A stretch of DNA of 64,000 bases from the NCBI GenBank assembly GCA_027923505.1, contig BROI01000017.1, positions 248,001-312,000 on the forward strand. The letters are read 5' to 3'. The DNA is from Mayamaea pseudoterrestris (taxonomy: Eukaryota). Below the pieces are notes generated by a model that was not told the origin of the DNA, made no database searches, and saw only the letters and a list, made by a program, of their open reading frames with translations. The translations under genes were made by a program, and so were the position numbers. The first letter of the stretch is position 1. Each line of letters opens with the position of its first letter. Shown here piece by piece: positions 1 through 64,000 of this stretch.

Positions 1-780
1 GGCATGCACCATGTACACATTGGCTGTCGCTGGACGTATTGGATCTTCCTGTGAGAGTATCGATGGTTCCGTCATGAACTGATAAAACTGATCGAGCTGG
101 TTTGACAACGAGGGAAACCTCATCATCTCTAATTTGTACGTGTTGGTTTTATTTCGTCGACGGACTGCGGCTGCCTGATTGACAACGACGGCTTTGTAGC
201 GTGGCTGCTGTCGCTCTGGAGAAATGTTTGTGTCTAACTCTCCTTTTGGGTCTTTTGTCGAACCAGTTTCCATGGCCTTCATCGTCGTATATTGCCGCGT
301 ACTTGTTGCCTGCTGCAATGGTTCCATGGGCAGCATTCTTTCCTCCGGTTCCTGTTCATGTCGCTCCAAAGCACTCATGACTACTGATCGTATCTGATTC
401 GCCATTAACGGATTGATTTGAAAGTCTCGTATGAGCATTTGCGAAACTTCGGCGGCATTCAAGCCTTGGCAGATGGCGAGCAAAGGACCAAATGAACCTT
501 GAACGGTGGTCGACGTTGATGAGTAGAGATTTAGAGCTTGGAGACTCTCTACAATAGTTACCTTTTCGTCTGCAGACCAATCATTTTGAATCAGTGCATC
601 ATAAAAAGGATCGGAGGCACTGGACAAGATGCAATTTGTTGATTGATGACGAAGAGAGCGTTTAGTAATTGGCGCTCCAAAACTTCTGTGGCTCGAATGA
701 CGAGCCTTGGTCGATATAGGCTGCAAATTCTTGAAAATTCGTGGAACTACAAACAATCCAATCCATAGCAACGGAATCAT
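1..780 (-). CDS. Uncharacterised protein, N-terminal part only (runs off the window start); possibly the algal family with a tyrosine-recombinase/integrase-like C-terminal region
   Basis: Hand translation of the minus strand from ATG 780 is open for 260 codons to base 1 (MIPLLWIGLFVV...LIRDFQINPLMANQIRSVVM...FYQFMTEPSILSQEDPIRPATANVYMVHA). It is absent from the ORF track because no stop lies in the window. The family guess is from memory of the FMTxPS..QExPIRxATAxVY motif only. Confidence 0.6.
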   Translation of the reverse strand, partial: MIPLLWIGLFVVPRIFKNLQPISTKARHSSHRSFGAPITKRSLRHQSTNCILSSASDPFYDALIQNDWSADEKVTIVESLQALNLYSSTSTTVQGSFGPLLAICQGLNAAEVSQMLIRDFQINPLMANQIRSVVMSALERHEQEPEERMLPMEPLQQATSTRQYTTMKAMETGSTKDPKGELDTNISPERQQPRYKAVVVNQAAAVRRRNKTNTYKLEMMRFPSLSNQLDQFYQFMTEPSILSQEDPIRPATANVYMVHA

Positions 781-1046
781 GGGCGCTTTTGCTAGGTTTA
801 AAAGGCTTACTAGCCGCGAAGGAAGCGACGTTTGATCATAGATCCAGCTGGTCGAATGCTTGTCGCGTTTCAATCCAACTGAGTACCGAAAAGATTAGTT
901 GACGTTTTGTGCGCTTGTCACGCTTCCACGCAATGGCGCGCCTTTGACGAAAGATCCTTGCTGATGCGGTGACTCATACTTGGAGCATTGACAAGACCAC
1001 AGGCTCTCTTTATTCATCTTAATATACAAGGGCAACCCTGACTCTC

Positions 1047-2123
1047 ATGTCCTCGATGCTCCTCTCCTTTCGTGCTTCACGTCTACTAGTATTGAGTTTG
1101 CTTGGAACGTCTGCAACTCACCGTGTCGCTGCCGCCTTTGTCGTTCCAACAGTTTCTTCGGCGCTCGTCGGAAGCAGCAGCTTTTCTCGCTCGTATCCAT
1201 CATATTCCACTACATCAAGACTATTTTCTTCTCAAGAAAAGAAAGCAGAGGAACCGCAGCATACAATCAGTAGCGACAAGGAGCAAGAAATGTCAGTCGA
1301 ACTCTCGGAACTCCAAGCCGCCTACCAGACGCACCAACAAAACGCGCCCAGGCTCTCCCACGCGCAGGAGGTAAGAAGCCTTGTGGCGTACAATCACGGG
1401 TTTGCCGTACTGAGTACCTTTAGCAAGCACCATTCCGACTTTCCGGCGGGTGGCGTCGTGGCCTTTGCTCCCGATGAACAAGGAAGACCAATCATGGTCC
1501 TTTCCAACTTGAGCACGCACAAGCAAGACTTGAAAGTCAACAGCAAGTGTAGCTTGACAGTTGCTACCAAGGAATTCAAAGGATTGGCGGATGCCCGCGT
1601 CAATCTCATGGGGACTTGTCACGTTTTGGAGAGGGAAACGCCCGAGCACGCGCAAGCGAAGGAGTTTTTCCTCGCCAAGCATCCAGATAGTTTTTGGATC
1701 GAGTTTGGTGACTTTGATGTGATGCGAATGGATGTTGAACATGTTCGCTTCGTTGGAGGGTTTGCCCGCGTTGGAAGCATTTCTGCAGCCGACTATGCCA
1801 AGACGCAACCCGATTCCATTGCGGCGTTTGGCGGCCACGTGGCCAAGCACATGAACGACGATCACATGGAGGCAACCATTGCCATGGTGCAAGCCAATAT
1901 TCCAGGGATGAAAGATCCAAACAACAAGGTTACTTCTGCTGTCATTACATCGGTGGATTCCTTGGGCATGTACGTCAAGGTGACCCGCGAATCAGGCAGT
2001 GAACTGGGTCCGCAAACGTTCAAGGCCAGACTTCCGTTTCCTCGACAAGCCAAGGATCGAGGTGACGTCAAGGGTCTGATTGTTGAAATGACGCAGGCGT
2101 CTGCTCCGGCGGCAACGAGTTAG
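1047..2123 (+). CDS. Plastid-targeted HugZ/HOZ-like heme-binding protein (PNPOx-like split barrel + DUF2470)
   Basis: Signal peptide then AAA-FVVP cleavage motif and Ser-rich transit peptide. Motifs VLSTFS..FPAGGVVAFAPDEQGRPIMVLSNLSTHKQDL, LAKHPDSFWIEFGDF and HMNDDH closely parallel plant HOZ/GBP-type proteins. Confidence 0.8.
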   Translation: MSSMLLSFRASRLLVLSLLGTSATHRVAAAFVVPTVSSALVGSSSFSRSYPSYSTTSRLFSSQEKKAEEPQHTISSDKEQEMSVELSELQAAYQTHQQNAPRLSHAQEVRSLVAYNHGFAVLSTFSKHHSDFPAGGVVAFAPDEQGRPIMVLSNLSTHKQDLKVNSKCSLTVATKEFKGLADARVNLMGTCHVLERETPEHAQAKEFFLAKHPDSFWIEFGDFDVMRMDVEHVRFVGGFARVGSISAADYAKTQPDSIAAFGGHVAKHMNDDHMEATIAMVQANIPGMKDPNNKVTSAVITSVDSLGMYVKVTRESGSELGPQTFKARLPFPRQAKDRGDVKGLIVEMTQASAPAATS

Positions 2124-2264
2124 TGAGTTTATTTTAAGAAAGGAGGCTACAAGAGGCCACGCGTGAGCAAGCTAGGAAGCCAGCTTTAATTTACGACAAT
2201 GAAACGATCATCTGTTGCGGCTATTAACAAACTTATCTTCAATGAACAGCAATAAGTTCTATAT

Positions 2265-3119
2265 TTAGCTACCTCCTCCAACGTAGGCTTCTGCCGTCGG
2301 TCCAGTATTGACTGCAGCAACCGTCCGGCCCAAGTCATCTCCAAGCGCATTCACTTGCTCCTGCAGCTGCGCTCGAAAGTAGAATTGTCGCAGCTTGTCG
2401 TCACGCATGTTGAAGGATCCCCGAGATCGAGCTGGAATCTGTGGCGCCGATTCAATCCACGCAAGGAAGCGATTTACATGATCGCAAGCAAGTCGCTCGG
2501 CGGTGGATGCGTCCAAACCACCGACGGCGAAGCGTGCCGGTGAATGCAAAAGGCGATGCTCAAACTCGATTGGCGGTGACAAGGCCTGTCCAGAAGCGTG
2601 CGCCTGCTTCCAAGCTGCTTGCACGTTTTCATTGTAGTAGGTTTGCAAGTATTGCGGGTCAGCTCCCATTACGTTTGGTCCGCGCGGAACATAGTCGGCC
2701 GTGACGTGGTAGCCATTCGAGCCGCTCCCAAACGTTAGCAGACAATGAGGAACATCGTAGCTTGGTCCCATCCAAACGTTCAAGGTCAAGTCTTCCTGCT
2801 GGCCGTCTTGGCGTGTCAAGTAGCTGACGCCAGTCAAGAATTGAGGATTGGCTTCCGACAGCCAAGCGGCTGTTCCCGATGCTCCACTCGATGACGACCA
2901 ACTAGACGCTCCAAAGCTATCGGTAAAATCTGTTACTTGCAGTCCAAGCTTTTGTGTCACTTGGTTGCAGAGTGAATCATGCAGTGGTCGGAGCGACATT
3001 TGAAGTGATGAGCATGAGGGAGACAATGCTTGTAGTTGCTGTGAGTTGCGCCATGATGGCGCGACAAAGGCTGTCGACGCTGACAAGCAGCCGTAGAGGA
3101 TAGCCGATCGAAGTCCCAT
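2265..3119 (-). CDS. Plastid-targeted red chlorophyll catabolite reductase-like protein (ferredoxin-dependent bilin reductase fold)
   Basis: STA-FVAP targeting motif. LNVWMGPSYDVPH, DYVPRG...YLQTYY, R...SP and RDDKLR motifs are typical of the RCCR family. Confidence 0.7.
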   Translation of the reverse strand: MGLRSAILYGCLSASTAFVAPSWRNSQQLQALSPSCSSLQMSLRPLHDSLCNQVTQKLGLQVTDFTDSFGASSWSSSSGASGTAAWLSEANPQFLTGVSYLTRQDGQQEDLTLNVWMGPSYDVPHCLLTFGSGSNGYHVTADYVPRGPNVMGADPQYLQTYYNENVQAAWKQAHASGQALSPPIEFEHRLLHSPARFAVGGLDASTAERLACDHVNRFLAWIESAPQIPARSRGSFNMRDDKLRQFYFRAQLQEQVNALGDDLGRTVAAVNTGPTAEAYVGGGS

Positions 3120-3340
3120 GTTTTTATAGACTACAAGGATTGGACACTTGCAAGTGAAAGGATCTTTGCGCCATGGTGACTGACGTTTGTCGTCGCGAAA
3201 CTTTTGCTCGACGTGTCACGCTTTGTCGCACTGTAACCACTACGACATCCGTTTTCGACTGTGAATCGCGCCATTCCACAATTTCGTTGATGGCTCCAAT
3301 CACGTCATTGAGGTGAAATCTTTAAACATTTGCCATCATT

Positions 3341-4585
3341 ATGAAGCTTCGACATGTTTATACCTCTATCATCTCACTGGGAATTGTCAGAGTTGATGGA
3401 TTTGCGCCTTTTCTGCCGATGAAACAGCAGACGCGACAGTCAATCGGTGCCTTCCATCCTCTTCAAATTCAAGCACATCAAAGTGATCAGCATGCCGATC
3501 GGCATTCACCATTTACATTCAAACTTAAGCCAGTAACAGCAACATCAAGCCGACAATACAACAAACATGGATTAGCGAGTACATTTCTCGCATTGTCTCT
3601 CATTTTCTCCTCCATCTTGTCGCCATTTCCAAGCTTTGCCGAAGAGCAACAGTATGATGGCTTTGCCAATTACGCCAAGGATAATCAAATGGAACAATCC
3701 GATGTTTCCTGCTTTGTCAAAAAGTGCGGAGATCAAACTCAGAAACTCTTTGCCAATCCGCGAGGTATCAAAGGTGTCGTTTGCCTCGGCAAGTGCAAGG
3801 GTGAGCAGTCATGCGCGACGCGCTGCTTCGCCGAGTATGGATCGGAACCACTCAACGACTGGTTGTCTTGTACGATTGAGGAAAACGAATGCGTCAAAGT
3901 GCCCAAAAACTTGGATAATTCCGCCGCAGACAAGGGATATCCAACGGCGATTCAAAATTTTGATCCAAAGTCATTGGTTGGCACTTGGTACAAGACGGAC
4001 GGTCTCAATCCAAACTATGACTTGTTTGACTGTCAATCGAACACGTTTCAACAAACGTCACCGAATGAACTTGACATGGGAATATTCTTTCGCGTCAAGC
4101 GACCAGCTGAATCTGGTGGAGGCTTCTGGGAGAATGCGCTTACGGAACACATGGTTGTGGACGAACCTTCCTCTGATCCGACAGTTTCGACAATGCATAC
4201 GTCGGGCAAAATGTACGGACTCACGTTTCAAGAGAATTGGTACATTTTGGGTGAATCAGATGGAAGTAAGGGAATTCCGCCATATAAGCTAGTTGCGTAC
4301 AAGGGCCACACGCTGCAGGGCAACTACGAGGGAGCCTTTGTCTATGCTAAGGAACGCATTCTCCCAGCTGCCGCCGTGCCGTCCGTCAAGGAAGCGGCAG
4401 CCAAGGCAGGCTTGGACTTTGACAAGTTTACGCGCATTGACAATACATGTCCCACGGGCAATGTATTGAATGACGCGCAAGCTGGAACTGGAACGTCGGG
4501 TACCGACTGGTTCGACTTGGTGGTTGGTGATGGCGGAGTATTGGAGTGGATATCACCAGGATGGAGAGGCGATTACAAAAAGTAA
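3341..4585 (+). CDS. VDL: Violaxanthin de-epoxidase-like protein (Cys-rich domain + lipocalin), plastid/thylakoid-lumen targeted
   Basis: VDG-FAP signal/transit, then a second hydrophobic lumenal signal ending PSFA-EE. Cys-rich block CFVKKC...CLGKCKGEQSCATRCFAEYGSEPLNDWLSCTIEENECV; lipocalin GTWYKTDGLNPNYDLFDCQ; YEGAFVY. No Glu-rich VDE tail. Whether it is VDL1 or VDL2 is not resolved. Confidence 0.85.
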   Translation: MKLRHVYTSIISLGIVRVDGFAPFLPMKQQTRQSIGAFHPLQIQAHQSDQHADRHSPFTFKLKPVTATSSRQYNKHGLASTFLALSLIFSSILSPFPSFAEEQQYDGFANYAKDNQMEQSDVSCFVKKCGDQTQKLFANPRGIKGVVCLGKCKGEQSCATRCFAEYGSEPLNDWLSCTIEENECVKVPKNLDNSAADKGYPTAIQNFDPKSLVGTWYKTDGLNPNYDLFDCQSNTFQQTSPNELDMGIFFRVKRPAESGGGFWENALTEHMVVDEPSSDPTVSTMHTSGKMYGLTFQENWYILGESDGSKGIPPYKLVAYKGHTLQGNYEGAFVYAKERILPAAAVPSVKEAAAKAGLDFDKFTRIDNTCPTGNVLNDAQAGTGTSGTDWFDLVVGDGGVLEWISPGWRGDYKK

Positions 4586-6738
4586 CTAGTAATGATGCTT
4601 GCTATATCACTTGTTTATCCGTCATGCGCGTATAGATAGTTATGAATCAACAGCGTCCGCGAAAATTGCGACACTTGAATCACTACTTCCGATGAATCGA
4701 CAAAAGGTCACGAATGGTTTCTTCGCATGGCCTATGAATTGCAGCAAGGTTGAACGGTCGTTGCTTTACCTTATTTCAGTCTTTTCGGCTGTATGTAAAG
4801 AGGTTAATCAATATCCGAATCGCCACTTCGATGCTGGAGTCGATGCCGCAATATGCAGTGGCAAAGTGCCCTGTTCGTCGGACAAATTCACAGCCTTAGA
4901 TTTGTCACCACGAAACCTTCATCTTCATCATCGTCGTCGTCAATGGGATCCGGAGGCGACTTGCGAATCCCGTGATGACGAAGGTCTTGCTGCAAGATAT
5001 GGTTGCTACTGATCGTCGCCACTGGAACACTTTGTCAAACTCGACCAGAGCGACTTGGCCTGCTTTGAAGTCACCAGGCGTATCGGCATCGTTATCAAGT
5101 AGTAAAGAAGGCAAATCCTGCGCACACAATACTTGATCGAATATCTTTGGCGACTCTGTTGACTCCCGTTCCCACGTTATAAACTCATCATAGGTCGCAG
5201 CTTTGTTTGCATCTGCCGATTGCTTGGCGTCTCGCCTTGACCATTGCCAATTGCCAGTGCATCACCTCCTGCAGTGGATCCTTAAATATCCTTGCCCATG
5301 CACTTCCACCTTTTGAGTTCCCTTGCCATGTAGCAAAGTCGTCAAACTTGTCACTAGCTTCAAACGGCGCATGTTCTGGATTTGATCGCATGTTGTTCGT
5401 GCATCGTTCTTTCACGACTTTTCAATCACACAATTATCGATCCGTTTTCACACTCATGTCGCAGCGTGACAAGCTGACGCCAGCCGCGCGAATGCGCCGA
5501 ACGCGGGGAATTGCATCGCTGGTCACATGACAAACATGCTCGATATAACAAGCTGTCGAACGAAGAACCCAGTGAGCGCCTTATGGTGTCGATAATCAAG
5601 ATTGGACAGTGGTCGTAAAGTGATCGTTGATCGTGTCATCAGGCTACTCTGATTGAAAGTGTACGAAAGGACCGAACTGGACAATTATTCCACACTCCCG
5701 CCAGCAAGATTCCTGGCTTGGCGAGTCCACTGACTACAAATTCACCATCATCATTCCATTCTTCATCATCTCTTACCAGCTGAAAATATGGGCTCCTCGG
5801 CATCAACACTCTCGCTTTCATCTTTGCGGCGCTTTACGATATAGTCAAGAAGTCATGAGATTCCTTCCGTCGTGCAAATTTGCATTGACGATCACTCGAT
5901 CCACAGCAATTTCGACGACGATGCATCACTAATCGAAAACCAAAGAGACGAGACCCAGACTGGCAACGATTTTTGGTGGGACAAATCTGATTTTGCCACG
6001 GGGATTCCAACGGAAGAGGAAGACGAAGCTGTCCTGGTGCAGTGCGCATGATGGAATATCCATTGTCGCTTGTCGCTTATCTGCACAAATTCTCCAAGCA
6101 TTGCTTCAGAAAAATACCTTTTCATACAGTTTTACATCGGAAAAGCCCATTTTGCCAGCCGCGTAAAATGTCACACTTCATAAAACAATCAATCATACTC
6201 ATACATTTTGTTATTGATGCTTTTTGTCTTGTTTTTCTAGCCATTAATGTGCGACTTTAACAGCATCCAAAGCATACGCATGCTCCTTTCGTGGTCTCCG
6301 ACAAGTGGGACCTTGTGCATGTCGGTGGCTCGTCACCTATCACCTACCGTAGGACTACGTAGTTTTGCCTGACTCATTGTGCGGGAGCCTTGCCAGGGCA
6401 TGGGCATTCTAGTGTAAGCTTTTTGACTTGGCTGTTTGGCCAAGGTCATGGAGTAGGCTTCCCGGCAGACCTTTTCTACATAGATGCCCTTGCACCTGTC
6501 AGTGGCAACTCGTTTTTGTTGGTGTGCTGATTGAAAGGTTTTGGGGAGCATCTGGCAGCGAATTTTTTATGTCGTGTCGCACTGAGTTCCAGTGCGACGC
6601 GTATCGGCAACGAAACGAGCCGAAGTCGCGCAGCAACGGAAAAGGAAGGCCGTCTCAAGTCTCAAGCCTCAAGCATGTCAGTAGAAGCGCTTCAATAATT
6701 CAATGATCTGCTTACCTTTAGTAAACTAGCAAGAAAGT

Positions 6739-8145
6739 ATGCTAACCAAGCCAGCCATGATGCGTAGTCGCTCGCATACATCGTCCGACGCTTGCAGCAG
6801 TCGGTCGAAACTCTTCCTTCCAGATCACCACGACGCAATCACCAAGGACGTTGCAGCGGGATGCGCAGTTACCATTGACGCTTTTTCCTACCAAAGCGAC
6901 GACGAGCCGCTTCGTGTCGTTCCATTTTTCGAGATTCAATCTCCGCTGGAAAAGAAGCGACGATTGGGACGCTACATTCGCAATGCTCATTCCTCGCGCG
7001 CCACGGCGAGCTATTCGCAGACTCCTTCCGAAAGTCGCTCACTGCGATTGCTACAATGGAGTTGCTTATTTCCCAGAGAAATCTGTTTCGAATTAGATCA
7101 AGAATGCCTATCTGGTGATTTGATTCTTTTTGACCCGACCGAGCCGCTACTCTACGGAGAATTGGACGGACGTCAAGATCCTATCCTTGTGCAAGCAGCG
7201 CATCTTTTCCATGTACTGCTTGAGGAGCATCGCTACATTTGCATGGCGCGCCGGGAAGCTGACGATGAAGACTTGAATGCTGCTGTTGACGAGACTCTTG
7301 GTTGCATAATAGCCTTGCTGCGCGAGTGTCCGTGCGTGGCGCAAGTTCTTTATCCGCTTCCGAGCGAGTTTTGGATGGATAAGAATGAATGCTTCTGCTT
7401 TCCGCTGGTTCATTTTTGCGTCACCAACTGTCTTGCAGGACTCTCGGCATGCTATCACGCCTTTCCAGAAGCAATAGGGTGTACAGTGCACGGTTGGCTG
7501 CCCCTTCACTTTGCTGCGAAACATTCCACTTATTCAGTTGTCCAGTTTTTGCTTGAAAGGTTTCCCAATGCCGCTCGTCGGACACACACTCGGACGCACA
7601 AGACGCCACTGCACATTGCCTGTCAGCGACATGATCCGAATGCCAAGAGTAGTATTATTCGAAGAATCATGCAGCAGTATCCAACGGCGCTTCAGCTTGC
7701 CGATCGACATGGCTGGGTTCCGGTGCATCATTTATGCGCATGCAAGTCGACTGATGTCTACTTGCTGCAAATGGTAATTGAAGCCAGTCCAACAACGATA
7801 CGAGCAACGACGCGTCAATTGGAGCTACCCTTACATATTTTTTGCCGCCAAGGATCTGCGCGAATCGATTCGATGCACTATTTGCTCAACTCGGTGCATG
7901 CTCCTTCGTTGCAAGCTAATGCAACGGATCTGGACCAAAATAACATTTTACACTGCATTGCGAATAACTCGAGTGCAACCGCTGATGCTGTAAAATATCT
8001 TCTTGCTGCGACTGCAAAAGGTAGATTTGGTCGAGAAAAGCTGTTGGAATGTCTAAATATGGACGGCGACAGGCCAATTGACATTGCCAAGAGGATGCCT
8101 ACTGGCGATGCAAAGTCAAACATTGATCAACTCTTAAGCACTTGA
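6739..8145 (+). CDS. Ankyrin-repeat protein
   Basis: Repeated GWLPLHFAA, KTPLHIAC, GWVPVHHLC, LPLHIFC, NNILHCIA and GDRPIDIA motifs. Confidence 0.85.
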   Translation: MLTKPAMMRSRSHTSSDACSSRSKLFLPDHHDAITKDVAAGCAVTIDAFSYQSDDEPLRVVPFFEIQSPLEKKRRLGRYIRNAHSSRATASYSQTPSESRSLRLLQWSCLFPREICFELDQECLSGDLILFDPTEPLLYGELDGRQDPILVQAAHLFHVLLEEHRYICMARREADDEDLNAAVDETLGCIIALLRECPCVAQVLYPLPSEFWMDKNECFCFPLVHFCVTNCLAGLSACYHAFPEAIGCTVHGWLPLHFAAKHSTYSVVQFLLERFPNAARRTHTRTHKTPLHIACQRHDPNAKSSIIRRIMQQYPTALQLADRHGWVPVHHLCACKSTDVYLLQMVIEASPTTIRATTRQLELPLHIFCRQGSARIDSMHYLLNSVHAPSLQANATDLDQNNILHCIANNSSATADAVKYLLAATAKGRFGREKLLECLNMDGDRPIDIAKRMPTGDAKSNIDQLLST

Positions 8146-8378
8146 GTACAATCATCTTCTGTGCGATTATGTGATGCAATAGACGGCCACCTGCCACAAT
8201 CGCATTAATGGTGACATATACATATGCACTATTAGCTCTACCTATTATGCAATTATTTTATGAACTTAAAAAGATTTATGATTGTCGTACGGTACGATTC
8301 TGCCTATTTCGTAGCTGCATCGCTGCCCAGCTATGCTGCTTCCAGCGTCAGCGGCAAAGGAATCGGCACGCACCATGA

Positions 8379-10028
8379 TTATTGAGTTGGCTCATCTTTT
8401 ACGGCTCCATCTGTCATGGACGCCTGAGCTGAAAAGGCAGATGGAGCAGAGAGCTCCGGTGCGCGAAAATTAAAAAGGCTTACACTGGAGCATATAGCTC
8501 CGTCGGGAGTTTCAGCCGATACAGCGGACACCAAATTGTAATCGCGAGGAATGGTAAGATCGACAGTGATGTCGAAGTTATATGCAGTAGCTTGCCCAAT
8601 TTGCAGGTCATCTCCAGCGACAATGTCGGTCAAGTTGAAAGTCCTAATGTTGCTCTGTGTAGCCAAACTCACTAGCTCCACGTTTGATGCGCTCGTCGTC
8701 GGCACTCTGACTTGCTGCATTACTGTCAAATCCTCAAAGGCGTTCGTTGCAGCTCCATTGATAGTAAATCCAATCACTTGAGATGCGCCAAATTGTGATT
8801 TAAGCCGCAGCGGCTCCGAGCAGTCGCCTACGTACACTAACGACTGGAGCACATTGCCTGGCGACACGTCATCCGATCGGTAGATGACAATGCTTTGTGA
8901 CGAACCCAGCGTTCCTCCGTTTGGATTTTGAATGATAAAATCTTGTCCTACTCGCACAAATCCACTGAAATACACTATCTGCCGAAACTGAACCATGACG
9001 TAGACCCGTGTACCGGGCGCTCGAGATATCGTACCAAAATCAAAGCAGACAAAGTCTTGAGGCGTCTGCGAATCAGCACAGGTGCCACCTTCAAGTCGCA
9101 TGACAATCTGCGTTGGCGTGTCGGAGCAGACTGGACTGATAATCGGCAAACTCTCGCACTCTTCACATCGAGTATCCAATTCAATTTCACAGGTGGCAGC
9201 CGCTGTTGGAGATCTGAATGGTCGATCTGTCGGAACTTCCGTTGAACGCCGCGTCGGACGAGAAGTCACTGGGCCCACAGTTGGTCGCTTTGTCGCTGGC
9301 GGCACGGTTGGCCTGCTAGTGGGTCTTTTAGTTTGTGTCACAGGCGTAAAAGACGGTGATCGCGTTGGCAGTGCTGATATAGGAGTAGGTGATGGTGTAC
9401 TGGTCGGAGGTTGAAATATCACTGGGGCACCCGTTTTCGAAACTCTCGATGGGCTGCCAGTCGCAGGAGCATCGGATGGCCGTCTATTTGGACTGACAGA
9501 CGGAATCTGGCCCGGCTTTGCTGATGGGGCAATGCTTGTCGGAGTTTTCGTTCTGGGAGAATTTGTTGGCCTGTTCGTCCGAGGGGGAGTCGTCGGACGA
9601 GGCGTCACACGCGGTCGGCTTGGTCGCTTCGTGGGCGGAGCATTTGTCGGTTCCATTGTCGGAAAAGATGTTGGTAAGTAGGAGGGTCTACCTGATTGTG
9701 GTGCTTCTGTTTGTTTTGTCGGAGCAACTGTCTTAATTGGTCTAGGCGTTGGTCGAGGAGTCGGCCGCTTCGTTCTTCGTTTTGCCGATGGAGCGCTCGT
9801 CGGCATAGACATTGATTCTACACCCAATAGATTGGTGATAGGATTTATGAACGCTTCCAACGAGTCGTCAAATACAGGAGCTATCAGCTCTTGGTGGACT
9901 CGCAAGTTCCGTTGGCGTCGCATTCTACCTGAAAACGTGAGTTGTTCTTCCGCTGTCACACTCTCCCCTCGGACGACTGCTGCAATCGCAGCGTCGCAAA
10001 TTAGAAATGTAAGGAAGTGTAGTTTCAT
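8379..10028 (-). CDS. Secreted Pro/Thr/Arg-rich (mucin-like) protein with a C-terminal Cys-containing diatom-type domain
   Basis: Likely start MKLHFLTFLICDAAIAAVVRG (signal peptide), followed by RRQRNL and SMSM motifs and many TKRP/TPRP/TxxP repeats. Then a globular domain PTQIVMRLEGGTC...CFDFG...DCSEPLRLKSQFGASQVIGF. Confidence 0.8.
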   Translation of the reverse strand: MKLHFLTFLICDAAIAAVVRGESVTAEEQLTFSGRMRRQRNLRVHQELIAPVFDDSLEAFINPITNLLGVESMSMPTSAPSAKRRTKRPTPRPTPRPIKTVAPTKQTEAPQSGRPSYLPTSFPTMEPTNAPPTKRPSRPRVTPRPTTPPRTNRPTNSPRTKTPTSIAPSAKPGQIPSVSPNRRPSDAPATGSPSRVSKTGAPVIFQPPTSTPSPTPISALPTRSPSFTPVTQTKRPTSRPTVPPATKRPTVGPVTSRPTRRSTEVPTDRPFRSPTAAATCEIELDTRCEECESLPIISPVCSDTPTQIVMRLEGGTCADSQTPQDFVCFDFGTISRAPGTRVYVMVQFRQIVYFSGFVRVGQDFIIQNPNGGTLGSSQSIVIYRSDDVSPGNVLQSLVYVGDCSEPLRLKSQFGASQVIGFTINGAATNAFEDLTVMQQVRVPTTSASNVELVSLATQSNIRTFNLTDIVAGDDLQIGQATAYNFDITVDLTIPRDYNLVSAVSAETPDGAICSSVSLFNFRAPELSAPSAFSAQASMTDGAVKDEPTQ

Positions 10029-10352
10029 GGTAAATTTTGGATGTCCATTTGCTGTCAGCGGAATGCTTGCTGTATTCACAGTTGTTTCCTTGCTGCTGGA
10101 TCCGTGGAACATGAGCAAGCGCGAGAGGTGCGCCATGTCGGGTGGAGGCTCGCCAAAACGTTTTTAAATTTAGTCTTGCACCTTCTGGCTGCCGTGCTCT
10201 GTAAAAACTAGCTATCTGCATCTTGTACCGTCAAGTTGAAAAGTCCGACGACGAGCAGTCGCGCGCTGGTTGGCACCCTTTATTCTCGAGTAATAAACAT
10301 CGAATCAATAATCTGACTAGTAGAAACGATACTTCAATATATGTTTCATCGT

Positions 10353-11601
10353 CGATTGTCAATGGGAAGCAAATCCACCGTGGGATGGCACGTGGACGAT
10401 TTGAAGATTTCGCGTCGACGTGAGCGTAGTGGATGAGTTCATCGCGCAGATGGATGAGGAGTTTGGCAAGGAGACTCAATGAATGAAGTCACGCGGAAAA
10501 GTGCACGACACCTCGGCATGGTATTGGACTATACTAAGCCTGGAGAAGTAGCAATCAACATAGTTGACTATGCTGAAGAACATCCTGCATCATGCGCCAG
10601 ACGACATGGATGGAACGGCAGCTACTCCGGCAGCCAAGTCACTTGTTTCAGATATCGGAAAATCCTGTCGCAAGAAGCGAAGAAGCAGATTTTTGTGACG
10701 ATTGCATGCAGTGTCTGTATCTGAGTTCAGCGAGCGCGACCGGATATTCGCACAGCGATTTCTTTCTGAGACGAGGCTGCAGCAGCCTGACGAAGACGAC
10801 TATAAGAAGGCTGCAAGAGTGATTAAATATTTACGCGGAAGCGTGGACATGGTGTTGACGCTGAAGGCGGACCAGTCCCGATAGTCCAGTGGTGGGTGGA
10901 TGCGTCAAAATGCGCCCGGTGCACCCAGACATGAAGGGTCACACTGGTGGGAACAAGCTGACACCTGGCCAAGGATCAGTGTACAGTACGTCGGCTAAAC
11001 AGAAGTTGGTAACAAGAAGCTCGACGGAGAGCGAAGTTGTGGGAGTTCATGATGTGCTACCGCAGTTGCTGTGGACAGGATATTTTCTGAAGGCGCAAGG
11101 TTTCGGGGTCAAAGACACGAAATTGTATCAAGACAATATGAGTTCAATGCTGTTGGAAAAGAATGGCAGAAGCTCAAGTACAAAGCGCACGCGACACATG
11201 AATGTTCGGTACTTCTTTGTGAAAGATCGCGTGGCAGCTGGTGAAGTCAACATTGAGCATTGTCCGACCGGAGACATGGTCGCGGATTTCTTCACGAAAC
11301 CATTGCAGGGAGCCCAGGTTGGGAATCGCCGCAACCTGGTTATGAATCTGGCCTCGAGCAATAAGTACCACTACTCGGCCCAAAGGGAGTGTGTTGAGCA
11401 TGGATGAGAAACCCAAACCGAAAGCGGCAGCGGTGACGTCACGAAGACACGTCGCATTTAAGCGCGGTAAGCGGCAACCGAAGGAGTGGATCGAGGACGA
11501 TCACTTCTTGGAGAAAATAAGTAAAGTGGTTTTATTGACTCTGTTCTGCTTAATCATTAGTGTCGCTTCAAGGGCGCGCAAGATATATTCTAGATCCAAC
11601 A
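10353..11601 (+). mobile_element. 5'-truncated Ty1/Copia (CoDi-type) LTR retrotransposon: RT C-terminus, RNase H, PPT, 3' LTR
   Basis: WHVDDLKIS at ~10386; HLGMVLDYTKPGEV; DDYKK..RVIKYLRG; HPDMKGHTGG, KQKLVTRSSTESEVVG, YQDN, RHMNVRYFF, ADFFTKPLQG. Frameshifted. Purine-rich aaagggagtg precedes the LTR. Confidence 0.92.
11392..11601 (+). repeat. 3' long terminal repeat (210 bp, TGTTG...CAACA)
   Basis: Begins TGTTG immediately after the PPT and ends CAACA exactly where duplication copy 2 begins. Confidence 0.8.
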
Positions 11602-11694
11602 AAGGCCGTCTCAAGTCTCAAGCCTCAAGCATGTCAGTAGAAGCGCTTCAATAATTCAATGATCTGCTTACCTTTAGTAAACTAGCAAGAAAGT

Positions 11695-13184
11695 ATGCTA
11701 ACCAAGCCAGCCATGATGCGTAGTCGCTCGCATACATCGTCCGACGCTTGCAGCAGTCGGTCGAAACTCTTCCTTCCAGATCACCACGACGCAATCACCA
11801 AGGACGTTGCAGCGGGATGCGCCGTTACCATTGACGCTTTTTCCTACCAAAGCGACGACGAGCCGCTTCGTGTCGTTCCGTTTTTCGAGATTCAATCTCC
11901 GCTGGAAAAGAAGCGACGATTGGGACGCTATATTCGCAACGCTCATTCTTCGCGCGCCACGGCGAGCTATTCGCAGACTCCTTCCGAAAGTCGCTCACTA
12001 CGATTGCTACAATGGAGTTGCTTATTTCCAAGGGAAGTTTGCTTTGAATTGGATCAAGACTGCCTACCTGGTGACTTGATACTTTTTGACCCGACCGAGC
12101 CGCTAATCTACGGAGAATTGGACGGACGTCAAGATCCTATCCTTGTGCAAGCAGCGCATCTTTTCCATGTACTGCTTGAGGAGCATCGCTACATTTGCAT
12201 GGCGCGCCGGGAAGCTGACGATGAAGACTTGAATGCTGCTGTTGACGAGACTCTTGGTTGCATAATAGCCTTGCTGCGCGAGTGTCCGTGCGTGGCGCAA
12301 GTTCATTATCCGCTCCCTAGCGAGTTTTGGATGGACAAGAATGAATGCTACTGCTTTCCGCTGGTTCATTTTTGCGTCACCAACTGTCTTGAAGGGCTCT
12401 CGGCATGCTATCACGCCTTTCCAGAAGCAATAGGGTGTACAGTGCACGGTTGGCTGCCCCTTCACTTTGCTGCGAAACATTCCACTTATTCAGTTGTCCA
12501 GTTTTTGCTTGAAAGGTTTCCCAATGCCGCTCGTCGTACACACACTCGGACGCACAAGACGCCACTGCACATTGCCTGTCAGCGACATGATCCGAATGCC
12601 AAGAGTAGTATTATTCGAAGAATCATGCAGCAGTATCCAACGGCGCTTCAGCTCGCCGATCGACATGGCTGGGTTCCGGTGCATCATTTATGCGCATGCA
12701 AGTCGACTGATGTCTACTTGCTGCAAATGGTAATTGAAGCCAGTCCAACAACGATACGAGCCACGACGCGTCATTGGAGCTACCTACATATTTTTTGCCG
12801 CCAAGGATCTGCGCGACGGATCAAATGCATCATTGAAATGGCACGACCTATTCCCGCCAAGGTTCTGCGCGAATCGATTCGATGCATTATTTGCTCAACT
12901 CGGTGCATGCTCATTCGTTGCAAGCTAATGCGACGGATCTGGACCAAAATAACATTCTCCACTGCATTGCGAATAACTCGAGTGCAACCGCTGATGCTGT
13001 AATATATCTTCTTGCTGCGACTGCAAAAGGTAGATTTGGTCGAGAAAAGCTGTTGGAATGTCTAAATATGGACGGCGACAGGCCGATTGACATTGCCAAG
13101 AGGATGCCTACTGGCGATGAAAAGTCAAACATTGATCAACTCTTAACAGTACAATCATCTTCTTGCGATAATGTGATGCAATAG
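11695..13184 (+). pseudogene. Ankyrin-repeat protein copy 2, frameshifted (pseudogene or consensus error)
   Basis: Nearly identical to 6739-8145 up to RATTR, then a frameshift. The C-terminal part resumes in ORF 12882-13184. Confidence 0.75.
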
Positions 13185-13247
13185 CACGGCCACCTGCCAC
13201 AATCGCATTAATGGTGACAAATATGCACTGCTCTACCTATTACATGA

Positions 13248-14870
13248 CTAAAGATTTATGATTGTCGTAGTACGATACTGCATTGAGATATCAAGCTTTG
13301 TGAGTAACTTGTGACCGCTGCGCCTCGCGAAGCAGAAGTAAAGCTCATGGAGATTGCAGCCGACAGCGGACACCAAATTGTAATCACGAGGAATGGTAAG
13401 ATCGACAGTAATGTCGAAGTTATATGCAGTAGCTTGTCCAATTTGCAGGTCATCTCCAGCGACAATGTCGGTCAAGTTGAAGGTCCTAATGTTGCTCTGT
13501 GTAGCCAGACTCACTAGCTCCACATTTGACGCGCTCGTCGTCGGCACTCTGACTCGCTGCATCACTGTCAAATCCTCAAAGGCGTTCGTTGCATCTCCAT
13601 TGATAGTAAATCCAATCACTTGAGATGCGCCAAATTGCGATTTCAGTCGTAGAGGCTCCGAGCAGTCGCCTACGTATACTAACGACTGGAGCACATTGCC
13701 TGGCGACACGTCATCCGATCGGTAGATGACAATGCTTTGTGACGAACCCAGCGTTCCTCCGTTTGGACTTTGAATGATAAAATCTTGTCCTACTCGCACA
13801 AATCCACTGAAATACACTGTCTGCCGAAACTGAACCATGACGTAGACCCGTGTACCAGGCGCTCGAGATATCGTACCAAAATCAAAGCAGACAAAGTCTT
13901 GAGGCGTCTGCGAATCAGCACAGGTGCCACCTTCAAGTCGCATGACAATCTGCGTTGGCGTGTCAGAGCAGACTGGATTGATAATGGGCAAACTCTCGCA
14001 CTCTTCACATCGAGTATCCAATTCAATTTCACAGGTGGCAGCCGCTGTTGGAGATCTGAATGGTTGATCTGTCGGAACTTCCGTTGGACGCAGCGTTGGA
14101 CGAGAAGTCCCTGGACCCATAGTTGGTCGCTTTGTCGCTGGCGGCTCTGTTGGCCTACTAGTGGGTCTTTTAGTTTGTGTCACAGGCGTAAAAGACGGTG
14201 ATCGCGTCGGTAGTGCTGACATTGGAGTAGATGATGGTGTACTGGTTGGAGGTTGAAGTATCATTGGAGCACCCGTTTTCGGAACTCTCGATGGGCTGCC
14301 AGTCGTAGGAGCATCGGATGGCCGTCTATTTGGACTGACAGAAGGATTCTGGACCGGCTTTGCTGATGGGACGATGTTTGTCGGAATTTTCGTTCTTGGA
14401 GAATTTGTTGGTCTGTTCGTCCGAGGCGGATTCGTCGGTCGAGGCGTCACACGCGGTCGTCTTGGTCGTTTCGTACGCGGAGCATTTGTCAGTTCCTTTG
14501 TCGGAGAGGATGATGGTAAGTAGGAAGGCTTACTTGATTGTGGTGCTTCTGTTTGTTTTGTCGGAGCAATTGTCTTAATTGGTCTAGATGTTGGTCGAGG
14601 AGTTGGCCGCTTTGTTCTTCGTTTTGCCGATGGAGCGCTCGTCGGCATAGACATTGATTCTCCACCCAATAGATTGGTGCTAGGATCTATGAACGCTTCC
14701 AACGAGCCGTCAAGTACAGGAGCTATCAGCTCTTGGTGGACTCGCAAGTTCCGTTGGCGTCGCATTCTACCTGAAAACATGAGTTGTTCTTCCGCTGTCA
14801 CACTCTCCCCTCGGACGACTGCTGCAATCGCAGCATCGCTAATTAGAAATGTAAGGAAGTGTAGTTTCAT
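13248..14870 (-). CDS. Pro/Thr-rich secreted protein copy 2 with altered C-terminus
   Basis: Same architecture as 8379-10028. It diverges after YNLVSAV because the 3' end is replaced. Confidence 0.7.
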   Translation of the reverse strand: MKLHFLTFLISDAAIAAVVRGESVTAEEQLMFSGRMRRQRNLRVHQELIAPVLDGSLEAFIDPSTNLLGGESMSMPTSAPSAKRRTKRPTPRPTSRPIKTIAPTKQTEAPQSSKPSYLPSSSPTKELTNAPRTKRPRRPRVTPRPTNPPRTNRPTNSPRTKIPTNIVPSAKPVQNPSVSPNRRPSDAPTTGSPSRVPKTGAPMILQPPTSTPSSTPMSALPTRSPSFTPVTQTKRPTSRPTEPPATKRPTMGPGTSRPTLRPTEVPTDQPFRSPTAAATCEIELDTRCEECESLPIINPVCSDTPTQIVMRLEGGTCADSQTPQDFVCFDFGTISRAPGTRVYVMVQFRQTVYFSGFVRVGQDFIIQSPNGGTLGSSQSIVIYRSDDVSPGNVLQSLVYVGDCSEPLRLKSQFGASQVIGFTINGDATNAFEDLTVMQRVRVPTTSASNVELVSLATQSNIRTFNLTDIVAGDDLQIGQATAYNFDITVDLTIPRDYNLVSAVGCNLHELYFCFARRSGHKLLTKLDISMQYRTTTIINL

Positions 14871-15410
14871 GGTAAATTTTGGATGTCCATTTGCTGTCAG
14901 CGGAGTGCTTGCTGTATTCAAAGTTGTTTCCTTGCTGCTGGAATCCGTGGGCTGAGAACAGCAGAGCGAGAGGGCGCCAGGCTCTGTCGGTGGAGTGCTC
15001 GCCAAAACGTTTTTAAATTTAGTCTTGCACCTTCTGGCTGCCGTTCTCTGTAAAAAACTAGCTCATCATCTGCATCTTGTACCTGTGAAAGTTTGGACGA
15101 CGATAGCGCTGGTTGGCACCCTTTACTGTTGGCAGTCAAAAAACATCGAATCAATAATCGCTATAGAGAAACGAGACAGCAAATATCATGACTTTCATCG
15201 TCTGTCCTTTATTTTGTGCATTAAAACAAGCCTGGTCCGTGGAGCAATCATCTTTGCCAACTCGTGGATGAAGGAGGCGTCAGAAAAAGCTGGCTCGCGC
15301 GCGCGGCGGAATTAAAACCCACGTGGCTACGTGGCACCTCGTCTCTCTCTACGGGACCCATAAGACAATTTTGCTAAACTTTCATGGCAATAATCTATGT
15401 CACAAGGGCA

Positions 15411-15716
15411 CATTCTACCTGAAAACATGAGTTGTTCTTCCGCTGTCACACTCTCCCCTCGGACGACTGCTGCAATCGCAGCATCGCTAATTAGAAATGT
15501 AAGGAAGTGTAGTTTCATGGTAAATTTTGGATGTCCATTTGCTGTCAGCGGAGTGCTTGCTGTATTCAAAGTTGTTTCCTTGCTGCTGGATCCGTGGAAC
15601 ATGAGCAAGCGCGAGAGGTGCGCCATGTCGGGTGGAGGCTCGCCAAAACGTTTTTAAATTTAGTCTTGCACCTTCTGGCTGCCGTGCTCTGTAAAAACTA
15701 GCTATCTGCATCTTGT
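15411..15716 (-). repeat. Third, partial copy of the 5' end and upstream region of the Pro/Thr-rich gene
   Basis: Carries copy-2 variants (gaaaacatgag, gcatcgctaattag) but has clean upstream sequence matching 10090-10226. Confidence 0.9.
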
Positions 15717-15902
15717 AACAGGAAAGCATATGGATCCATTGTAGTGCCGGTGCTGAAGTGTCGCAACCCCGCGTTCACACTCCAGTCATGAATACTAAAA
15801 TGCATTGTCAAGTAAGAGTAGTAAACACTAGATACTGTGGTTAAGATGCAAATAAATTGTTGCGAGACCAATACATATCCCTTCCACCGTGCACTCGACC
15901 AT

Positions 15903-16769
15903 TTAAAGCATGAAAGAGAGACCGACCAACAGCATGGAGGATATTGCAGAAATCAACACATCACCGCTAGTTTCCGTGTCTGCAGGTGCAGGTGTGCGAT
16001 CGGTTTGGTCGCCATTTACACTTTCAAGGCCGCAATCCAAGGAACAGTTGGACGGAATCTCTTTGCCAACAGCGTCGCAACCCATGTATGTCTGTAGCTC
16101 CGCTCGACAACTTCCGCATCCACAGTCAGTCGCAATGGCTGGACAAACTCTATCCGTTGCTTCCTCGCAGCTTGATACTGGGCCTCCGTTATTTAAGGCG
16201 TTTCGAGTACAATCCACGCAAGCAGTGATTCCGTCCACCGTGAAACCCGATTCCTCCATGCAAGATGTAAATTGAAACTGCACCGCGTCGCACGTATCAT
16301 AGCTGCACTCCAATTCACACTCGTCGCGTCCAGCTTCCACCAAAGCGCAATCAATATAGGTTTCAATATCAGCTGTGCATTCTCCGCAGTTGCAGTCTCG
16401 AGTCAAGGCAGTGCAAATGCTCGACTGAAACAGTGGACAGCCCTTGGTTGGATCAGGAAAGGATGCTGCCACGCAGTCATCGCAGTTATTGACATCCTCC
16501 AAGGACATTGTAGAATTCAAACAACTTTGGTAGACGTTGATTTGCGATTCGCAAGCTCGACTTTCTGGCGCAAGCGTCGGAGCAGACGATGGAATATCCG
16601 ATTCTGACTGAAGCGGAACGCTAGAAGGCGGATCGCTGATTGCTGTGGCTGGTGTAAGGGATGTCAATTCTGTGGTGTTTGTCGCATTGCTAGGAGAAGG
16701 TGCCACGCTTTGCGCATTGGCAAGCGTGACAATTAGTAGAGCAGTGAGAAGGAAGGAAAGGAAATGCAT
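15903..16769 (-). CDS. Secreted Cys-rich protein with two internal repeats, probable GPI or C-terminal membrane anchor
   Basis: Signal peptide MHFLSFLLTALLIVTLANA, Ser/Thr/Pro linker, two repeats (C...Y/FxSC...CxxC...C...C...DCxCGxC...YxxC...CxLxC), C-terminal small-residue site plus hydrophobic tail. Confidence 0.8.
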   Translation of the reverse strand: MHFLSFLLTALLIVTLANAQSVAPSPSNATNTTELTSLTPATAISDPPSSVPLQSESDIPSSAPTLAPESRACESQINVYQSCLNSTMSLEDVNNCDDCVAASFPDPTKGCPLFQSSICTALTRDCNCGECTADIETYIDCALVEAGRDECELECSYDTCDAVQFQFTSCMEESGFTVDGITACVDCTRNALNNGGPVSSCEEATDRVCPAIATDCGCGSCRAELQTYMGCDAVGKEIPSNCSLDCGLESVNGDQTDRTPAPADTETSGDVLISAISSMLLVGLSFML

Positions 16770-17384
16770 TGTTGATGTACTGCTAATTCTTCGGCTATCC
16801 TTGCATCTGCGGATCAAGTAATGCAGCCTATAATCGCAATTGAGATCATGATGAGTTTATAAGTGATCGAATCATCCACTCCGACAACTGCTTGGCTCAA
16901 AACAAACCAGCACAAATTTTCATCGCATCTTGCTTAACGCAAGGCCAGTCTAAGCTTAAAAGCTAAGCCATAGCAAGTAATCGCCATCCTCTCCCGCACC
17001 AATCAAAGAACCCTCTACATGGTCGACTTACAAACAACTCGTTCGTCCAACCCGCTTTGTTGGCTTTCTATTAGAAACACGCTCACGGCCATTCGCGTGA
17101 CGAAAAAGATCATCCAAACGGAAGCTGCGCTCATCGTGTGCCGCGCACCTGCTCGCCCGGCTCGCTTGAGACACAATCCTTCGGTGGGATTTACTCTATC
17201 AATACTCATCACACTACTAGGTAGACTATGCAGGCCCACCGGAAGTTTGAACTAACTACGAGTGTACAATTGTTTTAACAAAGTCGAATTTGGAACACGG
17301 AGAGATCGAAAGCGTGACTCGAGCAGCATCAAAAGTTCGATCAACCCATCAACAGCTGCATTCCAGCTAGAGACAGACATTAGC

Positions 17385-18256
17385 TTATAGAGCCACAAAA
17401 GCAAGTGCAGCAGCAGTCACCAATGTAGCAGATGCAACTGTTCCAAAAAAGGACGCTCCAGAATCACCTCCGTCGCTTCCACTTCCACTGCCATTTCCTC
17501 CACTGCCATTTGATGGCGATCCATTCTGCGGCGCACCATCTCCGTTATCTTCTGGCGCAACCGTTGGTGCAAGCACATCACTCAGCAAGTCACCCTCGAG
17601 CGTTGTGCATCGACAAGTTGCATACGTATAAGTGAAAATGTAGCTGCAAACGTCCTCGCGCCTGTACACGTTGCGCGTATTGACCAATTTTTGAACACTT
17701 TCGCAAGGAAACCGACGCATTGTTTCGGGTTCATCTGGATCGGGGCTGTTTGTTAAATAGTAGTGCATGATAAATTCAGCATGAGGAAGATTTCGTTTTG
17801 TTGGTTTGGAAAAATCGAACAGATGATGCCTATATATGCCATTCTATATTCCACAATTTACACCTTGTCCATCCATTCGACACACTGCAATAAATTTACT
17901 TACAAATTGACAACTGCATTTGGTTCTCCAATCATGTTATCGGTTCCTTCCCCGCAAATATTGCATTCCTCTCGTCCCAAGGACCGCGTTGGAGGAGGTG
18001 AAGTAGTCGGTGTTCGTGTCGCGTACGGTGCATCTGTGGTTGGTGACATTGTGGTCGGAGTTAACATAGTTGTTGCTACTGATGTAGCAGCTGCTGTAGG
18101 AATGAGAGTTGTCTGAACGACCGTTCCAATCGCTGTAGGTACAAGTGTGCCTGGGAGCTGCGTGCCAGCAGGAGTTGGAGCGATCGTTTGGGCCGTGACA
18201 AAGAATGAGGCGAGGTTTGGAGTCAGCACCAGCAGCAAGGCTAATCTAGTGGTCAT
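17385..18256 (-). CDS. Two-exon secreted Thr/Pro-rich, Cys-domain, probably GPI-anchored protein
   Basis: Signal peptide, T/P stalk, CNICGEG...; GT-AG intron 17903-17746 joins in frame (VVNF-PDPDE...FPCESVQ...CRC). Gly/Ser spacer, then SGA and a hydrophobic tail. Confidence 0.75.
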
Positions 18257-18419
18257 GACGGAATATAATTAAATTGTATGCACAACCTAACAAAATGCCT
18301 CTTACGGTGACAAATTAAGTTTGTTTTGCTTGCTTTTGTCGATGAGCCGATGCAGTCAATCCATATGGTTTCGGTCATGGTCATCACAAATTCTGCGAGA
18401 CATTTTCGTTACCGCTACG

Positions 18420-18700
18420 AGTTTTTAGTACCGGTACGATTCCGACTACATTCACAGGTGAATAATTGTACGACTCTCCCGGCTGCGAGCTTCCCATCTT
18501 AGGAAGGTAAAGATTCTGTGAATAGTCGCCAATGAAGCAGTACCTTCGCTGGCAATGTGGCACATTGTTGACACGATCCGACCGAGCTTCCTTAATCTTC
18601 GTGTTGACCAACGTCCTCTGCGCATTTGCAAATTGAACATTATTATTCTCTTCAGTACCGCTGTGATGTTTGAATCGGCGCGCCGATCGTCCGTTTCCAA
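18420..18700 (-). mobile_element. Degenerate DNA-transposase remnant (Sola/DUF7869-like family seen in stramenopiles)
   Basis: AQRTLVNTKIKEAR...FIGDYSQNLYLPKMGSSQPGESYNYSPVNV resembles the DYxQNxxLP..GxxQPGxTYY.SPxxV motif recalled from such elements. No termini were identified. Confidence 0.5.
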
Positions 18701-18804
18701 TCCAAGATGCGAGTGCCACACCTTGAAGAAAGATAGCTCGGCCGAGAGTCTGGTGCGTCGACGATCTTGTTGAGGTTCTTTGATAGGCTTGCTGCTATAG
18801 TCGA

Positions 18805-20229
18805 GTGAAAAGAGTGTCTGGCGCTATCTGTAACTGTATAAACTACCAAAGTATGCAGCAAGGTCTTCATCATCATGACTCGAATTCGGAGGATGCTCCG
18901 AGGAGACAGGCAGCGCCACAGAATGAATCCGCGACGCTGACATGTTGCAGTAATCACAATATTGAAAGCATAAGAAACGACCGCGAAGATGTCGTCGACG
19001 CCGCTGCTTCAGAATCTTCGCCATGCCCACGGATGGAGCATCGCATCAGCAGCAACATTATCGACGATGCCGATGGCTCCATTCCATCCAATGAAACTCT
19101 GCTCGGAACGGCCTTTATTACATTCATGGGATTTGCGCTTCTTCAGCTTTGTTTCGCGTTAATTGCAGGCTCGGAAGCCATGATGGGTGACAGCGCCGCC
19201 ATGATTGTTGACGCCATGACCTACTTGTTCAATCTATACGCCGAGCGTAAAAAGTCTCAAGTCAATGGCAAGCCAGACGAATACGCCAGCGGAAGATACA
19301 CGTCGGCAGATATTACGGCCATGGAGCGAACCAAGCGCAAGCGAGTGTTACAACTAGAAATATTACCGCCGCTATTTTCCGTGTCCATCTTGGTGGTTGT
19401 CACTGTCATCATTCTGCGATCAGCGCTGCAAACGTTGATCCTTGACTTGTACCGAAGTCAGTCGGAACAGCTGAATCCTGATGTTGACTTGATGTTAATT
19501 TTTAGCAGCGTCAACCTTCTATTGGATGGTTTGAACGTTTTTTGCTTTGCCAAGGCCAAGCATCTTCGAGGATATGCGGTTGTGGATCAGGTCGATTCGG
19601 AAAAGGACGAAAACGATGAAGAGCTGAAGTCCAAAGAAAGTGCGGCAGCCGCATCATTGCGAGATGAAGCACAGTATATGGACTCTGAATTTTCTGCGAA
19701 GGATGAAGACTGCTACGGTCATTGGGACGCAGACGAAGAGTGTGGCAAGTCTCTGACTTGCGAACGTAAGAATTATGCCGACCGAGACAGTGCATCTGAC
19801 ATTCAAAAAGATTTCTCGCGGCCTGAGCGCTATGGAAGCGACCAAGATAGTAATGAGGATGTTTGCAGCGACCACGATGACCTAGATGGTGTTGTTTTAG
19901 TCACTGACACTGCCAAGATGATGCTTGATCCGAGCCACAGTCATCGTAATGCGGATGGAAGCAACCATGCCAACCTCAACATGTGTTCAGCATATACACA
20001 TGTTTTTGCTGATACTCTTCGCAGCATTGCGGTGCTTATTGCCGCCGCCATTGCTAAACTTGTTCCAGGTGTCACATCGGAGGAAGCTGATTCCACCGCT
20101 GCCGTTTTTGTTTCTATTTTGATTGTCCTGTCGCTCGTTCCCTTGCTGCAAGGCTTGCGGCGAAGCGGTTCCGAACTCATTTCCATTATGCGGGCCGAGC
20201 GACATGAAGCGAGGCAGCAGGTGCGGTAG
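18805..20229 (+). CDS. Cation diffusion facilitator (zinc transporter family)
   Basis: Six TM segments; AGSEAMMGDSAAMIVDA (TM2); NLNMCSAYTHVFADTLRS (TM5); long acidic loop. First ATG is at 18853. Confidence 0.85.
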   Translation: MKRVSGAICNCINYQSMQQGLHHHDSNSEDAPRRQAAPQNESATLTCCSNHNIESIRNDREDVVDAAASESSPCPRMEHRISSNIIDDADGSIPSNETLLGTAFITFMGFALLQLCFALIAGSEAMMGDSAAMIVDAMTYLFNLYAERKKSQVNGKPDEYASGRYTSADITAMERTKRKRVLQLEILPPLFSVSILVVVTVIILRSALQTLILDLYRSQSEQLNPDVDLMLIFSSVNLLLDGLNVFCFAKAKHLRGYAVVDQVDSEKDENDEELKSKESAAAASLRDEAQYMDSEFSAKDEDCYGHWDADEECGKSLTCERKNYADRDSASDIQKDFSRPERYGSDQDSNEDVCSDHDDLDGVVLVTDTAKMMLDPSHSHRNADGSNHANLNMCSAYTHVFADTLRSIAVLIAAAIAKLVPGVTSEEADSTAAVFVSILIVLSLVPLLQGLRRSGSELISIMRAERHEARQQVR

Positions 20230-20409
20230 ATTGGTACATACATTTTTTTGAGTCGTTCACGCAATTTCGAACGGTTTAGACAGGGCTACATAGTAAACAA
20301 AGGTAAACTTGCCAACCATGTAGTATATGAAATGAAGTAAAATGTATACTACGCTATTTCAACGACGTCTTTCTAACTCCACACCCTGACCGACCTTTGT
20401 CTCGTTACT

Positions 20410-21611
20410 TCACTCATGATACTGGGTGTTTGGCTGCGCGTATGGATCCTGGTTCGCCGCGTCGCCGTAGGCATCATATCCCATGTTGGCATCATAGAAT
20501 TGTTCATGCTGTCCTTCTCCGTGGGTCGCATTGAAATGTTCCGTCTCCATTTGAAAGCGGATCTTGTCTTCGGCGGCCATGTCTTCGTACTTCTTCTTCT
20601 CCTCGTTTGTCAGTGCACGCCATCGTTCTGTAATGAGAAAAGTGAGTGGCATTGATAAAAAGAAACATCCAACACACGCTGCAATCACCAAGAAGTGCTC
20701 ACCACCCATGACTCTACCAAGCTCAACAAATTTAATCCCGACATGCTCCTTGAGAACTAGGGGACGCATGTAATTAGTGAAGAAGACATATGCTCCACTG
20801 GCTCGCTTCGGCGCACCAGGAATTTTTGGTTGGCGCCTGTTCTTCTTGCGGGGACGCTGCTCTTCAATTAAAACGCCGTGAGCATCATGGCCCGGAGGAG
20901 GCACGTATGCCTGGATTTCTGCTTCATATCGAGCCTTATCTTGATCCGCTCGAGCTTCCCATGTGGCCTTGTCCTCAGGGGTCAAGTGCTTGTACATGTG
21001 CGACGTGTACTTTGAGAGCTGTCCAAAGGTCATGCCAGGGTTTTCTCGTTTGAACTGATCGCGCATGGCATTCTGATAGAGCAGATAGGGGCTCAAGTTA
21101 CGCTTCGGAGCAGCAACGTCTCTCTCAGATCTTTTGCCACGTCCGGCCTTGAGCGGGAGCGGTGAAATGACTGCGTCTCCTTTGGCGTCAAACCCGGCGC
21201 TCGGCACGTAGCTGGCCAACTCGTGAAGGTATCGCGCCTTGTCCGCTTCCGCACGCGCTTGCCAAGCCTCCTTCTCGCTCGGTGGTAGCTCAGCATACAT
21301 GGCGCTAGTGTATTTGGAAAGCTGGCCAAAGGTGAAACCTGTGTACCGGTTAAACGAAGTAGACAAGTTGTGAGAATTTTATATTTCAACGCATCCATCC
21401 CAAACAAGAACTCTCGCATACCTGGGTTCATGGCCTTGAATTGTTCACGCATGGCATTCTGATAAAGCAAATAAGCTGACATGTTGCGCTTGGGCGCGTT
21501 GGTGCTAGTGACGGTAGCATGATTTTGTGAGTTGAGGAGTGGAAATGGTTCAACAAAGAATCGGCAAATACCAGCATTTACTTACTCCCTGGCTGGACGT
21601 TTGGTACTCAT
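20410..21611 (-). CDS. Triple HMG-box protein (multi-exon)
   Basis: ATG 21611 (MSTKRPAR) with three GT-AG introns. Three boxes: APKRNMSAYLLY, APKRNLSPYLLY and APKRASGAYVFF, with W..L..EEK..AxxDKxRY/F-type helices. Confidence 0.88.
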
Positions 21612-22875
21612 GAGTCCTGGTTGATTCTTAAAGTTCTTAAGCACTGTAGACTACAGAAGAGGAAGAGACGAATGGTTAGGTGCTTGCAGTAGTTAGCTAG
21701 CCGATCAGACGTCATGATCCGGGTTCCATTAACGGTTCCGAGAAGCGTCAAAACGCATCTCGGCCGCTCGGTAGGCTGGCTACGACGATGGGCATCACCC
21801 GTAGCAGTTGTACATGGAGGGTGTGTAAGTACAAAACCATACCAGTCGTTGTGGGCCTTACATCACGAGGAAGTTTCACATTCATTTTTCCACATCAATC
21901 AACAGGTCAAACGTCCCGAATGACTTGGCCAACCCTTACACTTACCAAGCGTTGATGACTGCCACTTGCGGTCGCTGCGGAAAGTGACGCGCTGCCTCGT
22001 CGCGATGGTTTCTCGCGGCAGAAAATTCCATGTCCGTGCGGTTTTGAATTTGATGGCGGTCATTGTTTTTCGACGAGTCAAAAAATACTGGCAAGCAAAG
22101 GGTCTGCGCCATTATCAACGACGGCAGCGAGCTACTTTTACGATAGCGCTGAAAACTGAAGTTCACTGCAAGACAAGATGATTTGTTGATTCCAAATTAG
22201 TCTGTCATTGGTCATTGCCATGATCGCGTGATGCTGCATCGCAGCTGCGTCGTCCACCATCAACCTGCTGCAGAGTTTACCTTTCGAGCTAAGGAATGGA
22301 AAGCCATACATGCCGTGACGCCTCTATTCTACTCTTGCTCATTCTCCAGTGCTACCGCTTGTGCTTGGTACGGAGTGATCCGACATCCGACTTTACTCGT
22401 CGCTTTGTATCCAAAAGTTAAAGCGCCTTATGACGAATCGATGTTAAGAAAGTCCAGCAAATAGTAATTGGTTTCTATTGAGCTTCAAGCATGATGCGCT
22501 GGCTGATAAGGGACGATGAGTCGGCAGCCGGCAGCGACTGACAGTGAGCTTTGAGTTCAGCATGTTGCATGTACGTACGCGCGCTAACAACATCACAAGT
22601 AACTACTATCATAATACTATGGTAATCAAGAACAATTTTAAGCTTAAATATGTTGCTCATTTGCATGCAATATCAAATAGAGTGGTCGCCAAAAGTTTCC
22701 GACATGGTGGATGTCGCATTGACGTTTTTACACGTCATTCGTTCCAAGTTGAATTTGTCCGGGCGTCAGACAGTTGCTCTTCCTCACAAGATCAACCCAC
22801 ACATCACATTACACAGCAACCATGGTGAAGGAGAAAGACAGCAACTACGAAATAGTGCAACAAAGCGATTCAATA

Positions 22876-25326
22876 ATGAAGAGACGAAGAAGGCCGCTAC
22901 TCCGCGCATTCGTCGCCGCATCGTCCGTTTCCACGGCTTCCGCCTTCACCTCTTCGTCAGCGACGTTTCGTTCGACAATACCAAAAGCAAGAGCATTTAA
23001 AGTTCCTGCTTTGCATAGAAATCTACCTTTACAATCGAATATACAAGCAAATACAGCGCTTCATCTATTTCCTGAAGCATCTCATTTGATTTCTGGGGTT
23101 ATTGAACTCCCCTTTTCGGAGCTAGGCAAGCAGCTCTCTGACGCTTTAGATGTCGGCAATGCACTGAGCAACGCTGTCGGCAAAATACCAGAACGGGAAA
23201 CAACCATTGTTCTGGAAAGCATTGGCTACGATTTGCTAATCTTTTTGGCAGCCGCAGTCGTCGTGACGCCATTGGCAAAAATGCTCAAAATTAGCACAAT
23301 CTTGGGCTACCTCATTGCCGGCGCCTTGCTTGGACCAAATGCATTAGATATATTTGCAAACACCAAGGCTGACGTTGAGCTTGGTGATTTTGGAATACTA
23401 TTCTTGCTGTTCAGCGAAGGACTCGATGTATCAAGGGAGCGACTCGGCAAATTGAGCAACTACTTGCCGCTCGGGCTGGCGCAAATTTCGCTCGTAACAG
23501 GTGTCATTACGGCTGTTCTTTTGCTAGGGCTGCCGCAAATGCTGAGCCAAGTCTTACCGTTGGACCCTTTCTTTTTACCGGCAACCTACACACCTGCTGA
23601 AGGCGTCGTGCTGGGGCTTGCCGGAGCGCTCAGTACGTCAGCCTTTATCTTTCCAGTGTTGAAGGAACGCCGCTGGGAAGACGACGAGGCTGGTGAGGCA
23701 GCGACGAGTATTTTGCTTCTGCAGGATCTCATGGTGGCACCCTTGTTGGTGTTGCTTCCCTATCTTGTTGGCCAGTCCGAGACAGATTACTCAGCCATTT
23801 GGTTCCTGACGCTCAAAGCAACCGTCGGCTTTGGTTCTGTCATTTTTGCGGGCCGAATCTTGCTAAAGCAACTTTTTGCACTGGTGGCGCAGACGCAAAA
23901 CTCGGAAGCCTTTGTCGCAACATGCTTGCTGGTGAGCCTCGGTATGGGTGTAGTGGCAAAAGGACTTGGTCTAACCGACACTGCTGGCGCCTTTGCCGCT
24001 GGAGTGTTACTTGCCAACACCAACTATCGAGCGCAAATCAAGGCGGATATTCAGCCATTTACTGGTATTTTGCTCGGAATCTTTTTCATGGATGCAGGGT
24101 CCAATTTTGATACAGATTTGGTGCTGCAGGAGTGGCCGACTGTTTTGACTGGAGCTGTCGGACTTTTGGGCATCAAGGCTGCCACGCTTGGTCTTGCGAC
24201 AAGAGTTCCAGAATGGATGGAACCGAATCGCTTGCCGGCCGCAGACGCCGTACGAGTTTCTTTGCTGCTAGCCGGCGGCGGGGAATTTGCTTTTGTTGTC
24301 TTGGCATTGGCAACCAAGTTGGATGTGGTGCCCAACAAGCTCGGTGCACTATTGACCGCCATCATCCTTATCACCATGGCACTCACGCCGCTCCTCGGCA
24401 ACCTAGCAGCAACCTTATCGGAACCTCTTCTTCCGTTAAAGGAGGAAGGTAAGGAAGTTCCTTCAGCGGAGGCGCGGATCAGAGTGGCCAACGATGCTGT
24501 GGTTGTTTGCGGGTACGGCGAAGTCGGTCAGTCGGTGCTGCGAGTCCTTGGCCGAACCGACGTGGACTTGCCGTACGCCAAGCAAATGCTTGGACATCGA
24601 TTGGAAGACAGTATCCCTCGCATTGTTGCATTTGATACGGAGCCTACATTGGCGACTGCTGTGGTCCGTCCGAATAGCCGTTCCGTGGTCATGTTTGGGA
24701 ATGGGGCGAACCACGAGGTAATTCGGTCGAGTGGCATAACCAAGCCATCCTGCATTTTTGTCACGTACGATGATCAGAATCGCGTTTTGCTCGCCACGTC
24801 TCGGTTGCGCAGCTCCTTCGCAAACGCCCCAATTTACGCCCGAGCGGCAACAAGAGCTGACGCAAAGTATTTGAAGGAAGCCGGAGCAACTGAAGTGATT
24901 GTTGAATCGGATGAGTTACCAAAGTCAGCCTTGGCGCTAGTGCAAGGTGTATGGCATGACGACCTCCAAATGGATGCGGCGGATGATATGGATGTCTATA
25001 TGACTGATCCTGACCAGCTGCGAGCAGCTGTCGCATTTGCCGCGGGTATTTCATTGTCGGAAGCATCGGAGCTTATTGAGCTATATCGAGGAATGGATCA
25101 GGATGGCAACGGACGGGTCACTCTTCAGGAGATTGAGAACGTTTTGCGTCGGTCAACTCGCTGGATTGCCACGGATGCTGAGATACAAGAGCTCGATGAC
25201 TGGTTGTCTGTCGCCATCGGAGAAAAGGATTCTGTTCCAATCCTTGACCTGTGTCGCCTTTACGGACAAGCACCAGCACTTGTTCGCAAGGCATTTGGTA
25301 TTGAAAAGAATCAGTCTGTGCAATAG
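22876..25326 (+). CDS. KEA3: Plastid K+/H+ antiporter (CPA2/KefC family, KEA3-like) with RCK/KTN domain and C-terminal EF-hand
   Basis: ASA-FTSS targeting motif; LGYLIAGALLGP, GILFLLFSEGL, LSTSAF, LLQD, GAFAAG, GGEFAFV; RCK VVVCGYGEVG; EF-hand DQDGNGRVTLQE. The exact KEA paralog is inferred. Confidence 0.85.
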   Translation: MKRRRRPLLRAFVAASSVSTASAFTSSSATFRSTIPKARAFKVPALHRNLPLQSNIQANTALHLFPEASHLISGVIELPFSELGKQLSDALDVGNALSNAVGKIPERETTIVLESIGYDLLIFLAAAVVVTPLAKMLKISTILGYLIAGALLGPNALDIFANTKADVELGDFGILFLLFSEGLDVSRERLGKLSNYLPLGLAQISLVTGVITAVLLLGLPQMLSQVLPLDPFFLPATYTPAEGVVLGLAGALSTSAFIFPVLKERRWEDDEAGEAATSILLLQDLMVAPLLVLLPYLVGQSETDYSAIWFLTLKATVGFGSVIFAGRILLKQLFALVAQTQNSEAFVATCLLVSLGMGVVAKGLGLTDTAGAFAAGVLLANTNYRAQIKADIQPFTGILLGIFFMDAGSNFDTDLVLQEWPTVLTGAVGLLGIKAATLGLATRVPEWMEPNRLPAADAVRVSLLLAGGGEFAFVVLALATKLDVVPNKLGALLTAIILITMALTPLLGNLAATLSEPLLPLKEEGKEVPSAEARIRVANDAVVVCGYGEVGQSVLRVLGRTDVDLPYAKQMLGHRLEDSIPRIVAFDTEPTLATAVVRPNSRSVVMFGNGANHEVIRSSGITKPSCIFVTYDDQNRVLLATSRLRSSFANAPIYARAATRADAKYLKEAGATEVIVESDELPKSALALVQGVWHDDLQMDAADDMDVYMTDPDQLRAAVAFAAGISLSEASELIELYRGMDQDGNGRVTLQEIENVLRRSTRWIATDAEIQELDDWLSVAIGEKDSVPILDLCRLYGQAPALVRKAFGIEKNQSVQ

Positions 25327-25728
25327 CATCAAGTTGATTTTGACTCGTGTTCGTAGTTTTATGCTTATTAACAATGTGATAAAAGATGTAGGTTGAGCAC
25401 CGATAATCAAGGTAGCTAACTTATGGATTTATCGTAGCGGTAATCCGTTTCGCGAATGCTGCGCCATGGCCTGCGACCACAAAAAGCCAACGTTTGATGG
25501 GCTCTGTGACAATCAATTGCACGTGGAACATGCTATTTATAAACAAAATGCACAGATGTAACTCATGCGAAAGCGAATAAGTATGCAGATAATTCTCGAG
25601 GGTGCTCCCAGTTGACATATTGACGACCTGTTTCGCTGCTGTCAGAGATCAGCGCTCAGCTCCCACCTTGTGCCTTACAGCCTTATACCGACGAGAGCAA
25701 CTAATAGATTAGTGCATCATCCGACGAG

Positions 25729-26628
25729 ATGAACAAATGTATTCTTTTCTCTTGTCGACTCCTCTTCATTTTGATACTTTCAGCAAGAAAAAGCTACGGG
25801 CTCTCCTCAAATGTCAAGGTTGTCCTCCACCCAATCCAAGTGACGCTGACGAACGTTGCGTATAAGTATAATGAGACATGGTTTCGGCGTCTCACAAACC
25901 CTGCTCCACGCCGAGACTACGCATTGCAAAATGTCAGCTGCTCTCTTTGCGGCGAGCTTGCTATGCTGACTGGCGACTCTGACTCTGGCAAGACGACGTT
26001 GTTCAAATTGCTGCTTGGCAAAGAACAACCCTCGCATGGAACGATTTTAGCTTCAATTCAATCTGCTACTGGGCACAATATCGATCCATCTTCCATGTCC
26101 ATTCCAGTCCCCATTTACCTGGAACTCCAACCCGATCGATCTGATGGGCGTGTCACTACAAAAGATCTACTGGTAGATGGGTGCGCGAATTTCGCAGTGG
26201 CACCTCACGTTGCTTTCTCTATAATTGACCATTTTTGCAGACTGCTCGACTACTCTGAGACCGCCTTGCAGCAACGACGCGAACAGCTCTCCGCGTCGGA
26301 TAACTTGAAGCTCGAGCTCTTGCTAGCTTGCTTGGCTAGTTCGCTAGGCAGCAGCACATTGAGTCAGCTCGAAGCAATGTCGTCCGCCGCTACTATCAAT
26401 CTACCAGCGCCATTCTTGCTACTGGACGAGTGGCTCGACAAGGAGACGTCAGCGGTAGTTCGACGAGTCCAACAAAGTCTCGACAAGTTGGCCGATTCTG
26501 GAGCTATCGTGTGCGTCATTACTCACAAGCCTGAACGATGGAATCTGGACAGCATCCGCAGACTGAGTCTGCGCTTGGGACGACTACAGCCAGCAGCGCC
26601 ACTATACCATTCGTCGCAAGACAAGTAA
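25729..26628 (+). CDS. Stand-alone ABC-type ATPase domain protein with N-terminal targeting signal
   Basis: ALQNVS, Walker A GDSDSGKTT, degenerate signature LSASD, Walker B LLLDE, H-loop ITH. Confidence 0.75.
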   Translation: MNKCILFSCRLLFILILSARKSYGLSSNVKVVLHPIQVTLTNVAYKYNETWFRRLTNPAPRRDYALQNVSCSLCGELAMLTGDSDSGKTTLFKLLLGKEQPSHGTILASIQSATGHNIDPSSMSIPVPIYLELQPDRSDGRVTTKDLLVDGCANFAVAPHVAFSIIDHFCRLLDYSETALQQRREQLSASDNLKLELLLACLASSLGSSTLSQLEAMSSAATINLPAPFLLLDEWLDKETSAVVRRVQQSLDKLADSGAIVCVITHKPERWNLDSIRRLSLRLGRLQPAAPLYHSSQDK

Positions 26629-27221
26629 AATACACGCGTAAATGTTTCGGTACATTTACTGCAGTTTTTATCATTTTGAGACATTTCTGTCACAGTCAAT
26701 GCCAAGATTGACATGTGTAGCTATGGGTAAAATAGTTCAAAGTAGTTGACCTATCACATTGATCACACAATCTGGAGTCCGTATATTGGGCCATGTTCAT
26801 GGCCAAGAGATAGCAGAATGCTGCAAACATCATTACTCAGGTTGATATACAAGGTGGAATGCCTGGTTCGTGCCATACGCAGCTGCAATGGCATTGAAAG
26901 AAGTTGCTTCCGAATCCCAGCTGCAACGAGCCAGAGCCAAGCCATTCTACGTAGACCTTTTAGAATGCATTAGATGGTATATGGCAGTAAACAGTTAGCA
27001 TCATTTTGGTAAGCTACCGGCACAAATTCTAGGGCATCACGTCGCCATTTAACAGTATTTCCTTGCAAATTTAATGTACTTGTACCAATTCCAGGACTCA
27101 ATCTATGAGAGTCACACTACAATGGCAGCATGATACAATCGTCCAAAGAAATTGCCTTACTTATAGTATTTACTCCATCAACTACCAACTTCTATTTTCG
27201 CATTGCCGCTCTCAACTATAT

Positions 27222-28730
27222 TTAGTACTCATCCAAGCCAGCATCATCACCCGTCTCGGCACCAACCTCTTCATAATCCTTTTCCAAGGCGGCCAAATCT
27301 TCACGAGCTTCCGAAAACTCACCCTCCTCCATACCTTCTCCAACGTACCAGTGGACAAAGGCGCGCTTGGCGTACATCAAGTCGAACTTGTGGTCAATGC
27401 GCGACAAGGCTTCCGCAATGGCCGTCGTGTTGGCAACCATGCAAACAGCGCGCTTGACCTGCGCCAAGTCCCCGCCTGGAACCTGCTCGGGAGGCTGGTA
27501 GTTGATTCCGCACTTGAATCCAGTGGGGCACCAGTCGACAAACTGAATGGTGCGCTTCGTCTTGATGGTGGCAACCGCCGCATTCACGTCCTTCGGGACG
27601 ACATCACCGCGGTACATGAGGCAGCAGGCCATGTACTTGCCATGACGAGGATCGCACTTGGTCATCATGTTGCTTGGTTCAAAGACGCTGTTGGTGATTT
27701 CAGCTACCGTCAAGCTCTCGTGGTACGCCTTCTCCGCCGAGATGATGGGAGCATACGACGTCAACATGAAGTGAATGCGCGGGTAGGGGACCAAGTTGGT
27801 CTGGAACTCGGTAACGTCAACGTTGAGCGCGCCATCAAAGCGGAGCGAGGCCGTCAAACTCGAAATGACTTGCGCAATGAGACGGTTCAAGTTCTTGTAG
27901 GTGGGACGTTCAATGTCCAGGTTGCGGCGGGAGACGTCATACAAGGCTTCATTGTCGAGACAAAAGGTGCAGTCCGTATGCTCCAAGAGCGCATGCGTCG
28001 ACAAGACCGAGTTGTATGGCTCAACGACAGCCGTGGAAACCTGCGGCGACGGCGAGACGGCAAACGAGAGCTTGCTCTTGCGCCCATAGTCAACCGAAAG
28101 ACGCTCCAGCAAGAGCGATCCGAGACCAGATCCAGTACCTCCTCCAGTCGCATGAAAGACGAGAAACCCCTGCAAGCCAGTGCAGTTATCCGCAAGCTTG
28201 CGAATGCGGTCGAGGACAACGTCGACAATCTCCTTTCCGATGGTGTAATGACCGCGCGCATAGTTGTTGGCAGCGTCCTCCTTGCCATTGATAATCTGCT
28301 CGGGATGGTACAACTGCTTGTACTCTCCAGTGCGGACTTCATCACAGACCGTCGGTTCAAGATCAACGTAGACGGCGCGAGGAACGTGGCGGCCATTGTT
28401 TGTCTCGGAGAAGAACGTGTTGAACGAGTCATCGCTCATGTTCGCCTTGACGCTGTCGGTAGTCGTCAAGGTACCGTCCGGCATGATGCCGTGCTCGAGG
28501 CAGTAGAGCTCCCAGCACTGGTTTCCTGTCTGGATACCAGCCTGGCCGAGATGGATGGAGATACATTCTAGTAAACATGACGAGAGCAACGAGCGTGAGA
28601 GAGCGCAGCGTACCAAAGATGCGGCCAGTCTACGGCCACGAAAGCACCGACGCAAAAGACGATCAATCTTCGCTCAAATTTCTCCGCTCTAGCGCTCAAA
28701 ATTCTTTCATGACATTTACTTACCACGCAT
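27222..28730 (-). CDS. TUA: Alpha-tubulin
   Basis: Exon 1 ATG CGT G at 28730, intron, exon 2 from 28567, giving [29 protein letters not shown] and [18 protein letters not shown] present; ends EY. Confidence 0.98.
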
Positions 28731-29032
28731 GATGAAAGAAAGGCAAGAGAAAGCGATCAAAGACTACAATAAAAGCTGCAACAATCGACTCTTCACGACA
28801 AAGAGAGATGTGGATATGCGCTGCGGCAACCGATTCCGCAACCCTAACTTGGCTGGAATACCCGGCCGGCGCGCCAATGGTTCGTCATTGCCCGGCTGGC
28901 GTGCCATTGATGAGCAGCCGGCCATGACACCGACGGGTTTTCGATGGATCAAGTCCGTCTTCCTCAGAATTCTTCGGACAATCTTTGATTGATGTTTGTT
29001 CGTCAAATCATGCAATCCTACTACTCACAATA

Positions 29033-29767
29033 ATGATTTACCAGCCTGCAAGCAGCACTATGATTCCTCCCACTCCTATTCTCTTTCGCGCTGGCACTGC
29101 CGCCGGTCTCTTGGTATTCTTGCAGTTTGTCTTGGCGAACACCAAGATGGAGAAGGCGAACCGCCGTAACCTTCAGCATTGGCTCACCGGCCAGGCCTTT
29201 TTGCTTGTGAGCTACGTATTGCCAATCAATGTTTGTGTGACAATGCTCTTTGCTTCGGCGGCACTTGTGTACTATTTGGAAGTATACCAGTCAAAGTTTT
29301 TTGTTAAACACTTTGGAGCGTTCTTGCGCAAGGAGGAAGCCGTTGGCGATTCAAGATCGGGAGCCTTTTACTTTTTGCTTGGAACTGCCGTCACGGCTGC
29401 TATTTTCCCAATCAATACAGCTCGATTTGCTCTTCAATGTCTCGCTACGGTTGATCCAGTCGCTAGCTACTTTGGTCGTCACGTCGAATCAAGTCGCATC
29501 AACCAGAACACAACCTTGGCAGGAAGCGCCGCTGGATTTGTCACGGCATGCGCGATTGGATGCTTCTACTTGGGCTTTGGAGAGGCATCTTGGGGCAAGA
29601 TTCTTGTTGGAGCGCTTACCTGCACCATTGTCGAGGGGTCGCCCTATGGAAATGACAATTTCATGATTCCAGTCTTGACGAGTCTTGTCATGGAGGCACC
29701 AAGCGTGCTGCAGTACAAGCGCATGGAGGCGGCCTTGTTGAACATCAAGCATTCGATCGTTGGGTAA
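29033..29767 (+). CDS. CTP-dependent polyprenol/diacylglycerol kinase family membrane protein (phytol/dolichol kinase, Dgk1-like)
   Basis: RRNLQHWLTG, LRKEE, SGAFYFLLG, DPVASYFGR, TLAGS, NDNFMIP; multiple TMs. Start uncertain. Confidence 0.75.
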   Translation: MIYQPASSTMIPPTPILFRAGTAAGLLVFLQFVLANTKMEKANRRNLQHWLTGQAFLLVSYVLPINVCVTMLFASAALVYYLEVYQSKFFVKHFGAFLRKEEAVGDSRSGAFYFLLGTAVTAAIFPINTARFALQCLATVDPVASYFGRHVESSRINQNTTLAGSAAGFVTACAIGCFYLGFGEASWGKILVGALTCTIVEGSPYGNDNFMIPVLTSLVMEAPSVLQYKRMEAALLNIKHSIVG

Positions 29768-29884
29768 ACTGACGACGAATGAATGCTACGCTAATTAATG
29801 TTGTAATAATATACATATTATGAAACAGAAAATCATGTAATCGGTATCACAGTGCGCAGTAGTAGGTAGATGAGACGAAAATCT

Positions 29885-32800
29885 TTAGTAATCGTCGAGG
29901 CCCGCCAATGGAAAGGCTAACCCCACGAGTTCACCATTGGCATCGCACGAAATACCACTCCATTCGCAAATGTCCACGTCCATGTCTCCCCAGTGGCGCT
30001 GGGCGTCGGCGGGCCAAACATCCCCCTGCATAACCTCGAAGAAAATGGTCAAAATCTCCTCCGGACTGATCACTTGACAAGCGCTCTGAAAGCTTCCCAA
30101 GTACAACGTTGTTTCGCCCGGCGGGCACTTGACGCATGGTCCATACGTTTCCGAAGCATGGCCAGATGAATCGGCGTACGTTCCAAGTGGACAAAGTATG
30201 CCGTCGCAGCCATACTGCTTGGTGGCGCCGCCATTCACATTGGGGTTGGAACATAGACCACGAGGAATGGGATCGTAAAGCATGTTTCCGCCGAGTCGAA
30301 GGTCTTCAATTACTTGACTTGTCCCTAGCGATTGTGGCACAGTTCCATGTAGGTTGTTGTTGGATAGATCTATCCAGCTCATGCGAGGCAACTTGCCGAG
30401 CTCTGGAATCGTGCCCGAGAACATGTTTCCCTTCAAGTGTAGAATTTGGAGAGCATCAGCATTGAGAAGACTGTTCGGAATGGTTCCAGAGAATTGGTTA
30501 CTGAAGACGTCTTCAAAACAAAGGAAAATGAGAAGAGAGCGCCAAATAGAAATATTAACAGTAAGTCGCGACAAAGTAGCCTTACCGATTCGTTTCAAAA
30601 GCGAACAAGCTCCAAACTCATTTGGAAGCTGCCCCGTAAATTCATTATGATACGCCTCAAAGTTTTCAAGCTTTTTCATTTCACCAATTTCGGTTGGTAG
30701 TACGCCTTGAAGCATGTTTCGGGCAATCATGAGCTCCTTGACATTCGGCATTCGCGTTGGAGGCAGAGTCCCAGTGAACTTGTTGTTTGTAAGATGCAAA
30801 ATCTCCAACGAGCTCAGAGAGAAAAGCTCTGACGGGATCGTCCCACGCATTTGCGTATGGACAATTTTCAGTTGCTTCAGGTTTGTGAGTCGACTTAGCT
30901 CCGAGGGCAGAGTCCCTGTCATAAAGACACAGCTGGAAAGGTCCAAAGACTTCAAATTGGTGAGTTTGCCAATCTCAGTCGGTAGCGATCCGCGCAAAAA
31001 TTGCCGTCTGCTTAACTGCAGCACTTCGAGAGACTTGAGCTCGCCGATCTCGGCCGGTAGTCCTTTGCAGTAGCTGATCGGACCAGGCTTGCGGTTGCCA
31101 TCGGAGCACATGTTAGCGTTTGCCAAGTCTAGCTTCGTCACACGACCCTTGACACACTTTACACCCTCCAAATCACACTCATTGTAGGTCATGTTCGCCC
31201 AATGATGGTAGTTGGAGCCCCAGAAGCGCCCTAGCGTATCAATGTAAAGCATGCGCAGGACTTCACGAGGCGAAAGCACACCATCTCCGTCCAAATCGCC
31301 ATGAACATATTCGAGTCCCTCACAACTCGTACGCCCCAAGACCTGCGATATGGGAGGGTCTTGCAATTCGCCATTCTCAGTTGCTGGACATTGTCGACAG
31401 CAGGCATGAAGTGTGGCATGCCCGTGAATGTTGAAAGTGCCAGGGCGGCACAGTACGGCGTCGCACCCATTTTCCTGGTACAGCATACTTGTGGCAGTGG
31501 CTCCTTCTCCGCAAAAGAGGCCTGGAATTGTCCCAGTAAGTCTGATGAAGATAAATCCGGCTTGTGAGAGCAATGCATGACCTTCGGAAGGATGAGCGCA
31601 GATCACAAATTACTCACAAGTTGTCAGTGAAGTTAAATCGAAGATTTCGATTGAGTTGAAGCATTGTCGTTGGTATCGTGCCACGAAGATGATTGCCCAT
31701 TAGGTCAATGATATACACGGACGAAAGTGCTCCAATTTCATCTGGTATGGTACCAGTCAGCCGATTTTGGCCGACCATCAAGCTAAGTTAATTGGTTAGG
31801 CGATGCAGCGGACTTCACGTAATGTCAATAGCATGCGACGACTTACCTCGAAAGGCTCGACTTGAGTCCAGTAAACAATTCCGGAGGCAATGTTCCTGAG
31901 AGCTGATTGTCCGACAAGTGAAGCACGCGAAGGTTTGGTAGATCCGACCAATCCGATGCATTGTCTGCATCACTGCTCGGAAGCGTCCCCGTCAAGACAT
32001 TGTGCGAAAGCATCAACAGCTCAAGCTGTTCCTGGTCGAACATTTCGTCTGAAATGGTTCCGCGAATATAGTTATCCTCCAAGTTCACATCTATCAATCG
32101 CAATGGCAATAGTTGCGTGACCCGCTCCAACGTGTCATTTAAAAGGTTGGAGCCAGCATCAAGCATGTACAAATATGGCATATCTTGAAAGTCGTCTGGG
32201 ATAGTTCCACTGATAAAGTTGTTGCCCATGACGAGATATTGAAGGTTTGGAATGTGAGCAAGACTTGAAGGTAGCGAACCAGTCAGAAAATTGTCGGAAA
32301 CATCCAACACTTTGAGCACTTCCCAATCCTCGGAACCTTCAATGACTGGACCACTCAGCAAATTGTGGTTGACTCGAATCTCCTGCATGCGTTTCGAGGA
32401 TGCTAAAAAGTTTTCTGGAATACTGCCAGTTAGATTGTTTTCGCCAAGGTCAAAGTAGTATAGCGATTCGCTCATGTTTGAATATTCCGTTGGAATGGAT
32501 CCAAACAAGCGATTTCCGGCCAAATTCAATACGGCCAAGTGCCTCAACTCGGTCAAGGAGGCTGGAAGCGTGGCATGTAGATTGGCCTGTGTCAACTCTA
32601 GCCGCGTAACGACTTGGTAGACGGGCGGTTCGTCTGGTCGATGCAGCAAGTGGTGCTTGCTTGTGACGCGATGCTCGCAAAGGACGCCGCGAAATTGACA
32701 AGTATGTTTGGATTTGTCGTCAATGTTTGTCCACATATTGCTCCATGCTTCTGTGAAAAAGTCAACCAGAACTTTTCGCTCCAATGCTTCGACTTCAGTG

Positions 32801-33492
32801 GGAGGAAGGGGCGAGTCGGGCTGGAGCGCCGAGTCATCGTCGTCGTCAACATTGCCGTCATCGCAGCTTTGCTCGCATTCGTCCTTTGGTTCGTCCTCAA
32901 CAATTGTGTTGTCTTGCTTTCGATAAAAGAGACGTTCAACAATATTATGAACTGCTTGAGACATGCTAACAATAGGCTCGCCTTTCTCTTGATGTTGATG
33001 CTGAATGTACTCTTGAATGTCGTCTTCGCTAAGGAGGATCGTATCTCCATCCACCATGCTGCGAATGTTGACGTCATCATCACTGTCAAGCGTATCAGTA
33101 GCTTCAGGGTCTTCATCATCGTCATTGTTCGGTATGAATGCTGGTAAGAGTGCGTAAAAATCATGATTATGTTCGACCCAAACTTGTGCGTCGTGATCCA
33201 AGTACAAGGGAACAGTTTCGGTATCTAAATGTGCGTCATCAAACAAGTCCAAAAGAGCTTCTCGCAACTGATCCGCATCGGGTAAATCTTGTAGACTTGC
33301 TGGCCGGAGTCCATGGAGCGCCTCAGAAGCAGTTTCATCGCCGCAGGTCGAGTCGTCGCCGATATCTAATGTCATGCCGCTCATCGTTCCGTCATGGTCG
33401 AATGCTTCAGCGTCGCTCAGAAAGAAGCTGACAATGACGCAAAGCCAAATTAGGAATATAGATATTACACGGCGCGATCTACATGGTTTCAT
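29885..33492 (-). CDS. Large secreted leucine-rich repeat protein (multi-exon, no kinase)
   Basis: Signal peptide from MKPC at 33492; plant-type LRRs (LxxLxLxxNxLxGxIP); LRRNT caps (CxWxGxxC); CPLGTY/CRPGTF Cys modules. Introns near 31845-31790, 31615-31560 and 30585-30512. Confidence 0.85.
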
Positions 33493-33944
33493 TGTAATGT
33501 AAACTGTGTATTTGTTGCATGAAGAGATCGTTGTATTGCTTGTTGCTGTGCTAGCTGATTGTTGGAGTGACGAGTTGTGCGAGGCACGAGATCTCGCGAT
33601 GTGCAAAGTGTCGCATAAGACCGGTACGACATGTTCTATTGCCGGTGCGATCTTACAGTCAAGTCGATTCGCCAAGCCATCATTCATCGCTTTTGTGACT
33701 GTCCAACATGATGTCTTCATCGCCCGATCAAAATCCTTTGACAAGATGGTCAAGTCCCCTGTATATCGCAGAGGAAGGTCTTCAGGTGAATATCCCTTGT
33801 GGAGGCTGGTATGGAATCTGTTTCGGATTTGCAGCAGATGAGTTAGAAGAGGCTGCATCTGCACATCAGCTGCTCGGCCACGAACAATGCTTTACACTTG
33901 ACGTAAACACCAGCCAGAACAACAATAATCAGTCCCCAATAAAA

Positions 33945-35048
33945 ATGCACGAGCTTCCATTTCACATTGATGGCAAGGAAATCACGAGGGTGGATGTCGG
34001 CAAGCTCATGTATTTGGCCAAGGATTCGATCTTGACGATGCGACGCAGAAAGATTAACATTGAATCGCAATCACCACAAGCACTGGATCAAACACTGACA
34101 AATGATGAGCCCCCGCCTCTTTACTTTCGAGTCGTCCTTCAAAAGAACACTGATCGCTACATTTACGAACAAATGCCTCCAACTGGAACACTTGCGAAAA
34201 CCAACAAGACTCTGATTTGCGCGGCATGCTGCGCCAAAACCTTTGCCACGCTCCAGGCCGTTTTGACGCACTGTCACACGCAACATCCACTGCCACTCGA
34301 CCCAATGTGGACGACGCCTCTCAAAGTCGTTTATCAAGACACGTACATTGCAATCATTGTGAAACCACAAGGCATGGCAATCATGGGCGACAAGCATACG
34401 CTCGGCAAGAGTGACTTGCTACTGCCACTAGCCAATCCCAAGAAACGACATTTCGAGGAGAACGACGACGACGATATTCACTTGACAAAGCCACGCGTCG
34501 CGCATCGGTTGGATGCCGCAACGGGAGGTTTGGTGGTCGTTTGCAAAACGTACCAGTCGGAGCGCTTGGTCAAGGAAGCCTTTGAGAATCGGCACGTGAG
34601 CAAAACCTACCGAGCAGTCGTGGTTGGAAACGTGACGGCTGACGCTGGCGAATGCAGTCAGTTGTGCTCGGGCAAGGAGTCGCTGTCAAAGTGGAAGGTG
34701 CTGGATCGCGTCCGATCCGTCACGTACGAGTGGTTGACGGTGCTGGAGCTGCAACCAGTGACGGGGCGCATGCATCAACTCCGCAAGCATATGAAGTTGA
34801 TGAACCATCCCATTCTTGGCGACGCTCGCTACGGAGGAAAGGATGCACTTGTTAAGCGAAATCTCGAGCCGTATAGTCGCCTGTGTCTTTGGGCCATGAA
34901 AATATCCTTTCCTCATCCGAAAACGAAGCAAGTCATGACTTTTGAAATGGATGAACCAGAGTGGTTGACCTTTGTACTTGAGCATGAGCGAACGCAATGG
35001 AATGCAACGGACGGGCGAACTAATGGCGATAAGATTAATGACGAGTAG
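33945..35048 (+). CDS. RluA-family pseudouridine synthase with an N-terminal C2H2-like zinc finger
   Basis: VKPQG, HRLDAATGG (catalytic Asp), KTYRAVV, TGRMHQLRKH, PILGDARYG; CAACCAKTF..LQAVLTHCHTQH. Confidence 0.9.
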   Translation: MHELPFHIDGKEITRVDVGKLMYLAKDSILTMRRRKINIESQSPQALDQTLTNDEPPPLYFRVVLQKNTDRYIYEQMPPTGTLAKTNKTLICAACCAKTFATLQAVLTHCHTQHPLPLDPMWTTPLKVVYQDTYIAIIVKPQGMAIMGDKHTLGKSDLLLPLANPKKRHFEENDDDDIHLTKPRVAHRLDAATGGLVVVCKTYQSERLVKEAFENRHVSKTYRAVVVGNVTADAGECSQLCSGKESLSKWKVLDRVRSVTYEWLTVLELQPVTGRMHQLRKHMKLMNHPILGDARYGGKDALVKRNLEPYSRLCLWAMKISFPHPKTKQVMTFEMDEPEWLTFVLEHERTQWNATDGRTNGDKINDE

Positions 35049-35129
35049 TGCATCAAATATTGTAAACCACTTCTGCTGTCCCAATTCGTTAACAATGACT
35101 ACTATGATTTACTCGTATTCAAAGCCCGC

Positions 35130-35741
35130 CTAATGATGAGCAAAGGCCTCCTCGTCCGGAATGTGCAGCATCTTGAAAAAGAGTCCAAGATCCTTAATGT
35201 AGTAGGTATTGTCATCGTTGTTAATGGTGAACCAAAAGAGCGCATGCGACTCTGGGTCAACATATCCCACCTGTCGCGAGGCGCGTCGCGAGGGAACTAG
35301 AATAGGAGACGCAAAGGTTCCCGTTCCTTCCGGTGGAACTAGACCCAGGTCATTGTATCCGTCAATGTTGGCTTCCTCAAGCTCGTCCAAATCTCCAATA
35401 TTGTCAATGCCAATCTCGTCCATTTCCTTTCGGAGATCGGCGGGAACGAAATCAGGAATGTCTCCCTTCTTGAGCTTTCGGTCGCGGTCCGATGCAATGA
35501 GATTATCCGGCTCGCCGAGTCCAAGCATTTTGCCAAGTCCAAATGGCATTTTAAACGAGGACATGCTGCGGGCCGTCACGTCCAGCGTGCGCTTGTTGAC
35601 AAGCCTGGAGCTGCTGTTAACATGGAGGATAAATGGTAATTTTCAGTCAGATCACATTTAAAGGACAACAATTTCTTATTTGGACTCTTTTAATCAAAGC
35701 CAAGCCCGTTCCAATAGTATCAACTACCAAGCCTTTTGCAT
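35130..35741 (-). CDS. COX5B: Cytochrome c oxidase subunit 5b-like
   Basis: Basic mitochondrial-type presequence, probable short first exon (ATG 35741); GTFASPILVPSRRASRQVG...LFWF...GLFFKM. Confidence 0.65.
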
Positions 35742-36185
35742 CGGCAGGTCAAGTGTGACGCAACTTGCAACGCACGCCAAAAAATACTTGTTGCAGCATA
35801 CTTTTCTCGGCTTTCTTAACGCATAACTGTTCTCACCTTCGTGCTAGAGTGGACCACATTGTTACTACTATAAACAGAACAAACTATCGATGGAGATATC
35901 AAGGAAACGATAGCAGCCACACACCTCCGCGGGACCGCTCCTACACGTCGATGACCACAGAAGAGCTTATTTCTTCGTTTACCCGACGCGCGACGGAACG
36001 CGGCGACGGTGAAGACTGACGACGACGAGGACTTGAAAACCGAACCAAGGTTCATTACTTGTGCGACATAAACCGGTACTGAAAGATGCCGCACCAAACG
36101 ACGACGACGAGAGCCATCGAACAATCACCCATCATAGCAATCAGCTTTGCTCCAAGCCTTTGAAACAAAGTCTCAACTATCAGCC

Positions 36186-36953
36186 ATGCCATCATTATAC
36201 ACCATTGTCAGAGATTCTTTCTTGTTAATTTTCTGCATTCAATTCTCACTCGCCCAAAGCGACGACCCAGCAACCTACAATGGCGGCAGCTGCTTGGCCA
36301 TGGCGGGCCGCGAGTGCGTTGCCCTTGCGGTGGATCAACGATTTGGAAGCGGACTGTCACTCGTCAATGTGCAACCAAGAACTGTCTTGCTGCCGTCATC
36401 TCGAGTCATGGTTGCCTTTACCGGACTACAAGGAGATGTGCAAACCTTGCAGCAGGAACTTGTCAACATGGTTGATGACAAGTATGCGAGAGGACTTGGA
36501 ATTGCCACAAAACACGCCATCTCTGTCAAGGCAATGTGCTCACTGACGAGTCATGTTTTGTATGCGAAGAAGAATGCGCCGTACTATGTTGAGCCAATTG
36601 TCATTGGTTTGATGGAACATGAAGATATTGTTGGTGGCAGCGTTGACAACGATGATTCTGCATCCCATGTTGAATCAAAAACCTGTCACCCTTATATCTG
36701 CTCCATGGATTGCATCGGAGCGCAGTCAACCACCGATACGTTTGCATGCTCGGGAGCGGCGACAAAGTCCTTGTATGGAACAGCTGAAGCTCTCTGGAAG
36801 CCAAACCTTTCACCCGACGAACTTGTACGAGTTTGCGCCAAGGCATTTACAAGTGCACTGGAACGAGATTGTCTTTCGGGATATGGTGCCATGATTTACC
36901 TGATAACCGCGAATGGCGTGACGGAATATGATGTGGCGAGTCGGAGTGATTGA
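36186..36953 (+). CDS. PSMB3: 20S proteasome subunit beta type 3 with N-terminal signal peptide (probably symbiont-derived, periplastidal)
   Basis: YNGGSCLAMAGRECVALAVDQRFG, GLQGDVQT, PYYVEPIVIGL, MDCIGA, LYGTAEALWKPNL, RDCLSGYGA. Preceded by FLLIFCIQFSLA-Q. Confidence 0.9.
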   Translation: MPSLYTIVRDSFLLIFCIQFSLAQSDDPATYNGGSCLAMAGRECVALAVDQRFGSGLSLVNVQPRTVLLPSSRVMVAFTGLQGDVQTLQQELVNMVDDKYARGLGIATKHAISVKAMCSLTSHVLYAKKNAPYYVEPIVIGLMEHEDIVGGSVDNDDSASHVESKTCHPYICSMDCIGAQSTTDTFACSGAATKSLYGTAEALWKPNLSPDELVRVCAKAFTSALERDCLSGYGAMIYLITANGVTEYDVASRSD

Positions 36954-37866
36954 AGCAGAAGCATCTTGAGCTTGCAAGAGTGCATCGAAGGATGGTGCTG
37001 TTGAGCTTTATGATTCAAGCCAAGTACAAAGTAAGTGCGCCCGCTACTTGAGCATGCAAAACTACGGTACAGTACTGTTCATAATGGTGCTTGTTGACAG
37101 GCATGCGCTAATGGCAAGCGCATCTGCTGCAGCTACCGTAATGCACTGGGTGCCTCGCGAATCTGGCAATGAGATAACCTACCTTGTACTACTCGACAAC
37201 TACGTTCGGAGTATATCATATTCTTCATACAGTAGCCTTTGAATTGCATACTCCTACTACTTGTACTACCGAAAGGCTACTTGTAGCCAGTGATCAACAT
37301 TTCGTACCGCATCACAAGTGCATGCTGCAATTAGACATCGGACATATATATTATCATACTGCCCCCTCAAGCTCACCACGAACGTTGATGTTGCGCATAG
37401 CAGCGACAGATGCGAGCGTCTTGACATAAGTTCTACCGTACTTGAGCGAAATCAAGACAGAACAGCATGTCAATAAAACTCGCAACGACTTGCAAGGTTC
37501 AATCGTTGATCGGACAATGGCGAAGTGTCGACATTTTGTGGCTGCCTTTCGTGTCCTTGGCATGCGCCACATAAGGAGAGTTAACCAGTGGCAACCTTTG
37601 ATAAGAGTCGTTGACGATCAGGCAATGATATATGCAGAATGAGGTTGCAGAAATCGTGTCAATTGGTCTATTATGCCACGACTGCTTACTTAAGCCTGAG
37701 CAATATTGAAAAGTACGAATGATTCGTTTGTGCCCCTTTGACTCGTTCACAATTGCACCAACGTGGTCGGTTTATCCATCGCACATCATCCATCATCCAT
37801 TTCCCATGCACACATTCAAAAGATCCAGTTCAGCAGCACACTACAACATCAACACGTCAAGCCGCC

Positions 37867-38670
37867 ATGGAGAGACCAAAGCTACCGCTACACCTTGCTG
37901 ACCTGCTGTCTGAGGCGGGGGAAGTGATTATTGTGGAAGACAATGCTCGCATCCAAGCCCATTCTGTGACGGAGGAGGCCTACCGACGCGGATTAAAAAC
38001 TCAACGGAGGCGGACACGAAGAAGCAGCATATGCCTATTCTCCAACACAAGGGAAGGCTTCAAACCATCTGACTTGATGTCCACAAGTCATTCACTCTCG
38101 TTGACAAGTATTGTTGCCAATGCTGCGCCGCTCATCACAGCGGACGACCGATCGTTCCAACGAGCACGACGACTGCGAGAGTGTCGATGGCAATCTGAAC
38201 CAATGACTCCTCCTGGTTTAATGCAACGAAACGTTGTTTTAAAGGCGCGATCGCCCCCAAAGGCAGACGTTCCAGTCAGTGTGCCGATTCGACGACCATC
38301 ACGCAGTATCGAAGCTGCAGCCAATGCGATCATGACAGCAGTCATGGACGATTTGAGTCTGTTCGTGGAAGATGCGTGTGTCAGCAAGGATGAGTGTGAG
38401 GACAGTGAAGAGCTTTGCTGTGTTCCATTGAGAATTGATGGCGACATTGCCATTGAATCTGCTGTAGAAACGAGCCATGTTGAGAGAGCCATCATTTCCG
38501 AGGCGCCACAGACGAACCATGTACGTCGCCGGCGTACCACAAGATCGCAACGTCTGCGACAAGCTTTCAAAGGTATAAAGATAGGCCAAAGATCGCTTGA
38601 CGAAGACGAAGACCAAACGTCTACCACATTCGACATGGCGTCGACGGAGTTAAGCACCGAGACTTTGTAA
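37867..38670 (+). CDS. Hypothetical low-complexity protein
   Basis: 268-codon ORF in a good start context (gccgccATGG); IIVEDNAR, CRWQSEP, PIRRPS motifs; no recognised domain. Confidence 0.55.
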   Translation: MERPKLPLHLADLLSEAGEVIIVEDNARIQAHSVTEEAYRRGLKTQRRRTRRSSICLFSNTREGFKPSDLMSTSHSLSLTSIVANAAPLITADDRSFQRARRLRECRWQSEPMTPPGLMQRNVVLKARSPPKADVPVSVPIRRPSRSIEAAANAIMTAVMDDLSLFVEDACVSKDECEDSEELCCVPLRIDGDIAIESAVETSHVERAIISEAPQTNHVRRRRTTRSQRLRQAFKGIKIGQRSLDEDEDQTSTTFDMASTELSTETL

Positions 38671-38836
38671 ATCTATACGTTATTGTACATTACATAGCCG
38701 CTTGCTCGCTGTGATATACCTAATTAAATTATTGCCTCCATTAATATACCAATGCCTTAACAGAGTCCCCGATTTATCAGACACGACGTAAACATTCTAA
38801 ACGGAATTGCGTCAATTGTTCGCCGCCAAAAAACTT

Positions 38837-39245
38837 TTACTGCATATACTTGTGCGTCTTCATCAACGCTGCCAACTTGTCTTTGTCAGCACCCATCATT
38901 TCTTCAATCTTTTCTCCGCCCTTGTAAAAGTGAAAGGTGGGCATGGCGCGAACTTTGCACTGGCCGGCAACGTCGTCGGCCTCGTCCACGTCCACCTCGG
39001 CAAAGACCACGTCTGGATTCTCCTCGGCCATTTTCTCAAAGATTGGATGAATGAACTTGCAAGGCCCGCACCTGTGTAAGCATATGAAAGAGAAATCAGA
39101 TCGTTGTCGCCTGCATGCTGTGCATGAAACGCAGCGAATCTTGCACGAACCATTCGGCGCTAAAGTCGAGAATGACTAGTTTGCTTTTGGAAGTCTCGAG
39201 CAAAGCATTGTATTCTTCGAGGTTGGTAATCTTTTGGACAGTCAT
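38837..39245 (-). CDS. TRX: Thioredoxin (cytosolic/h-type), two exons
   Basis: MTVQKITNLEEY...LVILDFSAEW, intron 39150-39072, then CGPCK...VDVDE...AMPTF. WCGPC is formed across the splice. Confidence 0.95.
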
Positions 39246-39541
39246 GACAGCGGCAGGGACAAAGTAATTCCGAGTAGTCGAAGGTAAGAGCGAGAAGTGT
39301 GATGTTCACGACCACGAAGTAGTGGAGTGAATGGAAGGCCGCGGATGCGGAGAAACATCACATTGAATTGAAGTGGTGACGTCAGCTTAGTTCGGGTTTC
39401 GGTGAAATGGAACTTCCTCGAAGTTTGGCCTTCTTCCGGAAGCAGTTTTGCTCACAAACTCGCAACTCTGTACGATGGCCATGTTTGTCATCATTCAAGC
39501 AGCTCAATGCTGTTCACTTGTCTTGTCTGTAATAAAAGACT

Positions 39542-40072
39542 ATGAGCAAATACGAGCTTCAACGGCGGGCAACAGATCTCTCCGGAGTCAGTCATGAGGA
39601 TGCACAACGAGCACTTCATCTATCCCCCTCCGTATTCGATCGTATTGGCACGGATGGGATACATTTACTTTCGCAAATATTCTATGACGGCGTCTACTCC
39701 GACAAAGAGAATCAATGGTTTTTGAACATTTTTGCTAGCAGCAGCAAAAAAGAGGCGATTGACAACCAGTTTCGCTTCTTTGTTCAAACATTTGGCGGAC
39801 CTGACCTTTATCGCGCCAAAAAGGGAAAGTATACGCGCTTGGTGGGACGACATGCCAATTATTCCATTGGCTACGCCGCGGCAAAGAAGTGGGTGTCTCA
39901 CATGGAGCGGGCATTACGCCAGCATCCACTCATTCGACGCGATGACGAGGTTTTGGCGGCACTGTCATTATACTTTCGATACACGGCGTACTACATTGTC
40001 GTGACGAAGGAATACATGCGTTCCGATCAACTCAGTGGAGGTTCTTGTGTAGATACGCACTCTAATTGGTGA
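39542..40072 (+). CDS. GLB3: Group II truncated (2/2) haemoglobin, GLB3-like
   Basis: FYDGVY..WFLNIF...EAIDNQFRFFVQTFGGPDLY...LVGRH...AAKKWVSHM parallels plant GLB3/trHbO. Confidence 0.88.
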   Translation: MSKYELQRRATDLSGVSHEDAQRALHLSPSVFDRIGTDGIHLLSQIFYDGVYSDKENQWFLNIFASSSKKEAIDNQFRFFVQTFGGPDLYRAKKGKYTRLVGRHANYSIGYAAAKKWVSHMERALRQHPLIRRDDEVLAALSLYFRYTAYYIVVTKEYMRSDQLSGGSCVDTHSNW

Positions 40073-40093
40073 AGCCGATATAGATGAATTACA

Positions 40094-40924
40094 CTACTCA
40101 CCTTTGTTGTTTGACAAGTCAATGCGATGACACTTGAGCAATTCTCGTAGTTGCGTCTGCTGCTCAGTTGCACCAGTCTCGCCTCGCATAATGTCTTGAA
40201 GCCCATCAGAACCAAAGTCTTTCTCCATTGCTTGTATTAGACCAGCATTCCTCCTCCACACCTTGCCAGCGTCTCCGTCCAGTCGATCGACGGCAAGTGT
40301 TACTTCGTCCTCTCGCAAAATGTGAAAGAGCGGATATGGCGACCGGTTCGTCCAATTGTCAACACTGTCTGGTTCAGATCCTTCAAACTGAAAGAGCGGA
40401 TGGAATGGAGCAACTTGGATGACGCCTTCAAAGGTAGAATCGTCCTTGATAATGCCAGTCTCAATGAGCTCAAGCATGTCAAGATAGCTGTGAAAGTCGT
40501 CGGGATGGCACTCGGGGCACACGACTAGCGTCGTCCCTGGTTCCGTGGTGCGAAATAAAAGTTGGTCAAAGACTCGTGACAAAATTTCTTCGTCGTCGCT
40601 TCCTCGTACAACATCAATGAGCACCTTGTCTTGGCGAAGTGGTCGTTCGGCGAACGGGCAGAGGTTGAGACCAATAACGACTCGACGCAGCCAATTGATT
40701 GTTTCTTCCTCGACAGACGCGTCATCTTTAACAGTAGAGCTAGCAGACACGTGACTCTTCCGCCGCAAATTGTAACAATGGTAGGGTAAAACTTTCCGAT
40801 CCTGCCGTCGTAGACTACTAATTCTAATTTGCTGCATAGTTGATTGAAAGGCAAAGGCATGCGAGCACTGAAAGCGAAACATTACAGCGACCAATACAGT
40901 CAGTGTAAACTTAAATAAAGGCAT
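40094..40924 (-). CDS. DUF1415 family protein, probably plastid-targeted
   Basis: WLRRVVIGLNLCPFA, QVAPFHP, NWTNRSPYPLFHILRE; SHA-FAF presequence. Confidence 0.85.
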   Translation of the reverse strand: MPLFKFTLTVLVAVMFRFQCSHAFAFQSTMQQIRISSLRRQDRKVLPYHCYNLRRKSHVSASSTVKDDASVEEETINWLRRVVIGLNLCPFAERPLRQDKVLIDVVRGSDDEEILSRVFDQLLFRTTEPGTTLVVCPECHPDDFHSYLDMLELIETGIIKDDSTFEGVIQVAPFHPLFQFEGSEPDSVDNWTNRSPYPLFHILREDEVTLAVDRLDGDAGKVWRRNAGLIQAMEKDFGSDGLQDIMRGETGATEQQTQLRELLKCHRIDLSNNKGE

Positions 40925-41184
40925 AAAGTCTTCCCGGCTGGTATTGGTTCAGTACGGTATAGAATGGTAGTCTTCCACTCGAGGAAAATGAGAAGTGATG
41001 GACGAGATGGCGCGAAGAACCACTACGACGGACAAAAGATACTTTCATTCACGCTTTATGTTTGCTCGATCCGCGCAACCACACAAACGCAGGCACTTCG
41101 CCTGCTCGTTCCATTCGGTCGCCAAGGCTTGAGATATCGTAAAGAAATTAAGTACATTCTCTCCTCCAGCTCTATTTGAAAATC

Positions 41185-41649
41185 ATGTCAGACGACGAAA
41201 AGGCCAAGAGTAGCAGTAGTGCACCTTCTTATGAAGACCGCTGCAAGGCTGTCAATGCCATTTCGCACCCACTCGCCGCCAAGAAATCCACAAAGAAGGC
41301 GCACAAGCTTGTGAAAAAGGCGGCTGCCACCAAGCACATTCGTCGGGGAGTCAAGGAAGTTGTCAAGGGACTGCGCAAGGGAGAAACTGGTTTGGCGATT
41401 CTGGCTGGCGACATTTATCCGGTGGATGTCATTAGCCACTTGCCAGTCTTGCTGGAGGATGCCGACGTTCCGTACGTGTTTGTGCCAAGCAAATTTGATT
41501 TGGGAGCAGCGGCCAGCACCAAGCGACCGACGAGTTGCGTATTGATTCGGACGCCAAAGAAAGATTTTGATGGTCAAGACTTGTATGATGCTCTCGTGAA
41601 GGAGGCAAAGGAATATGATCCAGCGACTATTTCGGTCTCGTCGCGATGA
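41185..41649 (+). CDS. NHP2: H/ACA snoRNP subunit 2 (L7Ae family)
   Basis: ISHPLA, RRGVKEVVKGLRKG, LAGDIYPVDVISHLPVL, LGAAASTKRPTSCVL. Confidence 0.93.
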   Translation: MSDDEKAKSSSSAPSYEDRCKAVNAISHPLAAKKSTKKAHKLVKKAAATKHIRRGVKEVVKGLRKGETGLAILAGDIYPVDVISHLPVLLEDADVPYVFVPSKFDLGAAASTKRPTSCVLIRTPKKDFDGQDLYDALVKEAKEYDPATISVSSR

Positions 41650-41827
41650 GTGCTGTCAATGCTGGAAGGGGCGCGGAGCTTCGTACACTTATTGTCCATC
41701 ATTGGATAAGGTTTAATGTGATTATACAGCTTTATAAATTATGACGAGCGTACTTGTAGCTATTGCTTTTTAATCCAAGTTAACGTGGTGACGGCACCTA
41801 TCACCGAGAGTACAGATTTTGTAATCT

Positions 41828-42472
41828 TTACTCCGCCAATTCCATGGCATTTGAATGATCTCCACTTATCTCCTCAAAGACTTGGCGGAGTGGTTTTTCC
41901 ATAGCATTTGGAACAACCATGGCGCAGGCTGGACTCGCCAAACCGCCCGTCTCGTCGTAAATCTCCTTTCCCAAAATGTTGTAGACGGCCATCATTTCCT
42001 GTCTGCGAAAACCAGAAAACAGTAGGACTGGAATGTTCGATTCTATCACTGTCGCTTCGCTATATGTATTTGATATCGCTCCATTGGCAATCTGCGTCGT
42101 GGCATCGCGCACCGACAAGTCCAGCTCGGGTTGCAATGGGCTTTGGATGCGATGGATCCGGCAAGACTTTTGTTGCGCCGTCGGAGCACCGTCGTGAATC
42201 ATATCTTGCACTTCCTCGTCATCAATACCAGACGGACAATAATACATAATCAGCAAAGGACCAGGCCCAAACTCTTCGTCGGTGGCATGTAGCTTGATAA
42301 AGTCGTTCTCGCGATTCTTCAGAAAGTCGAACAAGCCCATGCGAAGTTCTGTAGAACTTGCTGCAGCTTGGCGATGTAAAGCTCCTGCGCCTTGGCTGAT
42401 CCATGCTCTGCATGGCACTAGACATAAGAGAGACGAGGCATGCATCAAGAAAATGTATTGCTGCGTGACCAT
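41828..42472 (-). CDS. Plastid-targeted DUF3783-like protein
   Basis: Signal plus CRA-W, TELRMGLFDFL transit end; VLLFSGF...ACAMVVPNAMEKPLRQVFEEISGDH. Confidence 0.6.
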   Translation of the reverse strand: MVTQQYIFLMHASSLLCLVPCRAWISQGAGALHRQAAASSTELRMGLFDFLKNRENDFIKLHATDEEFGPGPLLIMYYCPSGIDDEEVQDMIHDGAPTAQQKSCRIHRIQSPLQPELDLSVRDATTQIANGAISNTYSEATVIESNIPVLLFSGFRRQEMMAVYNILGKEIYDETGGLASPACAMVVPNAMEKPLRQVFEEISGDHSNAMELAE

Positions 42473-42688
42473 GGCAAAGTGTTGGTTTGAAGCTTGGAGG
42501 TGTGTGACGTGACGACTTCATCTTTTCGTCGCCATTTCCGCGATGACATCAAGTGCCAGTGCGTCGTCGTGGCTATTATACCTTGTCTACCGGTGTACCG
42601 AAACCAAACTTTAGCCACTCCATATGTACAAGTATATTGATAGCTTTAACTCTTACAAAGTAAAAAAGTAAAGATGGATTCTATGTTG

Positions 42689-45600
42689 TCATAGCTGATA
42701 GCCACGACCTCGCTTTCTCGGGTCCTCAGCGTTTGTCGCGGGCACACTTGGTGCGGTTTGAGGCTTTCGAACATTTTTGGATTCAGCCTTACGAGGATCG
42801 GCCGATTTGTTGCGAGGGGCATTGGCGGAAGTAGCCACTGACTCATGCTTTCGCTTTCCCTTTGCCGGCTTGCGAGGGTCGACAGGTTTCGCGACATTGC
42901 CCATTCGCTTATAGGGCGGTGACTCCGACAGCGGTGCACCGGTGGCAGATGAGTCACTTTGGTGATTGTCGCCTGGGGCAGATTCAGCACACTTGCGTAT
43001 CCGTGCATTTGACGCTTCAGTAGGAGCATCTCGTTTTCGCGGGTCGACAGATTTTGGCATTTCCGATGAAGCTGCTTTTTTTCGCGCATGGGCCTCTTTC
43101 GACTTTGTGTCCTTCTTCCGAGGGTCGGCCGGTCTTGGTGGAGAAGTAGCACTCGATGTGCTTCCAACGTCAACATCTTTCATTGGCGATGATGGTGACT
43201 CCTTTGCCCAACTGGTTATACTTCCAAAAAAGATTCTGTTGCCAGACCGCGACTCTGGAACACGAACCACTGCCTTGGTCTCTCTGGCATGCTCAACGAG
43301 ATCACGCCAATACGGATTCACGACAATTGATTCACACCGAGCAATTACAAAAAGCATGTGTTTCGCTCTTGTCAAAGCCACATTCATGCGGCGTACATCG
43401 GCAAGAAATCCAATCCCTCGACTGCCAGAGGCTCGAACTGCACTAAAGATCACAATATTTGCTTCTCGGCCCTGGAATGCATCCACCGTATTCACTTCCA
43501 CCAAATCAGTATATCGATCACCAAGCGCATTCTTAAAATATTGCTGGAGCAGTCTAGATTGCTGGGCGTAGGGTGTAATGATAGCAACGCGAGTTTTCGC
43601 GGACAGTCCTCGACTAACTTCCTTCAACTGCATGTACAGATGCACAGCAAGCTCCGCTTCGTCGGGATTCTTTAAACTCGTACCGCCACGTTCCTCCGAT
43701 GAGTCCAAATCAAGCACAGTAAATGGTTGGAATGCGGGAACGGCGCGACGAACAATGCCAAGGAGCGGGTTGCCGTAATCGGTCTGTTTAACGTTTGGAC
43801 CGTCAAGCAGTGTTCCATCGTAAAATATGTGGCGCGGAAAGTGGGAAATCTGTGGATGCATTCTATACTGTTCATTCAGCATGTAAACTGGTTCGCCAGC
43901 TTCTTCCAACCGCTGAAAGAGCGATCGATCATACTTTGTCGTCTTGCCTGAAACATTAAAGATTGTAGCCGGCAACTGCTGTGGATCGCCAACCAACACC
44001 GCATGACGGTTACCCAATTGTAATGCAGATAGTGATTGCGGCTCGACACTTTGAGCTGCCTCGTCAATCACAATGACTTCAAACTTGTCCACGCCTTCCA
44101 GTGCTCGTCCACCAGCTGATCCCAGCGTGGTCAAAACAATGTGCACCGAGTTCAGCACGTGGTTCTCCATGTTCTGTTGTATTTCAAAATGATTTGATCC
44201 ATTGTCGGCAGCTCCTTTAATTATAGTACATCGCTCCAAGTGTGTCTTGATTGTAAAATAACTTTCGACAAGCTTAACGATGCGAGCCATGAACGCGCGA
44301 TACTCTGGCATGCTCGTGGCTGGAAAGTGAGTTTCATCAGGTTCTGGCGGCGGCGGAACCTCATAGGTTGTAGATTGTTCTTTATGATTTACGAAAAAGA
44401 CTGCACCACTTTCATCAAACGTCTCCTCGTTAATGCGAATTTCCCAATTCCGTGACAACGGCCAAGGAGATGCAGTGGCAATAGCTTGGCATCGTTTTCG
44501 TAAATTAGCAATGTCTGTCGTAATTCTGCCTAGTTCGGATCGATACCCAGCAATCGCGGACTCCAACTTGCCTGCATCCATGTGTTCGCTGATAATGCTA
44601 TCAACCTTCGTCTCTAAAGCAACAGCTCGTACATTCGCACTCTGTCCAACACCGACGCGTATAATGCTTGGATTGTACCGTCGCCCCTGACCATCAATAA
44701 AACCGTCCTCCATAATCTTTAAAATAATATTGTCGACCGCAGTGTTGGAAGGGGCGCAGCAAAGCAATCGCGGCTTGGCTTTTCGCGCCAATTCCAGAGC
44801 GGCTGAACGTGTTCCAGTCGGCAGAGCCGCAATCCTCCGCACTTCCTCGTAGTACTTGTTATATTGCCGAATATGTAGTGAGTTCAAGCAAGCGACAAGT
44901 GTCGTAGTTTTGCCAGTGCCAGGTGGGCCCTTGATAAGTGTAAATCCTCCATCTCCATATTGATTAGCGCTAGCAGCAATCGCCGTCAACTGTGAATTGT
45001 TAAACTTCTTCGATGCATACTCCACAAAGCCCTTGCCAAGTGCTTCTCGACCGCCCATTTCCGTCAGTAATTGCTGGCTGCTTAATCGATGGAGCGCTTG
45101 CTTGCTATTCCCATTCGCCAAATGCTGGCCCAACAAAAATCGCTTCAACGGCAATGTTTCCATGCGACAAAGTGCGGTAAACTCTCGCAGAGCCGTCACG
45201 TTTCCTCCCTTCCATGGGACGGCAATCATGTTGGCTTGGCCAATCTGCGCCCACTTGCGTTTCGAGACCTTTACGACCAGTCCCTGAATGGATGCTCGTC
45301 CTTGCTCAACACGCCCCACCAATCCAGCGCGGCTGTAGAATGAATCATTGTTTCCGTCCGCCGCCGCAACCCGAGGTGTTCGCTTATTGTACAAGTCACG
45401 AAGCAAATCCTTGTGGTCGGGTGTCAGCAAAATGATCAAGTCATTGCTTGTAAACGAACCACTCGTTGGCTGCTGCGCCTGCGCCCCCTGACCAGTCGAC
45501 TGCTGCTGCTGCGGTAGACTCAAGTGTATATACGTTGCTGCATCTTCATATGGTTCCGACGACATGAGATTGTCGTAGTATGCTTGGTTGCGCCGCTTGG

Positions 45601-46318
45601 AGCCGCCGCCATTGTTGGCTCCGTTGCTCACGTTGCATTGAACGACAATGCCTGTAGCAGTCGCTGGAATCTCCTGCAGTAGCTGTGCTCTGCATTCCGC
45701 CAAGCACAATGGAGCCCAGGCTGCCATGTAGTGACGTGAATTAATAAACGTATCTGGCAATGCCTTCGTTGAATGCTCCATGGGAATGGAATGCTGAGTC
45801 TTGTAGTAATGCGTCAAAACGTCCCATTCGCGAAGGCTCTTCCAAAAGTCATCGGGTTGAATGGTGGAAAATCCGGAACCTTCCGTGTCATTGGATGCCG
45901 TCGATGTTGCTGCTGCGTTATGCACGAGTTGCGAAAGCAGCTTGGGCGCCGTCGACTTTGTCTTGATCGTGGCTGTTGATTCTGTTGCGGCAAATTTGCG
46001 TGAGAATCGAGGAGACGACTGCTTCGGTTCATCGCTATCACTGTCGATATTGATAACTTCAGGTTTCGCAGGAGGTTTGTTGTTTTGCTGTGCAGTCGCT
46101 CGAGCCGCTGCTAGTATTGACAAAGAGCTGGATGGCTTCTTCGACGTTGGTCGTCGGAGAGGAGCTGCGCTTCTGACAGGTGCAAGTTGCGACGGTTGCG
46201 GCTTTTGGTCATTCGTAGTTGACAGCGACGCAGCAGCTAGGGCCACCGGCTTTGTAGATAGACTTGCTGCGAGTCGTCGCTGTCTCGCGATGATTTCGCG
46301 TTCTCTTGAAGACGACAT
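42689..46318 (-). CDS. SEN1: Sen1/senataxin-like SF1B (Upf1-like) RNA/DNA helicase with WW-like insertion and DPRK-repeat tail
   Basis: FNNSQLTAI, LIKGPPGTGKT, CAPSNTAVD, IDEAAQ, LVGDPQQLPAT, SLFQRL, QYRMHP, ITPY, TVDAFQGRE, IGFLADVRRMNVALTRAK; TALREF Sen1-type motif. Confidence 0.9.
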   Translation of the reverse strand: MSSSREREIIARQRRLAASLSTKPVALAAASLSTTNDQKPQPSQLAPVRSAAPLRRPTSKKPSSSLSILAAARATAQQNNKPPAKPEVINIDSDSDEPKQSSPRFSRKFAATESTATIKTKSTAPKLLSQLVHNAAATSTASNDTEGSGFSTIQPDDFWKSLREWDVLTHYYKTQHSIPMEHSTKALPDTFINSRHYMAAWAPLCLAECRAQLLQEIPATATGIVVQCNVSNGANNGGGSKRRNQAYYDNLMSSEPYEDAATYIHLSLPQQQQSTGQGAQAQQPTSGSFTSNDLIILLTPDHKDLLRDLYNKRTPRVAAADGNNDSFYSRAGLVGRVEQGRASIQGLVVKVSKRKWAQIGQANMIAVPWKGGNVTALREFTALCRMETLPLKRFLLGQHLANGNSKQALHRLSSQQLLTEMGGREALGKGFVEYASKKFNNSQLTAIAASANQYGDGGFTLIKGPPGTGKTTTLVACLNSLHIRQYNKYYEEVRRIAALPTGTRSAALELARKAKPRLLCCAPSNTAVDNIILKIMEDGFIDGQGRRYNPSIIRVGVGQSANVRAVALETKVDSIISEHMDAGKLESAIAGYRSELGRITTDIANLRKRCQAIATASPWPLSRNWEIRINEETFDESGAVFFVNHKEQSTTYEVPPPPEPDETHFPATSMPEYRAFMARIVKLVESYFTIKTHLERCTIIKGAADNGSNHFEIQQNMENHVLNSVHIVLTTLGSAGGRALEGVDKFEVIVIDEAAQSVEPQSLSALQLGNRHAVLVGDPQQLPATIFNVSGKTTKYDRSLFQRLEEAGEPVYMLNEQYRMHPQISHFPRHIFYDGTLLDGPNVKQTDYGNPLLGIVRRAVPAFQPFTVLDLDSSEERGGTSLKNPDEAELAVHLYMQLKEVSRGLSAKTRVAIITPYAQQSRLLQQYFKNALGDRYTDLVEVNTVDAFQGREANIVIFSAVRASGSRGIGFLADVRRMNVALTRAKHMLFVIARCESIVVNPYWRDLVEHARETKAVVRVPESRSGNRIFFGSITSWAKESPSSPMKDVDVGSTSSATSPPRPADPRKKDTKSKEAHARKKAASSEMPKSVDPRKRDAPTEASNARIRKCAESAPGDNHQSDSSATGAPLSESPPYKRMGNVAKPVDPRKPAKGKRKHESVATSANAPRNKSADPRKAESKNVRKPQTAPSVPATNAEDPRKRGRGYQL

Positions 46319-46523
46319 GCTGTCGCTCCATAATGGTCCAGGCAAAAAAGTAACGGCCCATCCATCATCCATGGTGTGGCGATGGAACCGGACCGCTGCG
46401 TCGCACCGATGTCGTACCGGTTACAGTGGATGCTGGTGCGACACAAAGCGAGTGCCACTCGAATCACGCGGTCACCATGGCGCACGCAGGTCATCAAGTC
46501 CGTCGGCTTGTTGTTCATTCGTC

Positions 46524-48986
46524 ATGTGGAGCCGCAACCTTGTCAACACCATCCAGACAGTGGCGCAAGCGGTGGCGCCTCCCTTGGATAGTGAAGACGA
46601 CGACGATGAGTACGACGATGAGGAGGAATACACGGATGACGAAGAAGACGAGTACGCAGGCTCCTCTTCACAGCACGACGACAAGGATGCTGATCGGCCA
46701 GGGACTCGCACTGGAGGACGTTTAGGCTTTGTCGGCCTCTTGACGAGAGCCATGGATAGGCATGCAAGTGATGATGATGAGGAGGAGGAAGAAGACGTTC
46801 ATCCTCAAGTCAACGGCTTTGACAAAGACTCAGCTGCTACGAACATTCAGCAATTTGCAAGCGCCAATTACAGCAGCGACGAAGAAAGTTTGGACCAACT
46901 CGAAGCAGCCGCTTTGGAAGTTGAACCGGACACACCAACGCCGCAAATGATGAGTCCGCAAATGAGAGAAAGTGGATCTGTTCACTCAAGGCTATTGAAG
47001 GCAGCAACACCCGAAGTGTTACAGCAGCTGCACATGCTAAAAGATGACGACGAATCGACCACCGACAGACGAGGAGGCCACGACCATAATCTGCAGCCAC
47101 TAGAGTCTCCAGTTTTGGATGCTAGTTTGACAGGCGGAACAGAGGATGTTACTACCGTTGAGCCGATGCAGCAGGCTGTCACTGCGACTACGAATGGTGA
47201 CGGCCAATTCGCAGCAAACGGTGGAGACGAGATTATACCTTCAACAGCGCCGGATGGACCCAAGACTGAATATCTGGTTGAGCCGGAGCCTACGATACAT
47301 GTTGCAATTGATGACTCGGATAATGTGGGGGCTCTTATCGAGCAGCCAGAGACGATAACAATGTTGAATCGAGAGACTCAAGTCGCAACTGTAGAGCCTG
47401 ATTCGAAAGCAGCAGAGGAATCTGCACAGCCACGTGCAATGGCGTTCAAAAGACCACCGCCTCCAGTAACGGCAGCAAAGATGCAGCAATCATCATCACC
47501 CGCGCCAACGAAAATGTCTCTGCCGAAACCGCCTTCGCCTCGGCCTGCAGTTTCTGCAAAGTCAAATGACGTTGAGCAGCCGCAGCAGCAGCAAGTGCTT
47601 GAAGATCGCTGTCGTCAGTTGGAAGAGCAGCTGGCAAAGGCGCAGCAAGAGCTTGCCATTCGAAATACGTCCAAAGCGGATGACCTAGATGTCTTGGCGG
47701 AGCAGATTCAGCAACAGGAGTCAAAGCAGTTGCAACTTGCTCAACAAACGCACCAACAAGAGATGGAAACGGTCACGCGGCAGTTTGACGCTCGCATTGA
47801 ACAACTACAGCGCGACATGCAGCAGGAGCAGAAAGCGTTTGATAAGGAACGTCAAGAGTTGTTAGCGCAGTTGCATAGTCAAGCCGATGTGCATCGTGTC
47901 GAGCAAGAGTTTACCAAGCAACAAAAGCAGCTGATTGAGACAATGACTTTGTTAGATGAACGCGAGCACCAAGTCTTGCAGTTGCGACAGACAATCAAAA
48001 ATTTAGAAAATCTCTTGCAGCAAAACAAGGCGACGCACATGGAGAATGAAGATATTTTGGAAGAAGTTCATCAAGAAAATGATCAGCTGCGAAACCACGT
48101 CGAGCAAGCGGAGGCGCGATGTCAAGTGCTAAAGGCCAAAGTTGAAGAACTCCAGCATCTCCAAGACAAAAATGCCCACACTCAACTCGAGTTGCGCATG
48201 GTCAAGGAAGAGTTGGAACGTGAGCGGGCCAAGAGTCAAAATGCAGTGGTATCGGCGTCAAATAGCAATCAGGTGCTCGAGGACGAGCGCGACGCCGCGC
48301 TGGCCATGGTCGAGGACTTGAAACAACAACTTGCAACAACGGAAGCCGATCTGGACATTGCACGAGCCGATTATCAGCGAATCTCGATGGTCAACAATAA
48401 TTTGCAATCTGCGTTGGAGTCGTTTCAGAGTGAACGCGAGGCGGAGGTGAGTATGCTGGAGGAGCAACGCCGAGACTCCGAACAAGCACTTGCTGCCGCT
48501 AACGCTGCTAGCGTGGAAGCTATAAAGAGCACATATGCTGAGCAGCTTCGGCAGGTGCAATCAGCGTCGGATGCTGCTGTAAGGACCACAATGCAACAGT
48601 GCCAGCAACTTGAGGTCCAGTTGAAACGATATGAGTCGGAGAATGTTCAAATGAGGCGATCACTCGATGAAGCTATTCATCGGCTGCAGATGAATCAAGA
48701 GGATGTCATTGATCGTTCGCTTATGAAAAACATACTCATGGATTGGCTGACCCGGACTGGCGTGAAGGAACGTCGAGACGTTTTGGAACTCATGGCGAGT
48801 GTCCTCCACTTTACGGACAATGAAAAGGAGCGCGTACACATTTCTACATCACACATTGCCAGCAGCATTCTTGGTAAATTGGCTGGACCAGTCCCAGAGG
48901 CTAAAGCCGATATGGAGAACCTGCAGGGAGACACGGTGAGCGAAAAGTTTTTAAACTTTTTGCTGGCCGAAACGGACGATGAGTAG
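46524..48986 (+). CDS. Golgin with C-terminal GRAB domain (GMAP210/Rud3-like)
   Basis: Acidic N-terminus and long coiled coil. IDRSLMKNILMDWL..RDVLELMASVLHFTDNEK (GRAB) followed by SEKFLNFLLAET (GA1-like). Confidence 0.8.
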   Translation: MWSRNLVNTIQTVAQAVAPPLDSEDDDDEYDDEEEYTDDEEDEYAGSSSQHDDKDADRPGTRTGGRLGFVGLLTRAMDRHASDDDEEEEEDVHPQVNGFDKDSAATNIQQFASANYSSDEESLDQLEAAALEVEPDTPTPQMMSPQMRESGSVHSRLLKAATPEVLQQLHMLKDDDESTTDRRGGHDHNLQPLESPVLDASLTGGTEDVTTVEPMQQAVTATTNGDGQFAANGGDEIIPSTAPDGPKTEYLVEPEPTIHVAIDDSDNVGALIEQPETITMLNRETQVATVEPDSKAAEESAQPRAMAFKRPPPPVTAAKMQQSSSPAPTKMSLPKPPSPRPAVSAKSNDVEQPQQQQVLEDRCRQLEEQLAKAQQELAIRNTSKADDLDVLAEQIQQQESKQLQLAQQTHQQEMETVTRQFDARIEQLQRDMQQEQKAFDKERQELLAQLHSQADVHRVEQEFTKQQKQLIETMTLLDEREHQVLQLRQTIKNLENLLQQNKATHMENEDILEEVHQENDQLRNHVEQAEARCQVLKAKVEELQHLQDKNAHTQLELRMVKEELERERAKSQNAVVSASNSNQVLEDERDAALAMVEDLKQQLATTEADLDIARADYQRISMVNNNLQSALESFQSEREAEVSMLEEQRRDSEQALAAANAASVEAIKSTYAEQLRQVQSASDAAVRTTMQQCQQLEVQLKRYESENVQMRRSLDEAIHRLQMNQEDVIDRSLMKNILMDWLTRTGVKERRDVLELMASVLHFTDNEKERVHISTSHIASSILGKLAGPVPEAKADMENLQGDTVSEKFLNFLLAETDDE

Positions 48987-49402
48987 TATGTAATTCGCTG
49001 CGCTAAATTATCTTTTTGTTTTTGATGTCGGCACTAGTACCGCCGGTATTCTCTAAAAGCTCACTAACAACGTAGTGATAGTTTAAAAAGGGTGATGACT
49101 ACTACATATTGGTAGGCACAATACATGCATTGTGACCAACCTGATCATCGAAGTGATGTGTGATGCCTATAGTAGCTGTTTTAGTCGTAGCGGTAATCGA
49201 TATAATGACGTTTTGTGGTCATTTTTGAAAGTTTGGTGGCGCGAGCGTTGCAGAAGAACGACCAAGATTACAAGGGCTCTGCTCTGCCTTCTGCTGCAAT
49301 CATCGTTGACAGCATCTTAGTTATCGATACTAAAGCTGCATTTCTGGACTCGAGTTTTGATAGTCGTTAATTCCTTAACGCCTTTGTTCGAGCGATTAGT
49401 TC

Positions 49403-49429
49403 CGTGACAGGTGACAGGTGACAGTGACA
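49403..49429 (+). repeat. Short tandem GTGACA(G) x4 upstream of the NIPA gene
   Basis: gtgacag gtgacag gtgaca gtgaca is seen directly, ~90 bp before the ATG at 49517. Confidence 0.6.
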
Positions 49430-49516
49430 TCCGGACATCTTCTACAGCGCGTCGCAGCATCTATCACCACTTTTTTGGATTAATTTAAGCTACCAAAAAA
49501 CTACACATTTACTATC

Positions 49517-50826
49517 ATGTCCACTATGGTCAGTCAGAGTGACTGGGCCAAGGGAATATCACTCAGTGTCCTCGCTAGCATTCTCGGTGCTGCATCCAAA
49601 ATGGCAATTCGAAAATCCTGGCTTTTGCAAGAGTCAATCAACGAAAGGACGACTCTAGAGGCAACAGAATATTACAGAGTAGTTGATGAAGTCATAGAAG
49701 AGGAAGTAGCAGTCGGCCCAGTTCGAAGAAGGATATCATTGGGAGGCTCGTCGACTCAATCGTCATCATTCGAATATGCGATAGTCGCTTCCGAGTCTCT
49801 AGATAAGCGTCGACTCTGGCCGGCGTATGCCTTGAGGTTTGGCGGGATGGCCGGAATGAGTATTTTCAATCCACTTTGCTGCGTTGTTGCCATGAACTAC
49901 GCCAGTCCAAGCATTTTGGCGCCGTTTAGCGGCCTGACGCTCGTTTGGATCATTGTACTCAGTGATGCCTTGATTCACGAAAAGGCCAGTTTCCGACAAA
50001 GGGTTGCTGCTGCACTAATCATCTTGGGAGAAATTATTGTTTCCTTGTATGGCGATCATACAAACGATCAAAATGTAACAGTAGATGATGTGGTACGTGC
50101 AGATTGGATGACGATGGACAATTTGCTGACGACGAGAAATCGAAACGAACAACAATCTGACACAATCCTTGACGCTTGCTTCACTCACTGTAGCGCAAAT
50201 CATATTCCCATGCACCGTTTCTACTATACTTTGCCGGTCTTTCGCTCTGGCTGGCCGTCATGGTTCGCTGGATGAGTAACGGCAATCGGGCAATGAAACG
50301 ATTTGCCTGGGGCGTCGCTGGAGGCTCCATTAGTGGACAACAAAACTTTTTAAAGGACGCTCTCATCGTTCTAAAGGCTACAAGACATCACCACAGTGAC
50401 AGCTTTCATCATCATTTACCTTGGTGGGTCTTTTTGTTGGTGGCATTGTCGATAACGAGCGCGTTTAGTGGCTTGCTGCTACTGACAGCCTGCATGAAGC
50501 GCTACGATGTCACCTTTTCGTCGGCCATGTTTGTCGGAAGTTTCATTGTGTCGACAAGCCTCATGAGCGTGGTTCACTATGATACCTTTCAGAATTTACA
50601 TTCCGTCACGAGTTGCGTTTTGTATCCGATTGGCTTTTTGGTGTTGATGAGCGGTGTGGGAATGCTGGTGCTTGAGGCCGATGACGGGAACAATGCCCCG
50701 CTCAATCTCGCGGCGGAGGATATACTTGCCAATCTACAAGCGCCACTGATCTCACACCCGACTACAACAACACATGTTAGTAGTGACATACAGAGCCAAT
50801 CGCAAATACATGGTGGGGCTGTTTGA
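49517..50826 (+). CDS. NIPA-type magnesium transporter/DMT family protein (two exons)
   Basis: GISLSVLASILGA, YASPSILAPFSGLTLVW, RYDVTF; intron ~50093-50193; about nine TMs. Confidence 0.75.
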
Positions 50827-51179
50827 CAATTCTCGTAATGCAACTGCGTAGCGACCTCTCGATCAATAAATCTGCACTGCACAACAGCCTCTCGCGAAAT
50901 AAACTTCCATGTAGCTACTGTGCTACAATTTTATGAACCATTCTTTCCATGAATAGCTGATGCGGGTGTCGACGAGATAGTACGAGACAGGCAAATACTC
51001 AAATACCGCAACGACTTGGAGCGTGAATGAAAAGTCATGACGCACTTTCTCGCCTGCGCCAAGCGTTTTTTCTTTGATGTTGTTGGCTCAGCTTTCGTTC
51101 CATGATCATTCATGTTGCACCATTGACTTACACTTGTAGAAGCAACGAAGACCCTATTACCAGTCGTCAACTGAGAATC

Positions 51180-52530
51180 ATGCCGCGGAAAATGATGCGA
51201 ACAGCGCTGCTGTCCATCTTCTGCCTTTCGGCGACGTCACATTGCTCCGCCTTTATGATACAATCTCCATCAATTGCATCAAGACAATTATATCCATCAC
51301 CTACTCGTCTCAACGAATTTGATGACGCCATGAAGGCTCGCTTGGATGGTATTCGAACATCCTATCAAACTCTGACAGCGCGCTTGGCCGACCCAGACGT
51401 TTTATCGGATCCCAACCTTCTCAAGCAAATCATGAGCGACCGTGCCCAAGCCCAAGACATTGTCTCCACTTTTGACGATTACTGCAAACTACAAGAGGAA
51501 CTAGCTCAAGCACGAGAGCTATTTCAGGAAGCTGGAGATGACAACGAGCTACGAGAAATGGCCCGCGACGAAGTCAAGCTGATGGAACCGCAAGTCACGG
51601 AAATGGAGGAACGCATGATGCGACTACTGCTACCCCGCGACAAAAATGACAATCGCAACGTCATGCTTGAGATCCGAGCAGGTACTGGTGGATCCGAGGC
51701 GGCTATATTTACTGGAGACTTGCTGGATGTTTACCGCAAATACTTTGCGACGCAAAACTGGAAGTCGTCAGTAGTTGATTCCAGTCCGGGTGACAGTGGC
51801 GGCTACACCAAGGTGACAATGGAAGTCAAGGGAGACATGGTGTACTCCAAATTAAAGTGGGAGGCTGGTGTGCATCGGGTCCAGCGAGTGCCGGCCACGG
51901 AAACGCAGGGACGCGTTCACACGTCGACGGCGACGATTGCCGTCATGCCCGAGTGCGACGAAATTGACATTAACATTGGCCCAAAGGATATTGAAATGAG
52001 TACCACAAGGAGTGGTGGTGCTGGTGGACAAAACGTGAACAAGGTTGAGACAGCGGCTGATCTCGTGCATAAACCGACGGGAATTAGAATGTAAGTTGTG
52101 ACTTGACCATGTTGAGCGTGTGTGGTGCGTCCTGGTGCGTGCATCGAATCTGATGACCGCGTCTGACACATTGTATCAAACTGTTTCGTATTCTGTTCAC
52201 AGAAAATGCACACAGGAACGATCACAGCTCAAAAACAAGGAGTTGGCCATGAAGATTCTTCTTGCTAAACTTTACGACATTGAGAACGAGAAGCGCGAAA
52301 TGGAGGAGCGAGCGCGCCGTGGTTCGCAGGTTGGCACAGGAAGCCGGTCTGAAAAGGTTCGAACGTACAATTGGAAGGATTCGCGAGTATCGGAGCATCG
52401 TTTGAATCAAAATTATCCGCTGCAGCAAGTGCTGAACGGAGATCTGGAGCCTCTAATTGAGTCGCTGATAGCAAAGGACCAGGAGGAAAAGCTCAAGGAG
52501 CTAACACTTGGGTCTGCCGTTGTAAAATAA
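51180..52530 (+). CDS. prfA: Plastid peptide chain release factor 1
   Basis: CSA-FMI targeting; [26 protein letters not shown] (PxT), [12 protein letters not shown] (GGQ). Intron 52091-52202, then ERSQLKNK and RSEKVRTYN. Confidence 0.95.
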
Positions 52531-52994
52531 GCTATTACAATTAACGAAAACCTCTATATTACTCCCATTCTGCGCTTCCGTTCGACAGCTATGTCTCACG
52601 CTACTGGTCCATACATAACATACATAGCAACCGCGAAGGAGGAGCAATTGCAAAATCGGCTACGTAGTCTACCGGTAGCTGACGCATGAAAACGAATCCT
52701 AGAAAACATGAAAACTCGAACTCTAATCATGGAAACGTGACATGATCCGTGCGTGATGGCAATGGAACGAAAATCGCGAGACAACTTTTCCTTCACCTTC
52801 ATAATCGGCGACCATTCAGGCCGATTGATCAATAAGTACGCTCTGTTTTTAACCTACAACTGTAAAGAGTGTTGACAGAGAACTAATTTGTAGAAAAAGC
52901 CGTGTTGCTAGCATTATTTTTTCATATTTCGTCGTTCCTTCTTGACACCTCAGCCGGCGTCGTCGCACGCCGACAACATTGGCAGACAAACAAA

Positions 52995-55775
52995 ATGACG
53001 CGCATGTATTCTCTATTGATCTTTCTTGGGATGTACAGGATATGTCAAGGATTTTCATTGATTTCCGTTCGAGACTCTTCTCGCTCGAAACAACCATTGA
53101 CAGTTCGCTTCGACCAAGAAACCGTCGGCTCTGACGCCACTGCATTCAATTTAAACGCATCAAACTCCTTCGGCAGCTTGCTGCTACAGATGCAGACGCA
53201 GGAGAAGTCTCTCATGGCCAGAAACAAGTCGATGGAAACTTTGGATTTGAATGGTTTGTCTTCCTCCAGACAATCAAATGCGACAGACTCGCAGCACCAA
53301 GAAGACGACCGATTTCTTGCTGAAAATGACGAAAGCGAGCAACAAGCGTCAGTGATGGACAGCATGGACTACTCCACAGCCAAGAGCTTGGATGATGCCG
53401 TCACGCGGCTTGCGGGAGACGTTGAGTTCCACAAGTCGGGCGTTGAGGTTCTGCCGCTGGATCCTCTGTATCAAACGCAGCAACAGTCAAAGGCGTCAAC
53501 AACGACAAGAATAGCCACCCTTAAGCAACCAGAAAAGCATCAAGGACGAATTATGAGAGATCGACGATTGACAGCCGCTTCCATTACGGCGTCGATGGAC
53601 ACGCCGGCACAGTGGCGACTCTTTTGCCAGGAGGGCGGAGGCTTGGTGCCTTTACTTGAAACGATTCGCGAGGGTGCTCGCTCAGTCATGCTGGATCATT
53701 CCAGCAGCAAGGACACGACATGGCTGCAGAATCACCATGAGGAGGCAATTATTGCAGCATCCAACGCATGCCGCTCCATTCGTGACGTTTGTGCCGTTAG
53801 TCCAGAGATTGCAGCCATTGTCACGGATGGCATGCTGCGAGTCAATGCTGCGTGGGCCGAGGACGGAGGCTTGCTTGGGGATTTTTGTACATTGCTCGAG
53901 TACGCCAATGACTACACGGAAACCAAGACATCAAGGAAAAGGATGAAGGAAAGTCCGTTTCGACTCTTGCGACGCAACAAGCGAGAGGCCCGCGTCCGGT
54001 GCTTGCTGTACGTGAGTCAGTTGCTGCTTGCCATGACTTTTGCTAGTGACGACGCTATTGTATATATTCGCAAAGCGAACGGTCTTTCGGATGCGATTTT
54101 GGCTTGCTCCTCCTATGCTCGCAAGGAAAAGCGCAGGCGTTGGCTACGCTATCCTGGAGAAGTGGTCAGGTACCTTTGGCGAAAGGAGGTCAAGGCGGAG
54201 TTGGCGCGAAACCCCTTTCTCGAGGCTGCAAAAGTCAAAGATACGCTCGAAGGACAAGTACAAAAGACGGCAAATCTTGTGCTGGCTGCGATTGGCAGCA
54301 ACCAATGGGTGCCGAAAATTCCTGGCCAGCGAGGCCTTCGCATCTTGTGCCTTGATGGCGGCGGATCACGCGGCATTTCGGCAGTGACGGCCTTGAATAG
54401 ACTCATTGAGTATGCCGGTGGCGGCTCGGAGCCAGCCGACTCGTTTGATATAATATGCGGAACGTCGACTGGTGGTATCATTTCTTTTCTTACCGGGCTC
54501 AGGGGCGAGACGAGTCAGCAAGCTGTCGAACGGTAAGATTATGTGCAGTTGGCTACAGTTTCAAACAGTAACTAGCCAGCAACTCACTCCTCATCTTCAC
54601 CAATGACCATCAGGTACAATCAACTGATAAAACAGATTTTCGTCAAATCTGCCCTCTCTACGACGCGCATGCTACTGACAACAGCTAGCTACGACGAATC
54701 CGCATTCATGGATATTTTGCACAAGATCCTCGGCGATGCTACTATGCTCGACAGTAGATCCGATCCATGTATGTATACGCAACATAAAATATGTCAATAC
54801 GTGATCTTTCGTTCAAATGGACTGCTCTCACATTCTTGGTCTGTCTAATATATCGCAGCCAAGCCGCTTGTGTTTTGTGTCACGTCAAAAATGAGCAGCA
54901 CACCCACGCACGTATCTCTTTTTCGAAACTACAATTACAAGGCCGGTGAACTTTCAGATCATTTCGTCATTGACCCCCAAAAGGCTAGAGAGGAGATTGG
55001 CATTCCGTTGGAACAAGAAGACGAGCTAATTCGGTGCAACGACTATGCACGTAGTGGGGTCGATGTTTCCTCTCCTGGCTTGAAAAAGACGGATGGGTCT
55101 AGGCATCCCGGAAGTTTCCGCGTGCTCCAGCGATATGCACTTCGGGCATCGACGGCAGCACCGACTGTCTTCAAGCCGGTCATGATGCAAGGCGAAATGT
55201 ACTGCGACGGCGGAATCGTTGCGAGCAACCCTTCGGCAATTGCAATCCACGAAGCTCGAACTTTGTTTCCAGATGTACCGATTGAGATGGTTGTATCTAT
55301 AGGAACTGGTGCCTTCTTGGAGCAGAAGAGTAGTCCCCGCATTGGCTGGGACGGTATCATTGGACAAATCGTTGGGTCGGCTTGTGACGGAGAGCAAATT
55401 CACCACATCCTCGAGGACATTCTCGGCGATAGTACCTTCACAGGCCGTGGCTCATCGCTCTCGCAGACACGCTACTACCGCTTTAATCCAGTTATCGGTC
55501 TACCAGGTAAGTACTACTTGCTTGTGGGTAATGATTTTTTGTTGATGCTGAGACAGCATCTTACATTGAAGCGCGCATTCCTTTTCGCGTTTACAGATGC
55601 GTTCCCCATCGACGTGACTGATCCCGAGAAGCTTCGTCAACTACGTGAGATTACCTTAAAGTACATGGACACTCCTACACAGCGAGTTAAAATGGACGAG
55701 ATTGCTAGCATCTTTAAGGGACGGAAGCCGGCCAAGCAAGGCCGACTCCGGCGATTGCTCTCGAACCTGCGTTAA
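52995..55775 (+). CDS. Patatin-like phospholipase (iPLA2-gamma/PNPLA8-like), multi-exon, possibly plastid-targeted
   Basis: LCLDGGGSRG, FDIICGTSTGG, RASTAAPTVF, DGG..ASNP, VSIGTG, YYRFNP; three introns (~54533, ~54768, ~55507); CQG-FSL presequence. Confidence 0.9.
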
Positions 55776-56203
55776 TCAGATTGGCAGACAAGCTACCTGT
55801 ATGCTATTAATCACATAGAACTATTAGATTTTTGCGTTCTGGCGTAAAAAGCAACAAAGCTTAAACCATGGAGCTTACCTGAAGTTAGTAGTTAGTCGTA
55901 CCGGCACTCGATCTTCTTTCGCACCGATCGACAACCATGACATTCGGCCCTCACAGCACATTGCCGCTGTTCTCACAACAAGAGTCGATGTTTCTATTAA
56001 AAGTGCATGTCTTGTAGCTTATTGAAGGTTGCATAGGAAGTATTAGGCAAATACGAAGACGTCACGTTCCATCGCTGCAAGCAGTCAATCAGGGTGAGCA
56101 ACTATTCGAGGAGACAGCAAAAGCAGCAACATCTTCGTGTCAATCAAACCTTCCAGAATCACTCGGTCGATCTCAATCACATCATCAACGGAGTATCAAC
56201 AAT

Positions 56204-58609
56204 ATGCAATCGCAGCAAGGTGTCCTTTGGAAGCGACGTGATGTCTTCAAGAACCGTTGGCGACCGAGGTGAGCAAGCAGCAAGTAGTAAATGCACCTTT
56301 TGTTGCGCGAGTCCATCACTCTCTCACCTTTCTTTTATGCATTATACTTTTTTAGATGGTTCATTCTGCAGCCCGATCAAGGACTGTTGACCTATTACCT
56401 CTTGGCTTCTTCGTCGGTGAATGACACGATTGCTGGCGCATCTCCTTCGCGTCTGTACGAGTCGAGCGCCATGACCAACCCAGCGCGCGAAAGGGACGCG
56501 AATCGAAATCGGACCACCTCGTTTGACTCGAGCATTACCGAAAATACCATCAACTACGACGTTATACCACGCGGGACTATCTTTTTGTTGAACTGCAAGG
56601 TTTTAGTGAATGAAGGATTGACAAATGTGCGCGAACGCCTCTATATTTTTACAATCGAGTCGCCTCCAAACACCAAGGAAACAAAAGTTCATTTGGCAGC
56701 ACGGTCAGCACAGGTTCGAGATGCATGGATCCTTCACATTTCTCGCGTCTGCGAGTCCCTATCGGCGGCAGCTACGCCGGCACCTCGAAGTCCTCCGCGA
56801 TTACGCGCAGCTGCTCCATTAAGGTCAGGTCCAAGGGTAACAAATACGGCAGCGACTGACAACAGTCCAGTGAACAGTGTTGTCGAGGTCCCTGCGAGTG
56901 AAATAGATGCCATTGAATCTCCTGCATGGAGCAGCGTGGATGAATCATCCAATGTGTACGCCAATGTTTCCGCAAGTCTCAAGGCGAGGATCGAGCGAGA
57001 GATTGCTATGAACCTTGCCTTCTGCAATGCTATGCAGACGCCAGATGAAAATGATTGGCAGAAGCTTTATGTACGAAGTGATGGGTCCGCTGCATATCAG
57101 AAACGAAACGCGGCGGCGCAGCCTATGATTCTGACAATGACGCAGCTCGATCAGCCTGTCAAGCAAGTTTTTAATCTACTCGTGGACCCGAGCCGACGGC
57201 ATGAGTTTGAAGCCAATGCACGACAGTGTGAGCGCCTGCAAGTGTTAAGTCCTCATACATTCTTTGACTACTATTCATACAATGCTGTCTGGCCAAGTCG
57301 TCCGCGTGAGTTTGCCGTTGCGGTCCACTGGCAAATACTGCAAAACAATGATGACCAAAAGGCTATTGCCATTGTTGCCTTTTCGTGGGACGAAGCGAGT
57401 GCATTAAAACCAATTCGGGACAACGTTCGCGCCACGATATTTGTTAACTTTACGTTGCTACGTCAGACGGGTCCAAATACTTGCCATGCCACCCGGGTTC
57501 TATCTTATACATTAGGAGGCAGTATTCCTTCTGCACTGAGCACGTATATCATTGCCCAGCAAGTCGGTTCGACGCGTGCGGTAGGAGAGCGGCTATCGCG
57601 GTACGAAGCCGTTCCAGCTGCTCGACTGAAGGGCCCATTGACGAGGGAATCAATCATTGAAGATGTCATTCAGCGCATAGGGACCGAAGCCGCAGATGCA
57701 TTGCTGAGTCGACAGAACTCAGGCGACGATGACTTGTCGCTTGTCCTCTCAGACTCGGACCGTGGGGCACATGATCAAAAGAGAGTCCCCTTGGTCGTTG
57801 CAACGACAATCCTGTTGTGTCCACTGCTTCTATATCATACAGCAATCCGCCTCGCGACGCCATATCCAGGACTTTGTTTCCTCGCTAGTGCATTCCTTGT
57901 TGCGCGGCAACTGGTGCTTTTACATTATTCTGCTATCAATACAATGCTTGATTCGAAAGTTGGCGGACCCGTGACTGGGAGCATTACTTGTCGCTTCAAG
58001 GTTGATTTAAAGGGAGTGTTGCGTTTTCTCGCAAATAGAAAGGAAGAGCGCCAACCTGGATCAAGTGATGTATCTGTCGTGCACATTGTGGCGAGAGCGT
58101 GTGCGGTGGCTTTGAAAAAGCATCAGCTACACACAAAGCACCTGCATGTTCCATTCTTGTTAATTGACAAATACGTCCCTTGCGGAGTAGACGATCATGT
58201 TTCTGTGTCGTTAGTCCTGGAACCAGACAGCTCTCCGGTAACGGTCGCACTTGTTGACGAAAAATCTGTTCACGAGGTTGCTGACGCAGTTGAAAAAATG
58301 CGACACAATCTGGAGCCGTCGAGAGATCTTGGATCATGTCTTGTGCTTGCCAGCCACAACTTTGACGACAGCGACATTGAAACGGATGCGGTGGCTGTAC
58401 ATCCAGGCGTGAACCTTGTCGCTGTTATTGGAAGTGTCGCACTTGATCGTGCTCAGTACACTCCGAAGGGGCTTGCTGCTTCGCCTCGACCCACCCTACA
58501 GCTATCTCTCACCACGACATCAGAGAAAGCTACGTTCTCATCTTCTTGTCGGTTGGCGGAAGAGATTCAAAAGCTGATCATGTACCCTGAAATCTGCGAT
58601 GATTCATAA
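56204..58609 (+). CDS. PH + START + TM hairpin + degenerate 2-oxoacid dehydrogenase E2-like (CAT-fold) domain protein
   Basis: Exon 1 MQSQQGVLWKRRDVFKNRWRPR, intron 56269-56355, then WFIL...LAARSAQVRDAWI (PH). AVWPSRPREF..TLGGSIP (START); two hydrophobic helices; C-terminal E2-like pattern. Confidence 0.8.
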
Positions 58610-59268
58610 AATATAAAATAAGAAAATTTCATTTTTGCTGCTGCTATTCATTGGTACAGACATAGCTGGGCACATCGCATCTATGGTAAACATACACCAG
58701 GGTTTTGGAGTTGCTTCCAATAAACTTACGGTTGTACATTGTAGAGTATCCCTCAGGGCAGCACATATTAGCCCGACTGATAACGCTAGTCGATGGGTCT
58801 TGCTGGTTTACCTCCAATGAAGTTTCAAATTCTTTGGCAAATGGAGAGCCAGAATCAAATAAGATGCTCCAAGCTACTCTCCAGCAAGCGCCTGACCTTC
58901 GCTAAATAGTGGCTATAGCAGCTTCATGGCACGACTTATTTCTGGACTGACCACCGGAAGCCAATACTTCAATGGCTGTCTGTCCTGCTGCTCCAGCTCC
59001 AATGTTAATAATCTACTCTTATTGCCGTTGCACATGGTGTTGGCACTATCTATATATATGTATGTCCATTGGTTGCAAATAGTGTTGTTACATAAAAAGT
59101 GTCGTAGTTTGGCGAGGCCATTACCGATGCGATGCGATAGTTCTGGTAGTGATGCGACACGACCTGCCGCGGCAAAGCGCCACTTGGCAACCACCGGATG
59201 CTGCTTACTTTTGCGCCTTGCACTCGTCTCCATGAACATAATATGGCACCTACTATTGTAGGTCGAGC

Positions 59269-60327
59269 ATGGTGTCGCTTCCATTTACACATCATCGCAA
59301 TCCGAGAACGGTTGTGAATGGCCGCCTTGTGGAGCCTCAACGACGGTCATTGTCGCTGCAGCGACTTGCTGTTGTCAGTCTTTGTCTGGCGTTTCTTTAC
59401 TATACAAATTACAACAGCCTTTCATTGTCGCGACGAAGACGAGCCACGAAGAATTTTGCATTTTGGAGTCTCACGGAAGTTTCGTCCGATCGTGTACGCA
59501 TCCAGGCGGCAAGATTGAGTTACGACTGCTTGGTGCGCAAGAATCCAGTCTGCGCCTATATCCGCGATCAGTTGGCGCATGGCAAGCCAATCTTGTACGA
59601 TGAAAATGATTACCCATACACGGTGCATCGAACAATTTGCTGGAGTTTGTTTTTCCTGAGTTTGCTGCAATGGTGTTGGGATGGTACCAAGTTGAATCGA
59701 TTCTCTCGAAACATGTTTCTGGATGCCGCTTTGGATTTACTTTTGCTGCCTCTTGATTCCGTCTTGTCCTTGATTGGGTTGCTTTCGTTTGTCTTGTATC
59801 CAACATGGATGCGCATGCAAACGATGGTGCTTCTGCAGCACCAATCAAGCTTGTTTCACGAATCCTTTGCCTTCTCGGTGGCATGCCTGTTACTCATTTC
59901 CGTATTGGGCAACGCTCTATCGCGCTACTTTTTTAATGCGAGTCACTCGTGTCAGCTGGGTAGACTCGCTCCAGCACCCGCGCATGCATTGATTGCAGCT
60001 GCGGCAGGCTACTATCGAGGTACCTTTGCGAGTGATATACTTTTTGCGGGAGCGACACCATCGCATACGTTGTATGGCACGCACTACTATTCGCCAATGA
60101 CAATGAACTGGATGCTGGTCAGTTTCGTCGTGGCGTCTGTCATTTTGGCGAGGCGGAGAGGCTATGGAATTGGTATCATCGTATCTTGGATCTTGGTGAA
60201 TATCATGGCAGCCATGATGGGTCGGTACCAGCAGGAACAGCAATTGTTGCCAGTCTTGGCAGGCAGTGTTTCGAATGCATGGTCAGAATTTTTGCAAAGC
60301 TTGGTCCAGAACCAAGATTACTTTTGA
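59269..60327 (+). CDS. Uncharacterised multi-pass membrane protein
   Basis: 352-aa ORF with about six to seven hydrophobic segments; no confident family. Confidence 0.6.
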   Translation: MVSLPFTHHRNPRTVVNGRLVEPQRRSLSLQRLAVVSLCLAFLYYTNYNSLSLSRRRRATKNFAFWSLTEVSSDRVRIQAARLSYDCLVRKNPVCAYIRDQLAHGKPILYDENDYPYTVHRTICWSLFFLSLLQWCWDGTKLNRFSRNMFLDAALDLLLLPLDSVLSLIGLLSFVLYPTWMRMQTMVLLQHQSSLFHESFAFSVACLLLISVLGNALSRYFFNASHSCQLGRLAPAPAHALIAAAAGYYRGTFASDILFAGATPSHTLYGTHYYSPMTMNWMLVSFVVASVILARRRGYGIGIIVSWILVNIMAAMMGRYQQEQQLLPVLAGSVSNAWSEFLQSLVQNQDYF

Positions 60328-61255
60328 AAGCTTTGAGGTACGGTTAACAGCGAGATTCAAACGTCATCGCTTGCCCTGCTAGAGCCTACGTGTTCCTGTT
60401 GCTGTGAATTTACGTTTGGGTATTTTTGTATGGGCAAAGAGTAAAATAATGAGAGTTCCAAATTCTTCATTCGATCGGATGCGTTTGTGCGCCATGAAAC
60501 TTTGAATAGCCAGTGAACCTTACATTCTTATTTTTGCTCTGCCATTGTCAAGCTTTGAAAAATATCGTCGAAGTCTGGGCCGAAAGTAGGCAGGCAAGGA
60601 TGACGTGAACGAATAAATAGTTGGTGAGTTCTTCAATCTATTCCACTCGCATAGCATGCGCGAAAAGGTGTCGAACAAAGAGCTCGCTCGGGACCTGATA
60701 CTAGTGTGCGAGATGGAACTGAGTTGCATTGTGATAGACATGGCGGCCGTGGTGCCGGCTTGGGAGAAAGTATGGGCGGAAACGTTTGCGCCAATTCACA
60801 AGATTTACACGGTCATACTAGCGCATCACCTTTTCCAAAGTTGATGCCTGGCTCAACGGGAGCCGCGATCAAAGCCTACCTGCGCACGGTTCCGCCTGGA
60901 TGTTCTCTTAGGCAATGTAAACGGCCCATGTTGCACGCTGTCTTTTGCGATGCATTTTGTTTGTTGCGATAACAGCGACCGCCACTTAATGGATGGATGG
61001 TTGTTTACGAAGCTACATACATTTGAGTGGATCGGAAAGTTGTTTTTATATCTAAGAAAATATTGTCTCATTATTTATGCTTCCATCTGCAGGACATCGA
61101 CTCGAGAGAACGCATGTGCGTGTGCCTTGGACCAGAAGGCAACGTATTGAATGCCTCCACGCTTGTCGCGACATATGAACATATAGGAGCTTTTAAACAG
61201 CATTACCGGTAGAAGAAATTTCATAGATTTGTATTGCTTTGTATGGTCCACTTGT

Positions 61256-63080
61256 TCACACAGACATCAGTTGAACGACCCGCATATCGTCGTCCCCACC
61301 CACCGAAGACGAATGCCCGGAATCATGATCGTCCTCGCCTTCGCTGTCGACGGGCGCCGGATTGACTGCTTGCAGCAAATCCTGCAAACTTGCATACACA
61401 CTCATGCTTGGCGTTATAGTTCGCTCCAAAACCATAATGGTGGCATTTGCGTGTCGTTTCATGGCAGCTTCCTCCTCCGAGCTGAATTTTGGATTGAGCA
61501 AGATGCCTCGCAAAGCTAACACCAAGGCCGGGTGGTTGATGATAGTCTCAGCAGTATCTTGAACTGCCATGTTGTGAATCGCCGCAAAGGCTCGCTCCTT
61601 GACGTGCGCATCCGGATCGTTCAAGGCAGCATCCGTCAACACATCCAGCACAAGGCCCTGTCGATACGCGCATAAATGCAGCTTTATACGCTTGGGCGCC
61701 GCAGCCAAGTTCCGCAATGCTCCCACGGCATGTCGCCGAGTGGAAACCAAAATATCAGAAATGGTGTGACTAGACGGCAGCGGCGCTTGTCGATGTACCG
61801 ACAGTTCCGCCATGAGGTCAAGTAATTCCGCATTCTCAGCCAACATAATTTTGTTTTCCGGTGCCCAACTCAAGTTCAAAATAGCCCGGCTGACAATGTT
61901 GCGACTCCGTAAGATTTCGGTAAAATGCTCCAAGTTGTGCAGCGCACTGTCGCTCTTGTGCAGCGGTCGACGAGCCACATTGACAAGCGTTTCGACCAAG
62001 CCATCCCGGGTAACCATCATGAGCATATTCTCCGCGTCACACGCTAAATTGGCAATTACCCAGAGAGCTGAGAGTCGAGCTTGCCAGGGAACGGCCGAAT
62101 ATGGTGACTGGCATAGTCGCATCAAGATTGGTAGACACTTGGGAAAGTTTGCTAGCGTCTTGATGGCATCGCCCACACGTGCATAGTGGCCAAGCAGTTT
62201 TGTTGCGTACTGCAGAAACAAGGAAGCGTCATGCGACGCATCGTACTCATTATGCTGATTGTTGTCATTTGCACCATGATGAACATAGCCTACGTATTCC
62301 TTACCATCCTGACAATTTGCAAGGCGTCGATCCATTTCTCGCTCGACGGCATCAATCAGGAGACTCAAAGTAATGCTTCCCATGCGCAAAAAGCTGGCGC
62401 GGACCATGCTACTTGAGCTTCGATGCACTAGTTCCATGGCTTGGGCAGTTAGTGCCAACTCCGTCGTGATTATTGCTTCATGCTTGTTAGTACCGCTACT
62501 GACACGCGTTGTTTCCGTTTGACTGGCAACACGCAGTAAAAAGACAAAGTGTTTCAACAATGCCGCGTCTGCTCCAGCGGCCATTTCCTGATTGTGATGC
62601 GATTCATCATCGTTGCTTTCAAAGGTTTCGACTGCTCGTTGAATGGCCTCGAGTCGCTCCGATCGTGTCACGCAAGTGGCGAGTGCTGCAGAATGCAAAT
62701 GAACATTGCAAGTAGGAAATGGAGACTGAGCAGGCAATTTATGCAAGCGTCATCACAATGTATCTCACTTGGAATACCTAATCCTACGTACCATCCACGA
62801 CTTGCTTTGGCGTCCATTTTGACGGTGATGCTTGGAGTCGCATTCGCTTGTGCTGAGGCAGACTTGATGCATCTTCATCGTGCTGATGCTGCTGATGGAA
62901 CAAGGTAAAATCAACGCTCTTTTTGCGTCGAGGTGGCCCGGATTCATTCGTGATTGGAGTCGCTTGGTGGCTATTATGATTCATGGTGCTCCTTTCAAAG
63001 CTGCTCGTCGAAATGCGATAGTCATCGTCATCCGATGCGGACAGCATGGCATTGGCCATGGTTAACAGGCTGGCGGCCAT
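61256..63080 (-). CDS. Armadillo-repeat protein (two exons)
   Basis: ALWVIANLA, RAILNLSW..ENK, AVGALRNLA, AFAAIHNMA. Upstream ORF 62784-63080 splices in phase via gtacgt...ctgcag. Confidence 0.78.
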
Positions 63081-63643
63081 GCAAAACTACTATGATACTT
63101 GACCGCAGCCTGACTTTTGTCGTTCGAGTTTAATGTCAATGCCCTTTATGAATGAGGCTGCTGACCTTGTCCGCCTTTCCCTCACGCATTGGAGAGTGGC
63201 TTCACCATGATGGATCGCTGTCACGTTGACACCGAATCTTCGCGTTCGCACCGCGGAGCCACGAAACGTCCCTGTGTCACATCAGGACCAATGTAAGTGC
63301 GAGTTTTAGTTAAGCCTGTTTTGCACTATTGCCTACTTATGAGTTTTCATCTGTTGCCCATTCGTGAGTGTTCATCGTGGCCTGTTTTATACTATTGCCT
63401 GCGTTTGGCTTTCATTGTCGGTGCCGACGCGCGGAAGTCGGACGTTGGTGCGCCGCGCGCCATGGCCAATGAGCCAACGAAACAAAGATTGCAGCAGCCA
63501 TCGAACGAAAGGTCCTCATCTCGTTACGCTACAATTGTATCACTGTAAACGTTATTTCCTTTCGCGAGCGCAGTCGGTAACAGGGACTGCGATTGTTGAA
63601 GCAAGTTTCTACCTCCATCCGCTGCAAGTCCTTCGTCATTGCA

Positions 63644-64000
63644 ATGACAAGTTTGATGCAAATGCAAGCAACCGCCACAGGGGAAGCGCAGTCTTTGCAT
63701 CCTGGCGAGGATGACCAAAGCAAGGAGCAGCGAGAGACTATCGAATCGAAATATGCCGCTAATGATGAAGATTCCGGTGAAGATGACGATGATGACGATG
63801 AAGTCATAGTCTTGAATGAAGGAGGAGGCAAGCTGGAGAATGACTCGACTCCACGCCGCTCTAGCCGCAAGCGAACATCGACAGTCATCCACGTCAAAGG
63901 CGGTCATGCCATCAAGAAGGAGAATAACTATGTTCTCAAGGGACATTCGTACGTTTTTGGAGTCCGCGATGAGGAGCAAGTTGCACCGAAACAGCGAGCC
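63644..64000 (+). CDS. N-terminal part of a protein running off the window end (acidic stretch, NLS-like RRSSRKR)
   Basis: Open frame MTSLMQMQ...EDDDDDDEVIVL...RRSSRKRTSTVIHVKGGHAIKKENNY to base 64000. Confidence 0.55.
   Translation, partial: MTSLMQMQATATGEAQSLHPGEDDQSKEQRETIESKYAANDEDSGEDDDDDDEVIVLNEGGGKLENDSTPRRSSRKRTSTVIHVKGGHAIKKENNYVLKGHSYVFGVRDEEQVAPKQRA

What the first reader, a model, noticed from the sequence alone, without database searches (positions are those of the whole stretch)
1047..4585. Candidate plastid tetrapyrrole/pigment cluster: HOZ-type heme-degrading protein next to a bilin-reductase-family enzyme and a VDL
Seen: three adjacent genes all carry plastid presequences. 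HOZ-like and RCCR-like are tail-to-tail (141 bp gap); RCCR-like and VDL are head-to-head (221 bp gap). Established: HugZ/HOZ proteins bind or degrade heme to biliverdin, RCCR belongs to the ferredoxin-dependent bilin reductase family, and VDL enzymes act in neoxanthin/fucoxanthin synthesis. Bacteria and cyanophages pair heme oxygenase with a bilin reductase, and diatoms are known to link xanthophyll genes (VDE/VDL with ZEP). Inference: this could be a non-canonical ring-opening plus bilin-reducing module co-regulated with carotenoid synthesis. It might suggest a role for diatom RCCR-like proteins, whose substrate I do not know to be defined.
Basis: partly seen in the sequence, partly recalled or inferred. 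Interest (0 to 1): 0.72.

Follow-up and report, generated by a model that had tools for sequence, protein, structure and literature searches.

The report
Diatom pigment genes: inherited neighbours
Three real chloroplast pigment-related genes sit side by side in this diatom, most likely because of inherited gene order rather than a shared pathway; the odd part is the middle gene, an unstudied relative of the plant chlorophyll-breakdown reductase that lacks the usual catalytic acids.

Summary
The three ORFs and both gaps (141, 221 bp) are as described. They encode a HOZ1 orthologue (E 5e-49 to Arabidopsis HOZ; heme histidines kept), a VDL1 orthologue (violaxanthin to neoxanthin), and a protein with the bilin-reductase fold on the RCCR branch (best Z 23.7, to RCCR). 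It has Thr and Gln where RCCR and PEBB carry their two active-site acids, and an algal C-terminal GPxxEAYVGGGS tail. The linkage is older than this genome but is not a dedicated module. In Phaeodactylum, HOZ and VDL1 lie 6 kb apart, separated by three unrelated genes, in a 47-kb block that also holds this locus's housekeeping neighbours; they fall in different co-expression modules, and its only annotated RCCR-like gene is another subfamily on another chromosome. HOZ and VDL1 are unlinked in Fistulifera; 0 of 28 metagenome loci of the RCCR-like gene show either neighbour. Contig-length coincidences suggest partial linkage in about six other assemblies. The genome has canonical heme oxygenases and bilin reductases elsewhere. 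Verdict: shuffled ancestral synteny, with one uncharacterised RCCR-like enzyme worth assaying.

The parts
1047..2123 (+). HOZ1 orthologue: split beta-barrel (PF13883) plus DRI/DUF2470 domain; bipartite presequence by eye; H158 equals AtHOZ1 His135 / poplar His90; DRI histidines H268 and H273
   Evidence: single match in genome
2124..2264 (.). 141-bp tail-to-tail gap
2265..3119 (-). RCCR-branch protein of algal subfamily A; FDBR/RCCR fold; T129 and Q251 at the two acid columns; H/N125; invariant D142, R146, R189, S193-P194, R239-D240-D241-K242
   Evidence: single match in genome
2268..2303 (-). Conserved C-terminal tail GPTAEAYVGGGS, shared by algal subfamilies A and B and, as a variant, by part of C; absent from the 10 presumed bacterial relatives examined
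3120..3340 (.). 221-bp head-to-head gap, possible shared promoter; TGACGT at 3181-3186 (+) and 3302-3307 (-), a motif also found in 4 of 4 other head-to-head gaps checked
3341..4585 (+). VDL1 orthologue (Cys-rich domain plus lipocalin PF07137); a second hydrophobic stretch suggests thylakoid-lumen targeting (by eye)
1..780 (-). 5' part of a 618-aa tyrosine-recombinase-like ORF, head-to-head with HOZ at 266 bp; control showing the same geometry with an unrelated gene
   Evidence: Atlas 0.97; no Pfam or PDB hit

Best explanation
Three independent plastid genes of a pennate-type diatom lie together because they belong to an ancestral chromosome block that has been locally shuffled, not because they form one pathway. 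HOZ1 binds heme in the stroma and probably degrades it. VDL1 isomerises violaxanthin to neoxanthin, probably in the thylakoid lumen. The middle protein is an algal RCCR-branch protein. SHOWN: its fold, branch, purifying selection, loss of both canonical acid residues, and conserved tail. INFERRED: it binds an open-chain tetrapyrrole in the FDBR pocket. My split for its function: chlorophyll-derived linear tetrapyrrole (RCC-type) made by a PAO-like Rieske oxygenase and reduced with ferredoxin through non-canonical proton donors (H/N125, D142, or tail E277) about 45%; non-catalytic bilin binder, carrier or sensor about 30%; reductase of heme-derived biliverdin about 15%; other about 10%.
For: Phaeodactylum chr_9 holds RGS-kinase (406,260), an integrase-family gene (409,690), glyoxalase I (429,353), VDL1 (433,920), HOZ (441,585) and TM9SF (450,736) within 46.7 kb. 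G000 holds the same gene set within 14.2 kb in a different order; three of the housekeeping orthologies match in sequence by eye. In Phaeodactylum a DNA methylase, a CRAL/TRIO gene and a PP2C lie between VDL1 and HOZ. Co-expression modules differ: VDL1 blue, HOZ orange. The one Phaeodactylum gene annotated RCC-reductase (J41038) is on chr_27 and is subfamily B. Fistulifera HOZ and VDL1 carry different chromosome tags, FisN_27 and FisN_17. 0 of 28 metagenome loci carry HOZ or VDL; 18 of the 28 have at least 1.2 kb downstream and 9 at least 1.5 kb upstream. Canonical heme oxygenases (2 matches), FDBRs (3) and PaO-domain genes (6) lie elsewhere. Phaeodactylum releases linear tri- and tetrapyrroles resembling chlorophyll catabolites (PMC11970420 passages).
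Against: Exact longest-contig lengths shared between homologue lists (contigs of at least 2.5 kb): RCCR-like/HOZ 4 (null mean 0.19), RCCR-like/VDL 2 (0.17), VDL/HOZ 2 (0.38). Three of these contigs are only 4.3, 4.7 and 8.3 kb, and the pair at 4,748 bp falls outside the raphid-side clade in both trees, so tight pairing may be old. The Phaeodactylum genes between VDL1 and HOZ are not near this locus in G000 (DNA methylase 0 of 3 matches on C17, CRAL/TRIO 0 of 11, PP2C 1 of 27, about 100 kb away). Diatoms do keep pigment-gene pairs: VDE-ZEP, VDL2-ZEP1 and an FDBR pair occur in this genome. A triple of pigment genes is expected only 0.002-0.012 times per genome under independent placement, with assumed class frequencies and a class chosen after the fact. 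No co-expression data exist for a species with all three genes.
Confidence: 0.65

Rival explanations
1. A selectively kept, co-regulated plastid pigment cluster with no substrate hand-off: the RCCR-like gene and VDL1 share a bidirectional light-responsive promoter, as described for VDE/ZEP3 and VDL2/ZEP1.
For: Head-to-head at 221 bp with two TGACGT motifs (their reading as aureochrome/bZIP sites is recalled). Contig-length matches. Published precedent: VDL2/ZEP1 conserved in 5 and VDE/ZEP3 in 4 of 8 other diatoms (PMC9499517). The subfamily-B gene J41038 shares the merged 'blue' module with VDL1.
Against: TGACGT is in 4 of 4 other head-to-head gaps checked. 'Blue' is one of the largest modules, a general chloroplast one, and the unmerged clusters differ (darkorange versus blue). 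L016, 64% identical, has another gene head-to-head and a trypsin-like protease downstream. HOZ itself is head-to-head with a recombinase-like gene.
Confidence: 0.22
2. First reader's module: HOZ opens heme to a non-alpha biliverdin and the RCCR-like protein reduces it with ferredoxin.
For: RCCR-like/HOZ is the most frequent contig-length match (4, versus null 0.19). HOZ-family proteins make biliverdin in vitro, and HugZ/HutZ give delta or beta isomers (PMC11602992 passages). The fold binds bilins. Tomato HY2 is active with Asn at the first acid column, so one missing acid does not exclude catalysis.
Against: Both acid columns are non-acidic here (T129, Q251). Across 66 relatives column 1 is T/S in 52 and E in 5; column 2 is Q in 30 and E in 25. 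Known biliverdin reductases form a clade apart from the RCCR branch (PMC10151467). HOZ is common (367 hits) while subfamily A is patchy (77 hits), and none of its hits is named from the reference diatoms seen in the HOZ and VDL lists. 0 of 18 loci with downstream flank hold HOZ.
Confidence: 0.08

Closest known systems
Red chlorophyll catabolite reductase (Arabidopsis RCCR/ACD2, PDB 2zxk/3agb; Pfam PF06405)
   Same: Fold (Z 23.7, rmsd 2.7 A, 234 aligned); best profile match (E 3e-21); shared D-x-x-x-R, YY, R-x-x-x-SP and RD-x-x-x-R motifs; plastid presequence
   Different: 13-16% identity; below the Pfam cut-off; Thr and Gln at the Glu154 and Asp291 columns; His for RCCR Asn151; extra conserved C-terminal tail; substrate untested
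Ferredoxin-dependent bilin reductases (PEBB, HY2, PebA, PcyA; PF05996)
   Same: Fold (Z 19.9-22.3)
   Different: Weaker profile match (E 1e-4 and 7e-3); no PF05996 hit; PEBB has Asp at both acid columns; three true members are encoded elsewhere in the genome
HOZ1 (AT3G03890, PDB 6m09; poplar HOZ1, 9bl1)
   Same: Both domains, full-length match (E 5e-49), His135 equivalent and DRI histidines kept
   Different: This copy departs from the consensus of its homologues at 16 of 122 conserved columns (median 2); activity untested in diatoms
VDL1 (Phaeodactylum J36048/46155)
   Same: 71% identity to a protein named VDL1; Cys-rich region matches J36048 by eye; the other paralogues map to VDE, VDL2 and a VDR-like gene
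   Different: Nothing notable found
Diatom VDE/ZEP3 and VDL2/ZEP1 gene pairs (PMC2483416, PMC9499517)
   Same: Head-to-head plastid pigment genes in compact diatom genomes
   Different: Those pairs act on the same carotenoid pathway and are co-induced; here the partners act on different pigment classes, and their orthologues are not in one module
Heme oxygenase plus FDBR pairs of bacteria and cyanophages (recalled)
   Same: A ring-opening enzyme next to an FDBR-fold protein
   Different: Non-canonical split-barrel protein, RCCR-branch partner without the acids, and no consistent linkage

Membership tests
HOZ1 subfamily | split beta-barrel followed by DRI/DUF2470 domain, closest to HOZ1 | tested here: met
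HOZ1 subfamily | heme-propionate His (At His135) and two DRI histidines | tested here: met
   H158, H268, H273
HOZ1 subfamily | heme degradation to biliverdin | not testable with these tools
   needs an assay
VDL1 | Cys-rich domain plus VDE lipocalin, no Glu-rich tail, orthology to VDL1 rather than VDE, VDL2 or VDR | tested here: met
   (best-hit and paralogue mapping; no VDE-family tree built)
FDBR/RCCR/CPO fold | alpha/beta/alpha sandwich of bilin reductases | tested here: met
   model pLDDT 87
RCCR branch (homology) | closer to RCCR than to FDBRs by profile | tested here: met
   E 3e-21 versus 1e-4; relatives grade into above-cut-off PF06405 hits
RCCR (enzyme) | acids at the Glu154 and Asp291 columns (catalytic role recalled from the RCCR structure papers, not retrieved) | tested here: not met
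   T129 and Q251; numbering checked against the F218V mutant chain
RCCR (enzyme) | Pfam PF06405 above the curated cut-off | tested here: not met
   13.9 bits versus 24.9
RCCR (enzyme) | ferredoxin-dependent reduction of RCC to pFCC | not testable with these tools
   needs an assay
biliverdin-reducing FDBR | PF05996 membership and active-site acid(s) | tested here: not met
functional gene cluster | linkage conserved beyond background synteny | tested here: inconclusive
   the one annotated comparison shows housekeeping neighbours equally linked; indirect matches in about 6 assemblies; 0 of 28 direct loci
functional gene cluster | co-expression of members | tested here: not met
   HOZ and VDL1 orthologues only, in Phaeodactylum; not testable for subfamily A

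The most novel reading that the evidence does not exclude
Algae with red-lineage plastids have an unstudied RCCR-branch enzyme family that replaced the canonical acids with a His and a C-terminal EAYVGGGS tail closing the pocket. In pennate diatoms subfamily A is kept beside HOZ because it reduces or carries HOZ's non-alpha biliverdin, a second bilin route independent of heme oxygenase and PEBA/PEBB, expressed with VDL1 from a shared promoter.
Probability: 0.1. Interest if true: 0.75.

Novelty: new variant of a known kind. Interest (0 to 1): 0.32.

Why it matters
The cluster itself is probably ordinary diatom gene order and a caution that plastid genes sharing a theme can be neighbours by descent. 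The RCCR-like family is the useful lead. Diatoms release chlorophyll-catabolite-like linear tetrapyrroles (PMC11970420), and my searches found no characterised diatom enzyme for their reduction. A Phaeodactylum paralogue (J41038) makes the question testable by knockout. A working reductase without both acids would also extend the bilin-reductase mechanism.

Tried and rejected
Expression: no RNA holder was listed. The four runs laid are contigs of unrecorded kind from one study and say nothing on expression; of the 12 indels shown (47 in all), 10 are intergenic and 2 are in-frame in the VDL1 presequence. Neighbourhoods of presumed bacterial RCCR-like genes: the alignment was too divergent for the scan and one single-protein scan found nothing, so this is untested. 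Earlier scan findings: none. The Atlas gave only sub-0.9 FDBR/RCCR leads. Idea that the middle gene is the unknown neoxanthin-to-diadinoxanthin enzyme: rejected, because subfamily A was not found in Phaeodactylum, which makes diadinoxanthin, and the fold binds tetrapyrroles. Tight spacing and TGACGT motifs as cluster evidence: rejected (47 window matches versus 35.7 expected). Contig-length matching has false positives: P0459 shares length 9,337 with L030's contig but is not in it, and matches under 2.5 kb were set aside as chance. Literature searches that found no paper on this cluster or on diatom RCCR-like function: (open-access library only).
Full report
Observation. The window is G000:C17:248,001-312,000 of a 30.6-Mb genome; its homologues point to a pennate-type diatom. 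All three begin with a hydrophobic signal followed by Phe at the likely cleavage site. This was judged by eye and with a small script, not with ASAFind.

Gene 1 is HOZ1. It matches Arabidopsis HOZ (6m09) at E 5e-49 and poplar HOZ1 at 1e-45 over both domains. H158 aligns with At His135 / poplar His90, which contact the heme propionates, and the two DRI histidines are kept (PMC11602992 passages). That paper says plant HOZ degrades heme to biliverdin in vitro and that its biological role is unknown. This copy is the most divergent of 120 homologues at conserved columns (16 of 122, median 2), a trait shared with its two nearest relatives.

Gene 3 is VDL1. The genome has four VDE-family genes (5 matches). 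Two sit head-to-head with zeaxanthin-epoxidase-like ORFs (named by eye), as VDE/ZEP3 and VDL2/ZEP1 do in Phaeodactylum (PMC2483416 passages). The window gene is 71% identical to a protein named VDL1 and scores about 110 bits against the two ZEP-linked paralogues, versus 500 against VDL1. VDL1 converts violaxanthin to neoxanthin (PMC9499517 passages).

Gene 2 is on the RCCR branch but is not a canonical RCCR. Alone it scores below the Pfam cut-off. The model (pLDDT 87) matches RCCR best (Z 23.7), tied or nearly tied with PEBB and HY2 (22.3, 21.9). A 27-sequence profile prefers RCCR (E 3e-21) to PEBB (1e-4). Published trees place RCCRs and related sequences as the outgroup to all known bilin reductases (PMC10151467 and PMC13193486 passages). 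At the columns of RCCR Glu154 and Asp291, where PEBB also has Asp, the protein has T129 and Q251. Among 66 relatives the first column is T/S in 52 and E in 5; the second is Q in 30 and E in 25. The catalytic role of the RCCR pair is recalled, since I could not retrieve the structure papers; the role of PcyA Asp105, and the 10% residual activity of D105N, are from PMC9800206 passages. HY2 has Asn at the first column, so catalysis is not excluded. The gene is under purifying selection (pS 0.74-0.83, pN 0.25-0.37 against 5 loci). It has invariant D142, R189, S193-P194 and R239-D240-D241-K242, and ends in a conserved GPxxEAYVGGGS tail. A quick tree of 44 selected proteins separates subfamily A (this gene; named members Corethron, Dactyliosolen, Triparma), subfamily B (Emiliania, and by eye Phaeodactylum J41038), a looser group with Porphyridium and Chrysoparadoxa, and 10 unnamed, presumably bacterial proteins without the tail. 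G000 has A only (these searches give lower bounds).

Is the linkage conserved? Partly. Longest-contig lengths of at least 2.5 kb coincide exactly between the homologue lists more often than in offset controls: RCCR-like/HOZ 4 (null mean 0.19), RCCR-like/VDL 2 (0.17), VDL/HOZ 2 (0.38), on six contigs, one of which carries all three (72, 115 and 116 rows with lengths; only the best 120 of 319 VDL and 367 HOZ hits were listed). This is indirect, and one such coincidence that I could test was false. Direct evidence points the other way: none of 28 metagenome loci of subfamily A matches any of 120 HOZ or 120 VDL queries; 18 have at least 1.2 kb downstream and 9 at least 1.5 kb upstream. Most of these loci are distant relatives, but seven with downstream flank have best hits on the diatom side, including L016 at 64% identity, which has other neighbours on both sides. 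In Fistulifera the HOZ and VDL1 locus tags name different chromosomes.

The control. Supplement rows of PMC5859163 place Phaeodactylum VDL1 at chr_9:433,920-435,485 and HOZ at 441,585-443,388, with a DNA methylase, a CRAL/TRIO gene and a PP2C between them. The same 46.7-kb stretch holds an RGS-kinase, an integrase-family gene, glyoxalase I and a TM9SF gene. These are four of the five genes directly upstream of the window in G000. Three orthologies match in sequence by eye, the recombinase only by class, and the fifth gene was not tested. So the HOZ-VDL1 proximity is part of a shuffled ancestral block shared with unrelated genes. The chr_9 list I saw is incomplete, and the 443-449 kb gap was not searched for an unannotated gene. 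The only Phaeodactylum gene annotated as RCC reductase is on chr_27. In PhaeoNet (PMC7596299, supplement rows and passages; its Table 2 was cut in storage) VDL1 is in module blue and HOZ in orange. J41038 is in merged blue, a large chloroplast module, from a different unmerged cluster. Against my reading, the three Phaeodactylum genes between VDL1 and HOZ are not near this locus in G000, and a triple of pigment genes is rare under independent placement with assumed frequencies.

Pathway context. The genome already has two heme-oxygenase matches and three FDBR genes, two of them as a tail-to-tail pair, so ordinary bilin synthesis needs no HOZ route. It also has six PaO-domain matches (not resolved to true PAO). 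In plants RCCR follows PAO (PMC8219035 passages), and Phaeodactylum releases linear tetrapyrroles resembling chlorophyll catabolites, although that paper notes similar fragments for heme bilins (PMC11970420 passages). I therefore favour a chlorophyll-catabolite role (about 45%) over a non-catalytic binder (30%) or a biliverdin reductase (15%). All three are inference.

Verdict. Observation confirmed; interpretation partly supported. Best explanation: inherited, shuffled synteny (0.65). Rivals: co-regulated cluster (0.22), HOZ-to-reductase pathway (0.08). Ten searches of the open-access library found no description of this cluster or of diatom RCCR-like function; subscription papers and supplements I did not open may bear on this. 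The uncharacterised, acid-less, tail-bearing RCCR branch is a new variant of a known kind. Interest 0.32.

Noticed in passing
L053:1748-6106 (G000 C1, minus strand): One 1,452-aa ORF joins a ferredoxin-dependent bilin reductase domain (E 1e-34) to four RRM domains and a long coiled coil; a real fusion or two genes read through, not checked.
   Followed up: partly
L043:1135-3583 (G000 C5): Two canonical FDBR genes tail-to-tail, 229 bp apart; a similar adjacent pair is on Phaeodactylum chr_4 (J10830, J33770).
   Followed up: partly
window 1047-2123: HOZ has diverged faster than any of 119 homologues at conserved columns, several of the changes next to H158; its two closest relatives share the trait.
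   Followed up: partly
window 1-780 continuing into L009:8924-10000: 618-aa tyrosine-recombinase-like gene; an integrase-family gene lies in the matching Phaeodactylum block, which suggests a long-resident, possibly domesticated gene.
   Followed up: partly
window 6739-10136 and 11695-14870: Tandem duplication (92-98% identical pieces) of an ankyrin gene plus a DUF7467 gene. An ORF at 10910-11407 between the copies looks by eye like a copia-type RNase H fragment.
   Followed up: partly
P0458: A 602-aa protein of unknown origin fuses an alpha/beta hydrolase (named dienelactone hydrolase) to an RCCR-like domain, as might suit chlorophyll catabolism.
   Followed up: no
P0459, P0462 and L072 (G000 C20:426,632-426,853): Some subfamily-B proteins carry an extra N-terminal segment that G000 encodes as a separate short frame, without the RCCR-like part.
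   Followed up: no
PDB 8xks_P / 8xqw_H: An FDBR-fold protein is a subunit of the Chlamydomonas Ycf2-FtsHi import motor (Z 18.1), a precedent for a structural role of this fold.
   Followed up: no
window 2337-2370: In all four runs a contig matches only this 34-bp stretch and continues with other sequence on both sides; unexplained, possibly a chance or repeat match.
   Followed up: no
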